Source: Candidatus Zhuqueibacterota bacterium | GTDB lineage: Bacteria; Zhuqueibacterota; Zhuqueibacteria; Thermofontimicrobiales; Thermofontimicrobiaceae | DNA length: 64,000 nt | Direction of reading: 5' to 3' | Assembly: GCA_049322915.1 (NCBI GenBank) | Contig: JBMOPW010000016.1 | Coordinates: 71,971 to 135,970 of the forward strand | Shown: in pieces, positions 1 through 64,000 of the stretch | How the letters are laid out: the number at the start of each line of letters is the position of its first letter | How positions within the stretch are numbered: the stretch's first letter is position 1 | Program-made: the position numbers and the translations under genes | Notes under the pieces: generated by a model | The model's input: the letters and a program-made list of their open reading frames with translations, nothing else | Database searches by the model: none | What the model was told of the DNA's origin: nothing

Positions 1-83
1 GTAAATTATGGGCGCATGACTATCCCGGAAACGGCAGTGGGTCGCTCACCCAAAGTAGCTGCGTCGATGGGTGAGTTCTCCCC

Positions 84-149
84 TGTCTTTTCGCAGGCAG
101 CATTCGGCTGCGGACGGTTCTGGCTGTCGCGATGCCTGCGGACAAGACA
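84..149. other. Imperfect hairpin downstream of murE (possible terminator or REP-like element)
   Basis: tgtctt-ttcgcaggca (84-99) is nearly the reverse complement of tgcctgcggacaagaca (133-149). A second small stem, ctcaccca/tgggtgag, lies at 45-75. Confidence 0.35.
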
Positions 150-164
150 CGCGCTGTCAGGCGA

Positions 165-1631
165 TCAATGAGCCAGGTATTTCTCCGCCTCTTCCACGTC
201 GTTGAAATGGATGGTCTTATCTTTGAGTGTCTGCGTGGTTTCATGGCCTTTGCCGAGAAGCATGATGATATCGCCTTCCCCGGCATTTTTAATGGCGTAT
301 TCAATGGCCTTGCCGCGATCGATTATCTTTGTGCAGCGCGTTCCGCTGACGCCTTTTTCGATCTCGCTGATTATGGTCTCCGGGTTTTCATTGCGGGGAT
401 TATCCGCTGTGAGGACAACCTCATTACTATAACGCGCAGCGATCTCTCCCATGATGGGTCGTTTTTCTTTGTCGCGATCACCGCCGCAGCCAAACACCGT
501 GACCACCCTGTTCGGATTCAATTTTTTCGTGAGGCTGAGTACCTTTTCCATGCCGTCCGGGGTGTGGGCATAATCGACGACCACCGAGAACGGCTGGCCT
601 TTATCCACGAGCTGAAATCTTCCCGAGACAATGATTTTTGCTTCCAGGCCTTTTTTAATCGTTTCCAGATCAATACCCTGAGAATAGGCGACAGCCACGG
701 CTGCAAGCGAATTGTACACGTTGAACATGCCGACCAGTTGCTGTTGAATTTGAATTTCGCCGCGGGGAGTGACGAGACGGTAGCCTGTCCCTTTGATGCT
801 GAGCTTGATTTCCTTCGCCATAATATCGGCCTGATTTTCCACGCCAAACGAGATTTTCTCCGCCCGGCTCACATTGAGGAAATCGCGACCGTGCGGATCA
901 TCGGTATTGGCGATGGCATGATCTTCCGGACGCAGCCACTGGAATAACTTCATCTTCGTCTTCATGTAGGCGTCCATGGTTTTATGGTAGTCCAGATGAT
1001 CCTGGGTGAGATTGGTGAATACCGCCACATTGTAGTTCACGCCCTGAACGCGGAAAAAATCGATGCCGTGGGACGAAACTTCCATGGCGCAGTAATCGAC
1101 TTTTTGATCCACCATGCGCGTGAAAATCTCCTGCAAATCCGGCGGCTCAGGCGTGGTGTCCTTCGATTTATTGATCTGACCATTGATTTTATAATACAGG
1201 GTGCCGATGAGGCCGGTGCGATTGTTTTGAATCAGAATACTATCGATGATGTGCGTGGTTGTGGTTTTACCATTGGTGCCGGTCACGCCGATCATCTTCA
1301 TCTTTTTCGAAGGAAAGTTATAGAATTTATTGGCCAGCAGCGCCAGTGCGTAGCGCGAATCCGGCACCACAATTTTAACCACGCTGCCGGGCACATTCAT
1401 GTCCTTTTGCAGGACAATCACCGATGCGCCTTTGGCGATGGCATCGTGCACACGATCGTGGCCATCCGGAATTTCGATTTTGTTCAACTGCGTATAAATG
1501 TTGATCGCCACATACATGAAATCTTTCTCAACGCGCAGCGGATCGTAGACGATCCCCTTTACATTCACTCCATCAATTTTTCCCTGGATTTTCTTGTCGT
1601 TTAATTCTTCCAAAAGTGTCGCTAGTAGCAT
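165..1631 (-). CDS. murE: UDP-N-acetylmuramoyl-L-alanyl-D-glutamate--2,6-diaminopimelate ligase
   Basis: Motifs GVTGTNGKTTT, TTP, MEVSSHG, FTNLTQDHLDYH, GRF, VDYAHTPD, FGCGGDRD, DNPR (meso-DAP specificity) and GKGHE. Confidence 0.93.
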   Translation of the reverse strand: MLLATLLEELNDKKIQGKIDGVNVKGIVYDPLRVEKDFMYVAINIYTQLNKIEIPDGHDRVHDAIAKGASVIVLQKDMNVPGSVVKIVVPDSRYALALLANKFYNFPSKKMKMIGVTGTNGKTTTTHIIDSILIQNNRTGLIGTLYYKINGQINKSKDTTPEPPDLQEIFTRMVDQKVDYCAMEVSSHGIDFFRVQGVNYNVAVFTNLTQDHLDYHKTMDAYMKTKMKLFQWLRPEDHAIANTDDPHGRDFLNVSRAEKISFGVENQADIMAKEIKLSIKGTGYRLVTPRGEIQIQQQLVGMFNVYNSLAAVAVAYSQGIDLETIKKGLEAKIIVSGRFQLVDKGQPFSVVVDYAHTPDGMEKVLSLTKKLNPNRVVTVFGCGGDRDKEKRPIMGEIAARYSNEVVLTADNPRNENPETIISEIEKGVSGTRCTKIIDRGKAIEYAIKNAGEGDIIMLLGKGHETTQTLKDKTIHFNDVEEAEKYLAH

Positions 1632-1673
1632 ATCTTCCTCTCTGTTAAAACTCGTTCTCGAAATGTTATTGAA

Positions 1674-2105
1674 TTATCGGTAGCTCAAAATGCATTTTTC
1701 AGCATATCGGTCGATATGTTCGAGCAGATCATCGGCGCGGCAATCGATGCGCACGATGAACGCCTCCAGCAGTGTCCGCGCGAATTTCCATGCCTCAGTC
1801 TCGAACTGCATTTTCCGTTCGCCTTTGTCCAGATGGATCAACTGCCAGAATTGCCCGGTGGAATCGCTGGCTGCGTGGTGTTGCCATTGCATCAGGTGAC
1901 CGGCTTCGTGGAACAGCAGAAACAGCGCGCCGGAGCAATCCCTGTTTTGAGCATTGTAAAACAGCGTGATGGTTGACGCATCGTTATTTGGCGGGAAGAA
2001 ATACGCCACCTCATCCTGAATGGGAATGAGCTGAACCGTCGCCTGCGGAAATTTCTCCCAGCAAAGAAATGCTTTTGCCTCAAACAAAATCGCCTGACCC
2101 ACCAT
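1674..2105 (-). CDS. Hypothetical small HExxH protein (ImmA/IrrE-like zincin motif)
   Basis: LFHEAGH followed by FETEAW. Start moved to ATG 2105 because a promoter match overlaps the longer ORF start at 2150. Confidence 0.55.
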   Translation of the reverse strand: MVGQAILFEAKAFLCWEKFPQATVQLIPIQDEVAYFFPPNNDASTITLFYNAQNRDCSGALFLLFHEAGHLMQWQHHAASDSTGQFWQLIHLDKGERKMQFETEAWKFARTLLEAFIVRIDCRADDLLEHIDRYAEKCILSYR

Positions 2106-2139
2106 GACGAACCTGCTTTGATGTGAAAAATGAGCCGTC

Positions 2140-2168
2140 AATTTAAACATTAAAAAATATTAAATCAA
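2140..2168 (-). promoter_or_regulatory. Putative sigma70 promoter for the HExxH gene and murE
   Basis: TTGATT-17 nt-TAAATT on the minus strand. Confidence 0.45.
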
Positions 2169-2197
2169 GCATTTTATGAGAGTGAAGTAAGTATTTC

Positions 2198-2226
2198 TTG
2201 ACTATTTGCCCGATGGATTTTATATT
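2198..2226 (+). promoter_or_regulatory. Putative sigma70 promoter for mutM
   Basis: TTGACT-17 nt-TATATT. Confidence 0.65.
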
Positions 2227-2260
2227 TACTGACTAATGACAAAGCGAAAGGGTCGGGTTT

Positions 2261-3091
2261 ATGCCGGAACTACCTGAAGTGGAAACCATTGTCAGGCAAT
2301 TGCGGGACAAAATTGTCGGGCAGAAAATTGAGCGCGTGGACATTCTCCGTGCCAGCCAGTGGAAGCAGAACGATCCGGCAGCGATGCAGCGGACATTGCC
2401 GGGCGAAAAAATTGCCGCCATCGATCGGCGGGCGAAATTCATTTCAATCGAATTTGGGAGTGGCAATCAGTTGGTCCTGCATCTGCGCATGACCGGCAAG
2501 CTCATCTGGTCGCCGGGCAAGGCGCTGGTGGATAAGTTCACCCGGACGATCATCTGTTTTGAAAGCGGCGCCAGCATGCAATTCAACGACACGCGCGCGC
2601 TGGGCACGCTGGCATTTTATCCTGTGAATGAACGGGATCAGTGGCAATGCCATCTGGGAATTGAGCCGCTTTCGGACGACTGGCAGGTCCAGCGGCTGCA
2701 CGAAATGTGCAGCCAGACTGCCCTGCAGATGAAGGACTTTTTATTGGATCAAACCCGGATTGCCGGCATCGGGAATATTTATGCCAATGAAATTTTATTC
2801 CGGGCAAAAATTCATCCGGAGCGGCGCGCCAATACCCTGTCCGACCGCGAAATTGCCGCCCTGTTTCGAATCATCCCGCAGGTGTTGCAACTGGCCGTTG
2901 CCAAAATGGGCACCTCACTCGGAGATGGCGTATTTAATTACCGATCCGTATACAACATCGAAGGGGAATTTCAGAACATCCTGGCCGTGTACGACCGCGA
3001 AGGCGAGCCATGCCCTGTGTGCCAATCGCCGGTTCGACGGATCAGGCAGAAGGGGCGGAGCAGTTATTTTTGCGAGCGGTGCCAGTCCTGA
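2261..3091 (+). CDS. mutM: Formamidopyrimidine-DNA glycosylase / AP lyase
   Basis: N-terminal MPELPEVE, HLRMTG, H2TH motif LLDQTRIAGIGNIYANE, and C-terminal zinc finger CPVC...CERCQ. Confidence 0.97.
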   Translation: MPELPEVETIVRQLRDKIVGQKIERVDILRASQWKQNDPAAMQRTLPGEKIAAIDRRAKFISIEFGSGNQLVLHLRMTGKLIWSPGKALVDKFTRTIICFESGASMQFNDTRALGTLAFYPVNERDQWQCHLGIEPLSDDWQVQRLHEMCSQTALQMKDFLLDQTRIAGIGNIYANEILFRAKIHPERRANTLSDREIAALFRIIPQVLQLAVAKMGTSLGDGVFNYRSVYNIEGEFQNILAVYDREGEPCPVCQSPVRRIRQKGRSSYFCERCQS

Positions 3092-3159
3092 ATCGCCGCT
3101 CTTTCAAATTCACCCGATCGTAAATTTCACATCATTCAAAATGACCACAGGAGAGACGA

Positions 3160-5193
3160 ATGAACCAAAAAGCCGACGGCGCGCATCCGACCACAACCAT
3201 GATGTGGGCCATCACCGATCAAGTCATTGAAAATGAAACGGTGCTGGATCAGCAATTTTTTGATCTGTTGCGCGCCGGCTTCGGGGGCGTCGCCGCATTC
3301 ATCCGATGCAGCCGTTACACATGGGATCAGCCCGTGGCGCAGCAGGCGTTGGCCCGGATTCGTTCGCTTTGCCAGGAGAACGGCATCTGTTTTTGGGCTG
3401 TGCCGGATCCCCGGTTTTTAGCCCGGCTGTTGATGGAAAAATTCGGTGGGCTACCTGTGCTGCTTTACGGCGATCAGGTCCTGGCGAAGCAGGTGCCGAA
3501 TGTTGCTCCGGTTCAGCAAAATCGATTCAACATCCGCTGCTACATTCCGCCGCGCCACTGTCACATGGTGAATGAGGTGGCCATTGATTTCACGCCGGCC
3601 GGCATTGAAAAAATCTACGCCGTGCGAAAGGGACGCGCTGCATTCGGTGCTGCGGATGTGCTGGACGCGACCCCGGCAGCGACATTTTTTTATCACGCCA
3701 AAGAAAAGTACGTGGAGGCATTCGGCCAGTTCGAACCGCCGGAGGGTGACTGGCAAATCATCGCCTTCTTCAAATTCATCGCCCGCCATGTGGATTATTC
3801 CAATCCTTCCCACATGGAATATTATATCGAGCGATTGATGCATTTTGCCCGCGTCGTGGGGCCTGCGGATTTGCTCATGTGGGACGAACCGGGCTATACC
3901 TGCGTCTACGGCGCGCTGCCATTTTCAGACGCGATTCAGGCGAAATGTGGCGAGATGACTGGGCAGGCCTTGTCGGACAACCTGTGGAAAATTGCCCTGG
4001 ACTGCGAAGACCAAAGCCACATTCCGCTGCGCACCGCCTATTTCAAGATTGTCCAGGACACGGTGGTGGCTGCGCAGAAAAAATCCTGGGAGGCTGTCAG
4101 CGAGGTGTGGCATCAACCGTCGTGCGGCGTGCATGATACCTGGCATTGGGAATACGGGGACATGTGCGATATGAATCACGGCAGCCTCGATCTGTGGCAG
4201 GGACTGGAATCCAAGGATGGCGGGTTTGTGGATGTCGGCAATATCAATTTGTTGAAGGAGAAGGACTCGTTTCATTACGCCAATGTGGCGGCTGTGTGCG
4301 CGATCAATAAGTCATTGGGTCGATTCAGTCAGGGCAAATTTGCTTACAACAATCTCTGGACAGCAGGCAAGGACGCTGACTGGCAGGTTGGCGTGATGGA
4401 TTATTGCGTGAATCTCATGGCGTTGTTGGGGCTGAATTGGTTCGCGCACATCTACGGACCGGTGGGCACCATCGGAGAGGAGGGTTCATTTTTAGGCGAT
4501 AATCCCATGCCGGGTTACCCGCATCACAGCACCTGGCAATGGTTCCCGGAATGGACGCAGCGTTTGCGGCAGCACGCTGAGGCGGTCGGGCATCGCCTGC
4601 CGATGGCCAATGTGTTGCTGGTTTTTCCGGTGGAGAGCATGCAGGCGCTGGCGAACAATCGCGCGGACGCCCTTGCCCGGGATATTTTCAACCTGATTTT
4701 GAATTTGATGGACGAACACTATCACGTCGATATTGTCTCGCCGACGGTATTTGCGGCTGGCGGGTGGGACAAAGACAGGTTTTCGGTTCATGGCTACGAT
4801 TACGAGGTGGTGCTCCTGCCGCATGCATCGGTTGTTCCTGAGCCGGTTGCGGCCATTTTGAAACACGGCGCGGATCGAACCCTGTACATTTTTTCCAGGC
4901 CGACGTGGACGAACCGCGGCGTTGCTGTCTCGCTGCCGGTGCAGCATTGGGCGGAAAATCAGCAGCAGGTTCTGGACTGGCTTTGTGGATGGGACGGATT
5001 GCGCCGGGTCACTGCGCCTGAAAATTGCTGGGTCAGTCTGACTCCGTTGGAAAATGGCGTTATGGTCACACTCATGCCGTCGCGGTTCGGCAGCAGCTAT
5101 GCCGGGGAGGTACGCTGCGGCGGTGCGTCGTTGCAGATTTCCGAAACATCCCAATTACAGCGGTTATTCTTCCCTGGCCTTGCGGCGTGGTAA
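3160..5193 (+). CDS. Hypothetical 677-aa protein, possibly glycoside-hydrolase-like (TIM barrel plus GATase/trimerisation-like C-terminal domain)
   Basis: Long ORF with GGAG RBS. Segments DYSNP, WDEPGY and ANVLLVFPVES...YEVVLLP resemble GH106/GH42-like architectures. The family call is weak. Confidence 0.45.
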   Translation: MNQKADGAHPTTTMMWAITDQVIENETVLDQQFFDLLRAGFGGVAAFIRCSRYTWDQPVAQQALARIRSLCQENGICFWAVPDPRFLARLLMEKFGGLPVLLYGDQVLAKQVPNVAPVQQNRFNIRCYIPPRHCHMVNEVAIDFTPAGIEKIYAVRKGRAAFGAADVLDATPAATFFYHAKEKYVEAFGQFEPPEGDWQIIAFFKFIARHVDYSNPSHMEYYIERLMHFARVVGPADLLMWDEPGYTCVYGALPFSDAIQAKCGEMTGQALSDNLWKIALDCEDQSHIPLRTAYFKIVQDTVVAAQKKSWEAVSEVWHQPSCGVHDTWHWEYGDMCDMNHGSLDLWQGLESKDGGFVDVGNINLLKEKDSFHYANVAAVCAINKSLGRFSQGKFAYNNLWTAGKDADWQVGVMDYCVNLMALLGLNWFAHIYGPVGTIGEEGSFLGDNPMPGYPHHSTWQWFPEWTQRLRQHAEAVGHRLPMANVLLVFPVESMQALANNRADALARDIFNLILNLMDEHYHVDIVSPTVFAAGGWDKDRFSVHGYDYEVVLLPHASVVPEPVAAILKHGADRTLYIFSRPTWTNRGVAVSLPVQHWAENQQQVLDWLCGWDGLRRVTAPENCWVSLTPLENGVMVTLMPSRFGSSYAGEVRCGGASLQISETSQLQRLFFPGLAAW

Positions 5194-5268
5194 CTGTTCC
5201 TGACTTGCGTGCCTGAGAATGCGCACTGTGGTAATTCAATGGTGGCTGAATCCGGGGCAGGCTAAAAA

Positions 5269-5375
5269 GAGTCTGTCCGAAACTGCTATTATTGACCTCA
5301 CCCCAACCCTCTCCTAAAAGGGGAGGGAGATGTTTCCCTTCTTCTTCCAGGCGTAGTGCCCGCAGGCTAAGAAGG
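5269..5375. mobile_element. Partial copy of MITE-like element A with an empty hairpin loop
   Basis: gagtctgtccgaaactgctattattgacctcaccccaaccctctcc matches 63110-63156 and the reverse complement of the right end at 42.2 kb. The ccctctcc-taaaa-ggggaggg loop lacks element B. Confidence 0.7.
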
Positions 5376-5379
5376 TTGG

Positions 5380-6444
5380 TCACAAAATGCCGGCTTCGGA
5401 AGCGAGCGGCAGGGAAATGCGGCTCCCACTATCCGATGATTTGTACATGGCCAGCGCCAATTCCAGCGTGTGCCGGGCCGAAGGCGCTGAAATGACCGGC
5501 TCGCGATGTTCCAGGATGGCATCCACCATATCTTCGATGACAATTTTATGGTCGTTGAAATCGAACGCGGCCGGCCCGGTCGCTGCAGTGCCGATGGATT
5601 TATCCCCGATCTTCCGAATCATTTCATCCTCCGGCAGACTGTCTTTGAACTGCCAGGTGTGAATCGTTTCGCCCAGAATAATTGCCACGCCATTGGTTCC
5701 AAAAATTTCAATGCGAATATCCTGTCCCGGCCACAGCGCTGTAGACGCCTGAAGGACGCCCCGGGCGCCGTTGGCAAAATCCAGAAATGAGTGCAGCGTG
5801 TCTTCCAGATCAACATCCGGATGGGCGAGATTCGCCATCCGCGCCTGCACCGCAGCGATGGGCCCGGCAAGGTAGTGCAGCAGATCGATGTAGTGAAACG
5901 CGTGCTGAATAGTCACTCCGGCGCCCGCCTGCCGGAGACTGCGCCAGGCGTCGCTGCGGTAGTACTCGCCGGTTCGGAACCATTTCATGTACGCATCCGC
6001 GTGAAGCAATGCGCCGAACCGGCCGGCGTCGATGGCCTGTTTCACGGCCTGAACCGCCGGGCGAACGCGGCATTGCAGCATCACTCCCAGTTTGACGCCA
6101 ATCCTTTGGCAGATATCGATCATCTCGTCAACATCGCGGAGGGACAGGGCCGGAGGTTTTTCCACGAGTATCGATTTCTTTGCTTCGGCAATTTTAATCA
6201 CTGCGTCTTTGTGCAGATGGTTCGGCGTGGTGACATTGATGACGTTGATGGAGTCATTGTCCAGGAGCGCATCAAGTGAACCAGCCATGCTGCATGAAAA
6301 CTCCTCGCTGAAACGCCGGGCGCGGGCAGAATCGATATCCGCCACCGCAACGAGCCGGCATTTTTCTGAGGACCGGATCGATTTCGCGTGAAACGGCGCC
6401 ACGAGTCCTGCGCCCAATATTCCAAAGCCTAATTGTGCAGCCAT
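5380..6444 (-). CDS. Gfo/Idh/MocA family oxidoreductase
   Basis: GILGAGLVA Rossmann motif, TPNHLH, LVEKP and HAFHYIDL. Confidence 0.9.
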   Translation of the reverse strand: MAAQLGFGILGAGLVAPFHAKSIRSSEKCRLVAVADIDSARARRFSEEFSCSMAGSLDALLDNDSINVINVTTPNHLHKDAVIKIAEAKKSILVEKPPALSLRDVDEMIDICQRIGVKLGVMLQCRVRPAVQAVKQAIDAGRFGALLHADAYMKWFRTGEYYRSDAWRSLRQAGAGVTIQHAFHYIDLLHYLAGPIAAVQARMANLAHPDVDLEDTLHSFLDFANGARGVLQASTALWPGQDIRIEIFGTNGVAIILGETIHTWQFKDSLPEDEMIRKIGDKSIGTAATGPAAFDFNDHKIVIEDMVDAILEHREPVISAPSARHTLELALAMYKSSDSGSRISLPLASEAGIL

Positions 6445-6559
6445 GCTGATTTCTCCGCCAAAAAAAATATCCTGCCCAGGCCAATTTTGGAGCGGCAGAA
6501 TTTCAAGTTAGAAAAGGAGGTTTTCCCAAATTTCCATCGAAGTTAATTTTCAAACAAGA

Positions 6560-6775
6560 CATGGAACACGGATGACACAGATAACACGGATGTACACGGA
6601 TTTGAATTTTGTTCAGGATTTTCTGGTAAACCAAAAGTGGACGTGAAGGAAATTTTTTTTACTTTATAAAATTATAAAAATTTCATTCGCACAAATGCGC
6701 CGAAGGACGCATCTGCCTTTGGCATGATCCGCGGCCATCGTTTTGGCGGATTATCAGTGTCATCCGCGTTCCATG
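6560..6775. repeat. REP-like long inverted repeat with tandem acacggat units
   Basis: catggaacacggatgacacagataa (6560-6584) pairs at 23/25 with ttatcagtgtcatccgcgttccatg (6751-6775). Confidence 0.75.
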
Positions 6776-6833
6776 ATTTGCCTGGAAGTTTTCTTCACGA
6801 TAATTTTAGATATTAGCCCATTTCAAAATTAAA

Positions 6834-6963
6834 AGGCCGGAGGGTGCATCAAACGCTCAAATTATCAGATTTCGTTGCAATATTTTGAACAGCTATTTTA
6901 GATATTATCAATACATTGTGTCAAAGAAATAAATCGGCGCCCTTATGATACACCCTCCGGCCT
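6834..6963. repeat. 130-bp element with 18-bp terminal inverted repeats (MITE-like)
   Basis: aggccggagggtgcatca ... tgatacaccctccggcct (17/18 match) around an AT-rich core. Confidence 0.6.
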
Positions 6964-6988
6964 GAGACTTTTTGTTTTGATCAGCAAT

Positions 6989-7864
6989 CTACGCTTTCAG
7001 CACCTTGGCCACGGTCGCGCCAATATCGGCCGGGCTCTGGCACACAGAAACGCCGCACGCGCGCAGCGCTTCCATCTTTTCGGCCGCTGTGCCTTTGCCG
7101 CCGGCAATGATGGCGCCGGCGTGTCCCATGCGTCGTCCCGGGGGAGCAGTCTGGCCGGCGATGAAACTGACGACCGGTTTGGACATTTTTTCTTTGACAA
7201 ACCGGGCGGCCTCTTCCTCAGCAGTGCCGCCGATTTCGCCGATCATGACCACGGCTTTGGTCTCATTGTCCTGTTCGAACAGCGCCAGCGCGTCGACAAA
7301 GGTAGTGCCGATGACCGGGTCCCCGCCGATGCCGATGCAGGTCGTTTGTCCCAGTCCCCGTGTGGTCAACTGGTGCACTGCTTCGTAGGTGAGTGTGCCA
7401 CTGCGGGAGACGACGCCCACGCTGCCCTGTTTGTGAATGAAACCCGGCATGATGCCGACTTTGGCTTTCCCCGGCGAAATGATGCCGGGACAATTGGGCC
7501 CGATCAACCGCGTCGGACGATTTTTGATAAACTGATAGACTTTCACCATATCCAGCGTGGGAAGGCCCTCGGCGATGCAAACGACCAGAGCTGCGCCGGC
7601 GCTGACCGATTCGATGATCGCATCGGCAGCGAACGCCGGAGGTACGAAGATCACCGCCGCGTTTGCGCCCTCTTTTTCAACGGCTTCAGCGACAGTGTTA
7701 TAGACCGGGACTTTATCGTCAAATTTTTGTCCGCCCTTGCCCGGAGTTACACCGGCAACGACATGGGTGCCGTACTCAATCATCTGCCGCGTGTGAAATG
7801 TTCCTTCTCCGCCAGTGATTCCCTGTACGACCAATCGTGTATTTTTATCGACTAAGATACTCAA
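6989..7864 (-). CDS. sucD: Succinyl-CoA ligase alpha subunit
   Basis: [37 protein letters not shown] and phospho-His motif RMGHAGA. Confidence 0.97.
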
Positions 7865-7893
7865 TGTTAATCCTCCAGAATTTATTAAAATTG

Positions 7894-8199
7894 GTAACTG
7901 CTAAGACACCATGCTGAAGCATGGTGATGATTCAATTGTACCAGCGCCACAATTTAATGTGGTGTCTCTGCAACGAACTGATCAGCAACAGCCGCTTCAT
8001 CGGCTTTTACAACAAGCATCGCTTGGTAGTTACAAAAATTGGTGCCACTATTCAGGCATGTCGTTTTGCCACAAAGATACCAGGTCACGAAGATGTCCAT
8101 TTTCACATTCAATTTTTTTTAAACCAAACTCAGCTTTTCAGAATCGATGATTTTAGGTGGTTGTTTTTCATTGTGCCTTTGAGACTTGGCGGCTGAACA
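7894..8199. repeat. Degenerate inverted-repeat cluster in the sucC-sucD spacer
   Basis: gtaactgctaag (7894-7905) pairs imperfectly with cttggtagttac (8022-8033) around internal hairpins such as caccatgc/gcatggtg. A second degenerate pair is gccacaaagatacc (8068-) and ttgtgcctttgagacttggcggc (-8193). Confidence 0.45.
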
Positions 8200-8288
8200 G
8201 GAAAAAGCTGATATGAATAATCGATTAAGTTGGCCATCTCCTTCCCAATGCCAACAGCGACAGCCGCCGGAGAGGCCTGACTCTTTCA

Positions 8289-9449
8289 TTAATTCCCCAA
8301 TGCTTCCACCACGCGCTGTGCGGCTTCCTGGAACGAATTCGCCACCAGAAATTTCAGGCCGGACTGGTTCAGGATATCGGCTGCTTCTTCGGCATTGGTG
8401 CCGGCCAATCGCACGATCATCGGCACCTGAACGCCAATTTTTTTCGCGGCTTCGACCACACCGGTCGCGACGCGGTCGCAGCGAACAATGCCGCCGAAGA
8501 TATTCACCAACACGGCTTTGACGTTGGGATCGCTGAGGATGATGCGGAAACCGTGCTCCACGGTTTCTGCGCTGGCGCCGCCGCCGACGTCGAGGAAATT
8601 GGCGGGTTCGCCGCCGGCCAACTTGATCAAATCCATGGTGGCCATGGCTAAACCGGCGCCGTTGACCATACAGCCCACATCGCCGTCCAGCTTGATGTAA
8701 TTCAAATCGTATTTGGAGGCTTCAATTTCCAATGGCTCTTCTTCGGCCAGATCGCGCAGTTCGAGGATTTCTTTGTGCCGGAACAAGGCATTGTCATCGA
8801 TATTGATTTTTGCGTCGAGGGCTAATACGTTGCCTTCTTTGGTCACCACCAGCGGATTTATTTCCGCCAATGACGCATCGATGGCCAGATAGGCATTGTA
8901 CAGAACTGTGAAAAATTTAATCGCATTTTTGAATTGGTCGCCGGACAATCCCAGACCGAATGCCAGTTTGCGCGCCTGAAACGGGGAGAAACCAACGGAC
9001 GGATCGATCCACTCTTTCAATATTTTTTCCGGCGTCTGCGCCGCTACTTTTTCAATTTCAACGCCGCCTTCAGTGCTTGCCATAAAAACCAATTGTGATT
9101 TCGCTCTGTCCAATACGATGCCAGCATACAGTTCTTTCTCAATATTCAGTCCCTGCTCAACCAAAATCCGATTCACGGTCTTTCCTTCCGGCCCGGTCTG
9201 ATGGGTCACCAGCGTCATGCCCAGCATTTTCTCGGCCAGCTTCTCAGCTTCGTCCGCGTTTTTGGCAATCTTCACGCCGCCGCCTTTGCCGCGACCGCCG
9301 GCATGAATCTGTGCCTTCACGACCACGGTTCCGCCCAATTGCTCGGCTATCTTTCGGGCTTCACTGGCTTTGAAAGCAACCTTGCCTTCGGGAACAGGTA
9401 CGTTGAATTTCCGCAAAATTTCTTTTGCCTGATATTCGTGTATTTTCAT
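8289..9449 (-). CDS. sucC: Succinyl-CoA ligase (ADP-forming) beta subunit
   Basis: [48 protein letters not shown] and [10 protein letters not shown]. Confidence 0.97.
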
Positions 9450-9568
9450 TATGCCTCCTGAGTTAAAACGAGTTGAACCAAATATGATTTATAAAATTAG
9501 AATTCCGTTTGGGTAGCAGTTAAGCCACCAGATTGCGATGGATATACATCCAGCGCGGGCAATGGCTG

Positions 9569-9616
9569 GGACGTATGTTCGGGCGCCCCGACTTTTAAGT
9601 CGGGGAATAGACGTCC
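9569..9616. repeat. GC-rich REP-like hairpin between arcC and sucC
   Basis: ccccgactt-tt-aagtcgggg stem flanked by ggacgt...acgtcc. Confidence 0.4.
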
Positions 9617-9647
9617 AATGCCGGCGTCCTGTCCGAAAAGGCGTCGC

Positions 9648-10595
9648 TCATTTCACAATGCGCGTGCCGGCCAAACCCTTCATGGCGTCGGTCATTTTTT
9701 CGGTGGAGGTGATGATGCACAGATGCCCGCCGTTCTCGATGAAATGAATGGCGGACTCAATCTTGGGACCCATGCTGCCACCGGGAAATTGCTTTTCGGC
9801 CAGATATTTTTTCGCTTCGGCAATGGTCATCACATCGAGGTCGCGATGGTTCGGCTTTCTGTAATTCAACGCCACTTTGTCCACAGCCGTGAGGATGTAC
9901 AATTCCTCGGCGCCAATATCGCGGGCCAAAATTGCTGCTGCTCGGTCTTTATCCACAACGCCGTCCACGCCCTCGTAAGTGCCGTCCTCTTCGATGTAGA
10001 CCGGCGCGCCGCCGCCGCCGACTGAAATCACAATCACGCCGCGGCTCACCAGATGTTTGATGGTTTTCTTTTCGACAATTTCCAGCGGAATGGGTGAGGG
10101 AACCACGCGGCGATAGCCACGGCCCTCGTCGTATTTGATGGTCCAGTTTCGCTCGGCCATCAGCGTTGGCACCTGCTCTTCCTTGTAAAACGGGCCGACA
10201 AACTTGGTCGGATTCAGTATCGATGGGTCATTCTTATCGACTATCACCTGCGTGACAATGGTCGCCACTTCCCGGTCGATCTTTCGGCGAATGAGCTTGT
10301 TCTGCAGCGACTGCGCAATCATATAGCCCATGCCGCCTTCCAGATCAGCGACGATGACTCCCAACGGAATCGGCGGGACAAGGCGCCGCGATTCTTCCAC
10401 GCGAATGAGCGCATTGCCCACCTGCGGACCATTTCCGTGGGTGATGGCAACATTATAGCCTCGCTCGATTAACTCAGCAACGCCGGCAAGGCTCTGGCGC
10501 GTGTTGGCGAATTGCTGGTAAATATTACCTTCTTCGAATTCCCGGGTGATGGCGTTGCCGCCGAGAGCGACAACGACTGTCTTTGTTGTTTTCAT
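9648..10595 (-). CDS. arcC: Carbamate kinase
   Basis: VVALGGNA, ITHGNGPQVG, PTKFVGPFY, GYRRVVPSP, GGGG, EGVDGVVDKD and GSMGPKIE. Confidence 0.95.
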   Translation of the reverse strand: MKTTKTVVVALGGNAITREFEEGNIYQQFANTRQSLAGVAELIERGYNVAITHGNGPQVGNALIRVEESRRLVPPIPLGVIVADLEGGMGYMIAQSLQNKLIRRKIDREVATIVTQVIVDKNDPSILNPTKFVGPFYKEEQVPTLMAERNWTIKYDEGRGYRRVVPSPIPLEIVEKKTIKHLVSRGVIVISVGGGGAPVYIEEDGTYEGVDGVVDKDRAAAILARDIGAEELYILTAVDKVALNYRKPNHRDLDVMTIAEAKKYLAEKQFPGGSMGPKIESAIHFIENGGHLCIITSTEKMTDAMKGLAGTRIVK

Positions 10596-10775
10596 GGTTT
10601 TAAAATTGGTTTCTATGCAGATGGATAAGACCTGTCCGCAGAGGTGACTGGGTCACTGTGTCGCCCGTCTCGCTGCGGCGCCGGCCTTGATTGTATGGCA
10701 TTGGAGCCGAAAAATAAGAAATAATTTTGCCAAAATCCAGAAAAATATTTCACGATTAAAGTTGACTGGCGCGAC

Positions 10776-12812
10776 TCAAATTTTTTTTATCACGGCAAAA
10801 GTCACGTCATCTTCCTGATTCCGATTGCGCCTCCAGACATCTGCGGCGCGGAATAGCTCCGTAACAATTTTGTCGGCGTCGAGTCGGGCGACATTTTTGA
10901 AAATGTCTTTGACGCGCGGATAATCCAACATTTCCTTCTGCTCATTGAACAGCTCCGGGAATCCATCGGACATCAGCAACAGGACATCCCCGGCCTGCAA
11001 TTCTGTTTCGAAAGAAGGAAAATCGGCCGCCACCGGTCCGCCCAGGAACATGCTTTTCAGGACGACTTCCTCCACCTCGTCCGCAGAGCTGCGATAAATC
11101 AACAGCGGCGGCATGCCGGCGGAGGTGACGGTACAGGTCGCGCCCCTGATTTTCAACAGCGACAGCGCCATGTAGCTATTGCTCAATTTCACCTTCTTGA
11201 TCATTCCGGAGCAAGTCTTCAAAAATTCAGCGAGCCCCATCCCCGGCGCGAATGAGTGGAAGAGACTTTTGATGGTCAAAATCATCATGCCCGCTTTCAT
11301 CCCGTGTCCGGTGGCGTCGCCCACGGCGAAGATGACCGAACCATCTTCGGCGGACAACGAATCGTAGTAATCACCGCCGACTTCTGTGGCAGTCCGCATT
11401 TCAAAACAGATGTCCAGGCCGGGAAAGTCATTGGTGAACCGGGGCAGCATGGATAGCTGGAATTGGCGCGCGTCTTCCAGTTCGCCGGTCTTTCGCTGAT
11501 TATCCACCTCCAATAGTAGCCTATCGATCTCTCGCTCCCTGGCGAGCCGTTCCTGCTCCAGCGTTTTCTGAGATAGCTCTTTCACCTGTATCAATTGCTT
11601 TTCCAGGTTTCGCGCCGTGGCTGCAAAATCGTAAGCCATATCCAGTGACATGGAGAAAATCATGGCGATGAGCCCAATGAGGTAGGGGTAAACGATGCCA
11701 AACACCGGCTGGACGACGTTGAATCCTATCAGAATCTGGTAGGCGACACTGGCGAACAGAATGAGAAAACCGATTCGGATGATCCATACATTGAAGCGCC
11801 CTCTGCTTTTGAGCTTTGTCATGACGCGGAGAATTTCAAGGAACTCGATGATCATGAGAAACAGCGCCATCCGGATGATTGTCGGAGATGATTGAAAATA
11901 GAGCAGCAGCATCATGCCGAGATTCAGCAGGATGATCACCGGCGTATAGTTGGGAAATCGGGGCAAATTCGAATACGTGGTGAATAATCCGAGCAACGTC
12001 GAAAAAAGCATTGCCAGGAAAAAGAGGCGATTGTACAGATACATGGAATAAAAATTGGTTGTCAAGTACGGCTGGAATTGGGCCAGGATAAGCACGGCAA
12101 ATCCGAGCAGCATAATTGCATAAAACAGATTTTCCTTCAGTCGGGGATAGTACAGGAAAATCAGCAGGTGGTAAATGGCAATGATGATCGGAATGAGCGT
12201 GAAGATGAATTTATTGGTCGTGTATTTTTTCAGCATGGCGATGCTTTGATCCAGAGAATCGTCGAAATCGCTGATGGACGCTGCAAAGCCGGCAACGCTG
12301 TTGAACGCGTTGAATTGCAATGCATAATAATTGGAATAGCGAATGGCAATGATATGGTGCGTGCTATCTTTGAACACGATGCTCGTGGGGAAGCGCGAGA
12401 AAAATCGCTGCTCGTCGCGAGACGAAGTGCCTATGACGCCAAATCGCCGGACTAATTCGCCATCGATGAAAATCTCGCAGGCGCCGGCCTGCACTATTTT
12501 TAGTCCCAGCGGCGCATTGATGAGGGACGAATCGATTTTCACATGAAGTCGAAACCAACCGATACCGTTCCAGTTCTTTGCCGCGGCGGTTTCGCCGGAG
12601 AGATGCGTTTCGGAGAACTCCCACGCGCGGTCATCGAATCCGGGCGAGGCGAAGGCAGCACTATCAATCGGGCAGAATTTCCAGCTCGTCGTGAGCCTGA
12701 CAGTCTCGCCTGAGAGGATTTGTTTCGACAGAATGCGGAACGGAGCATCATCCTGGCCGATTCCTGTTCCAATAGTGCAAAAGAGAAATACGATACTGAT
12801 TAGTTTTTTCAA
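10776..12812 (-). CDS. Membrane sensor phosphatase (galactose-binding-like periplasmic domain + 7TM region + PP2C/SpoIIE)
   Basis: Signal peptide, WNGIGWFR, several TM helices, then VGGDYYD, GDATGHG, SDG and DDVT. TTG start at 12812 follows GGAG. Confidence 0.85.
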   Translation of the reverse strand: MKKLISIVFLFCTIGTGIGQDDAPFRILSKQILSGETVRLTTSWKFCPIDSAAFASPGFDDRAWEFSETHLSGETAAAKNWNGIGWFRLHVKIDSSLINAPLGLKIVQAGACEIFIDGELVRRFGVIGTSSRDEQRFFSRFPTSIVFKDSTHHIIAIRYSNYYALQFNAFNSVAGFAASISDFDDSLDQSIAMLKKYTTNKFIFTLIPIIIAIYHLLIFLYYPRLKENLFYAIMLLGFAVLILAQFQPYLTTNFYSMYLYNRLFFLAMLFSTLLGLFTTYSNLPRFPNYTPVIILLNLGMMLLLYFQSSPTIIRMALFLMIIEFLEILRVMTKLKSRGRFNVWIIRIGFLILFASVAYQILIGFNVVQPVFGIVYPYLIGLIAMIFSMSLDMAYDFAATARNLEKQLIQVKELSQKTLEQERLAREREIDRLLLEVDNQRKTGELEDARQFQLSMLPRFTNDFPGLDICFEMRTATEVGGDYYDSLSAEDGSVIFAVGDATGHGMKAGMMILTIKSLFHSFAPGMGLAEFLKTCSGMIKKVKLSNSYMALSLLKIRGATCTVTSAGMPPLLIYRSSADEVEEVVLKSMFLGGPVAADFPSFETELQAGDVLLLMSDGFPELFNEQKEMLDYPRVKDIFKNVARLDADKIVTELFRAADVWRRNRNQEDDVTFAVIKKI

Positions 12813-13192
12813 AAGAGTATCTCCAGTAAAAACGACCGGCCGGAAAATCACGATTGCTGTACAAATCACAGCTATGTTAATTTTGAACAATGTGTCCGGC
12901 GAAATGCATTCACCATTGGCTGCAATAGAAACCAGGATCATCCTGACTGATTTGACAGCGGCGTCAGTTTCAGTGAAAGAATTGCCAGAACATCGCGCTC
13001 AATGTGCAGCCGGGACTGCATCACCATGAGGCCAGGCTTTTGACGCACACACTCCGCGGAGTGGCCCGATTGGCTGGCTGCGGTACAAAACCGATGATCC
13101 GGCCCGGGTCGATGTTCACGTTGAAACTGCATGTGCTGTAGCAATTTCGGGGACAGGCTGTGGAATATGTTTTCATGAATGAACCACCGATA

Positions 13193-14191
13193 CTAATCCG
13201 GGCAATTCTTGAACGGCTGCGCGGCGGTTGGCATTGTCGCGCTGCTGTGGATTCTCGCCTCGATCCGCTCGATGACCGCATTCAAAAAGTCAGACGGCTT
13301 TTTTTTCTGGCCAAAATCCCATTGGCTGGATTTCAGATACACAGACTCCGGCACATAGCCACCAACCGTCCGTTTGCTGATAACGGCTTGAAACATGTCG
13401 TGAAAACGGCTGTCACTCACAGCTTCCGGATAACGACTGAGGATCTCCACGACATGCAAAATATCGTACCAGACAAAAGGCAATTTTAATTTTTTAAAAT
13501 CGCTGCCCATGCCAAAGAGATACGGCTTAATAACCTGACGGCGATCCCATAAATTAAGAAGAGTTTGGATGCCAATCTGTTTTTCCTGGCGATAATCATC
13601 TCCGTGCGTAAGAGAAAGCAGGTGAAGCATCAGGAGGGTGGCGTAGGGACAGGGATCGTCTTTGCGGCCCGGCCCGCGAAACTTACCCAATTCCGCAGAA
13701 GCGAGGCAATGCCAGCCATTTTCAGATACGCGACTGGCAAGATAATCGACAGCTTTTTTCATGGCTGGGTTCAATTCGCCGCTGTTCAATTTTATGGCGG
13801 CGTAGGCAACGAGCGGGGTGTCACAGAGAACCCATGTTTTTATGGGGAGACCTGTCCCGCCAAAGTGCTTTGGAATATTGATCAGGATCTGAAACGGCCC
13901 TTCTTCGGATTGGTTGGACATTATCTTTTCGAGGATATTGGCAATTCCCGGTTCGGCCGAAGTGAATCCTAACTCAGCGAGAAACGACAGTTTGTGAAGC
14001 GGATGGTCGACACTTTTGTGCGACTTGATTTCATCCCCGGGCCAGGCCTGCAATTCAGTGATAATCGACCGGACCCGCTCATCGTCGCAAGTCAGCCTTA
14101 CAATTTCTGCCATTGAATCGAATCGTCTCACAGAATTTCGGTGCAAAAAGAATTTGACGTAAGGTTCATGGTAGTTGAAATCTTCATTCAT
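13193..14191 (-). CDS. Hypothetical alpha/alpha-barrel protein (prenyltransferase/squalene oxidase repeat-like)
   Basis: QSEEGPF, ENGWHC, DDPCPYAT and FKKLKLPFVWYDIL QW-like repeats. Confidence 0.55.
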   Translation of the reverse strand: MNEDFNYHEPYVKFFLHRNSVRRFDSMAEIVRLTCDDERVRSIITELQAWPGDEIKSHKSVDHPLHKLSFLAELGFTSAEPGIANILEKIMSNQSEEGPFQILINIPKHFGGTGLPIKTWVLCDTPLVAYAAIKLNSGELNPAMKKAVDYLASRVSENGWHCLASAELGKFRGPGRKDDPCPYATLLMLHLLSLTHGDDYRQEKQIGIQTLLNLWDRRQVIKPYLFGMGSDFKKLKLPFVWYDILHVVEILSRYPEAVSDSRFHDMFQAVISKRTVGGYVPESVYLKSSQWDFGQKKKPSDFLNAVIERIEARIHSSATMPTAAQPFKNCPD

Positions 14192-14380
14192 AGCGTGTCT
14201 TTATTTGTATATGAATATTTTGAAAATACCGTGCGTCTCATCATTGAGAAGACGTATGGCGCGTGGAAAAATCTGATAAGTTAAGTATATCCCAGGTCCA
14301 TCACAAGGGAAAATCCCGCTGCGAGGTGTACGCTTTGGTCAACGCCTCATCGGAATTGCTAAAAAAGATCTGATTGGGTG

Positions 14381-14420
14381 AAACAAAAATCCCGATGTTG
14401 CAGGTGCAGCATCGGGATTT
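14381..14420 (-). terminator. Rho-independent terminator after the arcE-like gene
   Basis: Stem aaatcccgatgttgca/tgcagcatcgggattt followed by a U-rich tract on the minus strand. Confidence 0.75.
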
Positions 14421-14426
14421 GTAAGT

Positions 14427-15740
14427 TTATTTGAAGCGTTTCAGCACATCTTCCAGCGAGGGTCTGCCAATTTCCTGAAGCGAATAGGACACCCGAACCG
14501 CTGGTTTTTTGATATTTATTATTTTGCGCAGGTCGATGGGAGTTCCAATGATCACCACATCGCAGTCCACGGCATTGATGGTCTGTTCCAGGTCTTTCAC
14601 CTGTTGCGCGCCGTAGCCCATGGCCGGCAGCAGATCTCCGATGCTGGGGTATTTTTCGTAAGTCTCAGCAATTTTGCCAACCACCCAGGGGCGCGGATCG
14701 ATGATTTCGGACGCGCCAAATTTTTCCGCAGCTACAACACCTGCGCCGAAGGTCATTTCGCCGTGGGTGAGCGTTGGACCGTCTTCGACGACCAGAGCAC
14801 GTTTCCCGCGAATGAGTTCCGGGTCTTCAACGCTCAGCGGTGATGCGGCTTCGATGATGATCGCGTTCGGGTTGACTTCCCGGATGCTGGCGCGGACATA
14901 TTCGATATCGTCATAGCCCGCTGTATCGATTTTATTGATGACGACGACATCGGCCATGCGCACATTGGTTTCGCCGGGATAGTAGGTCAGTTCATGGCCG
15001 GCGCGGAGCGGATCTGCAATCACAATGTGCAGATCGGGTTTGTAAAATGAAGTATCGTTGTTGCCGCCATCCCACAGGATGATGTCCGCTTCCTGTTCAG
15101 CCTGTTCAAGAATTGCGCCGTAGTCCACGCCGGCGTAAATGATGGTGCCGTTTTCAATATGCGGCTCGTATTCTTCCATCTCTTCGATGGTGCACTTGTG
15201 GCGCTTCATGTCATCGTAGTTCGCGTAACGCTGGGCTTTTTGCGCGGCCAGATCCCCGTACGGCATGGGATGCCGAACCGCTACCAGTTTTTTACCGTAG
15301 GATTTCAGAATGTCACTGACGCGGCGGGTCGTTTGACTCTTCCCGCAGCCGGTCCGGACGGCGCAGATGGAGATGATCGGGACTTTGCTTTTGATGGCCG
15401 TGGAGTCTGCGCCCAACAGGATGAAATCAGCGCCATTGGCATTTATCAGCGAGGCTTTGTGCATCACTTGTTCGTGGGGAATATCGCTGTATGAAAAAAC
15501 AACACCGTCCACGTGATGTTCTTTGATGAGGTCGACCAATTCTTCTTCCGGGTGAATTGGGATGCCGTTGGGATAGAGTTTTCCGGCCAGTGACGCCGGG
15601 TAGCTTCGGCCGTCGATATCCGGGATTTGAGTTGCTGTGAAAGCTACCACGTCGTACAAATCGTTATCCCGGAACCTGACATTGAAATTATGAAAATCGC
15701 GCCCTGCAGCGCCCATGATGATGATTTTTCTGCGACTCAT
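14427..15740 (-). CDS. arcE: Arginine synthetase (ArcE)-like P-loop NTPase (often annotated cyclic 2,3-diphosphoglycerate synthase-like or predicted GTPase)
   Basis: GAAGRDFHNFN, AFTATQIP, P-loop AVRTGCGKSQT, RHPMPYG, CTIEEMEEYE, WDGGNND and EDGPT. ATG 15740 follows GGAGG. arcC lies nearby. Confidence 0.75.
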   Translation of the reverse strand: MSRRKIIIMGAAGRDFHNFNVRFRDNDLYDVVAFTATQIPDIDGRSYPASLAGKLYPNGIPIHPEEELVDLIKEHHVDGVVFSYSDIPHEQVMHKASLINANGADFILLGADSTAIKSKVPIISICAVRTGCGKSQTTRRVSDILKSYGKKLVAVRHPMPYGDLAAQKAQRYANYDDMKRHKCTIEEMEEYEPHIENGTIIYAGVDYGAILEQAEQEADIILWDGGNNDTSFYKPDLHIVIADPLRAGHELTYYPGETNVRMADVVVINKIDTAGYDDIEYVRASIREVNPNAIIIEAASPLSVEDPELIRGKRALVVEDGPTLTHGEMTFGAGVVAAEKFGASEIIDPRPWVVGKIAETYEKYPSIGDLLPAMGYGAQQVKDLEQTINAVDCDVVIIGTPIDLRKIINIKKPAVRVSYSLQEIGRPSLEDVLKRFK

Positions 15741-16084
15741 AGTACCTCCAGAATGTATGATAGTGGATTGATTATCATTGGATTTATGGAATCGTTCAGA
15801 GTGTACAGGAGAATTGAGAGAATCAATGAGGACGAACCGGGTTTGAAATAGCGCAACGCGAACAATAGAAATTGGATTCACCCAGATGCCCGCTGGATTT
15901 TGGGACATTGCCAGTGAAATCTATTGCTTCGCCGAAATACATGAATGCTCCCAAACACTGAGTCGCCCGATCCGGAAAAATTGAACCAACGTCTAACCGG
16001 GATTTCCACCAGTTCTCCACCACTCCTGTTTTGGCGATACATCAATGTCAGGGACTTCAACTATCAAACATTCTGTGCCAAACT

Positions 16085-17098
16085 TTATGCAGGGATCTCT
16101 TGATTGGAATGAAAAAATTGCAGTCGTTCATAAGTCGATATTCTGTCAAAATAGGAACTTAAAAAATCAATGACTTGCTGTTCAGTCGTCAGTTTGAAAA
16201 GCTCGTTTTTTATGATAGAACTGTGTGGCAGTCCTTTCAGGTACCAGCCAATATGCTTTCGCATCTCACGCACACCGCGCGTGGGGCTGTTCAGTTCGAC
16301 CATGTCATGCAGGTGTTTGAGAATCAGCGCCAGCCGATCCATGTTCGACGGTGGAGACGACAGCGCGCCATTGCGAAGAAGCTGATCGGCGCTTTCAAAA
16401 ATCCAGGGATTTCCCAGACTGGCCCGGCCAATCATCACCATGTCGCAGCCTGTCTCGTCGATCATGCGCTGCGCGTCCTCGGCCGTAACGATATCGCCAT
16501 TGCCAATCACTGGAATGCTCAGTTCCTGCTTTATCCGGCGTATGAGCGACCAGTCCGAGTGACCCCGAAATTGCTCAGCCTTTGTTCGGGGATGGATGGT
16601 CACCGCCCGCACGCCGCATTGTTCCAACAATTTGGCCACATCCATGGCATTGACAGCGTTTTCGTCCCAACCTTTTCTGATCTTTGCCAGTACTGGCACC
16701 GTCGAGGTCCGAACCACAGCTTCAGTGATTCGCCGGAGCATTGGAATGTCCTGAAGCAACGCAGAGCCTGCATTTCGCTTCACGACTTTTTTCACAGGGC
16801 AACCATAATTAATATCAATGAAATCCGGCGAGTGAGAAAGAACAATTTCCACGGCGCGCGCCATGATTGAGGGATCGGATCCAAAGAGCTGAAACCCAAT
16901 GGGGCGTTCCTGTTCCCGAAAATACAGGTAATCCAGTGTCCGTTTATTTTGCTGGACAATGCCGTCGGCGCTGATCATTTCCGTGAAAACAAGCGCCGCA
17001 CCTTTTTCCCTGCAAATGGCCCGAAACGGTGAATCCGTAATTCCTGCCAAGGGCGCCAACACAACTTTTCCATCGACGCGAATTGTTTCGACTTTCAT
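16085..17098 (-). CDS. dusB: tRNA-dihydrouridine synthase B
   Basis: LAPLAGITD, TEMIS, QLFGS, DINYGCP, GSALL, IGNGDI and MIGR...GNPWIF. Confidence 0.92.
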   Translation of the reverse strand: MKVETIRVDGKVVLAPLAGITDSPFRAICREKGAALVFTEMISADGIVQQNKRTLDYLYFREQERPIGFQLFGSDPSIMARAVEIVLSHSPDFIDINYGCPVKKVVKRNAGSALLQDIPMLRRITEAVVRTSTVPVLAKIRKGWDENAVNAMDVAKLLEQCGVRAVTIHPRTKAEQFRGHSDWSLIRRIKQELSIPVIGNGDIVTAEDAQRMIDETGCDMVMIGRASLGNPWIFESADQLLRNGALSSPPSNMDRLALILKHLHDMVELNSPTRGVREMRKHIGWYLKGLPHSSIIKNELFKLTTEQQVIDFLSSYFDRISTYERLQFFHSNQEIPA

Positions 17099-17105
17099 GA
17101 AATGT

Positions 17106-17134
17106 AAGATAAGAACTTAAGTATTAACTTGCAA
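17106..17134 (-). promoter_or_regulatory. Putative sigma70 promoter for dusB
   Basis: TTGCAA-17 nt-TATCTT ending 7 nt before the ATG. Confidence 0.5.
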
Positions 17135-17316
17135 GTGCTTTTTATAGAATTTTATCATAGCGAAAACCGTGAGTTACAAAAGAATACTCTCCCGGCGCTC
17201 ATGCCGTAAAAAAATGTAAGCGCGCGGAAATGATGAGCAACCGGGAGGTCTAAAAACGCGCGTGCTTCCCAGCGAAATGCTCATTATGCGGATTTGGTTT
17301 TTCCAATAGAAACTTC

Positions 17317-17345
17317 TTGACTTTTAGGGCGGCTATTTTTATATT
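17317..17345 (+). promoter_or_regulatory. Putative sigma70 promoter for the polysaccharide operon
   Basis: TTGACT-17 nt-TATATT. Confidence 0.65.
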
Positions 17346-17387
17346 GTTCCACTTTAAATTGATTTTAGTGACAGGGCTTTTCTAAAT

Positions 17388-18668
17388 TTGGAGTATACAG
17401 TGCGAAAAATAGAATTGATAATCCTGCTGAACCTGGTGCTGCTTATTTTGAACCCGGCCGGGTTGTTCAGCCAACTGGCAAATCCAAAACGGAATAAAAC
17501 AACCTCCGCCCGGACGACATCACCGTTCATGTCAAGCGGTGAAGAAAAAATCTCGCTGGAAGAAAAAGGTTTGCCTGTTCCCACAACCCAGGCCCTGGAA
17601 CAAGTGATCAATCCTGATCAATACGTGGTTGGCCCTGGTGATATGTTTTATGTCAACGTCTCCGGTGAAGCCGATTTGATGTTCCCGTCGCAAGTAACCC
17701 CGGAGGGACTATTAATCGTTGAGACGATTGGAATTTTCAAGGCCGATGGAAAGAGATTATCCCAATTGCAGAGTGACATTAGACAGGCGGGAAAAACGAA
17801 ATATAAAATGAAAGATGTGTTTGCCAATCTGGTACAGCTCCGTTCGTTCCGCGTTCATGTCGTGGGCGAAGTGGTGAATCCCGGCACTTACGTTGCGCAG
17901 GCAGTCGATCGGGTATCGGTCGTCATCGATCGGGCTGAATCCCTCACCGACTGGGCGGATGAACGGCACATCGAAATTCGCCATACGAATGGTCAGATTG
18001 ATTCTCTGGATCTATTTCAATTTAAAAAATTGGGTGATTTGAGCGAAAATATCTTTGTACAAAATGGCGACATCATCTATGTTCCGGCAATTGATTTAAT
18101 TCAAAAGACCGTCATTCTCGAAGGGCTGGTCAGACAGCCGGGGATTCATCAGATTACTGAAAACGAGTCTCTGAGTAGTTTCCTGCTGCGCGTCGATGCA
18201 TTCAATCGCTCGTTGGATCCGCAGAATATTTATGTCGTGAGGCAAGGCGAGAAGGGTGAAAAGAAGATATTTAACATAAATTTACTGGGTTCAAAAAATG
18301 GGAACAAGGATCAACGACCGGTGGATGTCGCTTTACAAAATGGTGATCATATTTTCGTCCCATCATTAAAGAACAGGGTTTATGTCCACGGTGCGGTGAA
18401 TATCCCCGGCGGTTATTCCTATATGGCAGGATTCAAAATTCAGGATTATGTCGGGCTGGCTGGCGGCACCACTGAAATGGGAAATGTCAAGGGCATTAAG
18501 GTCATTCACCTACGCGATAATTCAGTGGAGCAGGGAATGGATGTGGCAGTCGATCGTGGCGATACAATCATTGTGCCCCTGTCGTTCCGCAAGGAATTTG
18601 CCGAGTACTTGCAGATTTTTTCGGGACTGGCTACGCTGGTCTTTGCATTTATGGCAGCGCAGAACTAA
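17388..18668 (+). CDS. Polysaccharide export protein (OPX/Wza-like, multiple SLBB domains)
   Basis: Signal peptide, YVVGPGD, VHVVGEVVNPGTY, LQNGDHIFVP, VYVHGAVNIPG and GDTIIVP. Exact start uncertain. Confidence 0.85.
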   Translation: MEYTVRKIELIILLNLVLLILNPAGLFSQLANPKRNKTTSARTTSPFMSSGEEKISLEEKGLPVPTTQALEQVINPDQYVVGPGDMFYVNVSGEADLMFPSQVTPEGLLIVETIGIFKADGKRLSQLQSDIRQAGKTKYKMKDVFANLVQLRSFRVHVVGEVVNPGTYVAQAVDRVSVVIDRAESLTDWADERHIEIRHTNGQIDSLDLFQFKKLGDLSENIFVQNGDIIYVPAIDLIQKTVILEGLVRQPGIHQITENESLSSFLLRVDAFNRSLDPQNIYVVRQGEKGEKKIFNINLLGSKNGNKDQRPVDVALQNGDHIFVPSLKNRVYVHGAVNIPGGYSYMAGFKIQDYVGLAGGTTEMGNVKGIKVIHLRDNSVEQGMDVAVDRGDTIIVPLSFRKEFAEYLQIFSGLATLVFAFMAAQN

Positions 18669-18693
18669 TTCTTATGCCCCCAACTATTTAAAA

Positions 18694-19956
18694 ATGAAAG
18701 CGAAAATGGAAAAGCGAAAAATCACTACTTTAGATTATCTATCTATATTGGTCAAGTGGCGAAAAATGATAATTATTAACAGCCTGATATTCTGCTTTTT
18801 TGTTGCCGTTGTGAGTTTAATTATTCCAAAATACTACACAGCCACTGCCACCATTATGCCGCCGACAAGTGAGAGCAGTGATTTAGGCCTGTCATCTTTA
18901 TTAAGCAAAATACCTGGCGGTAGTTTCACCGCTAATATGGGATTAGTATCGGAAGAGACAAATACATTCTTAGCGATTTTAAATAGTCGATCAGTCATGC
19001 AGAATGTGATAGAGAAATTTAATCTAATTCAAAGGTTTAAAAGCAAAAATATAGAAGAAGCGGTCAGAACATTAAGTCAATTAGTCGTTGTCAAAGTAAA
19101 TGACGAAGGCACTATTTCTCTTTCAATGAAAATCAACACTCCTTTTTTTGCAGGAAAAACAAAGGAGCGTGAAGCGGCTGAACTTGCAAAGGACATTGCC
19201 AATTACTTTTTAATTGAACTTGATCGAGTCAATCGAGAACTGAAAACTGACAAAGCTCGGAGTACACGCATTTTCATTGAGCGCCGTTATCATCAAAATC
19301 TTGTTGACTTAATAAAAGCAGAAGATGATTTTCGATCCTTTCAAATACAATATGGTGCCATTTCTCTGCCAGAACAGGTAGAAGTTGGCATAACGGCAGC
19401 TGCTGAGTTGAAGGCTCAAATCATTTCCAAACAAGTCGAACTTGGAGTGATGAAAAAATATTTAAGTGAAAGTCACCAGGAATTCATGAAAACCCAATCT
19501 CAATTACAGGAGTTGGAGAGCAAGTACAACGATTTTCGATACGGCACCAAACTGGATAAGAATAATTCTATTAACTCTCAGTCGTTAGATCTATTTCCTC
19601 CATTTTCTGACATCCCTGATCTGGGCATTCAATACGCGCGATTATATCGTGAAGTAAAATTGCAGGAAACGCTCTTAGAATTTATTCTTCCCCAGTACGA
19701 ACAAGCGAAAATACAAGAAGCAAAGGACACCCCAACCGTTCAAGTCCTCGATAAAGCGATCGCACCCATCAAACGTTCCAGTCCAAAAAGAATGCTGCTG
19801 GTTTTAGCTTCGGGAATTATCAGTTTGTTGTTCTTTTCCATGATGGCATATATAGCTGTAAATCTTGAATACATCAAGCAGTCAGATTCAAATCGCTATA
19901 GTCGCATTCAACAGATTTTTGTCGATCTGAAGCCCAATAACTGGTTTAGAAAATAG
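18694..19956 (+). CDS. Polysaccharide co-polymerase / chain-length determinant (Wzz/GNVR domain)
   Basis: N-terminal TM, PKYYTATATIMPP, coiled coil, and VQVLDKAIAPIKRSSPKR followed by a C-terminal TM. Confidence 0.85.
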   Translation: MKAKMEKRKITTLDYLSILVKWRKMIIINSLIFCFFVAVVSLIIPKYYTATATIMPPTSESSDLGLSSLLSKIPGGSFTANMGLVSEETNTFLAILNSRSVMQNVIEKFNLIQRFKSKNIEEAVRTLSQLVVVKVNDEGTISLSMKINTPFFAGKTKEREAAELAKDIANYFLIELDRVNRELKTDKARSTRIFIERRYHQNLVDLIKAEDDFRSFQIQYGAISLPEQVEVGITAAAELKAQIISKQVELGVMKKYLSESHQEFMKTQSQLQELESKYNDFRYGTKLDKNNSINSQSLDLFPPFSDIPDLGIQYARLYREVKLQETLLEFILPQYEQAKIQEAKDTPTVQVLDKAIAPIKRSSPKRMLLVLASGIISLLFFSMMAYIAVNLEYIKQSDSNRYSRIQQIFVDLKPNNWFRK

Positions 19957-19967
19957 ATCGAAATTTT

Positions 19968-21476
19968 ATGGCTAACGATTACTCTCAGTCTTTTGTCAAT
20001 AGTCAAATCAAACGAACGGCAAAAGATTTTCTTATTTATTTACCTGCTATGGTTATCCCAGCAATTGTTGGCATTATACTCATTCGTATTTTTACAAGCA
20101 TTTTTACGCCGACAGAATATGGAAATTACCAATTAGCTTTTTCAGCATTTGGCTTAATCCGAGTTTTCAGCATGGCTTGGCTGGCAAATTGCGTTACTCG
20201 TTTTTTTTTAAATCAGAAAAACAATGGCGTTCAGCATATTTTTTTTTCCACGTTAGGCATCGCTTCCTTTGTAAGCGCCTTTGGTATTGCAACGCTTAGC
20301 TATCTTATCAATATTTTCTTTTTTAAAGCCAAAATAGCGGATAGTCTTTTTTCGTTGGTTAATCTAGCAATTGTCGCCTCAATTTTCAATACTATATTTG
20401 AAATTTTTGTGTTGGTATATCGTGCGGGCCTGGAAGCGAAGAAATATTCTCTTTACTGGATTTTGTTCTCGGTAGGAAAACCGCTACTCAGTATTGGACT
20501 GATACTTCTTTTTGACTTGAGAGTATCCGCTATTTTTTGGGGATTCCTTATTGTTCCACTTGTTCTCGATATTATAGTTTTGTTTGAATTAAACTTTATT
20601 CGTCAATTCCGTATTCAAAATTTCTCGATGCCTCTTCTGCGAGAGTTTGCAAATTTTGGAATCCCAATAACTTTTTCGATGTTTTCATTTTGGATATTAT
20701 CCCTGTCCGATCGGTTTCTCATTGAGTACTTTCGAGGGAGTAGTGAAGTGGGGCTATACGCAGTTGGTTATGTAATCTCAGAGCGTATATTAACTTTTGC
20801 TTATACTGTACTTATGCTCGCCGCTTATCCGATTATTATCGAAAATTGGGAGCAGCATGGCGATCAAAAAACTCAAACATTGATTACTGAATTGACTCGA
20901 TATTATTTTTTGTTATGTATGCCAATTGTAACTGTTTTGCTGGTTGTCCCCAAGCCGATGCTCAAGATATTTTCCAGCGCCACATTCATTGATGGCGCCA
21001 AAGTGCTCCCATTCATTGCAATTGGTGTTTTCTTCAATGGTCTTTGCCAGTATGTATTGAAAGGCTTCGAGCTCCATCGCAAAAGCGGAAGCATCGCTAA
21101 ACTTGCATTAATCGCTGGTGTCATTAATATAAGTTTGAATTTAATTTTCATCCCCAAATATGGTTATTACGGCGCTGGATTGTCAATGCTTTTAACCTAT
21201 CTGGGATACTTCATTCTTGCAATTTATTTTACAAAAGATGAATTGCGCTGGACACCACCTATAAGATCAATATTAAATAGTATTCTAGCTGCTTGCTTGC
21301 TCGCCTGTTTTTTATTAGGCAGTTTGGAAATCATAGACAGTCAATTATCTTTTATTTTTCTAATATTGCCATCGGGAATCGTTCTGTACTACTTTTCATT
21401 ATTTGTTATTAAGGAAATTAAGATGGAGGAAGTACAAAAAGGTAAAACTGTCATCTTCCGACTCTTCAGGGACTGA
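19968..21476 (+). CDS. wzx: Oligosaccharide flippase
   Basis: Many TM helices, FTPTEYG, FGIP...LSLSDRFLI...EVGLYAVG and LNLIFIPKYGYYGA. Confidence 0.85.
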   Translation: MANDYSQSFVNSQIKRTAKDFLIYLPAMVIPAIVGIILIRIFTSIFTPTEYGNYQLAFSAFGLIRVFSMAWLANCVTRFFLNQKNNGVQHIFFSTLGIASFVSAFGIATLSYLINIFFFKAKIADSLFSLVNLAIVASIFNTIFEIFVLVYRAGLEAKKYSLYWILFSVGKPLLSIGLILLFDLRVSAIFWGFLIVPLVLDIIVLFELNFIRQFRIQNFSMPLLREFANFGIPITFSMFSFWILSLSDRFLIEYFRGSSEVGLYAVGYVISERILTFAYTVLMLAAYPIIIENWEQHGDQKTQTLITELTRYYFLLCMPIVTVLLVVPKPMLKIFSSATFIDGAKVLPFIAIGVFFNGLCQYVLKGFELHRKSGSIAKLALIAGVINISLNLIFIPKYGYYGAGLSMLLTYLGYFILAIYFTKDELRWTPPIRSILNSILAACLLACFLLGSLEIIDSQLSFIFLILPSGIVLYYFSLFVIKEIKMEEVQKGKTVIFRLFRD

Positions 21477-21477
21477 A

Positions 21478-22830
21478 ATGTTAATTCAAAATTTAAATTT
21501 CGAAATTGATATAAAGAAATATTTCAAATGGCTTGTTGCAGTAGAGTCATTAACAATAGCTATGTTGTTTTTTTCAGAAATTTTCAGTCTTGCTTTTTTT
21601 CTGACCTTTTTTTTTCCGTTTATAATTTTTTTAGTTCCTGAAATCAGCTTTGCTGTTGCGTTGACCGACAATATTCTCCTCAAGGTTTTATCAGATGCTG
21701 TTCCTACTGGACTTCCATTTCCTCAGTTGATTGCTTATTTTTTATTAATTTCCTTCTCGATCTTTTTTTATCTCAGCAGAAAATCAGATCAATATGAATT
21801 CATTGATAGTAGACTTCATCAGATTGTAATCGCTATTATATTATTACTTATTTTCGGATTATTCTTTTCGACTAATAGAAGCTATGGCGCGACTAAGATT
21901 TTATTCTATCTGATTTATAATTTGACTATGTTTTTCATTCCCTCTCTTTATGTGAATGATTTAAGAGGTATTAAGAGAATTATCATTATTGGTTATATCC
22001 TGGGAATTATCCTCGGCCTTATTAGCTTCCTAGTTAAAGCTGACACAGTAGTTCAATTTTTACGTTTTCGGCCATCGGAAAGTGTCAACCCAATTTTTCT
22101 ATCAAGAAGCCTTGGCGTTTCTATTATTTGTGGTATTTTTTTACTCGTGAAATCGAAACAACTTTATACAAAATTCTTGATCCTATTATCTTATATCATT
22201 CTATTACCTCCCATGATTTGGTCGGGTTCGCGAGGCCCTTTTATTGGTGTTTTAGTATTAGCTTTAGGGTTTTATTTTCTTCAACCTGCGAAGCCATTAT
22301 CAAAAAAGATATTGATTAGTCTTGTCACTTTGACATCAGCAGTCCTTCTAATAATTTACACCACAAATACAATTTCCACGCGGATATCGGCACCAATCAC
22401 TCAGGAAGCAAGCTCAGCATTTAGGGTTCTGGCATGGTTGGTTGCTATTCAGAATTTCCTATCTTCACCATTGATTGGCATTGGAACAGGAAGTTATCTT
22501 ATGGAAGCGCCATGGCAGAATTTTATTTATCCTCACAATCTAATTTTGGAATTGGCATGCGAGAATGGTATACTCGGATTAATTTTAATACTTTTGTTCA
22601 TCGGCCAGGCTATTCGTTATGGGTTAAGTAACATTAGAGATTATGCCGCGACGAATGAATCGTCTGGTCTGCAATTGAGTGTTGTAAGTATTTGTTTGTT
22701 TCTTTTTGGTCTCTGGAATGCAATGTTTAGTGGTGACATTTCTAATAATTCGCTGGTTTGGTTTGCGGGAGGATTAATTAGCGCTTTATCTCTGACGACA
22801 AAAGTAAAAAGAGTGAAAAAAAATGGTTAG
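21478..22830 (+). CDS. O-antigen polymerase/ligase family membrane protein (Wzy-like)
   Basis: Polytopic membrane protein with SGSRGP, SSPLIGIGTG and YPHNLILELACENGILG. Confidence 0.8.
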   Translation: MLIQNLNFEIDIKKYFKWLVAVESLTIAMLFFSEIFSLAFFLTFFFPFIIFLVPEISFAVALTDNILLKVLSDAVPTGLPFPQLIAYFLLISFSIFFYLSRKSDQYEFIDSRLHQIVIAIILLLIFGLFFSTNRSYGATKILFYLIYNLTMFFIPSLYVNDLRGIKRIIIIGYILGIILGLISFLVKADTVVQFLRFRPSESVNPIFLSRSLGVSIICGIFLLVKSKQLYTKFLILLSYIILLPPMIWSGSRGPFIGVLVLALGFYFLQPAKPLSKKILISLVTLTSAVLLIIYTTNTISTRISAPITQEASSAFRVLAWLVAIQNFLSSPLIGIGTGSYLMEAPWQNFIYPHNLILELACENGILGLILILLFIGQAIRYGLSNIRDYAATNESSGLQLSVVSICLFLFGLWNAMFSGDISNNSLVWFAGGLISALSLTTKVKRVKKNG

Positions 22831-23746
22831 GGGTAAAGTGATAGAAGAAAAAAATTATCTCATTAGCCTAATACTAATTACCTACAATCGAATTAATGTC
22901 CTAATCGATTGCATCGATGCTATAAATACTCAAACGTACCAATCTCTTGAAATAATTCTAGTGGATAATAGCAGTTCAGATGGCACTTCAGAAATTATTA
23001 AAAACAAATATTCGGATATTAAATTAATTCAGGCAGAAAAAAATCTTGGCGTACCTGGTGCAAGAAATTTAGCGATTAATTATGCACACGGAGACTTGTT
23101 GGTGTTTATAGATGATGACTGCATCATTAAAGATCGTCAATTCTTTGAGCAGCTCAATCGTTACTTCGTTGAAAAAAAAGATGTAGCCATTTTGACCTTT
23201 AAAATTGTGAATTATTTTTCCGATAAAGTTAATCGACTTGAGTTCCCTCATCGGGATAAAAGTTTGGTTGAACAGGAATTCGAAACGAGTTATTTTTTGG
23301 GAACGGCAAACGCTATTCGCCGAGAAGTTTTTGAATCGACTGGCGTTTTGTTTGCAGATTATTTTTATGGTTTCGAAGAGATTGACTTTTCAATGCGCGC
23401 TTTGGAACGTGGTTTTCGATTATTTTATTCTCCACAATTCGTTGTCTATCATAAAACTTCACCCGAGGCGCGGCCGTCATGGCGATCGGTTTATTATTTT
23501 ACCCGGAATAGAATCTGGTTCGCATTTTCATTTCTACCATGGTATTTTATCGTAACTCATTTTATCATCTGGCTGAGTTATTATTTTCTGCTTTCACTTA
23601 AAATTAAACATCCGGCAAAATTTTTCAAGGGCTTGGCGGATGGAGTTCGCGGCCTAAAAAAAATCAAACAGAGAAGACAATCGCTAAAAACCTCTAAGAC
23701 CGTCATTAATAAATTATTTCAACTTAAGGGGCGATTGTTGTACTAA
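22823..23746 (+). CDS. Glycosyltransferase family 2
   Basis: ISLILITYN, VDNSSSDGT, NLGVPGARN, FIDDD and EEIDF. Confidence 0.88.
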   Translation: MVRGKVIEEKNYLISLILITYNRINVLIDCIDAINTQTYQSLEIILVDNSSSDGTSEIIKNKYSDIKLIQAEKNLGVPGARNLAINYAHGDLLVFIDDDCIIKDRQFFEQLNRYFVEKKDVAILTFKIVNYFSDKVNRLEFPHRDKSLVEQEFETSYFLGTANAIRREVFESTGVLFADYFYGFEEIDFSMRALERGFRLFYSPQFVVYHKTSPEARPSWRSVYYFTRNRIWFAFSFLPWYFIVTHFIIWLSYYFLLSLKIKHPAKFFKGLADGVRGLKKIKQRRQSLKTSKTVINKLFQLKGRLLY

Positions 23747-23785
23747 TTTTTTTAGATTATTCTTTCTTATTTGAACTTAATAACT

Positions 23786-24979
23786 ATGCGTATTTTATTA
23801 ATCACAAACTATTTTCCGCCGGCGAACACAGTTGCATCTCATCGGCTTTACAGCTTCGTCAAATATCTGCCCGATTTCGGTATCGATATTGATGTCTGTA
23901 CTCCGAGACGAACTGGTACACTTGAATATAATCTGAACTCGATTATTCAAATATTTCTTTATCCAGATGATTCACAGCTAAATAAATTTTCCGCAGATTT
24001 GAGCTTCTTGCGTCGATTTCTCAGGTTCACTGGTCTGGTTCCACTCTACCGTTATCTGAGAAATCAACTTTTTTTAAAGGGAAAAGCCTATTTTAATAGC
24101 GAGCGAATGTCAAACTATCAGGCTATTTTTGTTTCATTTGGCCCTGAAAGTGTATTACGCCTTGGATACTATTTGTCCAGAAAATATAACCTGCCGCTAA
24201 TAGTTGACTATCGAGATTTATGGTTGAATATTTTAATTCCTAATCCGTCTCTTTTCAACCGATTCATTATTTCATTTATTGAGAAACGAATTATACAACA
24301 TGCCGCGTTAATTACAACTGTGTCCCAAAATCTTGCTGCAGAACTTCACAGTCGCTACCAATGCGAATCAGTTATTATTTACAATGGCTATTTTGATGAT
24401 ATCCATGTTAAAGGAGATTTCGAGTTATCAGCGGTTGAAAAATCAGATATCATTATCGGCTATTCGGGTAGTTTGTACAATGGCATTCGTCCCATTGAAG
24501 TTATATTCCCGGCATTAAAAAACTTATCCAAACTAAAACTTCATGTGGCAATTTTTGATGACATCGATTATAACTATGTAATAAATTTATGCAAGAAATT
24601 TAGTGTCAACCACAAAGTTGTAATATACCAAAATTTGACCAATGAACAATCCATACTATTCCAACGCCTATGTGATATTTTGTTATTACTAAATAGGATG
24701 GACGGCTCATGGAAAGGTGCGCTTACTGGAAAACTGTTTGAATATATTTCTGCAAGAAAATTTATTTTGGGAATAGGCCATCCTTCAGATGAAGCGGCAG
24801 AAATCATTCAACGATTAAAAATTGGTGTGTATGTTAATTCTACGGAGCAGGCATCGAAGTTTTTTGAAACTATTGATCACTTCAATTTAGTCACACCTGA
24901 GGATACATCCTTTTTTACTCGAAGAAATCAGACAAAAATTCTGGCAGAGGCAATTTACCGTGTATTCCCGCAAAGATGA
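23786..24979 (+). CDS. Glycosyltransferase family 4
   Basis: MRILLITNYFPP, DYRDLW, YNGY, YSGSLY and GKLFEYI. Confidence 0.85.
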   Translation: MRILLITNYFPPANTVASHRLYSFVKYLPDFGIDIDVCTPRRTGTLEYNLNSIIQIFLYPDDSQLNKFSADLSFLRRFLRFTGLVPLYRYLRNQLFLKGKAYFNSERMSNYQAIFVSFGPESVLRLGYYLSRKYNLPLIVDYRDLWLNILIPNPSLFNRFIISFIEKRIIQHAALITTVSQNLAAELHSRYQCESVIIYNGYFDDIHVKGDFELSAVEKSDIIIGYSGSLYNGIRPIEVIFPALKNLSKLKLHVAIFDDIDYNYVINLCKKFSVNHKVVIYQNLTNEQSILFQRLCDILLLLNRMDGSWKGALTGKLFEYISARKFILGIGHPSDEAAEIIQRLKIGVYVNSTEQASKFFETIDHFNLVTPEDTSFFTRRNQTKILAEAIYRVFPQR

Positions 24980-26172
24980 GCAAGGCTATAATTAATCGAA
25001 ATAAAGGTGAACTCAAAATGCTCTTCAAATGGATATTTTGGATTTCGTTATCATTGATCGTTTATAGTTATTTAGGTTTTTATTTAGTGTTATTCATTCT
25101 TACCAAAATTAAACCGAAGAAGCGACTTCGTGATCAGAACTATTTTCCAACGATCAGTATGCTCATCTCGGCTTATAACGAAGAATCAGTTATAAAAAGC
25201 AAAATAGACAACTGTTTACTAATTGATTATCCAAAAGATAAAATTGAGTTTTTGTTTGGCTCGGATGCATCTGATGATAATACCAACCAAATACTCACTG
25301 CCAATCAGTCCAATCTGATTCGACCATTTTTTTATTCACAGCGACAGGGAAAAGCAGCAACGTTGAATAGATTGGTAAAAAATGCGGATGGAGAAATCCT
25401 TGTTTTCTCTGACGCTAATACGATGTATCAACCAGATGCAATAAAAAATCTTGTTCAGCACTTTGTTGATGAGAATATAGGGGGTGTCTGTGGTAGATTG
25501 AAATTAGTATCTTTTAATGATAGTTCCGGCGGTAACGGAGAAACGCTCTATTGGAGCTACGAAAATATGTTGAAAGCAATGGAAGGAAAGATAAAAACAG
25601 TCTTTGGAGCTAATGGTGCTATCTACGCCATTCGGCATAAATTCTATCATGCTCTACCAGAGAATAAGGTGATCATGGATGATTTTATAATCCCTTTGAA
25701 AATAATCGAGAAGTATCACAAAGATATTATCTACGCATCGGATGCAGTTGGCATTGAAACTACTTCTAAGAATGAGGCTGGAGAATTCACGAGAAAGATT
25801 CGCATTGGTGCGGCAAATTTCAATAGTTTGGTTGAAATCTGGCGGCTGCTATTACCATGGAGATGTTTTGTAGCATTTGGCCTTTGGTCGCATAAAATTC
25901 TCCGTTGGTTCGTTCCATTCTTTTTAATTTTTGTTCTGGTGACTAATTTTTTATTGTCAGACATTCCCTTTTTTATGTTTGCTGCGTTGTTGCAATTGTT
26001 ATTTTACATGTCAAGCCTTATTGGGTTTATGCTGACAAAACTGGAAATTAAAAAGCCCTCTATTCTTGTTTATAGCTATTATTTCGTGGGAATTAATGCT
26101 GCACTTTTAATTGGCTTTTTTAAGTTCATCTTTAAAACGCAAAAACCAGCCTGGAAGCGGGTCCAAAGATAA
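24976..26172 (+). CDS. Membrane glycosyltransferase family 2 (PgaC/IcaA-like)
   Basis: ISAYNEE, SDASDD, GKAATLN, FSDAN, GANGAIYAIR, MDDF, plus N- and C-terminal TMs. Start could be 25018. Confidence 0.85.
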   Translation: MSKAIINRNKGELKMLFKWIFWISLSLIVYSYLGFYLVLFILTKIKPKKRLRDQNYFPTISMLISAYNEESVIKSKIDNCLLIDYPKDKIEFLFGSDASDDNTNQILTANQSNLIRPFFYSQRQGKAATLNRLVKNADGEILVFSDANTMYQPDAIKNLVQHFVDENIGGVCGRLKLVSFNDSSGGNGETLYWSYENMLKAMEGKIKTVFGANGAIYAIRHKFYHALPENKVIMDDFIIPLKIIEKYHKDIIYASDAVGIETTSKNEAGEFTRKIRIGAANFNSLVEIWRLLLPWRCFVAFGLWSHKILRWFVPFFLIFVLVTNFLLSDIPFFMFAALLQLLFYMSSLIGFMLTKLEIKKPSILVYSYYFVGINAALLIGFFKFIFKTQKPAWKRVQR

Positions 26173-26182
26173 GCCGATTTAA

Positions 26183-27286
26183 TTATTCTGCCAATTTAAG
26201 ACAATAAGACTTTTCATCTGGTGGAAGTGAAATTAGAACATTGCACCGATTGAAAATTTGAGTCTGTTTATATCCACCCTGATTGGATATAATCATTTCT
26301 TTATTTATCCAATATTCTGGAATAGTTAGTTCGATCGTTAAAGGCTGACTGTAAAAATTATTATCGAGTTCATCGCTCAACATTAAAGTTAAAGTTTCAA
26401 TTTTGCCCTGAATATTTTTAGATATTAGAAGGTCAATTTTGGTTTTGTTTTTTTCTAAAATATATAAATTGATATCATTCATAGAGGCGACCCAAAAGTC
26501 ACGACTTTTTATTGATTCGACATTTTTCACAAACTCGTCCCATTTAAAAAAGCCATATCCATTCTCCTCGCCAATTGAATGATAGGCTAAAATTAACCAG
26601 GCGCGGGATGCAATCGCTTGGTCCAGAATTGGTACAAGTTCATTGTTATCATTCACGCACTCTTCGTTATTAGCATAAGATAAATCTTGCATTACAACGG
26701 ATGGAAGCTGATACCAATTTTGCGGCTCTGATAAAGAATCTGGAATAATCCATGGTTTGTTCATTCCTTTAAAAAAATGCATTCGACCAGACAAAAAGCC
26801 CGCTTCGTGCAACGCATTTTGTGTTTCATTTTTTAGACCGCCACTTGCAGGATAGGCATAAGCAATAGGTTTTAAATTCCAGCTTATTAACGTTTGATAA
26901 CATAGAGAAAAAGAATTCAATTTTTCTTCGTAACTTAAAGCATCATGATCAAAATGCCAATGACCATGCCCATAGTATCCAAAACCAGATGGTATCAAAT
27001 AGTTTAATAAATAATCTTTTAGCTCAGGATGACAAAGATAATAGCTAGTCACTATTTCATAATCGATCGTCATATTTTGAGACAACAAATAATTTTGAAG
27101 CATAATATTTGAATCACTCATTGGATTACCATGGTCGTAAGTCAAGGATATAGCGGCTCGACAATTGCCAAACCATTTTGTGATTTTCGCATTTGCCGAG
27201 TATTGTTCTGGTTCATAAGCATTTTTCATATCACAATTTAACCATAACATCAGCCATAGAAATAAATATGCATTCAATATTTTCAT
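26183..27286 (-). CDS. Exported (lipoprotein-like) polysaccharide deacetylase, CE4/NodB-like
   Basis: Signal ending WLNC, then AISLTYDHG, HGHWH, YAYP and ILAYHSI. Confidence 0.7.
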   Translation of the reverse strand: MKILNAYLFLWLMLWLNCDMKNAYEPEQYSANAKITKWFGNCRAAISLTYDHGNPMSDSNIMLQNYLLSQNMTIDYEIVTSYYLCHPELKDYLLNYLIPSGFGYYGHGHWHFDHDALSYEEKLNSFSLCYQTLISWNLKPIAYAYPASGGLKNETQNALHEAGFLSGRMHFFKGMNKPWIIPDSLSEPQNWYQLPSVVMQDLSYANNEECVNDNNELVPILDQAIASRAWLILAYHSIGEENGYGFFKWDEFVKNVESIKSRDFWVASMNDINLYILEKNKTKIDLLISKNIQGKIETLTLMLSDELDNNFYSQPLTIELTIPEYWINKEMIISNQGGYKQTQIFNRCNVLISLPPDEKSYCLKLAE

Positions 27287-27483
27287 CTCAACGCTCCTCG
27301 AAGTATGTTCTTTTTTGTGTAACTATATCTTGATAACTTTGAAATTAAGCCAGCAAACGATTACTTGCTCAAACGTTGAGCATTTCAGTAGGAGCTAACT
27401 TCGCATTACTCAGTTCAACTTTAATTATTAATATTTTCCACAGCTTAAAGTATGAATTGAAAATGAAGAAATGCACATGATTT

Positions 27484-28434
27484 TCATGGATAGTCTTTCG
27501 CGAATAAATCAGCCATTTCTTTAAAATAATTTTCACCAGTCATCTTAAAAAGCATGTTAAGCTGATCGATATGAACTTGATGGTAACTTGCTTCAGGAAT
27601 ATGTTTGTGTTTCAGACAATAGTAACTTATTCCGCCTGGATTTCGAAACTGATCGATACAATGGTAGATTGTAGTAATGCCAGCCTGAAGTAGTTCTTTA
27701 CAAAGTTCATTATTTGTTAATTGATAGTAGTCATAAAGACCATAAATCCCGAATATAAAACCATTCAAGGTGTGATCCGGAATTTCTAATGGATATTCTT
27801 CAATCCAATAGTAATTCGCTGAATCGGTCATCACAGTCCATGGATTAGATGAGACTTTGAAATTGTTAAAGCTTGTAAAAATCTGGTCGGCAATTTCAGC
27901 GTATTTTTTTTCATTGGTCATCTTGTACAACCTGACAAATGCTGAAAGTGTTTGTCCTTGCGCCATGCCTGAATACCAAGGGCTATACAGTATATCACCT
28001 CCATGAAGGGTAAAATTAAAGGAGTAAGGAAAATAAAGTGCATTATTGGAAAGTGTGGATATCTCGATTAGCTTATCAGCGAACAAATTTGATCGTTTTA
28101 TGTAATCGTAATTATTGGTGATTCTATAAGCGTTTAAATATTGTAGAATCCACTGAGCAAGCTGAACTGGGTGATAATATTTTTCTCCTCTATAGTTAAA
28201 TAAAATAACTCCCTGTTCATCTTTTTCAAATGGGTAGTCTAGGGAGAGTGCGATATTCCCGCTATATGGAGCGTCATCGTAGCTCAATGCATTGATATTA
28301 AAGGGAGTAATTAGGTACGTAATTCTTTCAGGCTCTGGACTTTGACAATCACGACAGTTTATCGATGAATGCACAATAATAGTTGCAAGTAAAAGGATTA
28401 TAATTGAATTAGTTTTTATTAACTTGATTCGCAT
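27484..28434 (-). CDS. Exported D-glucuronyl C5-epimerase family protein
   Basis: Signal peptide ending SINC. WYSGMAQGQ, WIEEYP, LNGFIFGIYGLYDY and YHQVHIDQL match the C-terminal motifs of GLCE-type C5-epimerases. Confidence 0.85.
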   Translation of the reverse strand: MRIKLIKTNSIIILLLATIIVHSSINCRDCQSPEPERITYLITPFNINALSYDDAPYSGNIALSLDYPFEKDEQGVILFNYRGEKYYHPVQLAQWILQYLNAYRITNNYDYIKRSNLFADKLIEISTLSNNALYFPYSFNFTLHGGDILYSPWYSGMAQGQTLSAFVRLYKMTNEKKYAEIADQIFTSFNNFKVSSNPWTVMTDSANYYWIEEYPLEIPDHTLNGFIFGIYGLYDYYQLTNNELCKELLQAGITTIYHCIDQFRNPGGISYYCLKHKHIPEASYHQVHIDQLNMLFKMTGENYFKEMADLFAKDYP

Positions 28435-28636
28435 TTAATATTCCTTTCTACTCAACGGTTGTTCAGATAGATAGTATTTGTAAAAAAGAAATGCTGTTAT
28501 AATATTAGTGACTAAAAAATACTTAGAGTAACATCAACAGAATTCTGGAAATGACTAAATATCAATGAAAGCATATTTCTTCAGTCGACTAAAACTTCGA
28601 ACAGATCGCTAACAACGTGATTATTTAAATTGTGTA

Positions 28637-28665
28637 ATAATAGTATTTTTGTTATTAATAGTCAA
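28637..28665 (-). promoter_or_regulatory. Putative sigma70 promoter for the epimerase and deacetylase pair
   Basis: TTGACT-17 nt-TATTAT, but the region is AT-rich. Confidence 0.4.
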
Positions 28666-28967
28666 GAAAAATTTCAGTTGACCTTCATGAAAGGCAAAGT
28701 AATTTTTTCACTCTTGGCTTCAATGATAATTATTTTTTCCATTGATTAAAAATTTAGACAATCTCACATAAAAGAATCACTCACGCACGTTCACAGGGAT
28801 ATTTTTTTCCTGGAACGAAAGTTGTATAGCCATGTATAACAAAGTGACTAAAATTTTCAAACGGTGATGCCAGACGACTGTGTTGTCCGCGATAGCCATA
28901 TTTCAGGACTTTGAGTGGCATATACGTTTTGATGCGAAAAATGGAACGCGTTCAAGTGGGATGAGAT

Positions 28968-29900
28968 ATGGTACAAACATCAAAAAGATTCCGCAGAGTT
29001 TATCAGAGCTTAACCAATTTTGAACTCCAGAGAACGTCATCCGCCGATAAGCTCATTTCGACGGAAGACATTCTGGGCGATTTGGAGGAAAAGGAACGAC
29101 CCCATTTGTTCCTGAATTTTTACTCGGAATTGGGAATCCAGAAAGCGCTCGAAGAATATGGCATTTTCCACGATTTGAACAAGCGCGGTTTTTTTAATTT
29201 CATCACACGAATCGATGCGCAGGACCCCTATCGGCATACGCTGAAATTGTTCTACGAGAAGGAAGACGTCGACCACCTGCTGGGCGAGTTGTATGTTCGG
29301 AAAAAATATTTCATTGCCAAGCCTGTCTTCCCTTCGGAAATTTCCGGCCAGAAATTTTCCATGATCGTGATAGAATGGCTCACGCTGCAAGACCCCACTG
29401 CGGAGTTCACAACGCGACGTCCCCCGTTGCCGGGACAAATTTTCCCCGGGCTGAGGATCGGGCGAAAAATTGTGGGGATTTTTGTGAATATGGCGCTGCG
29501 GCTCAAGACGGATGGACTGCTCAATATTCCGGACCATTACCACAATGCCGTGTTTTATTCGAAGCATTTCAAATATTTCAATCCGACCACCGAGGGACAG
29601 TTTTTGGCCATGCAGCGTGATTTGCGCATGTTGGGTTTATTCAAAGCCGCCTGGGCTGTGGAATTGAATTGCATTCTCGAAGAAAATTCCAGCAAGCCGT
29701 GGCAGTGGTTCACGGACGAACAGGTCCTGTTTGTGAGCAGAAAAATGGAGAAGTATTTTGAGGCGGATGAATACCAGGATCATGTGGCCGAAGCGTTCGC
29801 TCAATACAAATTCACCATTGATGAGGAGAAGTTCAACCATTTGATCAAAGAGCAGCCATTTTGCGCCATGGTTCCTGAATTGATGGAGCAAATGGCGTAA
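28968..29900 (+). CDS. Conserved hypothetical protein (resembles a domain fused to some bacterial deacetylases; possible GNAT-like fold)
   Basis: IEWLTLQDP...RPPLPGQIFPGLRIG...DGLLNIPDHYHNA motif pattern. Confidence 0.55.
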   Translation: MVQTSKRFRRVYQSLTNFELQRTSSADKLISTEDILGDLEEKERPHLFLNFYSELGIQKALEEYGIFHDLNKRGFFNFITRIDAQDPYRHTLKLFYEKEDVDHLLGELYVRKKYFIAKPVFPSEISGQKFSMIVIEWLTLQDPTAEFTTRRPPLPGQIFPGLRIGRKIVGIFVNMALRLKTDGLLNIPDHYHNAVFYSKHFKYFNPTTEGQFLAMQRDLRMLGLFKAAWAVELNCILEENSSKPWQWFTDEQVLFVSRKMEKYFEADEYQDHVAEAFAQYKFTIDEEKFNHLIKEQPFCAMVPELMEQMA

Positions 29901-30095
29901 CCTGATTTGGGCAGGGAACCGCTCGTGAATCGATCGCTTCGTGAACTGGCAGCGTCTGTTGTGATCATCCAGGCAATGCCCGCAGTCGACGCGATTCGGC
30001 GGCACGAATTAGAACTCGCAGGAAAGACTCCAGCTTCGTTTTTGGTGGAAAGACCAGGTTGTTTTTTCATAGAATTTTATTTCAATAATAAATGC

Positions 30096-30140
30096 AAACA
30101 CCCGAAATCACAATGTTCCTTCGATTTCGGGTGTTTTATT
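30096..30140. terminator. Probable bidirectional terminator between convergent genes
   Basis: aaacacccgaaatc/gatttcgggtgttt stem with flanking A- and T-rich runs. Confidence 0.6.
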
Positions 30141-30172
30141 TTTTACCATTGGCGTTGAACAATGTATCAAAA

Positions 30173-31537
30173 TTAATCCACAGGTGGATAATCTTCGATC
30201 ATCTTCAGCGTCTCCTGAATTTGCTTTTCCGGCAATTCGTAGTTCGTCAGTTGGCCATCATTGAATTTATCGTAGGAGCCCATATCAAAATGGCCGTGGC
30301 CGCTGAGGTTGAACAGAATTGTCTTTTTCTGGCCTTCCTTTTTAGCCTTTTCTGCCTCGACGATGGTGGCGCGAATGGCATGCGACGATTCCGGCGCCGG
30401 GAGAATGCCTTCGGTGCGGGCGAAGAGACGAGCCGCTTCAAACACTTCGATCTGTTTGTAGGCGGCAGCTTCGATGTGTTTTTCCCGAACCAGGTGGCTG
30501 ATGAGCGGCGCCATACCATGATAGCGCAAACCGCCGGCATGGATTGGAGGCGGAACAAACTTATGGCCCAGCGTGTACATGGCCATGAGCGGCGTCATTT
30601 CCGCGTTGTCGCCAAAATCATAGGCATACGGTCCGCGAGTCAGCGTGGGACACGATGCCGGCTCCACCGCAATTGCCCGGACTTTCTGCCCTTCGAATTT
30701 ATCTTTGCAGAATGGGAAAACCAATCCCGCAAAATTGCTGCCCCCGCCGACGCATCCGATGATGACATCCGGATAGTCGCCGGCGATTTCCATCTGCTTT
30801 TTCGCTTCAAGTCCCACAATGGTCTGATGCAGCAGCACATGGTTCAGCACGCTTCCCAGCGAGTATTTGGTATCTTCGCGGCTTACCGCTTCTTCCACTG
30901 CTTCGCTTATGGCGATGCCCAGGCTGCCGGGGGAATCCGGATTCTCCGCCAGAATCATGCGACCGGCATTGGTCTCATTGCTGGGACTTGGAATAACCGT
31001 AGCGCCCCACGTCATAATCATGGCGCGGCGATACGGCTTCTGCTGATAGCTGATTTTCACCATGTAAACTTTGCATTCGATCCCAAAGTAATTGCAGGCA
31101 AGGCTCAGCGCGCTGCCCCATTGACCGGCGCCTGTTTCGGTGGTGATGCGTTTCACGCCTTCCATTTTGTTGTAATAGGCCTGAGCCACCGCAGTATTGG
31201 GTTTATGGCTGCCGGCCGGACTGACGCCTTCATATTTATAATAGATTTTTGCCGGCGTATCCAGCGCCTTTTCCAGCCGCCAGGCGCGGTACAGCGGAGA
31301 TGGCCGCCATAATCTATAAATATCCCGCACTTCATCCGGAATGTCGATCCAGCGATCGGTGCTCACTTCCTGCTTGATCAACTCCATCGGAAACAGCGGA
31401 GCCAGGTCGGCCGGCCCCACCGGCTGTTTTGTCCCCGGGTGAAGCACCGGCGGCATGGGCTTTGGTAAATCAGCTTGAATGTTGTACCATTGACGCGGTA
31501 AATCTTTTTCGTGCAATAGGATTTTCGTGTCGCTCAT
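30173..31537 (-). CDS. trpB2: Tryptophan synthase beta chain 2 (TrpB2, TrpB-like PLP enzyme)
   Basis: [21 protein letters not shown] lysine in [51 protein letters not shown] and LSGHG. Confidence 0.95.
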
Positions 31538-31582
31538 TTTTTTCTCCTTTGGATTAGAAGTAAATATGAATAGACGTGTTTG

Positions 31583-32437
31583 TTATTCATCAAACAAAAA
31601 CGTCGGCTCATGATAAAACCGAATTGATTTATCTTTGATTTGATCGTTGATTCGCTTGTTCAGCCAATGGTTCTTTTGTGCCGCGGAAACATCGAAGCGC
31701 AGCAAGTCCAGTGGCACATTCAATCGAAGCGCCCGCTTTGGCAGAATAATGCGGGTGATTCCGCTGGGAATTCTCATCCCGTGGTCGGTCACCTGCACAA
31801 GTTCTTCTTTGGTAATTTTACGAAACACAATGAGGGCGCTGAATTGAGGGTAATTATTTTTGAGATGCTCCAGATTGGTGTAGCTCACGCGGTCCATGAA
31901 TTGCGAACCGTGATACAAATCGGTAATGCCTTGTAAATCTCTCACGCGTTGAAACAAATCCTCGTGCGCGCGCACAGCAAAGATAGAGGCATCGGCAAAT
32001 TGAATCTGACAGAGCAGTTCGCCATCTTCTTCGTTCGTTATGCTCGTCCCGGACGTCTGAGCAATTGAAATCTCAGGCAATTTTGCAATGTTCGACAGGA
32101 AGAGCTCTTTGGAAAACTGCTCCACAGCGTGATGCCATTGAAGGAAAATGAGGCCGGGATCGAACAGGTCAATCTCCTGAACCAGCACATCAGGAATATC
32201 CAGCTTTTGCAGGGCTGTCAATCGGTTGGCGCCGTCAAGAAGGATGTGTTTGGTTGTCCCGGCATGGGTGGCGACAACCGGGGGATTTTTCAATCTGTTC
32301 TCTTTCCGAAGATATTCGACGAGTCGTGCGGATCGCTCGGTGTCCGGCTCTTCATGAAAAATGATGTCTGAAATGGGGAGAATTTTGAGCTTTGGCAATT
32401 CGCCGATTTTGAGCAGCTTATCATTTTTTAAATCCAC
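31583..32437 (-). CDS. ParB/Srx-fold free L-serine kinase candidate (SbnI/SerK-like), 284 aa
   Basis: IFHEE...NPPVV...LLDGANRLTAL core. C-terminal IPSGITRIILPKRALRLNVPL resembles the SbnI tail. No HTH seen. GTG start follows AAGGAGG. Confidence 0.7.
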   Translation of the reverse strand: MDLKNDKLLKIGELPKLKILPISDIIFHEEPDTERSARLVEYLRKENRLKNPPVVATHAGTTKHILLDGANRLTALQKLDIPDVLVQEIDLFDPGLIFLQWHHAVEQFSKELFLSNIAKLPEISIAQTSGTSITNEEDGELLCQIQFADASIFAVRAHEDLFQRVRDLQGITDLYHGSQFMDRVSYTNLEHLKNNYPQFSALIVFRKITKEELVQVTDHGMRIPSGITRIILPKRALRLNVPLDLLRFDVSAAQKNHWLNKRINDQIKDKSIRFYHEPTFLFDE

Positions 32438-32564
32438 GTAGCCTCCTTGATGTCTGATGAGTTTGTTAGACCATGCAGTTATTCCGTACATCTTTCTGGT
32501 TCTGATTTCACGGTAATGTGCAGTTGAATTTCCACGCTTCGATGCGCCGGGTTTGGCATAGAAT

Positions 32565-32597
32565 AAAAAACCCACTTTATGAGTCGATAAAGTGGGT
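32565..32597 (-). terminator. Attenuator terminator (proximal)
   Basis: Perfect 11-bp stem acccactttat/ataaagtgggt followed by a U-tract on the minus strand. Confidence 0.85.
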
Positions 32598-32623
32598 CGG
32601 ATTCGGCTTAAATATTCCTTGAG

Positions 32624-32734
32624 CTACACATCGAATTTGAGCAAATCCGCCACACCAATGGGTACACGCCACCAGCACCAATTGGAAATTGTCGACATAA
32701 AACCAAGTAACTTTGTGACGATAAATTTGCTCAT
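32624..32734 (-). CDS. trpL: Trp leader peptide 1 (MSKFIVTKLLGFMSTISNWCWWRVPIGVADLLKFDV)
   Basis: 36-aa ORF read by hand, with codons TGG-TGC-TGG-TGG and an AGGA RBS. Alternative in-frame ATG at 32698. It lies just 5' of the terminator and carries the antiterminator arm. Confidence 0.8.
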   Translation of the reverse strand: MSKFIVTKLLGFMSTISNWCWWRVPIGVADLLKFDV

Positions 32735-32764
32735 GCGTAAATGTCCTGATTTAAAGTTTTTGTC

Positions 32765-32792
32765 AATATACACAAAAATAATTCATTGTCAA
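32765..32792 (-). promoter_or_regulatory. Sigma70 promoter for the leader 1-kinase-trpB2 unit
   Basis: TTGACA-16 nt-TATATT. Confidence 0.7.
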
Positions 32793-32875
32793 GATAAATT
32801 ATAGTAAATTTCAAACCGGAGGTGAAATGAGAATATCGATGATGTCCGGTTTGGATTCAGTATTCCCGATGAAAT

Positions 32876-32902
32876 AAAAAACCCACTTGTGATAAGTGGG
32901 TT
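32876..32902 (-). terminator. Attenuator terminator (distal)
   Basis: Stem aacccactt/aagtgggtt with a U-tract. Shares the acccactt/aagtgggt core with the proximal terminator. Confidence 0.8.
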
Positions 32903-32928
32903 GGAATTGCAAAGTTACCGTCGATGGA

Positions 32929-33024
32929 TCAGCGACATATTTCCGCCCCACAGATAATAATACGCCAGCGCCACTGGGCGCTGATGATTGCGTTCGTACG
33001 ATGTAATAAAGTGGAGCGAGCCAT
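32929..33024 (-). CDS. Trp leader peptide 2 (MARSTLLHRTNAIISAQWRWRIIICGAEICR)
   Basis: 31-aa ORF with TGG-CGC-TGG-CGT. The segment gtggggcggaa can pair with ttccaacccac, the 5' arm of the distal terminator. Confidence 0.65.
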   Translation of the reverse strand: MARSTLLHRTNAIISAQWRWRIIICGAEICR

Positions 33025-33058
33025 TCGAAACCCCAATTGGTTTGATTTGACGAATTAA

Positions 33059-33158
33059 CCCTACTACGTCACTTAGAATTATTAGCACAATATATCGTAT
33101 TTTCTGGCAACTTAACATAAAATATATTGTGCAGAACTTGCTAAATGACGGAGTAGGG
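33059..33158. mobile_element. MITE-like element C (100 bp, TTAA target duplication)
   Basis: TTAA|ccctactacgtca...tgacggagtaggg|TTAA. Related copies at 46882-46981 and 63417-63681. Confidence 0.85.
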
Positions 33159-33488
33159 TTAATTGCCAAGCACTTTATCAAGTTTCGATTTGATGTTTTG
33201 TTTAGGAACTGCGCCGACGATCTGTTCCACCACTTTTCCGCCTTTGAAAATCAGTAGCGTGGGGATGCTTCGAATGCCGTATTTAATGGCAACACTCTGG
33301 TTTCGATCCACATCGCATTTGGCCATTTTCACTTTACCGTCATAATCCTTTGAAAGCTCTTCAACGATCGGGGCGATCATCTTGCAGGGACCGCACCAGA
33401 CTGCCCAGAAATCAATCAAGACCGGCGTATCGGATTTAATAACTTCACTTTCAAAATTAGCTTCCGTAATCGTGACTAAATTGCTCAT
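33159..33488 (-). CDS. trxA: Thioredoxin
   Basis: DFWAVWCGPC and IRSIPTL. 109 aa from ATG 33488 after GAGG. Confidence 0.96.
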   Translation of the reverse strand: MSNLVTITEANFESEVIKSDTPVLIDFWAVWCGPCKMIAPIVEELSKDYDGKVKMAKCDVDRNQSVAIKYGIRSIPTLLIFKGGKVVEQIVGAVPKQNIKSKLDKVLGN

Positions 33489-33537
33489 TGTCCAACCTCT
33501 TCCCGTTTGTTCATCCAAGTCAAAAAAATTGTGGCTA

Positions 33538-33566
33538 AAGATAAAAATAATCCAGTAAAATTGCAA
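33538..33566 (-). promoter_or_regulatory. Putative sigma70 promoter for trxA
   Basis: TTGCAA-17 nt-TATCTT. Confidence 0.5.
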
Positions 33567-33691
33567 GCAGAATTTTTTCGCCCGGGAAAATTGTCGGCGA
33601 CGTACGACGTCACCGCTTGCCGAACCTTCATCCCTGCAAATTCTGCGTTCCAGCCGTGTTCCGGAATGACCCCCCTGTCGCCGGGAATGCA

Positions 33692-35416
33692 TTAAATATT
33701 GAGCAGCTTTTTGATCCTTTTTACTTCGGTCATGGCCAGCGCCTGTTCGGCCAATGCCTCGGCTTCCTGCGCGGTGATGGAGCGGATGTACCGCTTCAAT
33801 TGCGGAATGAAGTAGGAGCTCATGCTCAGATTGCGATAGCCGAGTCCGATCAGCAGTTTGGTGTATTTGATGTCCCCGGCCATTTCCCCGCATATGCTGA
33901 TTTCTTTCCCGGCTCGCTTCGCTGCGAAAACCAGGTTTTTCAGCAGAATTAAAATGGATGGATGCAGCGGCTCATAAATTTTACTGACCTGCGCGTTGCC
34001 CCGGTCCACGGCCAGAGTGTACTGGATCAGATCGTTGGTGCCGATGCTGACGAAATCCACCTCCCGGTAAATGGCATCGATGACCAGCGCCGCTGAAGGA
34101 ATTTCGATCATGGCGCCGATGGGCATATCGCACTGGTGCTGTTTCCCCTCTTCCTGCAGTTCCTTTTTCGATTGGTTCAATAGTATTTTGACCTGTTTGA
34201 TTTCCTCGATGCTGGCAATCATGGGGAGTAAAATTTTGGCGGAGCCATGGACGCCAGCCCGGAGAATGGCCCGGAGTTGCTGTTTGAAAATTTCCGGCTG
34301 CTGCAGCGAGAGCCTGATGGCGCGCAAACCTAAATAAGGATTATGTTCGCTGAAGCGATGATCGCTTTTGTAGAATTGAGTCAGCTTATCCCCGCCCAGA
34401 TCCATGGTTCGAATGGTCACCGGCAGGGGATTCATTTTTTCGACGACGGTGCGGTAATGTTCGTATTGCTCATCTTCCGATGGGTAATCGTGCCGATCGA
34501 TAAAATGCATTTCGGTGCGATACAGACCAATGCCCGAGGCGAGAAAGGTGCGCGCTAATTCGATGTCTTCTTCGGAGCGGATATTGGCCAAAAAATTGAT
34601 CGTGTGTCCGTCTTTGGTGACCGAAGGAAGTCCGACCGCTTTTTTCTCGCGCTGTTTCTTTTCCCGCTGCTCCTTTATCGAGGCTTTGTACGACTGTAAT
34701 TTTTTAACACTGGGATTGATCGTCACTTCGCCGGTATTGCCATTCAAAAAAATGGGCATGGAAAGTTCCACATTCGATACCAGATTCGGAATGCCGGTGA
34801 CAAGCGGAATGCCGAGAGAGCGCGCTAAAATGGCGGCATGTGAGGTTAATCCCCCTTTCTCCGAGACGATCCCCTTGATGTGATTGGAATTGATATTGGC
34901 AGTTTGGGACGGCGTGAGTTCCGTGGCCACGATGATGAGGTCCATTCCTTCGAGCAGGCACTGCTGGCTGGACCCGATGAGGTTATCCAGAATTCGATGC
35001 CCCACATCGCGAATGTCCTGAATTCGTTCTTTGAGATAGCTGTCCTGGGTGGAAGAAAAAGTCAGGATCGATTCCTGCAGCACATCTTCCACGGCAGCCT
35101 CGACGTTGATGAGCTCTTCGACCAGTCTTTTTTGAATCTGCGCCATGAAGACCGGGTCATTTAAAAACAGGAGATGCGCGTCGAAAATGGCGCCCTCTTT
35201 GTGCCCGATTCGCTCCGTGATGTTCGCCCGAATTTCTTTGAGTTGCACGCGCGAAACCTCGATTGCCTGAGACAACCGGCCCAATTCTTCAGCGACCTGG
35301 GTGAATCGAATTGTCCGCCGCGTCACTTTGGGCGCGCTCCCAAAAATGCACGCCCGACCCCATGCTATTCCCGGCGAAATTGGGATGCCGAAAAAGGTGG
35401 ATACTTTTTTTACCAT
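33692..35416 (-). CDS. ptsI: Phosphoenolpyruvate-protein phosphotransferase (PTS enzyme I)
   Basis: Phospho-His motif GGLTSHAAILAR, GIGLYRTE, IRTMDLGGDK, NPYLGLRAIR, MIEIP, SIGTNDLIQY and ICGE. Start 35416 or TTG 35443. Confidence 0.93.
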   Translation of the reverse strand: MVKKVSTFFGIPISPGIAWGRACIFGSAPKVTRRTIRFTQVAEELGRLSQAIEVSRVQLKEIRANITERIGHKEGAIFDAHLLFLNDPVFMAQIQKRLVEELINVEAAVEDVLQESILTFSSTQDSYLKERIQDIRDVGHRILDNLIGSSQQCLLEGMDLIIVATELTPSQTANINSNHIKGIVSEKGGLTSHAAILARSLGIPLVTGIPNLVSNVELSMPIFLNGNTGEVTINPSVKKLQSYKASIKEQREKKQREKKAVGLPSVTKDGHTINFLANIRSEEDIELARTFLASGIGLYRTEMHFIDRHDYPSEDEQYEHYRTVVEKMNPLPVTIRTMDLGGDKLTQFYKSDHRFSEHNPYLGLRAIRLSLQQPEIFKQQLRAILRAGVHGSAKILLPMIASIEEIKQVKILLNQSKKELQEEGKQHQCDMPIGAMIEIPSAALVIDAIYREVDFVSIGTNDLIQYTLAVDRGNAQVSKIYEPLHPSILILLKNLVFAAKRAGKEISICGEMAGDIKYTKLLIGLGYRNLSMSSYFIPQLKRYIRSITAQEAEALAEQALAMTEVKRIKKLLNI

Positions 35417-35432
35417 ATCGCTCGATTTCCGA

Positions 35433-38384
35433 TTATTTGACAAGTGCTAACTTTCGAGTGCAGGAGAATGATTCGGTTTTCAGCCGATACAAATACACGC
35501 CGGAGGCGACGCTGTTGCCGGCGCTGTCATTTCCATCCCAGGTGAGAGCATGGTGTCCGGCGACCATGCGTCCTTGCGCCAGTGTGGCTATTTTTTGACC
35601 GCGCAGATTGAAAATGCTCAATTCCACTTCGACCGGCTGAGACAGTTGAAAATGGATCTGCGTGGTCGGATTGAATGGATTGGGGTAATTCTGACTCAAT
35701 TGAAAGACAGTCGGCGCTGCAACCGTCGCGGCCGATTTCACCTCTGTTGCGCCGGACGTCCAGTTCAATATTTTCGATAACAAGGTCTGCGCAGTCTCCG
35801 GGTAAGGCCCGGAAATGCCTTCGAATCCAAACGCTAAATAGACGATGCGGTAATTGGCTGCGTCGTCCATGTAATGGATGGCTGCCGGCGACATCTGCGG
35901 AATGTATTTCAAAAACGTCGCTGCGCCCTGAATCGGCTGAATGCCATCCAGGGAGGTCTGATTGCCGGCGCCCCCGATATTCGATTCCATATACACGAAA
36001 AGTTTATCGCCGATGGGATCGCCGGCCACCCCCAACATTTTATTCGATTTCACCGTGTCGGAGACGAATGTCGCATGAAGGTAATTTGTGAAAAACAGGG
36101 AATCTTCCGGCGTCCCGTCGCCCATTAAATCGTAGCCGATGTTTTGACCGGATAAAATCAACCGACCGCCGGCGTCGAGATACCGGCTGATCTGCTGTTG
36201 TTCTTCCGGGGTCAAACTCGTCGTGCGGTCATCCCCGGTGAACCAGATCACGGTGGTGTATTGTTGCAGCGTCTCAGCAGTCGGAATGCCCAGGGCGTGG
36301 ACATCCCAGGTATCGGTGTAAACTTTGGCCAACGAGATGGGTTGATGAAAAAACGTTTCATACGAGTCGGCATTGTCGTCATCCACGAGCAGGGTGTTTG
36401 GGGCGCCGATTTTCACGTCGAATTTTTCCTCAGTCGAGTAGCCGTCTTCACCCCGTAACTCAAGTTCGAACGTTGCCAGATGGCCAATGCTTGCTTCATT
36501 GACAGAAAACGAGAACGGAATTGACAACGCCGATTGCAAATGCCCGAAACTTATGTCAGCGTATTGAACCGTAGCGAATTCAGCCGGGATAGCAATGTCC
36601 GAATCCAGCGTGGTCAGATGGGCACTAAAATTCCGGATAGGCACGCCCTCGTTGCTGATCAAAACACACAGCCGAACCGTTTCTCCCGGTTCAGCCAGGC
36701 CATTGCCATTCTCCAGCGAATCGACCACTTCATGCTTGAAATATTTTAACATGGGCGTGTTAACGAGCGTAGTCTGTTTCAGAATCCAACTATCTTTGTC
36801 CAATTGCATCGCTTCAACGGAGTCCGGAAAGATGAATTCAAATGTGTGGCTGGCCGACTCCACCGTCCTGACACATGTGGTTTCAGTCGCCGCCGTTGTA
36901 AAATACAGGTCCAGGGGCATGCGGAATAACGATGCGTCCGTCTGAATCTGATCGACGAATACGCTGACCTGATATTCGCCGGTCTCGGTTTTTTCCTGGC
37001 TCCAGCCATGCCGATAATGGGGATAATTTGGCTCATAGACCCATTGATGAAAGAACCAGTCCAGCGACGCCCCGTGCACCTGCTCGAATGCAGCCTGTAA
37101 ATCTTCAGTGGTGGCCGAAGAATAATCGAAACGATTCCGGTATTCCTGCAGGCCTTTCCAGAAATTTTCGTCCCCCACGACGTGGCGAAGCATGTGCAAC
37201 ACCCACGCGCCCTTGTTGTACACGATGTAGCCGTACACAATATCCGGATCGCTGATGTCGTGGCGGTACATGATGCCTTTCAATCCCAGGGCATTATTCT
37301 CATTGATCATGTAGCTGAAATAGCGCTCCTGGCCCTGAACATGGCCGTAATACAGGGCTTCGGAAAATACAGCAAAACCTTCGCTGATCCACGTGTGATG
37401 AAAATCTTTGGGAGTGATGCAATCGCCCCACCACTGGTGCGCCAACTCGTGGAGAAAAACCGATTCATAGGATTGATCGCCCAGGACCATGTACGGCTTA
37501 ACGCAGGTCAATGTCTGGTATTCCATGCCGCCCCAGTAACCGACGTACTCGGCCACACTGTATTTTTCATTCGGATAGGGATAGTCGCCGTAGTAGGAAG
37601 AGAGAATTTCAATCATCGAATTGGTGTTGCCGAAATCGTTCAATGCGTTGTTATAATGCTCAGGCAGGACAAAGTGCATGATATCCAGCGTGTCGTTCTG
37701 AGCGTTGATGTATGTGTCTTCAATGATCTGATAGTTCGTCGCTGTAAACGCGACAAGGTAGGTGGCAATTGGATTTCGCACCTGCCAGTGGAATGTCATT
37801 GTACCATCTTTATTGTCGATCTGTTCGATGAGCGCGCCGTTGGACGCAGCGACCAGGTTGGCCGGAACTGTGATGGAGATGTCCAGGGACTGGGGTTTAT
37901 CATCCGGCCGGTCTTTGCACGGCCACCAACAGCGGGCATAAAAGGGACAGCTCTCACTGGAGATGACGACCGGGCTGCGGCTTCGGTCAAAGGTCATGGG
38001 ATTGAAATTCGTCCCGGAGGATGGGTGTCCGTTGTAGAAAACGGTTACGGAAATGACTTCGCTGCGGGCGTAGACTCTATCTAATTGGATGAACAGGGAA
38101 TTGTCCGTGTGAGTGAAATTCGAGCCATTGCCGGCAACAGCAGTCACAGTCATGTTGTTGTATAAATCGAGAGTGAGTTGCGCAAGATTATCCGCCAGGC
38201 TCATCGCCTGGACGGTGACCGCGCCGGTGATTGTTTCATCATCCGGGTTTACTGCGATGTTGAGCTCGTAATATAAAACGTCGAAGTCATCCTGGTTTGA
38301 GACCATGGCATTGGTCTGGGCAGAAGAAAAAGCCAACGCCAAAAGACAAAGAGAACAGACGATTCGAATATTTGAAAAATTCAT
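35433..38384 (-). CDS. Secreted M1 aminopeptidase with C-terminal FlgD-Ig/T9SS-like sorting domain
   Basis: Signal peptide, GGMEY and HELAHQWWG...E. Tail LSQNYPNPFNPTT...WDGNDSAGNSVASGVYLYRL...RKLALVK. ATG follows GGAGG. Confidence 0.9.
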   Translation of the reverse strand: MNFSNIRIVCSLCLLALAFSSAQTNAMVSNQDDFDVLYYELNIAVNPDDETITGAVTVQAMSLADNLAQLTLDLYNNMTVTAVAGNGSNFTHTDNSLFIQLDRVYARSEVISVTVFYNGHPSSGTNFNPMTFDRSRSPVVISSESCPFYARCWWPCKDRPDDKPQSLDISITVPANLVAASNGALIEQIDNKDGTMTFHWQVRNPIATYLVAFTATNYQIIEDTYINAQNDTLDIMHFVLPEHYNNALNDFGNTNSMIEILSSYYGDYPYPNEKYSVAEYVGYWGGMEYQTLTCVKPYMVLGDQSYESVFLHELAHQWWGDCITPKDFHHTWISEGFAVFSEALYYGHVQGQERYFSYMINENNALGLKGIMYRHDISDPDIVYGYIVYNKGAWVLHMLRHVVGDENFWKGLQEYRNRFDYSSATTEDLQAAFEQVHGASLDWFFHQWVYEPNYPHYRHGWSQEKTETGEYQVSVFVDQIQTDASLFRMPLDLYFTTAATETTCVRTVESASHTFEFIFPDSVEAMQLDKDSWILKQTTLVNTPMLKYFKHEVVDSLENGNGLAEPGETVRLCVLISNEGVPIRNFSAHLTTLDSDIAIPAEFATVQYADISFGHLQSALSIPFSFSVNEASIGHLATFELELRGEDGYSTEEKFDVKIGAPNTLLVDDDNADSYETFFHQPISLAKVYTDTWDVHALGIPTAETLQQYTTVIWFTGDDRTTSLTPEEQQQISRYLDAGGRLILSGQNIGYDLMGDGTPEDSLFFTNYLHATFVSDTVKSNKMLGVAGDPIGDKLFVYMESNIGGAGNQTSLDGIQPIQGAATFLKYIPQMSPAAIHYMDDAANYRIVYLAFGFEGISGPYPETAQTLLSKILNWTSGATEVKSAATVAAPTVFQLSQNYPNPFNPTTQIHFQLSQPVEVELSIFNLRGQKIATLAQGRMVAGHHALTWDGNDSAGNSVASGVYLYRLKTESFSCTRKLALVK

Positions 38385-38424
38385 CTCTGATCCTCCCTGG
38401 AAATAAGCAATTAAAATTTTTGAT

Positions 38425-38453
38425 AATATAAAGAAAATATTTAAAGATGTCAA
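38425..38453 (-). promoter_or_regulatory. Sigma70 promoter for the M1 peptidase (and probably ptsI)
   Basis: TTGACA-17 nt-TATATT. Confidence 0.7.
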
Positions 38454-38672
38454 GGGAAAGAATTTTTCAGGGACCGGGTATGGCATTGAGAACAATCAAT
38501 GGGTTATCTCCGGAACTAAACATGAGTCGTGAGGGTTTAAATTTCACGTTGTTCATCAATCCGCCATGAATGGAGGATGAGTCAGAGGTCAGATTCGCTC
38601 CGCTTCGAAGAGCGGAGCTTTCGTTGCATGATACGCATTACCGGGCGTCGGCCCGTACCATCAGGAGTAAGT

Positions 38673-39611
38673 ATGAACAAGAGATTGCTTTTCACCACGA
38701 CGCTTTTATTGCTGTTATTATTCTCAATTGTCAATTCTCACGCCTCTTCACCGGGCACAGCCGGCTTTGAGTTTTTAAGAACCCACATCGGCGCCAGGCC
38801 ATCGGCCATGGGCGGCGCTTACGTCTCGCTCTCCGGCGATATTTATTCCATGTATTTCAATCCGGCTGGATTGGCTGGTATATCGGGACGCATGGCAACG
38901 GCGACCTACCTCAACCACGTGCTGGATTTCCAGTCCGGGTTTGCCGCCTACACCCAATCGCTGAAGAACATCGGGCAGGTGGCGCTTGGATTCAATTACA
39001 TGAACTATGGCGACTTTGATGAGACGACCGCCGCCGGTGAAAAAGTGGGCAGCTTCAGCGCCGGCAGTCTTGCCGTGATGGGTTCGGTGGGTCGCGTCAT
39101 CAATGACCAAATCAAAGTGGGCGCCTCGGTCAAATTTATTCGCTCCACAATTGACACGTACAGTTCCAATGCAGTTGCGCTGGATGCCGGGGCCATCTAC
39201 CATGTTCCGTTTGTGGAGGGATTGAACGTCGGCGTCGGCATTTTCAATGTCGGCCAGGCTATCACCGCGTTCGTGGATGAAAAGGACAACCTGCCCATGA
39301 ATTTTGTCATCGGCGCATCCAAATCCCTGGCCCATCTGCCGCTGATGTGGAGCGTGAGTGTCAATAAATATATCGACGATGATGTTCGCGTGAATGTCGG
39401 CGCGGAGTTCACGATGGCAGAGGGCTTTTATCTGCGGCTTGGCTATAATTCGCTGGGGAGCGATCAGAAAGTGGGAGCGGACAGCGATCAGTTTGCCGGC
39501 GTCTCATTCGGCCTGGGTATGGACTGGCGGCAGTACGAGCTTGATTATGCCGTATCTTCGTTTGGGGCCATCGGCTATCTGAATCGGTTGAGCTTCACCT
39601 ATGCCTTCTGA
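38673..39611 (+). CDS. PorV/PorQ-like outer-membrane beta-barrel (UPF0164 family)
   Basis: Signal peptide, FEFLRTHIGARPSAMGGA...YFNPAGLA, and C-terminal aromatic residue (FTYAF). AGGAG RBS. Confidence 0.85.
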   Translation: MNKRLLFTTTLLLLLLFSIVNSHASSPGTAGFEFLRTHIGARPSAMGGAYVSLSGDIYSMYFNPAGLAGISGRMATATYLNHVLDFQSGFAAYTQSLKNIGQVALGFNYMNYGDFDETTAAGEKVGSFSAGSLAVMGSVGRVINDQIKVGASVKFIRSTIDTYSSNAVALDAGAIYHVPFVEGLNVGVGIFNVGQAITAFVDEKDNLPMNFVIGASKSLAHLPLMWSVSVNKYIDDDVRVNVGAEFTMAEGFYLRLGYNSLGSDQKVGADSDQFAGVSFGLGMDWRQYELDYAVSSFGAIGYLNRLSFTYAF

Positions 39612-39735
39612 CGATTCATGGAAATAGCCTTCCCGATGCTGTTTTTATCTAACAGACCGCATCTGTCCCGGTCGATTCTGCGGAACATGGGGCTGATTTT
39701 CACCGGCCCGAATTGAACATGATTGAAATCCAACC

Positions 39736-39777
39736 TGGCACGGTCAGCCTTCTCGTCGACCGTGCTGTTTTGTTTTT
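39736..39777 (+). terminator. Possible rho-independent terminator after the PorV-like gene
   Basis: ggcacggtc/gaccgtgct stem followed by gttttgtttttt. Confidence 0.5.
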
Positions 39778-39822
39778 AAAGAAAAACGCTTCGATTGTCT
39801 GCTAACATTTTAATGACTTTTT

Positions 39823-41766
39823 ATGGGATCACATTCTGCCAAATCCAGAGACACACTATTCTTTGCAATATTATTTTTAATCCCCCTCCTCTTCTTCGTT
39901 GGTCTTGAAATTGGTCTGCGAATTTTCCATTACGGCCCGAACCTGGACCTGTTCATTGCTCTGCAAGAAAATCCTCTGTACCTGAAAATCAATCCGGAAC
40001 TGGGTCGCCGCTATTTCCCGAAGCTCAACGTCAAACCCGCGACGTCCTATGATGTTATGCTGCAACGCAAGCCTGCCAATGGATTCAGGGTGTTTGTCCT
40101 GGGCGGCTCATCGGCGTTTGGCTATCCCTATGGCCGAAACGCTGCCTTTCCCAAATTTTTGCAGGACAGGCTCCAAGATTATTTCACGCAGCGTCACGTG
40201 GAAGTGGTCAACCTGGCCATGTGCGCTGTCGGCTCGTACACAGTCCGCGATATTGGTCTCGAACTGTTGAACTATCAGCCGGATGTAATTCTCATTTACG
40301 CCGGGCATAACGAGTTTTATGGCGCATTGGGCGTTGGTTCCGCTGAGTCCCTCGGTCATTCGCGAAATTGGGTGAATCTCTATTTGAGCCTGCGGTCGTT
40401 CAAAACTTTCCTGTTGGTTCGGGACGGCGTCTTCAAACTCACATCCATGTTCGCGGGGAACGCGTCAGCTCAGGCCGGCAAACGGCTGATGGAACATCTG
40501 GCCGGCGAACAGATCATTCCCTACGACAGCGAGTTGTTTCGGACGGCGCACCGCATTTTTAAGGACAATATTCAGGATGTGATTGAGGCGGCGGAGCGAA
40601 AGCGAGTTCAGATTTACCTGGGCGATCTGGTGAGCAATGTGCGGGATCAGGCGCCGTTTCGCTCCATCTCGTCTGTGGCGACCGGAGGAACAGTTTCCGT
40701 CATAGCGGAGGCGGAGGCGCTGGAAGCCGCCGGGCAGATCGGGGCCGCGCTGGAAAAACTGAATCTGGCCATTCAATCCGATACTGCCAACGCCGATGCC
40801 TGTTTTCGCAAAGCGCGTTGTCTGGAAAAAACGGGCGAAATGAACGCTGCGCGTCAGTGGTATTATAGCGCCAGGGACTTCGATGCCCTGCGATTCCGCG
40901 CGGCTGAAGCGCTGAATGGCGTGGTGCGGCAATTCAACCACGCCAATGTGGTGCATGTCCCGGTTCAACAGACTTTCGAGCACAATTCTCCAGACGGATT
41001 CATTGGCGCATCGCTGATGCTGGATCATCTCCATCCCAATGTGCAAGGGTATTTTCTGATGGCGAAAATCTATTTTGAGTTGATGAAGCAGCATGTGCCC
41101 CTGGAACCGGCTGAAACGCCGGGCGCGGTTCAATCCGACTCGCTGTACTGGTATAATTCCGGCGTGACAGCGCTCGATCTGGCTGAGGCCAATTTCAGAA
41201 TGCAAATCCTGTTGGGCAGTTGGCCGTTCAAAGATGGCTTTGCGACGGTGAATTCGATCCAGTGGAATCCTCAAAATAAAGTGCATCAACTGGCAATGCA
41301 CATTGTGAAAGAGGAAAAGTCATGGGAGCAGGCTCACGTCGAGTTGGCTGAGCTGTATATCGAGCGTGGGCAATTGAGTCAGGCTGCTGAGGAGTACTTC
41401 TCTCTCGCCAAGATGACGCATTACAATGTGTCGCCATTTCTCCGACTCGGCCAGATCTACATGCAGCAGCGCAGGTTCCAATTGGCCCGGCAGTTCTTCA
41501 GCAAGTCGCTGGCCATTGAAAAAACGCTGCTGGCCTATCAGGGGCTCGGCGAGGCGTGTTTATATCTGAATCAATTGCAGCAGGGAATCGGTTACCTGGA
41601 GGCGGGATTGCGCATCAAACGCAACGACCCACTGAGCCTGTTCCTGTTATCAAAAAGCTATGTGAAAATGGGGGATAGGGAGCAGGCCAGAAGATATTTG
41701 ATGCAACTGAAATCCGTGCAGCCACAGTTCCCGGGAATCAAGTCCCTCGAGGAGCAGGCAAATTAA
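39823..41766 (+). CDS. Membrane-anchored SGNH/GDSL hydrolase-like protein with TPR repeats
   Basis: N-terminal TM, VLGGSS, YAGHNE, DHLHPN and helical TPR-like repeats. Confidence 0.8.
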   Translation: MGSHSAKSRDTLFFAILFLIPLLFFVGLEIGLRIFHYGPNLDLFIALQENPLYLKINPELGRRYFPKLNVKPATSYDVMLQRKPANGFRVFVLGGSSAFGYPYGRNAAFPKFLQDRLQDYFTQRHVEVVNLAMCAVGSYTVRDIGLELLNYQPDVILIYAGHNEFYGALGVGSAESLGHSRNWVNLYLSLRSFKTFLLVRDGVFKLTSMFAGNASAQAGKRLMEHLAGEQIIPYDSELFRTAHRIFKDNIQDVIEAAERKRVQIYLGDLVSNVRDQAPFRSISSVATGGTVSVIAEAEALEAAGQIGAALEKLNLAIQSDTANADACFRKARCLEKTGEMNAARQWYYSARDFDALRFRAAEALNGVVRQFNHANVVHVPVQQTFEHNSPDGFIGASLMLDHLHPNVQGYFLMAKIYFELMKQHVPLEPAETPGAVQSDSLYWYNSGVTALDLAEANFRMQILLGSWPFKDGFATVNSIQWNPQNKVHQLAMHIVKEEKSWEQAHVELAELYIERGQLSQAAEEYFSLAKMTHYNVSPFLRLGQIYMQQRRFQLARQFFSKSLAIEKTLLAYQGLGEACLYLNQLQQGIGYLEAGLRIKRNDPLSLFLLSKSYVKMGDREQARRYLMQLKSVQPQFPGIKSLEEQAN

Positions 41767-42235
41767 TGTCTGTCCGAAAAAAAACTGAATTAGCTATGGG
41801 GGTAATATTTTGAAACTTCATTACGTCAGACCTCATCCCCTAAATCCCTTTTTACCCTGCGGGCAAGAAGAGGAATATCTGTTCTCCCTCTCCTTTTAGG
41901 CTTACCCTGACCCATATCTTTTTTAACGCAGAGACCGCAGAGACAGCAGATGTCCGCAGAGTTTTGGTATTGAAAAAAAACAGTTTGCAAACTTATGAAA
42001 CCAGGTATTTCCCTGGTTATTCTGGTCCTCTGTGACTATGGGTGAACATGATTTTCATTGTTTGATTGAAAATTATAAAAAATCACTCAGGCCAATTCAA
42101 CGCTGGTCTTTTCTCTGCGCCCTTCGCGACCTCTGCGTTTCATTTGATTGTAATATCCCCCAACGTATGGGTGTGGATTAGCCTGTTAGGAGCAGGCTCG
42201 GGTGAGGTCAATATTCGCAGTTGTCGGACAGACAC
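41766..42235. mobile_element. MITE-like element A carrying nested element B
   Basis: Ends atgtctgtccga...tcggacagacac. Both arms match 63110-63808 in the inverted orientation. Confidence 0.8.
41898..42184. mobile_element. MITE-like element B (287 bp), without the C insertion
   Basis: Ends aggcttaccctgacccata / tatgggtgtggattagcct, with internal cgcagag tandem units and their inverted copies. Colinear with 63161-63716. Confidence 0.85.
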
Positions 42236-42238
42236 GAA

Positions 42239-43630
42239 TCAAGGTTGTGCCAGCTTGGAATCTTTAATTGTCAGCAAATACTCAAACGCAGCATCATGTT
42301 CATTGGGGATGATTCCATCGAGAATCGCTTCCTCAATGGCTTTCTTCAATATCCCGACATGGGGGCCGGGAGCAATCCCGCAGATGGCCATGATTTCATC
42401 GCCGCGCACCGGGGATTGAAACGCTTTCATGCGATCCTTCTCTTCCACTTCCTGCAGCCGCTGGACCACATGATCGAAATTCTCCAGATGATTCTTGACG
42501 CGCTGCGGATTGCCCGAAGTAATATCAGCGCGACACAGGGTGAGCAGATCGTCGAGGTCGTCGCCGGCCTTGAATAACAGTCTGCGCATGGCCGAATCGG
42601 TGACGCCTTCTTCGGAAAGATTGATTGGCCGGAGATGAAGCCGCGTCAATTTTTGAGTGAATTTCAAATGCGTATTGGGCAATTTGAGCCGATGAAAAAT
42701 TTGTGGCAGCATCCGCGCGCCAATTTCGTCGTGGCCATGAAATGTCCAGCCGGTTCCTTCGATGAATTTCTTGGTGCTCGGTTTGCCGATGTCATGCACC
42801 AGAGCCGCCAGCCGCAACTCCAGCTTCTCGCTCACCTCTGCGACATTGTCAATGACCAGAAGCGTATGTTCATACACATCTTTGTGGTGATACCCTTCGC
42901 GCTGCTCCACCCCTTTCATGATGGTCAACTCCGGCAGGATATGTTGCAGCACCCCGATTTCGTCGAGCAATTTGAATCCAATGGATGGCCGGGTTGATTT
43001 CAGGATTTTGAGGAATTCATCCGTTATGCGTTCCTGGGAAATGATCTGCAACCGCGGCGCCATCTCGCTCAACGCCGCGCGCGTCTTCTCTTCGATGGTG
43101 AAATTGAGCTGGGTCGCAAACCGAATCGCTCGCATAATCCGAAGCGGATCGTCCTTGAACGTGACAATGGGGTCAAGCGGTGTGCGAATGAGTTTGCTAT
43201 TGAGATCAGCCTGGCCATTGAGCGGATCATACATCATTCCGAAGTTTTCTTTGTTCAGACCCAGGGCCATGCAATTCATCGTGAAATCGCGCCGCTGTAA
43301 ATCGCCGTCCAGGTCGGTTTGGGAGACAACCGGCTTCCGGGAATTCGCTTCGTAATCCTCGCTGCGCGTCCCGACGAATTCCAGTTTGTAGTCTTCGTGC
43401 TGAACCATGGCGGTGCCGAATTTTTCGAAAATGACCACATTGCGCGAGCGGAGTTCATTGGCCACTTTGCGGGCGAATTTGGGGCCGCTTCCAACCACGG
43501 CAAAATCGATGTCTTTGACAGGTTTATTCAAAATTTTATCGCGAACGAATCCGCCGACAGCCCATACAGACGTGCGTTCGCTATCTGCTATATCGCCAAT
43601 AATCCTTAATATCTGCTCGATGGTTTTCAA
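42239..43630 (-). CDS. cca: CCA tRNA nucleotidyltransferase-family protein with HD domain
   Basis: VGGFVRD, DIDF, DLQRRDFTMN, DDPLRIMRAIRF, SQERI and LVHDIGKP. CCA- versus A-adding activity not resolved. Confidence 0.85.
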   Translation of the reverse strand: MKTIEQILRIIGDIADSERTSVWAVGGFVRDKILNKPVKDIDFAVVGSGPKFARKVANELRSRNVVIFEKFGTAMVQHEDYKLEFVGTRSEDYEANSRKPVVSQTDLDGDLQRRDFTMNCMALGLNKENFGMMYDPLNGQADLNSKLIRTPLDPIVTFKDDPLRIMRAIRFATQLNFTIEEKTRAALSEMAPRLQIISQERITDEFLKILKSTRPSIGFKLLDEIGVLQHILPELTIMKGVEQREGYHHKDVYEHTLLVIDNVAEVSEKLELRLAALVHDIGKPSTKKFIEGTGWTFHGHDEIGARMLPQIFHRLKLPNTHLKFTQKLTRLHLRPINLSEEGVTDSAMRRLLFKAGDDLDDLLTLCRADITSGNPQRVKNHLENFDHVVQRLQEVEEKDRMKAFQSPVRGDEIMAICGIAPGPHVGILKKAIEEAILDGIIPNEHDAAFEYLLTIKDSKLAQP

Positions 43631-43794
43631 AAAGTAGTATTCCTTTTTAGATGAAAATTATCTTCAGCAATGATGTACAAATTTGCGCACCATCCGCAGG
43701 CGCCTGGTTCGATCCCGATGTGAGCGCTGTTTCCAATATAGCAGGGAAAACGATTGAATTGAAAAGACCATGTTTCCGCCAGAACATCTCCTCA

Positions 43795-44427
43795 TCAATA
43801 ATCCAGACTAAGGCCCACCTGAAACGCCAGTCCGCCCAGGTTTGAACCGGCAAAACCAGGGTTTCCGCCTTCGCCGGCGGAGTTGGCTTCGATCTCCCAG
43901 CCAATGGCCGCGTGCGGAATGAAGCGATAGTCGCCTCCAATTTCCAGGTAAAAACCGCTGCCTTTTGTCCTGGTATCGGTTGAGTTTTTGTTGGCAAAGA
44001 TTGAAATCCCGGCGGCCTCTTCAATATCAATGAAGATGAATCCCACGCCGGTGAAAAAACGCCATTTTCGGTTCGTATCCGAATACCGCCGGAGGCCAAT
44101 ATTCATGAAGGTCTCCTGCCAGTCAGCCTGGCCGGTCAGATTTGCGCCCTCAACAGTCACCGTCTTTCCGGCCGTGGTGAACGTAGCATACTGAAATGAA
44201 GCATAGGTGGAATGATAAAAACGTACACTGACCTGACCGGAATAATAGGTGTCCCATCGGCTGGAATACAGGTCGTTGAAATTATCCAATGAGACGCGGA
44301 AGTAGCCCACGGTGCCGCCAGTGATGACCCGTGGCATTGGGGAGAAAATCCAATCCTGTGTCCAGCCGGCGCTCGTCACAAGACAGGACATCAGCATAAA
44401 CATGAATAGCGTCAATTTTCGATTCAA
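43795..44427 (-). CDS. Small outer-membrane beta-barrel protein
   Basis: TTG start after GGAGG, signal peptide, alternating amphipathic strands and C-terminal QVGLSLDY. Confidence 0.65.
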   Translation of the reverse strand: MNRKLTLFMFMLMSCLVTSAGWTQDWIFSPMPRVITGGTVGYFRVSLDNFNDLYSSRWDTYYSGQVSVRFYHSTYASFQYATFTTAGKTVTVEGANLTGQADWQETFMNIGLRRYSDTNRKWRFFTGVGFIFIDIEEAAGISIFANKNSTDTRTKGSGFYLEIGGDYRFIPHAAIGWEIEANSAGEGGNPGFAGSNLGGLAFQVGLSLDY

Positions 44428-44524
44428 GGCCAATCCTCCAAAAAAGTTAATAAATCTGGCAACCTTTTTATTGGTAAACGTGTCATATAAACAGTACGCG
44501 AAATTCATGACCGGAGGTGAAGCT

Positions 44525-44761
44525 GTGGTGTCCACATTTATCATTTTATTACTGGCAACTGCCATCATTTTTTGGAAGCCGCCATTTCAGATTTCAATAC
44601 AATTTAAAAATCTGGTTATTCCAATTATTCTGACTGTAATAATTACGCTATTGTTGCTGTTAGGTTCAATTTCCTGGAAATCTGAATCGCAACTCACCAA
44701 AACCCCTGCTCCTGAACCCTCATCATCGGAATCGTTTTCGCGACAGACCTCCGCCCACTGA
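44525..44761 (+). CDS. Putative small two-TM membrane protein (78 aa)
   Basis: GGAGGT RBS 6 nt before a GTG, two hydrophobic stretches, and no overlap with neighbouring genes. Confidence 0.4.
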   Translation: MVSTFIILLLATAIIFWKPPFQISIQFKNLVIPIILTVIITLLLLLGSISWKSESQLTKTPAPEPSSSESFSRQTSAH

Positions 44762-44806
44762 TAGGCTACAGTCCTCTGCTTCTCCGGAATTATCTATTGG
44801 GACGAT

Positions 44807-45208
44807 CTATTTCTTCGCTTCATTGATCAATGGTGATTTTCTCCTGAGAGAATAGATTCCTGCCACGAAAATCGCCCCGACACAATCGGCAATGATATCG
44901 CCGACATCGGCAAATCTCCCCGGAACAAATCCCTGGTGGATTTCATCGGTGACACCGTAACAGCAGGCGATGACCATCGCCAGCCAGATGGCATTCCTGG
45001 CGATGCTGGGCTGGCGTTGTACGAGGAGCGCGCGGGTCAATAACCAGCCGAGAATGGCGTACTCGACGCCGTGGGCGATTTTGTCCTGGGCAGAAAATCC
45101 CATATCCGGCACGGTGAGATAGGAAATGGATGACTGCACGAAGATCGCCGTCATCCAGGCAATGGCCGGAAAGGGATACCACAGAAAATGTCGGATGCGT
45201 TTTCTCAT
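44807..45208 (-). CDS. VanZ family protein
   Basis: DKIAHGVEYAIL, YGVTDEIHQGFVPGR and DIIAD. Confidence 0.85.
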   Translation of the reverse strand: MRKRIRHFLWYPFPAIAWMTAIFVQSSISYLTVPDMGFSAQDKIAHGVEYAILGWLLTRALLVQRQPSIARNAIWLAMVIACCYGVTDEIHQGFVPGRFADVGDIIADCVGAIFVAGIYSLRRKSPLINEAKK

Positions 45209-46752
45209 TCCATTTCAAACATCTGCTTCAATGCTGCGGGCAAGTATTTGTTGATGTCCCCGGCGATCATTCCCATTTCTGTCAATCGTTCCGAGGCAAT
45301 GTCGCCGGCCAGACCGTGCAGGTAAACGCCGACAAGGGCTGCATCGAGCGCGGAAAGTCGCAGGGCCATCAGCCCGGCGATGATGCCGGTCAGGACATCT
45401 CCCGAGCCTCCTGTGGCCATGCCAGGATTGCCGCTGGAATTGATGAATACTTTCCCGTCCGGCGCTGCGATGAGCGTGGGGCCGCCCTTCAAAACGATCA
45501 CTTTTCCCCATTGTTTGGCCAGGTCGCGCACGATCTGGAAGCGGTTCTTCTCAATATCGACGACAGGGATGCGGATCAATCGCGACAATTCGCCCGGGTG
45601 CGGCGTTAATACCATGGGGCCGGCGTATTTTTCAATGAGCGATGTATCGCTGGCGCATGCATTCAGTCCGTCGGCGTCCAGCACCATCGGTTTTTTCCGG
45701 GATGTGAGCAGCCATGCGATAAATTCGACGGTTTCGCGATGCGCAGAAAGACCGGGCCCGACGGCGAGCACATCCGCCCAATTCAATAAATCGTGCACCT
45801 GATCTTTGGCCTGCACACTGATGGACTGTTGATCCGTTTCAGCAAGGGGGACGGTCATCACTTCGGTCAGCTTCTGTTCGAGAATGGGATTGAGGCTGGC
45901 CGGCACTGCCAACTTCGTCAGGCCCGCGCCAATCCGTACGCAGGCCAGCGAGGCCAGCGTGGCCGCGCCAGTCATCCCGACCGAACCGGCGAAAATCGTC
46001 ACTTTGCCCATGTCTGTTTTGTGGGCATTCCAGGGACGCTCAGGAAGTCGGGAGCGGATATCCGCCGCATCGATGAGGAAAATGTCCTCGTGTAACTGCA
46101 AGCTGATCTCAGGCGGCACGCCAATATCCGCAACGACAATTTTTCCGGCAAAATCACGGGCCGGCGAGAACAGCAGCCCGGCCTTCAAATGGGCCATGGT
46201 GACGGTGACGTCGGCGTCCACGCAGACGCCGTGCACGGCCCCGGTATCGGTTTCCATCCCTGAAGGCAAATCGACCGAGACAATGGGAGCGTCATATCGA
46301 TTCATTGTCTCGATGAGGTCTCCGTAAAATCCCACCACCGGACCAGTGACGCCAGTGCCTAGCAGCGCGTCGACGACCAAGTCGATGCGGTGGAATTGAG
46401 GAATCTGGTCAATGGCGGAAATTTCGTGAATCTCGATGCCCATATTTTCCAGAATCGTCAGATTGATTTTAGCATCGCCCTGAATGGCCGCTTTGGTTCC
46501 GGCTAAAAAGACCGAGACCTCTGCGCCCAAATTGTGCAGATGCCGGGCGATGACATACCCATCGCCGCCGTTATTCCCCTTGCCGCAGAAGACGACGACA
46601 TGTTTATTTTCGATGCTGCCAGGCAGCGTCAGTATTTCTCGCACCACACTCTGCCCGGCATTTTCCATGAGTACAATGCCCGGTATCTGAACGGTGTGAA
46701 TTGTGGTTTTGTCGACCTGAGCCATACGCGAAGCCGTTAATACGATTTGCAC
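45205..46752 (-). CDS. nnr: Bifunctional NAD(P)H-hydrate epimerase/dehydratase (YjeF)
   Basis: LMENAG, CGKGNNGGDG, DALLGTG, DLPSG, DADGL, LTPHPGE and ATGGSGDVL. GTG start at 46752 follows AAAGGA. Confidence 0.93.
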   Translation of the reverse strand: MQIVLTASRMAQVDKTTIHTVQIPGIVLMENAGQSVVREILTLPGSIENKHVVVFCGKGNNGGDGYVIARHLHNLGAEVSVFLAGTKAAIQGDAKINLTILENMGIEIHEISAIDQIPQFHRIDLVVDALLGTGVTGPVVGFYGDLIETMNRYDAPIVSVDLPSGMETDTGAVHGVCVDADVTVTMAHLKAGLLFSPARDFAGKIVVADIGVPPEISLQLHEDIFLIDAADIRSRLPERPWNAHKTDMGKVTIFAGSVGMTGAATLASLACVRIGAGLTKLAVPASLNPILEQKLTEVMTVPLAETDQQSISVQAKDQVHDLLNWADVLAVGPGLSAHRETVEFIAWLLTSRKKPMVLDADGLNACASDTSLIEKYAGPMVLTPHPGELSRLIRIPVVDIEKNRFQIVRDLAKQWGKVIVLKGGPTLIAAPDGKVFINSSGNPGMATGGSGDVLTGIIAGLMALRLSALDAALVGVYLHGLAGDIASERLTEMGMIAGDINKYLPAALKQMFEME

Positions 46753-46881
46753 GATTCGTTCCTTTCTGATTCTGTTGAGATTGTGGCAACCAATTCTATT
46801 GAATAGACCTTCCCTCTGATTCGAACCGGGTTTCACCTCATCCGAATTGGCCTTGCAATCCCTGTTTGCAATACTACTTAA

Positions 46882-46981
46882 CCCTACTACGTCACATAGA
46901 TTTATTATCGTTATATAATGTATTTTGGATAGATGAAAAATTCAATATATTGTGATAAATTTGTTAAATGACGTTGAAGGG
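46882..46981. mobile_element. MITE-like element C (100 bp, stand-alone, TTAA TSD)
   Basis: TTAA|ccctactacgtca...tgacgttgaaggg|TTAA. Confidence 0.85.
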
Positions 46982-47040
46982 TTAACTTTATAAAGCTATT
47001 AAAATAGCATTATTTTTTTTTAGATTCAACCATTTTCTCC

Positions 47041-47069
47041 TTGCTTGTTTAAAATTTTTGATGTAATTT
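47041..47069 (+). promoter_or_regulatory. Putative sigma70 promoter for the ECF sigma gene
   Basis: TTGCTT-17 nt-TAATTT. Confidence 0.4.
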
Positions 47070-47109
47070 GTTGCAAAATTTTTTGACCTCCCGATTGACC
47101 CGGACGTGT

Positions 47110-47688
47110 ATGAGCGAAGAATTAGCTGACATTGAGTTAATAAACAGGGCATTAAAAGGCGATCAGCAGGCGTACAAACAAATTTTACTTCGCTACCGCA
47201 ATCCTTTGTATAATCTGTTGTATCGCATGGTTCACAACAAAATGGAGACGGAGGATCTGGTCCAGGAAGCGTTCATCAAGGCATTTGCGTCGTTAGCAAG
47301 TTTCAATGATGAATATGCGTTTTCCACCTGGCTTTACAAGATCGCCATCAATAATTGCATCGACCATTTTCGTAAACGAAAGCTCAAGACTTTTTCGTTG
47401 GACAAGCCCATCAGCTCCAAAGACGGTGAAATCCACCGGGAATTCCCGGATGCCGGAAATCGTCCCGATAAGACGTTATTGACGAAAGAGAAAGACAAGC
47501 TCATCGAGGATGCCATACAAAGCCTGCCCGAGAAATACCGCATCTCCATTATCCTCCGCCACAACGAGGATAAATCCTATGAGGAAATCAGCCAGATTCT
47601 CAACATCCCCCTTGGTACAGTCAAAGCCCGCATTTTCCGCGCACGTGAAATGTTAAAACGCCAGCTCAAAAATGTCATTTACCCATAA
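47110..47688 (+). CDS. ECF RNA polymerase sigma factor (RpoE/SigW-like)
   Basis: EDLVQEAFIKA, FSTWLYKIAINNCIDH and SYEEISQILNIPLGTVKARIFRAR. Confidence 0.93.
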   Translation: MSEELADIELINRALKGDQQAYKQILLRYRNPLYNLLYRMVHNKMETEDLVQEAFIKAFASLASFNDEYAFSTWLYKIAINNCIDHFRKRKLKTFSLDKPISSKDGEIHREFPDAGNRPDKTLLTKEKDKLIEDAIQSLPEKYRISIILRHNEDKSYEEISQILNIPLGTVKARIFRAREMLKRQLKNVIYP

Positions 47689-47728
47689 CTATAGCAAGTG
47701 TTAAATTTTTCTGTAAGGACAGGAGTGG

Positions 47729-48077
47729 ATGCTAACACAGGAAAAGCCGGCTATCGCCGATGATTTTGGCTGCTATGTTCGTTCGGGAAAAAAGAATTTT
47801 TTACAAAATTTGGATTGGATTTTGTCCTGGCGAAACGCGAAGGCTGTTTCCTCTTTGACATGAACGGTAAAAAGTATTTGAACTACCATTGCAATCGCGG
47901 CGTCTTCAATCTGGGGCGCCGAAACCAGGAGTTCATCGAAGCGCGTTTGGCGTGAGCGGAGGCGAGGCCATTGATTTCATTATTAAGTCAGCGCGTGACT
48001 TCACGGATCGGCCAGGGTTCGTCTCAGCGAAAGGTGTACCGATTCATCATCGAGAAATTGCTGCGCCGAAAATATGA
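47729..48077 (+). pseudogene. Fragmented class III aminotransferase remnant
   Basis: After AGGAG-ATG, frameshifted pieces read REGCFLFDMNGKKYLNYHCNRGVFNLGRRN, then FGVSGGEAIDFIIKSAR. The segment between them and the PLP-Lys region are missing. Confidence 0.65.
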
Positions 48078-48187
48078 ATTTCGTTTACCGGAAAAAGTGA
48101 AATGGTAGATTGGCGGGAGGAGACCCTGAACGTTTCGTCGTCCGGTGTGGCGACCAATGCCTGGGTGGCTGATTGTAGTGGTGGCGT

Positions 48188-51100
48188 TTATTGAAAACTG
48201 ATACTCCAGCGGAATTTCCAGTGAGGTTCGTACGGGGCGGCATCACCCAGAACCGGGTGACTCAACCAGAATGGGAAATTCAGCCGAATCGTCCGGTTCT
48301 GCTCCAGTATTTGTTTGTGAATTTGCAGCCGCATCCCGGCGTCCATCAGCAGTTTTCCATCGAGATGATTCACGCGCGCGTACGCAGCATCGAAAAACAG
48401 GAGTAATTGAATTGCGCCGGCGTGTTTGCGGAACGGATTCGGCAGAAACCTATCGAATGTGTGATAAACGAGTTCCAGATTGGTGGCGATCAAAGCATCG
48501 CTGGTCAGTGGGTATTTCCCCTGAACAAGCCGGTTGGCATAGCCACATAAACTGGCGTCCCCCGGAAGATAATATTGAATCGCCTGCGGAAACGAACCGG
48601 GTGAGCGTAAATAATGATATTTGAACCGATCCACAGGATTCCCTTCGCCAATCCACAATTGATTCTGGATGGGAACATCGGAATCGCCATTCAGAATGAA
48701 TCCCGCTGAATTTCGAATGAGTATTTGCCACGATTTTTTTATCCTGAGGGATGAATATTTGTCTTCATAAAACAGATACGCGAAATTATAATCGCTCCCC
48801 AGATGCTTGTGGCTGAAAGCGATGGATACATTATGGCTCAACTGCGGCCGGTTGATACCCGTTCTCGTATAGTCGAAATAGAGCTGATTGATCCGGCCTT
48901 TGTCCCATGTCTGAATAGCGATGTCATTGCCGTTCACTCGATAGCGCCGCAAGGTATAGTCAAAGTCAGTCGCTTTGATGTGGCTAAACCCGAAACGATA
49001 GATGCGTTCCGGGGCTGCGTTGAAGCGTGGTGTGAAGTTATAATTGATATTTAAATTTACCTCGCGTCGGCCTTCCATATTTTTGACATAAATATGCCGC
49101 CAGAGATTATCGTTAATAGAATCCCACGGCATGGAAAAACCCAAATTATAGTCCAGCTTACGATTTCTTGTATTGTACCAGAATTGATTGCGCATCACAT
49201 AATATCGGTTCAGGTAACTGCCATTGACTTTCAACCCCAGTTTGACTCCATCCAGATCGTTGTACCAGAGTTGAGGCCAGAGAAATAGCGAGTAGGCATC
49301 GCGCGGCAGCATGTACATGCTGTAAAAATCCGGGTAAATGAATGTCTTAATCGTGAAGTTGCAGTTGTTGAGCCGGTTCAGATCGAGTATTTTATCGTCC
49401 GGATCCAACTGAATCTTTTTCACTTTTGTGGGTGTATTGAACGTGAAGACGTTTGTTTTTTCAAAACCCGGCCATCGCTGTCTGTATTTCTCCCCTGACG
49501 TGGTTGTAACCTCCACTTCCACCGGGCTAATGCCGGACGCCAGCCTGCTGACGATAATTTTTGTCTCCCAGGTATCATCTTCAAGTTTTTGGTAAGTATA
49601 ATCTTTGCAGGCATAATCGACATGGGCGGTCGAATAGAGCCACTGGTTGAACAGCCAGTCCAGATCCTGGCCGCTCACCTGTTCGGACACCGATTGCAGG
49701 CTTGTCGCATCGACATGTTTGAATTGCCAGCGGCGATAATATTCCTTCACGATGTTCCCAAAAATTTCCTCTCCGACGGTGTATTCCAACACAGAAAAGA
49801 ATTTTGCCGGTTTCGCGTAGACGTGAAATGTGTACAGGTAAAGATTATTCAATTCGTAACACGGGTAAGAGAGTGGCCTTTCAAATCCGCTGTAAAAATA
49901 ATTATAGAGTGAATTCATGTATGTATTGGCTGGAAAATTATAGGGTTGAAACTGTTTTCGGAAAAAATCAAGATTGGTGTGCATCGGTGGGGATTGGGAC
50001 TCCGGAGGGTACTGCTTGAGAAACTTGAGCGTCGTATAGGTGACAATCCCTTCGTCCAGCCAGCCATCGCTGAGTTCATTGTTAGCAACTGCTCCGTAAA
50101 AATACTGGTGAGCAATTTCATGCAGAATGAGATCGGTTCGGGGCGAGTTAATCAGAATGATTGTCGGATACTCCATCCCGCCATTGTCAATTTGCTCGCA
50201 GACGGTGATCTTCGGGTAGGGATAGGGACCGATGTTTTCCGTCAGCCACTTGAGGCTCAGTTTTGTATCTGCCAGGGCTTTACTTTTCCACGACGCCAGA
50301 GATTTTTCAGTATAATACACGTCGATTGCTATGCCATTCCAGGTATCGGTTTCATGGAGAAAATCCGGATTGCAGGCCCATGTGAAGTTATGGACATTCT
50401 CCGCGTGATAGGTCAATTCAAGAGTGCGGGTGGAATTGGCCGGGACATCATCATGAATGTCATCCCTGGCCGAATCGGATTCCTGAATTTGGGTAATAAT
50501 TTGAATGGCAGTGTCGTTTTGAAGCTTCATTTCCCGATGCACAAGTTCGCCGGTGGCAGCGACTTTGAACGTTTCCGGCACATTGATCGTGACGTCGAAC
50601 GTGCCGAACTCGCCATAAAACTCGCCAAGCCAATGAGACGGAATAGCGTTCCATCCGTGTTTATCATAGACGCAGACCTTAGGATACCAGTGGCAGAATT
50701 CGAACTGGTTCCCGGCGTAACCCCCTTTGCCTCTATTGTCTGAGTATCTTCTGATTTTCGATTCGAATTTCAGGGAAATGGTAGCTGAGTCCCCCGGCGG
50801 AATGGCCGGCGAATAGCTGAGTTTCAAAATAGTCCCATCGTAAAGAAGTTTGAGGCAATCGATTGAAACCTGCTGCCCGCCCAGTTCCATCCCGACCAAA
50901 TAGACTTTAATCCAGCCGTGAGCCTCTTCGCTTTTATCGCGAATGAGAAAATTCGAATCGATCTCCCGCGATTTGATGGATGTGTCAGTGTAGGCGTTTG
51001 CATAGAGATGGAAATAGATTTCCGAAAGCGAGTCGGGAGAATTGTTGTGGTAAGAAATGAGTTGATGGCCTGAAATTTTTTTCTGTGAGGGGAATAGTTG

Positions 51101-51214
51101 TACATAAATCGTATTATCAACCTGTTGTTGCCAATAATCACTCTGGCAGTATATCTCTTTTGCCATGAATGAATACAGCAATACGAAGAAGGTAATGACG
51201 GAGTATTTTTTCAT
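48188..51214 (-). CDS. Secreted M1 metallopeptidase with long C-terminal beta-rich (possible barrel) region
   Basis: Signal peptide, YWQQQV, WYPK, EFYGEFG, GGMEYP, HEIAHQYF...WLDEG. Ends WKFRWSISFQ. Confidence 0.85.
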   Translation of the reverse strand: MKKYSVITFFVLLYSFMAKEIYCQSDYWQQQVDNTIYVQLFPSQKKISGHQLISYHNNSPDSLSEIYFHLYANAYTDTSIKSREIDSNFLIRDKSEEAHGWIKVYLVGMELGGQQVSIDCLKLLYDGTILKLSYSPAIPPGDSATISLKFESKIRRYSDNRGKGGYAGNQFEFCHWYPKVCVYDKHGWNAIPSHWLGEFYGEFGTFDVTINVPETFKVAATGELVHREMKLQNDTAIQIITQIQESDSARDDIHDDVPANSTRTLELTYHAENVHNFTWACNPDFLHETDTWNGIAIDVYYTEKSLASWKSKALADTKLSLKWLTENIGPYPYPKITVCEQIDNGGMEYPTIILINSPRTDLILHEIAHQYFYGAVANNELSDGWLDEGIVTYTTLKFLKQYPPESQSPPMHTNLDFFRKQFQPYNFPANTYMNSLYNYFYSGFERPLSYPCYELNNLYLYTFHVYAKPAKFFSVLEYTVGEEIFGNIVKEYYRRWQFKHVDATSLQSVSEQVSGQDLDWLFNQWLYSTAHVDYACKDYTYQKLEDDTWETKIIVSRLASGISPVEVEVTTTSGEKYRQRWPGFEKTNVFTFNTPTKVKKIQLDPDDKILDLNRLNNCNFTIKTFIYPDFYSMYMLPRDAYSLFLWPQLWYNDLDGVKLGLKVNGSYLNRYYVMRNQFWYNTRNRKLDYNLGFSMPWDSINDNLWRHIYVKNMEGRREVNLNINYNFTPRFNAAPERIYRFGFSHIKATDFDYTLRRYRVNGNDIAIQTWDKGRINQLYFDYTRTGINRPQLSHNVSIAFSHKHLGSDYNFAYLFYEDKYSSLRIKKSWQILIRNSAGFILNGDSDVPIQNQLWIGEGNPVDRFKYHYLRSPGSFPQAIQYYLPGDASLCGYANRLVQGKYPLTSDALIATNLELVYHTFDRFLPNPFRKHAGAIQLLLFFDAAYARVNHLDGKLLMDAGMRLQIHKQILEQNRTIRLNFPFWLSHPVLGDAAPYEPHWKFRWSISFQ

Positions 51215-51368
51215 TATCCCTCTGGTGACAGGTTTAATGTGCATTTTGGTCAATTCAGGGTGAAAGATCGTTTATCACGAAAAATTCGAACGAGTTATCC
51301 GGAAAGTCGCTGCACGATTTGTGAAAAACGAATTGAAGAAGTTCGGTCAAAAGTAAAGGAATCGCAAT

Positions 51369-52361
51369 TCAATTGAAATGCTCAACGGCGTAACGGAGCT
51401 TAATCGGGTCAATGGGAACCACACCAACTTCTTCACACACAGCGCCAGCAGCGTAGTTGGCTAATGTAATCGCCTCTTTTAAACTGGCGCCAGAAGCCAG
51501 AGCTAACGTAAGGGTGCTGATGACAGTATCGCCTGCTCCCGAAACATCGTGTACTTTTCTCGCTTTCGTCGGGGCTAATGTGAACTCACCGGAAGATTCC
51601 AGCAGACACATCCCGGCTTCACCCAATGTGACTAATACAGCATTGCATTGCAACTTACTCATCAATTTGAGGCAGGACTCCTTGAGAATTTCTTCGGATA
51701 TAATGCGTACTCCCAGCGCTGCTTCGATCTCTTTCCGATTCGGTTTGAAGAGCGTGACTGTCTTGAACGCGAAGAAATTTTCAAATTTCGGATCGACGGT
51801 AACGATCGTTTTTTGGGCGTTCGCTTCCTCAATGGCTTGGGTGATGATGGATTTAGTCAATAAGCCCTTATTGTAATCCTGAAAAATCAGGGCATCGGCC
51901 TGACGCAACGTCTCGCGCACCGCCTGGTTGACTTTCTTTGCAATCGCCGTATCAACTGGATGTCTGGATTCCCGATCAGCCCGAACCACATGCTGGTCAT
52001 TGGCGATGATTCTGGTCTTTATCGCTGTCGGTCTGGATGGGTCTTTGATAATAAATTCAGTTGGGAAACCCAGTTTTTTCAACTGGGATAATAACTGTTC
52101 ACCTTCCTGGTCGTCGCCAATGATCCCGATGGGAATGGGAGTGGCGCCCAACGAAAACAAATTATTCGCAACATTGGCTGCTCCACCTAAACGAGTGAAT
52201 TCTTCGGAAATTTCAACGACAGGTACCGGCGCTTCGGGCGAAATTCGATCGACGATGCCCCACAGGTATCTATCGAGCATCACATCGCCCAGCACGATTA
52301 TTTTTTTGTCTTTAAAAGAGTTAAAGAACGAATCCAGTCGGGGAGAGTCAATGGTTATCAT
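51369..52361 (-). CDS. rfaE1: D-glycero-beta-D-manno-heptose-7-phosphate kinase
   Basis: GDVMLDRYLWG, RISPEAPVPV, LGGAANVA, QDYNKG, VDPK and DVSGAGDTV. Confidence 0.92.
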   Translation of the reverse strand: MITIDSPRLDSFFNSFKDKKIIVLGDVMLDRYLWGIVDRISPEAPVPVVEISEEFTRLGGAANVANNLFSLGATPIPIGIIGDDQEGEQLLSQLKKLGFPTEFIIKDPSRPTAIKTRIIANDQHVVRADRESRHPVDTAIAKKVNQAVRETLRQADALIFQDYNKGLLTKSIITQAIEEANAQKTIVTVDPKFENFFAFKTVTLFKPNRKEIEAALGVRIISEEILKESCLKLMSKLQCNAVLVTLGEAGMCLLESSGEFTLAPTKARKVHDVSGAGDTVISTLTLALASGASLKEAITLANYAAGAVCEEVGVVPIDPIKLRYAVEHFN

Positions 52362-52385
52362 GTAAAATCCTTACGCGAATAATTC

Positions 52386-52414
52386 AATATATAAAATTAA
52401 ACCTGCGATGTCAA
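52386..52414 (-). promoter_or_regulatory. Sigma70 promoter for rfaE1
   Basis: TTGACA-17 nt-TATATT. Confidence 0.7.
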
Positions 52415-52488
52415 TTAAAATTTAACAAATTTAAAAATAAAAAATTATTCTTATTGCGAATGAATTGCTATTAGACATTATTGTTGAA

Positions 52489-52983
52489 TCAAAGGTCAAT
52501 AATGCGCGCCGAGTGCGTGGTGACATCCCAGATGGCGACGGTGCTTTTGCCAGTGAGCCAGCCACCGCATTCCCCGGGATTAATGACCAATGCTCCGTCA
52601 GGATTCAATTCAATGAGAGCTGTATGGTCATGGCCATAAATGAGGACGTCGTAACCCTTCAGAATTTTCTGGTCCTCTAAAAACATGGCGTCATGAAGAA
52701 TAATAACCTTTTTATTATTAATGGTCATTCGATGCGGCGGTTGAAATACATGGCCGTCGAAGGCGCGATACAATCCCAAGATTTCTCCATCATTATTGCC
52801 GAGGATAATTTTAAAGGGACAGTGAAGTTTTTTTATCTCGCGAGCCGTGAAAGGCGCCACCACATCCCCGGCATGAATGACAAAATCCATTTCAGCGTCG
52901 TTGAACAACTCGATGGCCGCGCGTATTTTCGGCATATTGTCGTGGCTGTCGGACATGATCCCGACTTTTCTCACATTTTCCAT
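52489..52983 (-). CDS. YfcE/MJ0936-like metallophosphoesterase
   Basis: SDSHDN, HAGD, GNND, YGHDH and INPGE. Confidence 0.88.
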   Translation of the reverse strand: MENVRKVGIMSDSHDNMPKIRAAIELFNDAEMDFVIHAGDVVAPFTAREIKKLHCPFKIILGNNDGEILGLYRAFDGHVFQPPHRMTINNKKVIILHDAMFLEDQKILKGYDVLIYGHDHTALIELNPDGALVINPGECGGWLTGKSTVAIWDVTTHSARIIDL

Positions 52984-53363
52984 AGCAGTCTCAGATGAAT
53001 CGTTTGGCTATTCCAAATTTATGAATGAGTTGACTCTAAAAAGTCATAAAAAGCGTTGATATGTTGGTTGCGATATCTTTTCCACATTATAAATGCCGTG
53101 GCTATTCAATTGAAAAAAGTAAAGGTTAGATAACCTGAATATCCCCTTTACGCTGCGCGCCGCCCCTGTTTCGGCAGTTGAATCACGAGGAGAATTTCAA
53201 TGCATGATACCTGATCTTCCCCAATTTCCTCCGCATTGGAGCGATTGCTTTTTGCCTTCCGCCTGTTTTCGAAAATCGTCACGGGTCTCCATTGTCAGTA
53301 GCCTGATGTAAAGCATGATGGGGAGCGATGCCGCCAAAATCGGCGCCAGAACTGCGGGCATCA

Positions 53364-56285
53364 TCAATGCAATTTGAATTCAATAGGAACAGTGAAAATC
53401 TGACGTAATAGATTCCGGTCGATGAATTCGATTTCACCAAAAATGACAAATCCTTCCGGGGCAATTCTTGGACTCTTCTCCAGCGTAAATTCACACTCCT
53501 TCTGAATGAGCGGATAGAGCTTGAAAATCCGTTCATTATCCTGGTATATTTTAATGGTGATCGTGTCCTTCAGCAAATATCTCTCCAGCAGGGTGAAGGT
53601 CCATTGCGTATTTTTGTATGGATCTGTAAATGCCGGGACCATTTCCAGCGTATAGGAGTCATCGTACAGCGTGCTAAGACTGATTTTTATTTCATTCTCA
53701 TGAAACGCCTCCTTGTACACTGCCGTACCGCGCGAATTGTATATGTTCACCGCAACGTCTGTCATTTGCAAAAATGACGCTTCATCGATTCGAATGAAAA
53801 ATTCAGCGGAATTCGCGCCGGCTTCGATAGAAAAATCATAGGTAAAAATATCGCTAACCCGCGTGATATTCTCCTGATTTCTCTGGAAGCCTGAAATTTT
53901 ACCGCGGCTGAAGCCATGAAACGGCACGTTGAATAAATTTGTCACCTTGAAATAGCCGTTTGGTTCCTGACCCACTTCGAAATGAAAATTGGATATCAGG
54001 GTCGGCTCAACCATGAAGCCGCAGAAAGCGATTTCCAGATTGTAGGTGGATGTCTCACGATTCATGAAATCAGCGTAAATGGCAATCTCCCAAATACCCG
54101 GCGTCAGGGCATCCTGGGGTATCTGCCTGATCTCTTCGTTTTCTTCGGCTGAACTGATGGCGCCGATATGAACATATTGTGACCCATCCGGCTTGAAGGC
54201 GAAACATTCGACGTCACAAAATGCGCTCCTGGCTGGCGAAACTGCGATACTGGCCGAGGTCGCCCCTGTTGGTACAAGAATGAAATATCGCTCCACCTGT
54301 CCGGCTGGCAGTTTCTGTTCAAAGAATTTGTGTTGGTATCTGTTGCCCTGATCGAAGATGAACGGCACGATAACCGTGTTCAGCAGCTCGAATTCCGCGC
54401 ATTGTTTTGCGGATTGCCCGGGCTGCTGATTTCGAAAACCGTAAATTTTTCCGCAATACAGTCCTGGTTTCGTAAGCTGTTTTTGATCGTATCTCACCTC
54501 GACTTCAGCGGCGTTCTCGCCTTTCAGATAGATTGAATTCTTTGTTGCTGAAAGCCAGGGATGCGAAGATTTGAGATGGAACGATCTGAAAAAATCAGCA
54601 CTGGAATCTGCATCCACCTCCAGGTTAAATCGTGGACGAATCATGAATTTCTGAAGGTCGCGATCCGCCGGAAAATAACCAGCCGCTCGCCAGAATGCGG
54701 TTTCGCCTTCGCCGTCCATCAGGCCCGGGCTTTCCGTGGTCACTGAATACGTCACAATCGCCTCGTCTCTGTGGTCGTTCGAATAGTAGTTCAACCATTG
54801 GAACGCCTGATTCATTTGAATCAGCCCGGCGCCCTGATCCAGAAAGCCGTAATCATCGAGGGCGAGTGCAGTATTTTTCAATGCGCGTTTGAGCAGAAAA
54901 TTGTGAATCAGAAGTTTCGGCTGAGACTGACTCGCAGCGCTCCACAGAATGGCTGCCGCGCCGGCGACCTGAGGCGCTGCCATGCTCGTTCCGCGCATGA
55001 CGTCGCTCTGGGAAAATCTGGGAACAGTCGACGACGCCAGTCCCGGGGCAACGGCATCTGGTTTGTTCAATTCACCGCCTCGGGCGCTGAAATAAAAAAT
55101 CATGTCACGGCTGAGTTCTGCCCCGTACAGATCATGCGCGCTGGTCCTGTTCAGCAGTGCGCCAACGGTGAAGGCCAGATTTGAAGCAGCCGGCGTGCCC
55201 ACCGTGGAAATGCCCGGCCCTTCGTTGCCGGCGCTGACGCTGACAAAAATGCTGTCATTGTACGCCAGCAGATTGTCAATCAACTCGTCGATCTGGCTTT
55301 GGCCTTCCCGAACCGAACCAATGCCGTAACTGATATTCACAATGGCCGGCGACTTATGGTCACGGGTATAGCGTTCGACAAAATCGATGGCTTTTTTGAT
55401 ACTGCCGCTGACGGTGCAGCCGCCTTTAAATGTGCCATTGCCTATTTTTAGACTGACGATTTGTGCCCCGGGCGCGATGCCGTTAAATCCTTTCTCGCCA
55501 TTGATTTCAAATCCGGCGGCGATTCCTGAGACGTGAGTGCCGTGTCCGTCATCGTCGAAGTGGAACGACACTTTCATTTCATCGGGAAGAATATTGATGG
55601 CAAAATTCATGGGTCGATAATGATACTTTTTATCGCCGCCGCGCAACTGAAATGAATCGAATTGAACATGGTAATCCCGAATCGGTTTTTCATCATCGAC
55701 GTGGCCGTCGCCATCGGTGTCGACAAAGGCGATCCAGATGAGGGAATCCGCGGTCTCGCTTTCAAACACCAGGACTCCGAACGTATCATCAAACTGCCCG
55801 TTGTTGTTGATGTCGCGAACTTCAGAATTTTGGAAATTGTGCTCGTCGAGATAGCCAATCAGAAATTCATTCTCGATGGGCTTTATCGATAGGCGTTGAT
55901 AATTGTACAAGCGCAGCCCGGAAGGATGTTGAATGTAATATTCCTGACCTTCGGCGCCAGGCTCGCCGGGATAGAGCGTCACATCACCCTGACCGGAAAA
56001 ATCCTGCACATCCATGACTTTTACCAACCCTGTCGATGTTTTCGTGAGACCGGCTACGCCCATGTCCACGCCGCTATCCAGAATGAATATCGTACACCCC
56101 CGGCCATCGAAATCCGGATGCTTCTCAATGAACTGCTTCGCGCCAATAGTGCTCGTGGAGAGGTAACTCCAATCGAATGGATCGGCGGATTGTCCCCAGA
56201 CAGGCGCTGAAAATTGAGGCGCCACGAGAGTGAAAAATGTACCAAATGCGACTGCGAATCCTCTGATGCGATTCTGAACGAACAT
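53364..56285 (-). CDS. Secreted S8 serine peptidase, tripeptidyl-peptidase II-like
   Basis: ILDSGVD, a long D-to-H insertion, DGHGTHVSGIAAG, SAGNEGPG, FSARG and GTSMAAP. N-terminal signal-like segment. Confidence 0.85.
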   Translation of the reverse strand: MFVQNRIRGFAVAFGTFFTLVAPQFSAPVWGQSADPFDWSYLSTSTIGAKQFIEKHPDFDGRGCTIFILDSGVDMGVAGLTKTSTGLVKVMDVQDFSGQGDVTLYPGEPGAEGQEYYIQHPSGLRLYNYQRLSIKPIENEFLIGYLDEHNFQNSEVRDINNNGQFDDTFGVLVFESETADSLIWIAFVDTDGDGHVDDEKPIRDYHVQFDSFQLRGGDKKYHYRPMNFAINILPDEMKVSFHFDDDGHGTHVSGIAAGFEINGEKGFNGIAPGAQIVSLKIGNGTFKGGCTVSGSIKKAIDFVERYTRDHKSPAIVNISYGIGSVREGQSQIDELIDNLLAYNDSIFVSVSAGNEGPGISTVGTPAASNLAFTVGALLNRTSAHDLYGAELSRDMIFYFSARGGELNKPDAVAPGLASSTVPRFSQSDVMRGTSMAAPQVAGAAAILWSAASQSQPKLLIHNFLLKRALKNTALALDDYGFLDQGAGLIQMNQAFQWLNYYSNDHRDEAIVTYSVTTESPGLMDGEGETAFWRAAGYFPADRDLQKFMIRPRFNLEVDADSSADFFRSFHLKSSHPWLSATKNSIYLKGENAAEVEVRYDQKQLTKPGLYCGKIYGFRNQQPGQSAKQCAEFELLNTVIVPFIFDQGNRYQHKFFEQKLPAGQVERYFILVPTGATSASIAVSPARSAFCDVECFAFKPDGSQYVHIGAISSAEENEEIRQIPQDALTPGIWEIAIYADFMNRETSTYNLEIAFCGFMVEPTLISNFHFEVGQEPNGYFKVTNLFNVPFHGFSRGKISGFQRNQENITRVSDIFTYDFSIEAGANSAEFFIRIDEASFLQMTDVAVNIYNSRGTAVYKEAFHENEIKISLSTLYDDSYTLEMVPAFTDPYKNTQWTFTLLERYLLKDTITIKIYQDNERIFKLYPLIQKECEFTLEKSPRIAPEGFVIFGEIEFIDRNLLRQIFTVPIEFKLH

Positions 56286-56374
56286 GGTGAACTCCCTGTT
56301 GCGATGCATTGACTTTTCAAATGGATGTTCCTGAGCGCGATTTACTGACCTGTCCGGCGGCGCGCCGGCTGGCT

Positions 56375-56722
56375 TCAGGTGATGCGAACCCGGTAACCCA
56401 AAGCGGTCAACTTCCCGTTGATCAGATTGCGCTTATCGCCCTGAATTTCGATGACATGGTCTTTGACTGTCCCACCACTGCTACAGGCCTGCTTCAATTG
56501 TCGCGCCAACGCCTCCAGAGTCGCCGTGGTGTGTTGCAAGCCTATAACCTGCGTGACGACTTTGCCCTTCCGGCCGCTCCTATCCAGTTTCAGGGTGACC
56601 TGTTGTCGCTCGGGGGGAATGTCCACTCCGGGTTCAGGGCGCGAACTCGCATTCTTTTCATCAATGAATTGACGCGTTTCCGGATCGGTGGAATAGACCA
56701 ATTTTGAATTATTGTCGGGCAT
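56375..56722 (-). CDS. yciH: SUI1/eIF1-like translation factor
   Basis: LVYSTD, RSGRKGKVVT and LKQACSSGGTVKD...EIQGD. Confidence 0.88.
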   Translation of the reverse strand: MPDNNSKLVYSTDPETRQFIDEKNASSRPEPGVDIPPERQQVTLKLDRSGRKGKVVTQVIGLQHTTATLEALARQLKQACSSGGTVKDHVIEIQGDKRNLINGKLTALGYRVRIT

Positions 56723-56831
56723 ACTTTCCTGAATGATAGAACCTCCGGCCTGAACAATGGATTGACCTGCCTCTCCATGAGAATTCCATGTCATTTCGGA
56801 GAACATGAAAACTCAAAGCGTAAGGCGGAGC

Positions 56832-56860
56832 AATATAGAAAGCCAAGTTTAAAATAGCAA
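56832..56860 (-). promoter_or_regulatory. Putative sigma70 promoter for yciH (and possibly the S8 peptidase)
   Basis: TTGCTA-17 nt-TATATT. Confidence 0.5.
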
Positions 56861-57057
56861 GAAAAAATTTTGTATGTGTGTAAAACATCACTTTTAAAAA
56901 ATTCGGGAGACGGCTTTCTGTTTTGAACTGCGGGATTGAGCATCGATTCAGGAAAGTCAGGTTCCGGGTTTGAGCGGTAGAGTCAAATCCGGTGCGGCAA
57001 AATGGTATAAAATTCTGCCTGTACGATTCGATTCAAAGGGTGCATGTTAAAAAAGAC

Positions 57058-57086
57058 TTGACTATTTGAAATGGTTTTGATATATT
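57058..57086 (+). promoter_or_regulatory. Sigma70 promoter for the outer-membrane protein
   Basis: TTGACT-17 nt-TATATT. Confidence 0.65.
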
Positions 57087-57136
57087 TGCGGACGTTTTTT
57101 TTAACGACAACAAACAAGAATCAATGGAGGTTCGAA

Positions 57137-57925
57137 ATGAAAATCAACTCGAAAGTGCTTCTGCTGGTGGTGGTGTTGCTGGTCGTTTCTATGCCAGTCC
57201 TGGGACAGAACAAGTTAGATAATGTCCGACTTTTTCAGTCATTCTTTTATGATGCTCCTATTGCAAAGACCGGTTATGCCGAAGCTGGTCTTGAGTACGC
57301 TGATTACGATGGCATGAGCAAATTTGGCATCGGTGGTCAGGGTGGTTATCCGATCAACGAGAAAATTGAAGTTGGCGCGTCGTTGCAATTCCTCAGTTTG
57401 TCTCCGGAAGAAGGGGATGGACAGTCGGGGATTTCCGATCTGGGCGCTTATGGTCGTTACAATCTGATAAAAAATGGCAAAACCAATTTTTCCGCCGGCG
57501 CTCTTGTCACATTGCCCATTGGCTCGGAAGACATCGGCCAGGGGAACCTGAATTTTGGCGCATTCGGCGCTGTGAGACATGCGTTGGACAATGGGATGGT
57601 CATCGTTGGAAACGCCGGTCTGATTTTTTACGAAGTCACGAAAGTGGAATATGATTTCGATTTTTCAACTGGCGATTACACAACCGAGGAAAGCACATCC
57701 TACGAGAACTACCTGAATTTGAGTGGAGGCGCTATTTACCCTGTCAATGAATTGCTCAATATCGTCGGTGAATTGACGTTCCGCAGTGAAGGCGATTATA
57801 TGATGCTGAGCGGCGGCGGCGATTATCTGATGGGAAATGGCCACCTTCGCGGCGCGCTGGGCATTGGCCTGGACAATGGCGCTCCTGATCTGATGATCAT
57901 GGGCGGCTATCTGATCGCGTTCTAA
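57137..57925 (+). CDS. Outer-membrane beta-barrel protein
   Basis: GGAGG RBS, signal peptide, Gly/aromatic amphipathic strands and terminal Phe. Confidence 0.75.
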   Translation: MKINSKVLLLVVVLLVVSMPVLGQNKLDNVRLFQSFFYDAPIAKTGYAEAGLEYADYDGMSKFGIGGQGGYPINEKIEVGASLQFLSLSPEEGDGQSGISDLGAYGRYNLIKNGKTNFSAGALVTLPIGSEDIGQGNLNFGAFGAVRHALDNGMVIVGNAGLIFYEVTKVEYDFDFSTGDYTTEESTSYENYLNLSGGAIYPVNELLNIVGELTFRSEGDYMMLSGGGDYLMGNGHLRGALGIGLDNGAPDLMIMGGYLIAF

Positions 57926-57947
57926 TCGACGTGTAAATTGTGACTAT

Positions 57948-57984
57948 AAAAAAAGGGTTGCAGCGTTTGCTGTAACCCTTTTTT
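57948..57984. terminator. Bidirectional rho-independent terminator
   Basis: aaaaaaagggttgcagc-gttt-gctgtaacccttttt between convergent genes. Confidence 0.85.
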
Positions 57985-58013
57985 CATTTGAAATCAATTC
58001 ATTCAGGAAACTG

Positions 58014-58418
58014 TCATTCAAATTTTTCGTCGTGCACCAATTCGATCGGCGGCTTTTGCTGCACGGTGAATGCGATTTTGAAATTCAAATCCCGTACCAG
58101 TTGGGAATCAGCGTCCATTACTTTGAACCAAAAATTATTCTCACCTGTCCTGGTCAGCAATTCAACGTCGGGCTTTAACTCGATCCATTCGGAGGGATTA
58201 TAGACCTCAATTGTATTCACAAATATTTTTGCATGTGAAAAGCCAGATGGTTTTTGAATTTCTTTGATGGTGATTTTTTTGATCCCGTCAATTTCTTTGG
58301 TCATCATTCCCAGACCGTAATTGTTCAGGTAGATAGTCTCGGTTTTCTTGCAACCGGATACAAGAATCAGGGCCAGGGTTAAAACCATTATCCATGTACG
58401 TCGCCATTGAAATTTCAT
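58014..58418 (-). CDS. Hypothetical lipoprotein
   Basis: AGGAG RBS, basic N-terminus, hydrophobic core and lipobox-like VSGC. Confidence 0.7.
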   Translation of the reverse strand: MKFQWRRTWIMVLTLALILVSGCKKTETIYLNNYGLGMMTKEIDGIKKITIKEIQKPSGFSHAKIFVNTIEVYNPSEWIELKPDVELLTRTGENNFWFKVMDADSQLVRDLNFKIAFTVQQKPPIELVHDEKFE

Positions 58419-58472
58419 AGAATGCTCCTGTCTCAATGAAGTTTGCACGCTCTCGTTCGTCACTCTGTAAAA

Positions 58473-58832
58473 TTAAAATGAAAACTGAGGGGGCAAGTCA
58501 ATCCGTTTTTGATAATTCATTTCACTCGTTGAAATATAAATGCTGCTGTTGTAAATTCTTTTGCCTTTGTAGCGCAGGTAAATCGAAATGCCCGCCGGGA
58601 TGTTCTCCTTTTTTGATAGCGCCCCGTTTTCATCGGTTTCGAAAATGCCATCGCTTCGTTCTTCTCCGGTGCGGGACACACGATGCACCACCTCAAACTG
58701 CTCATTTTTTAGCGGTATATCATCTTTGTAAATTTCGTAGGTAATTTGCCTCGGCTGTTCGTCATTGCAGCCGACAATTACCCATAGAATGAATAATGAA
58801 ACTAATGCATGAACCTTTCTCCACTTCCTCAC
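58473..58832 (-). CDS. Hypothetical lipoprotein
   Basis: GTG start after AAGGA and lipobox-like IVGC. Confidence 0.65.
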   Translation of the reverse strand: MRKWRKVHALVSLFILWVIVGCNDEQPRQITYEIYKDDIPLKNEQFEVVHRVSRTGEERSDGIFETDENGALSKKENIPAGISIYLRYKGKRIYNSSIYISTSEMNYQKRIDLPPQFSF

Positions 58833-59306
58833 GTCCTTTACCCCTGCTCATTTAAAATGACAACTCATCCTTTTATTAGGTGATTCATTTGCATTGCGTC
58901 TGCGTGGTCTGTACTAATGATTATATCGGTCAATTATTAAAAAAATGGAGCCTGCCGATGAACAATATTTGTTACCGGTATTCATTTTTTTTTATTTTAA
59001 AAAACAGAATGTTGAGTCTTTCGACCTGATGTTACGCAGCAGTACAGTAGAAATTACTGAAAACAGGTGTCAAAGGTTACGGAATGTAAATTTCGCGTGA
59101 ATCTGACTGACGAAAAAATGAGTGAGTTCATGAAGGATCGAGTCGAAGTGGTATGTCCATTACTGGAGGATGAATCGGAATCGTGGGTGATGGCAACGGC
59201 CGGATTTCGCCCGCTCAAAATTCAGATGGAATCGCGTCGGGCCAAATGACGGGTACATTCAGGAACTGCCATTGTTTTTGTGACGATGAACGAATGCAGC
59301 CGAGGG

Positions 59307-59344
59307 AACAGATACCTGGAGTTGCGCCTCCAGGCATCTGTTTT
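59307..59344. terminator. Hairpin directly after the tricorn protease stop codon
   Basis: aacagatacctggag/ctccaggcatctgtt stem. The longer T-run is on the plus side, so its orientation is ambiguous. Confidence 0.5.
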
Positions 59345-59350
59345 CACACG

Positions 59351-62300
59351 TTATTTTTTAGAGGATAAGCCTTTGGATGTCCGATCTTCCAATGGCGGAG
59401 CCGGCGTCATTTTCGGCGGTTTCGTTTTCAGCAAATTAAGCACTTCCTGAACGACCTTCTCGATCTGGGGATCGCGTCCCTGCACCAGAATATTGGGATC
59501 GTCCCAGACTTCGAAGTCAGGGGAGACGCCTTCTCCTTCCCAGAACCAGTGTCCGTCGTTGTCGTAGAGTCGGGCGCCTGGCACGGTAATGCCGCCGCCA
59601 TCAATTAATTGATGACCGGTCGCAGGCCCGACCAGAATTCCTAAAGTGCGCTCGCCGACTATGGGGCCGGCTTTCAATTCCTGGAACGCCCAGGGCAAGC
59701 CATCGCCGCCGGAACCAGCCCAGCCATTGATCAGCATGCCTTTGGGTCCGGTGTTGGTCTTGATCGGATGGGTATGATCTTTTCCATAGCGCCAGTGCAG
59801 GTTGTACACCACGGGTCGCTGGAGCAATTCCAGAAAACGATCGGCCAATTGGCCGCCGCCATTGAATCGCTCGTCAATGATAAATCCTTTTTTATCGAGT
59901 TGGCCGTAATACATGCGCACCAGTTCCAATTGGCCACGGCTGGATGTGTTGGACATATACACGTAACCGAGTTGTCCGTTGGAAAGTTTGTCCACCAGTT
60001 TGCGGTTCGTCTCTATCCATTCCAGATAGCGCAGGTTGCTCTCTTCGTACTGGCTCAGGCATTTGACCACGTGTTGTTTGCCATCATCTTTTTTGCCGGT
60101 GCGGCTGATGGTCAGAGAAATTGTCTTTCCGGACAGTCCCTCGAACCCAGCGTACGGGTCTTTCTTTGGATCCAGATTCACGCCATTCACGGCCAGAATG
60201 CAATCACCCACTTTGACATCGACTCCAGGCTGGTCGAAAGGAGAGCGAACCTCCGTATCCCAGACGGCCGGGGTCACAATGCGCTTAATCCGATACTGGT
60301 CATCCTTCAATTCCCAATCGATTCCCAGATAACCGGTGCCGCAGGGCTTCACGCTTTCGACATCGCCGCCGAAGGTGTAGGTATGGCCGGCGCTGAGCTC
60401 CGCCGCCAGATTCGATTGAATGTTGCCCACATCCCAGCGAGTGCGGGCGTCCTCAATCAACGCGCCGTACCGCTTTCGGAGACCTTCCCAGTCCACGCGA
60501 TGCATGTTGGGATCATAGAAAAAGTCCCGGTAGCGGCGCCAGGTATCCGCGAAAATTTGCCGCCATTCCTCGCGGGGCACGAGGTTCATCACCAGCCCGT
60601 CCGTCGGAATCGGTTTATCGATTTTTTGATCCGGCTCCGGTTTGATGATCCCATAGGAGCCTTTGCATTTCACTAACAGCGATTTCCCATCAGCCGTGAC
60701 CACAGCATCATCCACGCCGGACATTATTGTCTTGTCTTCCCGTTTTTCAAAATCAAAGCACATCAACGACGAAGACTCTTCGCCCGAGCCGGTACTGGGA
60801 TGTTTCAGGTAAGCAAGCTTGCCCTCGAATGCCGCCAGGCCTCCGATATTCCCGGCTTTGGACGGCAGAATGACCAGTCGGCTTTCCAGGTTGTCGAAGT
60901 CCACTTTTACGACCACCCCGGACGAATCTTTGTCCGATTTCTCGCCCTCTTTTTTACCGGCCGGTTCATCCTTCTTTTTAGATTTCTCATCGTCCTTCCC
61001 GGGCTTCTTTTCGTCTTTCTTCAACTCGTCGTTTTTGACCTGAAGCAGCGACGGCGCATCTTTGGTCAAACTGAGCGACGCGATCTGCGTGGAATTGGGA
61101 TAGACCCAGGTGCCATCCCCCATATCCGAATAGGCAGCCCCGAAATTGCGATTGGTGAGGTAGAACAGGTATTTGCCGTCAACGCTGAACGCCGGGTAGA
61201 AATCTTCATAAAATCCACTGGTTACCTGGTGCGATTTACCATGTTCGACGTCGTAAAGGAATACGGCGTTATTGGCATTGTTCATGCCCTGGGTGAAAGC
61301 GATCCACTTCGAATCCGGCGCCCAGGCAATGGGGAAGCTGAAGCGACCTGAATGATTCAGATCCCAATTGGTATGGCCAGCCGCGACAACTTTCTTGCTC
61401 TCAACATCCAGCACGGAAATGGTATTGGTCTCATCGATGAAGGCAAGTTTTTTACTGTTCGGCGACCAGTGCAGCGTGTAGCCAAATCCCTTCTTCCGGT
61501 CGGTCAATTGGCGCGGCTCGGAATTGCCGTCACTGGCAAGGAGATAGATTTCGTATTCCCCGTTCCGATCGCTCCAGCAGGCGATGGATTTTCCATCCGG
61601 CGACCAGGCCGGAGAGTGATCAAACGCGCCGCTGTTTTTTGTCATGTTCATGACATAGCCCTCCCGAACCGGGACGTTGAATAACTCGCCGCGCGCTTCG
61701 AATACAATGCGCTTTCCCTCCGGCGCAGCCGTCATGTTGCTGATATCGTCGTTGACGTATTTTATTGTTGGCATTTCCACAGAAAGATCGCTGACGACAT
61801 GGACCTGCACCGGCTGATACTGATGGTTGTTGGCATCCATCAGGTACAGCGTTCCTCCCACTTCAAATACGAGATCGCGATTGCCGGCGGCCAGATAGGA
61901 AATATCGAAGTCATCAAACTTGGTGATCTGGGAGGAGGTCTTCTTTTTGGTGTCGTAGGCCCATATGTTCAGCCGCATTTCTTTGCCCTGATCCGACAGG
62001 AAGTAAATTGTTTCTCCCACCCAGGCCGGCTTGCCATCTGTGGCGTGGTTATTCGTGATATTTTCAGCGGTGTTATTCCGCAAATCATAAACGATAATGT
62101 CCGAAGCCAGTCCCCCGCGATACCGCTTGAACGGGTAGTTCTCCGTAATCTTCGTGATATACGCCAGATAATTTCCATCGGGCGAATAGCTCGCCAGTTC
62201 TCCGTACGTCACTTTCAATTTCTCCGCGAGACCACCCTCCTTGCTCACACGAAAAAATTGATTGAGCCGCTGAACCCCATTCTCCCTGGCTGAGGCGAAC

Positions 62301-62662
62301 AGAATATGCTTCCCATCCGGATGCCAGTCGACCATGCGATCCGAGACTGAGGGATAGGTCACCCGCGTGGGGACGCCGCCCAGGGACGGCATCACGTACA
62401 CATCCTGGTTGCCGTTGTAGCTGGCAGTGTAGCCGATAAATTTTCCATCGGGCGAAAATCTCGGCCAGGATTCCTCACCGGGGGAGTGGGTCACCTGAAT
62501 GGCCGTCCCGCCGGTTTTGGGCATGATCCAGATATCGCCGCCGTACACGAACGTGATTTGCGTATCGGATACATCCATGTAGCGCATCAGTTTGGCATTG
62601 ATCTGGCCGAACGCATTGCTGATGAAAGACAGAATAACAATTAAGAATAATGCTTTTTTCAT
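59351..62662 (-). CDS. Tricorn protease (S41) with signal peptide
   Basis: PD40 beta-propeller repeats (PRFSPDGK), RDFFYDPNMH, GHTY, PDZ-like region, IDERFNGGG, AGSGGD and GERTLG. GGAGG RBS. Confidence 0.93.
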   Translation of the reverse strand: MKKALFLIVILSFISNAFGQINAKLMRYMDVSDTQITFVYGGDIWIMPKTGGTAIQVTHSPGEESWPRFSPDGKFIGYTASYNGNQDVYVMPSLGGVPTRVTYPSVSDRMVDWHPDGKHILFASARENGVQRLNQFFRVSKEGGLAEKLKVTYGELASYSPDGNYLAYITKITENYPFKRYRGGLASDIIVYDLRNNTAENITNNHATDGKPAWVGETIYFLSDQGKEMRLNIWAYDTKKKTSSQITKFDDFDISYLAAGNRDLVFEVGGTLYLMDANNHQYQPVQVHVVSDLSVEMPTIKYVNDDISNMTAAPEGKRIVFEARGELFNVPVREGYVMNMTKNSGAFDHSPAWSPDGKSIACWSDRNGEYEIYLLASDGNSEPRQLTDRKKGFGYTLHWSPNSKKLAFIDETNTISVLDVESKKVVAAGHTNWDLNHSGRFSFPIAWAPDSKWIAFTQGMNNANNAVFLYDVEHGKSHQVTSGFYEDFYPAFSVDGKYLFYLTNRNFGAAYSDMGDGTWVYPNSTQIASLSLTKDAPSLLQVKNDELKKDEKKPGKDDEKSKKKDEPAGKKEGEKSDKDSSGVVVKVDFDNLESRLVILPSKAGNIGGLAAFEGKLAYLKHPSTGSGEESSSLMCFDFEKREDKTIMSGVDDAVVTADGKSLLVKCKGSYGIIKPEPDQKIDKPIPTDGLVMNLVPREEWRQIFADTWRRYRDFFYDPNMHRVDWEGLRKRYGALIEDARTRWDVGNIQSNLAAELSAGHTYTFGGDVESVKPCGTGYLGIDWELKDDQYRIKRIVTPAVWDTEVRSPFDQPGVDVKVGDCILAVNGVNLDPKKDPYAGFEGLSGKTISLTISRTGKKDDGKQHVVKCLSQYEESNLRYLEWIETNRKLVDKLSNGQLGYVYMSNTSSRGQLELVRMYYGQLDKKGFIIDERFNGGGQLADRFLELLQRPVVYNLHWRYGKDHTHPIKTNTGPKGMLINGWAGSGGDGLPWAFQELKAGPIVGERTLGILVGPATGHQLIDGGGITVPGARLYDNDGHWFWEGEGVSPDFEVWDDPNILVQGRDPQIEKVVQEVLNLLKTKPPKMTPAPPLEDRTSKGLSSKK

Positions 62663-63416
62663 GATACCTCCATAACCTATGTTATTGTTCAATGCTGCGC
62701 GTTGCCTCAGAGCGAGCCTGCGCAACCATGATTAAATGCAATCTGCGGACTTTTCGCTCAACGATTCCTTTTATTGCTCATGCGTTCGGCTCGGACTCAC
62801 GAAGGGCCACGTGCAGCGTCCTGTTCCGGTAAAATGAACAGTCCAATAGCCTCGAACCAATGCGGTGAAGTATCGTGGAATGCATGTGAGAAAAGGTCTG
62901 AATTCAGAACAGTGTTCAGGAATGTATGACAGCAATATAACAGTAAATTTTGAAAACGCAAGTTTTTTCTTCTCTGTTGAATAGTATTCTGAGTATGAGG
63001 CCATCCTCTATCCCTGCATTGATATGGGTGTGTGAACAGCGTGGCTGTGGGTAAAACGTTCCAGGGCAAAAATACTGCGGTAAGTGCTTGTGACGTTGCC
63101 GAATAAATAGAGTCTGTCCGAAAACTGCTAATATTGACCTCACCCCAACCCTCTCCGAAAAGGCTTACCCTTACCCACATCTTTTCTAACGCAGAGGTCG
63201 CAGAGACCGCAGAGGTACGCAGAGTTTTAGTATTGAAAAAAAGCTTTCTACAAACTTATGAAACCAGGTATTTTCCTGGTTATTCTGGTCTACTGTAACT
63301 CTGGGTGAACATGATTTTCATTGTCTGATTGAAAACTTTACAATCACTCTGGCCAATTCAACGCTGGTCTTTTCTCTGCGCCCTTCGCGACCTCTGCGTT
63401 TCATTTGATGTGTTAA

Positions 63417-63681
63417 CCCTCCTACGTCACATAGATTTTTTATCGTTGTATATTGTATTTTTGATAGATGAAAAACTCAACATAGTGTGATAAATTTACT
63501 AACCTGAATTATTCATGAACTTGCTCAGAATTTGAGTCAACATTGAGATTTTCAATTAGCTAAAGGCTAAGCTATTTTGAAACTCAGTTTTTATACGTTT
63601 ATTCCAAAAAGAGCACCATTCAGGTTAGCCAGCCTCCTCTAAAAATACTATGAATAATGCAGGCTAAATGACGTTGCAGGG
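63417..63681. mobile_element. Element C, third layer
   Basis: TTAA|ccctcctacgtca...tgacgttgcaggg|TTAA. 265 bp minus D (161) and CTAA (4) gives 100 bp. Confidence 0.85.
63503..63663. mobile_element. Element D, innermost layer (161 bp, CTAA TSD)
   Basis: CTAA|cctgaattattcat...atgaataatgcagg|CTAA (13/14 TIR match). Absent at the equivalent position of the other two C copies. Confidence 0.8.
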
Positions 63682-64000
63682 TTAATATCCCCCAACGTAT
63701 AGGTAAGGATCAGCCTACAAGGAGAGGGAGTTTAGGGGATGAGGTCTGACGGGATGAGGTTTGAAAATATCACCCCAATAGCTAATTCAGGTGTTTTTGG
63801 ACAGACATAAAATAACTCGCGCCGGTGTATGGTTTGAAAACACGGCGGCCAGGCAGAAAGCCTGGCCTGCCATAGAAAGGAATTGGGAAGCGCGTGTCAA
63901 AACGCAAATCCTACAGAAAAGCGCTGGACGCTCTGCAGCCGGCCAAAGTCCGTGTAGGCATAATCGAATGTGCCGGCGTAATCGCCCATTTTGAAGTTGA

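Follow-up and report, generated by a model that had tools for sequence, protein, structure and literature searches.

The locus lies on the minus strand of a 64,000-nucleotide stretch of contig JBMOPW010000016.1 from Candidatus Zhuqueibacterota bacterium (assembly GCA_049322915.1), which we call the window. It comprises two genes preceded by two Trp-codon leaders. The downstream gene, trpB2 (30173..31537), encodes a stand-alone TrpB-like PLP enzyme of 454 amino acids, the sole TrpB homologue of its genome. Upstream on the same strand is a gene for a 284-amino-acid SbnI/SerK-like protein (31583..32437), a predicted free L-serine kinase; it begins with a GTG start codon at 32437, behind an AGGAGG at 32447-32442, and its relatives share its length. 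The two genes are separated by 45 bp (31538..31582), just as an earlier note on this DNA had placed them. Within this spacer, AAAGGAG can be read ahead of the trpB2 ATG, and a sequence scan found no promoter-like or terminator-like sites. The earlier note had also seen neither trpA nor any other trp gene next to the pair, an absence that we find extends to the whole genome.

Trp-codon attenuators stand ahead of both genes, as had been proposed. There are two leader ORFs, each followed by an intrinsic terminator, and both have the makeup of a leader attenuator (regulatory codons clustered in a short ORF, then a terminator before the first gene). The proximal leader ORF, MSKFIVTKLLGFMSTISNWCWWRVPIGVADLLKFDV (32624..32734, minus strand), starts with ATG at 32734 and encodes W-C-W-W, with Trp codons at 32680-32678 and 32674-32669. 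It is preceded by a sigma-70-like promoter on the same strand (32765..32792; TTGACA-16-TATATT, 11/12 matches). The proximal terminator (32560..32598, minus strand) combines a 12-bp stem, GACCCACTTTAT/ATAAAGTGGGTT, with a T-tract (called at 32598-32569). In a predicted alternative antiterminator (32592..32656, minus strand), a strand from within the leader ORF, GGUGUGGCGGAUU (32656-32644), pairs with AAUCCGACCCAC (32603-32592), a segment that includes the terminator's 5′ arm. The distal leader ORF, MARSTLLHRTNAIISAQWRWRIIICGAEICR (32929..33024, minus strand), starts with ATG at 33024 and encodes W-R-W; its Trp codons (32973-32971 and 32967-32965) sit within a hairpin at 32984-32965. The distal terminator, AACCCACTTATCACAAGTGGGTT plus a T-tract (32871..32902, minus strand; called at 32902-32880), follows.

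This arrangement resembles the E. coli-type trp attenuator in its short ORF with clustered Trp codons, its terminator hairpin with a U-tract, and a predicted alternative pairing that involves the terminator's 5′ arm. It differs in its pair of tandem attenuators, of which the distal one lies behind trxA, and in matching no Rfam family: positions 29800-33600 gave one match up to E 1, to an unrelated sRNA model (19.1 bits; gathering score 49.5), and 16 related loci, mostly without a Trp-codon leader, gave none at the gathering threshold. It further differs in that the 5′ strand of the antiterminator lies within the leader ORF; translation up to the stop codon would therefore place the ribosome over that strand. 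When folding of the nascent RNA was modeled, the antiterminator formed at −19.7 kcal/mol while the 3′ arm of the terminator was not yet made. It is favored only before that arm exists, and in equilibrium folding with the ribosome footprint masked the terminator was still the best structure, with no switch.

Comparison with related loci points to conservation of these elements. The proximal terminator is kept with compensatory changes among 18 aligned leaders. Across 18 sequences the cells of the antiterminator are 86% paired, versus 25 to 54% for slid controls, with modest covariation (double-change count matched by 9 of 500 shuffles, covariation score by 98 of 500). Relatives carry W-run leaders homologous to the proximal one. 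One related locus (L005) keeps both leaders in tandem, with a near-identical proximal promoter block, a conserved distal terminator, and NWWWWR as the counterpart of the distal leader in the same place. Of the upstream regions that are 300 nt or longer, 56 in all, 36 contain at least three in-frame TGG codons within six codons, whereas the reverse strand yields such a run in 0 of 56. In 34 of the 36 a terminator follows the W-run. Such runs reach up to five Trp codons; the remaining 20 of the 56 regions lack a Trp-codon leader.

Free-serine kinases are rare, and two systems of serine kinase and PLP enzyme provide context for the upstream gene. In Staphylococcus, SbnI, an ATP-dependent free L-serine kinase, feeds the O-phosphoserine-using PLP enzyme SbnA in staphyloferrin B synthesis. 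SerK of Thermococcus kodakarensis (TK0378; PDB 5x0b and related entries) phosphorylates free serine with ADP in the synthesis of cysteine, and with it we group PF0380 (PDB 1vk1). The 284-amino-acid protein matches SbnI over its full length (E 2.6e-10, phmmer against the PDB), and the profile of its family reaches SbnI at 1.4e-21, PF0380 at 2e-7, and SerK at 4e-5. The top nine Foldseek matches in the PDB to its AF2 model (pLDDT 85.4) are all SbnI, SerK, or PF0380, with TM scores of 0.75 to 0.81 by target length (~0.8 for SbnI). They span 235 to 273 aligned columns, that is, both domains of the SbnI/SerK fold; matches to Srx, Noc, and ParB cover only ~80 residues. H28-E29 aligns with H29-E30 of SerK and H19-E20 of SbnI, and D68-G69-x-x-R72 aligns with the D-G-x-x-R nucleotide motif of both; these two motifs are invariant across 49 relatives. 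The P-x-G-x-T-R tail of SbnI is also retained. The translation contains both motifs and the tail IPSGITRIILPKRALRLNVPL, all invariant or nearly so in the same set. Mutant entries for SerK E30A and E30Q are present in the PDB, and in SbnI Glu20 and Asp58 are residues with assigned roles. The earlier description of a ParB/Srx-fold protein without an HTH that carries these motifs is thus borne out by alignment and modeling, which recover full-length similarity and retained Glu and Asp positions.

The protein nonetheless differs from both kinases in sequence. It shares ~20% identity with SbnI and ~16% with SerK, and scores 65.2 bits against the SbnI equivalog NF033589 (cut-off 350) and 37.8 bits against the SerK equivalog NF053625 (cut-off 380). 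It falls far under both cut-offs and therefore represents a third family; judged from its sequence, it is a homologue of SbnI for which the equivalog score excludes orthology. It also differs from SerK in setting, SerK being archaeal and linked to cysteine, whereas the present protein is bacterial and linked to tryptophan. Nor is it a chromosome-partition ParB, a type defined by a Pfam-recognized ParB N-terminal domain, an HTH, and a C-terminal dimerisation domain. The earlier note expected annotation pipelines to call it a ParB N-terminal domain protein, which proved mistaken: no Pfam family matches even at E up to 10, source databases name the relatives 'hypothetical protein', and PF02195 is precomputed for 1 of the 120 relatives listed. 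The family is large: at E ≤ 1e-30 it has 324 representative clusters, and relaxing the threshold to E ≤ 0.001 gives 1475. Distant relatives carry a fused domain, either phosphoglycerate-dehydrogenase-like or ThiS/SAMP-like, and these fusions link the family to phosphoserine metabolism. One paper (PMC5120207), in which the word tryptophan is absent, describes SerK as producing O-phosphoserine for a PLP enzyme; in one survey (PMC12704722), a SerK-like protein bound CTP.

Could the protein be chiefly a regulator or sensor of trpB2 expression or activity, as SbnI partly is? The depositors of SbnI entry 6nr6 named it 'Bifunctional transcriptional regulator/O-phospho-L-serine synthase', and the C-terminal tail KSIRFYxEPTFLFDE, a low-confidence region of the AF2 model that is invariant in 49 relatives, is what a possible docking motif might look like. 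We consider this very unlikely, given that a Pfam search found no HTH or other DNA-binding domain in the protein, that the catalytic Glu and D-G-x-x-R do not vary among those relatives, and that the leader attenuators already account for regulation.

Stand-alone TrpB2 enzymes, such as those of Sulfolobus (PDB 4qys/6hul), Thermotoga, and Thermococcus, are O-phosphoserine-dependent tryptophan synthases that act in indole salvage. The enzyme of the window scores above both curated TrpB2-type cut-offs (770.3 bits against NF009057, cut-off 366; 676.5 bits against TIGR01415, cut-off 518.85) and under that of the TrpB1 model (155.3 bits, cut-off 392.45). Among solved structures, 6hul_B (E 6e-139) is the nearest, followed by 4qys_B (E 1e-123). 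Like other stand-alone TrpB2 enzymes it has no trpA nearby; unlike them, it is preceded by a kinase-like gene, and the rest of the trp pathway is missing from the genome. One paper (PMC11917138) describes other TrpB2 enzymes as users of O-phosphoserine with high indole affinity (citing Busch 2014; Hettwer & Sterner 2002), the O-phosphoserine dependence having been reported in 2014 (Busch 2014). As in those enzymes, O-phosphoserine would be preferred over L-serine here. The pair would then resemble SbnI-SbnA, in that the kinase-like gene shares its operon with a fold-type-II PLP enzyme for beta-replacement whose expected substrate is O-phosphoserine. It differs in its partner, which is TrpB2 and not SbnA, in its predicted product, tryptophan and not a siderophore precursor, and in its control by Trp-codon attenuators. 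A complex prediction for the two proteins (score 0.00, mark 0.32) counts neither for nor against the proposal.

A neighborhood survey shows that the pairing is conserved in other genomes, as predicted. Of 59 related loci, drawn from several phyla, 53 have trpB2 as the next gene downstream on the same strand, and contig ends cut four of the six that lack it. In 20 kinase-less trpB2 loci, the family profile found nothing below E 0.2 among the flanking ORFs. Such loci lie behind similar Trp-codon leaders or adjoin TrpR-family genes. We rejected the idea of a 'mini serine kinase' beside kinase-less trpB2, as the family profile was blank and the small upstream genes in 4 of the 20 loci belong to the TrpR family. 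A 310-amino-acid ORF upstream of trpB2 in one locus (L069) is unrelated to the 310-amino-acid ORF of the window. The idea that kinase-linked TrpB2 proteins form a distinct clade was likewise rejected: in a quick tree of 47 linked and 20 unlinked sequences, from which rows with a match under 400 residues were dropped, the labels are interspersed, with seven changes, at least three of them forced.

The genes of the tryptophan pathway are missing. None of trpEGDCFA is present in the genome (96.3% complete): trpA, trpC, trpD, trpE, and trpF were all absent, as was trpB1, with no TrpB1 over the cut-off. Across the order of the source organism, trpC occurs in 4 of 21 genomes, and these four are the only ones with trpA (19 of the 21 were sampled for trpA). 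For the proposed independence of the route from SerA and SerC, the evidence is only suggestive. There is no recognizable SerC, nor SerB, over the cut-off in the genome; however, the genome encodes a class-V aminotransferase and a dehydrogenase resembling SerA (246 bits against a cut-off of 454), and with these O-phosphoserine production might still be possible. The genome also encodes a tryptophanase-family enzyme, which could release indole. Such an enzyme would suit a TrpB2 that mainly removes toxic indole. Alternatively, TrpB2 might join a different nucleophile by beta-substitution, as enzymes of the TrpB type can, and yield something other than tryptophan; in either case the neighboring gene would serve that chemistry. 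We regard these options as extremely unlikely: up to five leader Trp codons link expression to the charging of tRNA-Trp, kinase-less trpB2 loci also have Trp-codon leaders or TrpR-family neighbors, and the genome lacks any other route to tryptophan.

In a phylum sample of 151 genomes, which are related and not independent, TIGR01364-type SerC (counted at E ≤ 1e-20, with four hits of 99 to 110 bits set aside) was absent from all 25 genomes that have both TrpB2 and the kinase and present in 55 of the 75 that have TrpB2 but lack the kinase. The corresponding counts for trpA, in the same related genomes, were 6 of 25 versus 46 of 75. The kinase is absent from 75 of the 100 TrpB2 genomes, 20 of which also lack TIGR01364-type SerC; it is no general requirement of TrpB2. 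This absence would also suit a phosphotransferase with some other role, one that runs in the reverse direction, acts on another small hydroxy-amino acid, or makes O-phosphoserine mainly for other enzymes while TrpB2 uses free serine or O-phosphoserine from elsewhere. A place within serine synthesis is suggested by the relatives with a fused phosphoglycerate-dehydrogenase-like domain, and DUF1015, a different SbnI-like family, is proposed as a SerB replacement in the GapMind paper (PMC13759103). The tight, conserved pairing with trpB2 makes such a role unlikely, as does control through Trp codons and not serine or cysteine signals; the distribution complementary to canonical SerC fits a supply of O-phosphoserine to TrpB2.

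Our favored reading is a kinase dedicated to TrpB2. What we observe is homology, fold, conserved catalytic positions, conserved gene pairing, conserved Trp-codon leaders with terminators, and missing trp genes. The predictions of the earlier note that can be checked computationally, namely homology, pairing, leaders, and the missing trp genes, SerC, and SerB, came out as proposed, and its model is well supported by comparative evidence. We think it likely that the two genes form an operon for indole salvage, induced by Trp starvation, in which serine is converted to O-phosphoserine and then, with indole, to tryptophan; the activity, direction, and phosphate donor of the kinase, the substrate preference of this TrpB2, co-transcription, and an outside source of indole are the parts that we infer. 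When charged tRNA-Trp is scarce, ribosomes would stall at the Trp codons of the leader peptides, leaving the downstream antiterminator strand free to pair with the 5′ arm of the terminator. Once the antiterminator has formed, transcription would continue into the operon. The 284-amino-acid protein, as a third branch of the SbnI/SerK superfamily, would phosphorylate L-serine to O-phospho-L-serine with a nucleotide donor, and TrpB2 would join O-phosphoserine to indole from the surroundings. The probable net outcome is tryptophan built from serine, by way of phosphoserine, and scavenged indole. In this organism tryptophan probably comes from the pair alone, and the O-phosphoserine pool probably has no source in the cell besides the kinase. 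There is about an even chance that the lineage is an obligate indole cross-feeder that has lost the trp pathway, has no recognizable SerC or SerB, and uses the kinase to make O-phosphoserine solely for TrpB2.

The earlier note knew of no serine kinase dedicated to tryptophan synthesis, and the literature that we searched contains none. It neither links TrpB2 to a serine kinase nor describes the pairing, and nothing found there states the source of O-phosphoserine for stand-alone TrpB2. If our reading is true, a co-regulated, dedicated serine kinase would answer that question, and its occurrence in genomes that lack the SerC route would account for how stand-alone TrpB2 is supplied with substrate. 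A large family that is still unannotated would also gain a function, and tryptophan would join cysteine and staphyloferrin B as the third end product of PLP chemistry fed by a serine kinase. The bacteria concerned are a broad uncultured set, labelled KSB1, Calditrichota, Gemmatimonadota, Zixibacteria, and Ignavibacteria, among others. The pair would mark them as organisms that need the indole of their neighbors, with consequences for the study of cross-feeding in biofilms and sediments and for the prediction of auxotrophy from genomes.

The kinase-like gene and trpB2 are conserved as a pair. Scanning one genome per species, we found 59 loci encoding a relative of the kinase, in records labelled KSB1, Calditrichota, Gemmatimonadota, Zixibacteria, Ignavibacteria, Eiseniibacteriota and others. 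In 53 of the 59, trpB2 follows immediately on the same strand, which bears out the pairing proposed in an earlier note. Four non-paired loci (L009, L018, L035 and L046) stop at a contig edge; the true exceptions are L058 and the distant L063 (31% identity). In the window, the 284-amino acid (aa) kinase-like open reading frame (ORF; 31583-32437, minus strand) is separated by 45 bp from the presumably co-transcribed trpB2 (30173-31537, minus strand; 454 aa), a position and spacing that the sequence gives as described before. The ORF begins with GTG six bases past AGGAGG, and its exact length is common to most of the 120 relatives listed, confirming this start. A weak terminator-like hairpin (31603-31622, minus strand; 7 pairs, then CGTTTTTGTT) lies in the last kinase-gene codons, overlaps the invariant C-terminal codons and is probably a by-product of coding sequence. 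Our scan listed 7 terminator-like sites where 4.1 would be expected. A 12-bp inverted repeat (30098-30134), missed by the scan because its loop exceeds the length limit, lies between trpB2 and a convergent 310-aa ORF (28968-29900, plus strand), and could end transcription of both. The 310-aa product matched no Pfam family, and its best NCBIfam match reached only 12.8 bits.

The kinase-like protein is a free-serine kinase homologue outside both characterised families, those of staphylococcal SbnI and Thermococcus SerK. Pfam returned no family for it with the threshold relaxed to E 10. A search of PDB sequences gave a full-length match to SbnI (E 2.6e-10) and a match to PF0380 (E 1.7e-3), a structure grouped with SerK; a profile built from 49 relatives gave E-values of 1.4e-21 for SbnI, 2e-7 for PF0380 and 4e-5 for SerK. 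Its scores against the NCBIfam SbnI model (65.2 bits, cut-off 350) and SerK model (37.8 bits, cut-off 380) are both under cut-off, so it is an orthologue of neither. The top nine PDB matches of its AlphaFold2 model (pLDDT 85.4, pTM 0.81) are only SbnI, SerK and PF0380 (E 3e-16 to 7e-14), with TM-scores of 0.75-0.81 by target length spanning both domains; sulfiredoxin, Noc and ParB match over about 80 N-terminal residues only. The H-E, D-G-x-x-R and IPSGITRIILPKRALRLNVPL motifs reported earlier are all present in the translated ORF. H28-E29 aligns with H29-E30 of SerK and H19-E20 of SbnI, D68-G-x-x-R72 with the same motif in both, and T228-R229 is common to all three proteins; none of these residues varies among the 49 relatives. 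Full-length homology, a shared fold and retention of the Glu and Asp positions were thus recovered by alignment and modelling. We take SbnI Glu20 and Asp58 to have functional roles, and the PDB contains SerK mutant structures E30A and E30Q. The C-terminal tail KSIRFYxEPTFLFDE is invariant among the 49 relatives, with low model confidence. The phosphate donor may be ATP, ADP or another; one study describes a SerK-like protein that bound CTP (PMC12704722).

Its partner belongs to the TrpB2 type. The trpB2 product is over the curated TrpB2-type cut-offs (NF009057, 770.3 bits; TIGR01415, 676.5 bits) and under that of the TrpB1 model (155.3 versus 392.45 bits), and its nearest solved structures are the Sulfolobus TrpB2 entries 6hul_B and 4qys_B. 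TrpB2 enzymes use O-phosphoserine as a substrate and bind indole tightly, according to passages of PMC11917138 that cite the original studies, and the window's enzyme presumably shares this preference.

Two attenuators in tandem precede the pair, all elements being on the minus strand. The proximal leader ORF (32734-32624; 36 codons, with W-C-W-W) lies downstream of a promoter-like TTGACA-16-TATATT (32792-32765; 11/12 matches) and is followed by a terminator with a 12-bp stem and T-tract (32598-32569). We folded the nascent RNA from just beyond a ribosome stalled at the last Trp codon to before the 3' arm exists: GGUGUGGCGGAUU pairs with AAUCCGACCCAC (-19.7 kcal/mol), occupying the terminator 5' arm. 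The 5' strand of this pairing sits within the leader ORF; a ribosome translating as far as the stop codon would mask it, allowing the terminator to form. The terminator persists in equilibrium folding with the ribosome footprint masked, and any switch would therefore have to act kinetically. The distal leader ORF (33024-32929) carries W-R-W, its Trp codons within a 7-8-bp hairpin, with a terminator downstream (32902-32880) and an analogous alternative pairing in nascent-RNA folding. L005, the closest related locus, keeps both attenuators and the promoter between them, its distal leader (NWWWWR) standing directly behind trxA. Across 18 aligned leaders, three pairs of the proximal terminator show compensatory changes, and the proposed antiterminator is 86% paired versus 25-54% in slid controls and covaries only modestly. 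No Rfam family matched the attenuator region. A near-perfect palindrome of about 110 nt (33048-33162; -46.4 kcal/mol, z -8.5) separates the trxA stop from the distal leader and is absent from the corresponding L005 spot. It has 65 matches in its own genome, about ten at 90-95% identity and, because it is palindromic, many on both strands; it resembles a dispersed repeat of the MITE or REP kind that inserted behind trxA.

Such leaders are conserved. We considered 56 upstream regions of 300 nt or more, from the window and 55 loci, with four shorter regions excluded; 36 contain at least three in-frame TGG codons within six codons, some in runs of up to five, and an intrinsic terminator follows in 34 of the 36. 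The reverse-strand control gave 0 of 56. The Zixibacteria- and Ignavibacteria-type loci L044, L048 and L052-L062 lack the Trp-codon leader and keep the kinase gene, with trpB2 directly downstream except in L058; nine of them (L044, L048, L052, L054, L055, L057 and L059-L061) were scanned with no Rfam match. Among 20 kinase-less trpB2 loci of the same phylum, eight show a leader with a Trp-codon run immediately ahead of trpB2, and four have a TrpR-family gene directly upstream (PF01371, 57-61 bits), on the same strand and either separated by 4 to 39 nt or overlapping (L076:2164-2469(+), L077:2306-2611(-), L079:2272-2565(-), L084:1960-2487(+)). TrpB2 is therefore tied to Trp supply with or without the kinase. 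Kinase-linked and unlinked members intermingle in a quick tree built from 67 TrpB2 proteins: the label changes 7 times, and at least 3 of these changes are forced, suggesting repeated gain or loss of the kinase.

Searches of the window's genome (6.25 Mb, 45 contigs, 96.3% complete) turned up no trpA, trpC, trpE (chorismate-binding domain), trpF or TrpB1, and for trpD only a 30-bit match; each search matched 14 of 14 control genomes. Within the same order, trpC occurs in 4 of 21 genomes, the same four that bear trpA (19 of the 21 sampled), and the absence looks like pathway loss rather than assembly gaps. trpA is over cut-off in 16 of 50 kinase-bearing genomes reached via the loci (nine loci left out), and in none of the 12 closest. 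The supposed independence from SerA and SerC is tentative: SerC types 1 and 3 and SerB are not over cut-off in this genome (best 29.7, 27.2 and 29 bits), but it encodes a SerA-like dehydrogenase of 340 aa (246 bits, cut-off 454) and a class-V aminotransferase of 361 aa, so an unconventional O-phosphoserine route is possible.

Our phylum sample held 151 genomes, the window's own included; its tallies partly rest on the unpublished genomes G194 and G138. The kinase occurs in 29 (confined to five families), TrpB2 (E <= 1e-100) in 100, trpA over cut-off in 92, and TIGR01364-type SerC (E <= 1e-20) in 70, 60 of them over cut-off. Cross-tabulated at these thresholds, with four 99-110-bit SerC matches in kinase-bearing genomes set aside, the 25 genomes with TrpB2 and kinase include 0 with this SerC and 6 with trpA, against 55 and 46 of the 75 with TrpB2 and no kinase. 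The kinase thus occurs where the classical O-phosphoserine source is not seen, a complementarity that, the genomes being related, is no more than suggestive; 20 TrpB2 genomes have neither kinase nor this SerC. A lower-scoring kinase subgroup (about 242-248 bits; three full-length matches, from position 14) does not adjoin trpB2 in G114, G171, G194 and G147 (family f10, genus g36). G114, G147 and G171 have no TrpB2 match at E <= 1e-100, and that of G194 is on a different contig from the kinase relative.

To gauge the wider family, we ran a profile against 1.84 billion representatives. It returned 1475 proteins at E <= 0.001, of which 853 reach E <= 1e-10 and 324 reach E <= 1e-30. The best 150 include two full fusions to a dehydrogenase (P0184 and P0247, 582-586 aa) that most resembles phosphoglycerate dehydrogenase (P0184, 375 bits across the catalytic part), shorter forms carrying fragments of such a domain, and one ThiS/SAMP-like fusion (P0213, 371 aa). 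These architectures, borne by distant relatives, appear to link the superfamily to phosphoserine metabolism and hint at sulfur-carrier chemistry; some members possibly work in serine synthesis.

As the earlier note supposed, our literature search found no prior description of a kinase dedicated to Trp. No paper joined TrpB2 with 'serine kinase', in a search with subscription journals mostly outside its scope, so that an earlier description is possible; none linked TrpB2 to SerK, SbnI, ParB-like proteins and phosphoserine. The word tryptophan is absent from the SerK paper (PMC5120207) and from a 2025 ParB-fold survey.

In line with the earlier note, we consider it likely, and the best overall reading, that Trp starvation would relieve attenuation, that the kinase would convert serine to O-phosphoserine, and that TrpB2 would join this to scavenged indole. 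The window's genome also encodes a 457-aa tryptophanase-family enzyme (G000:C3:90586-91713; L068:1390-2763, minus strand) that is over the NF009709 cut-off (693 bits) and under the TnaA and tyrosine phenol-lyase equivalog cut-offs. With this gene, the organism may release its own indole or phenol while being without de novo Trp synthesis.
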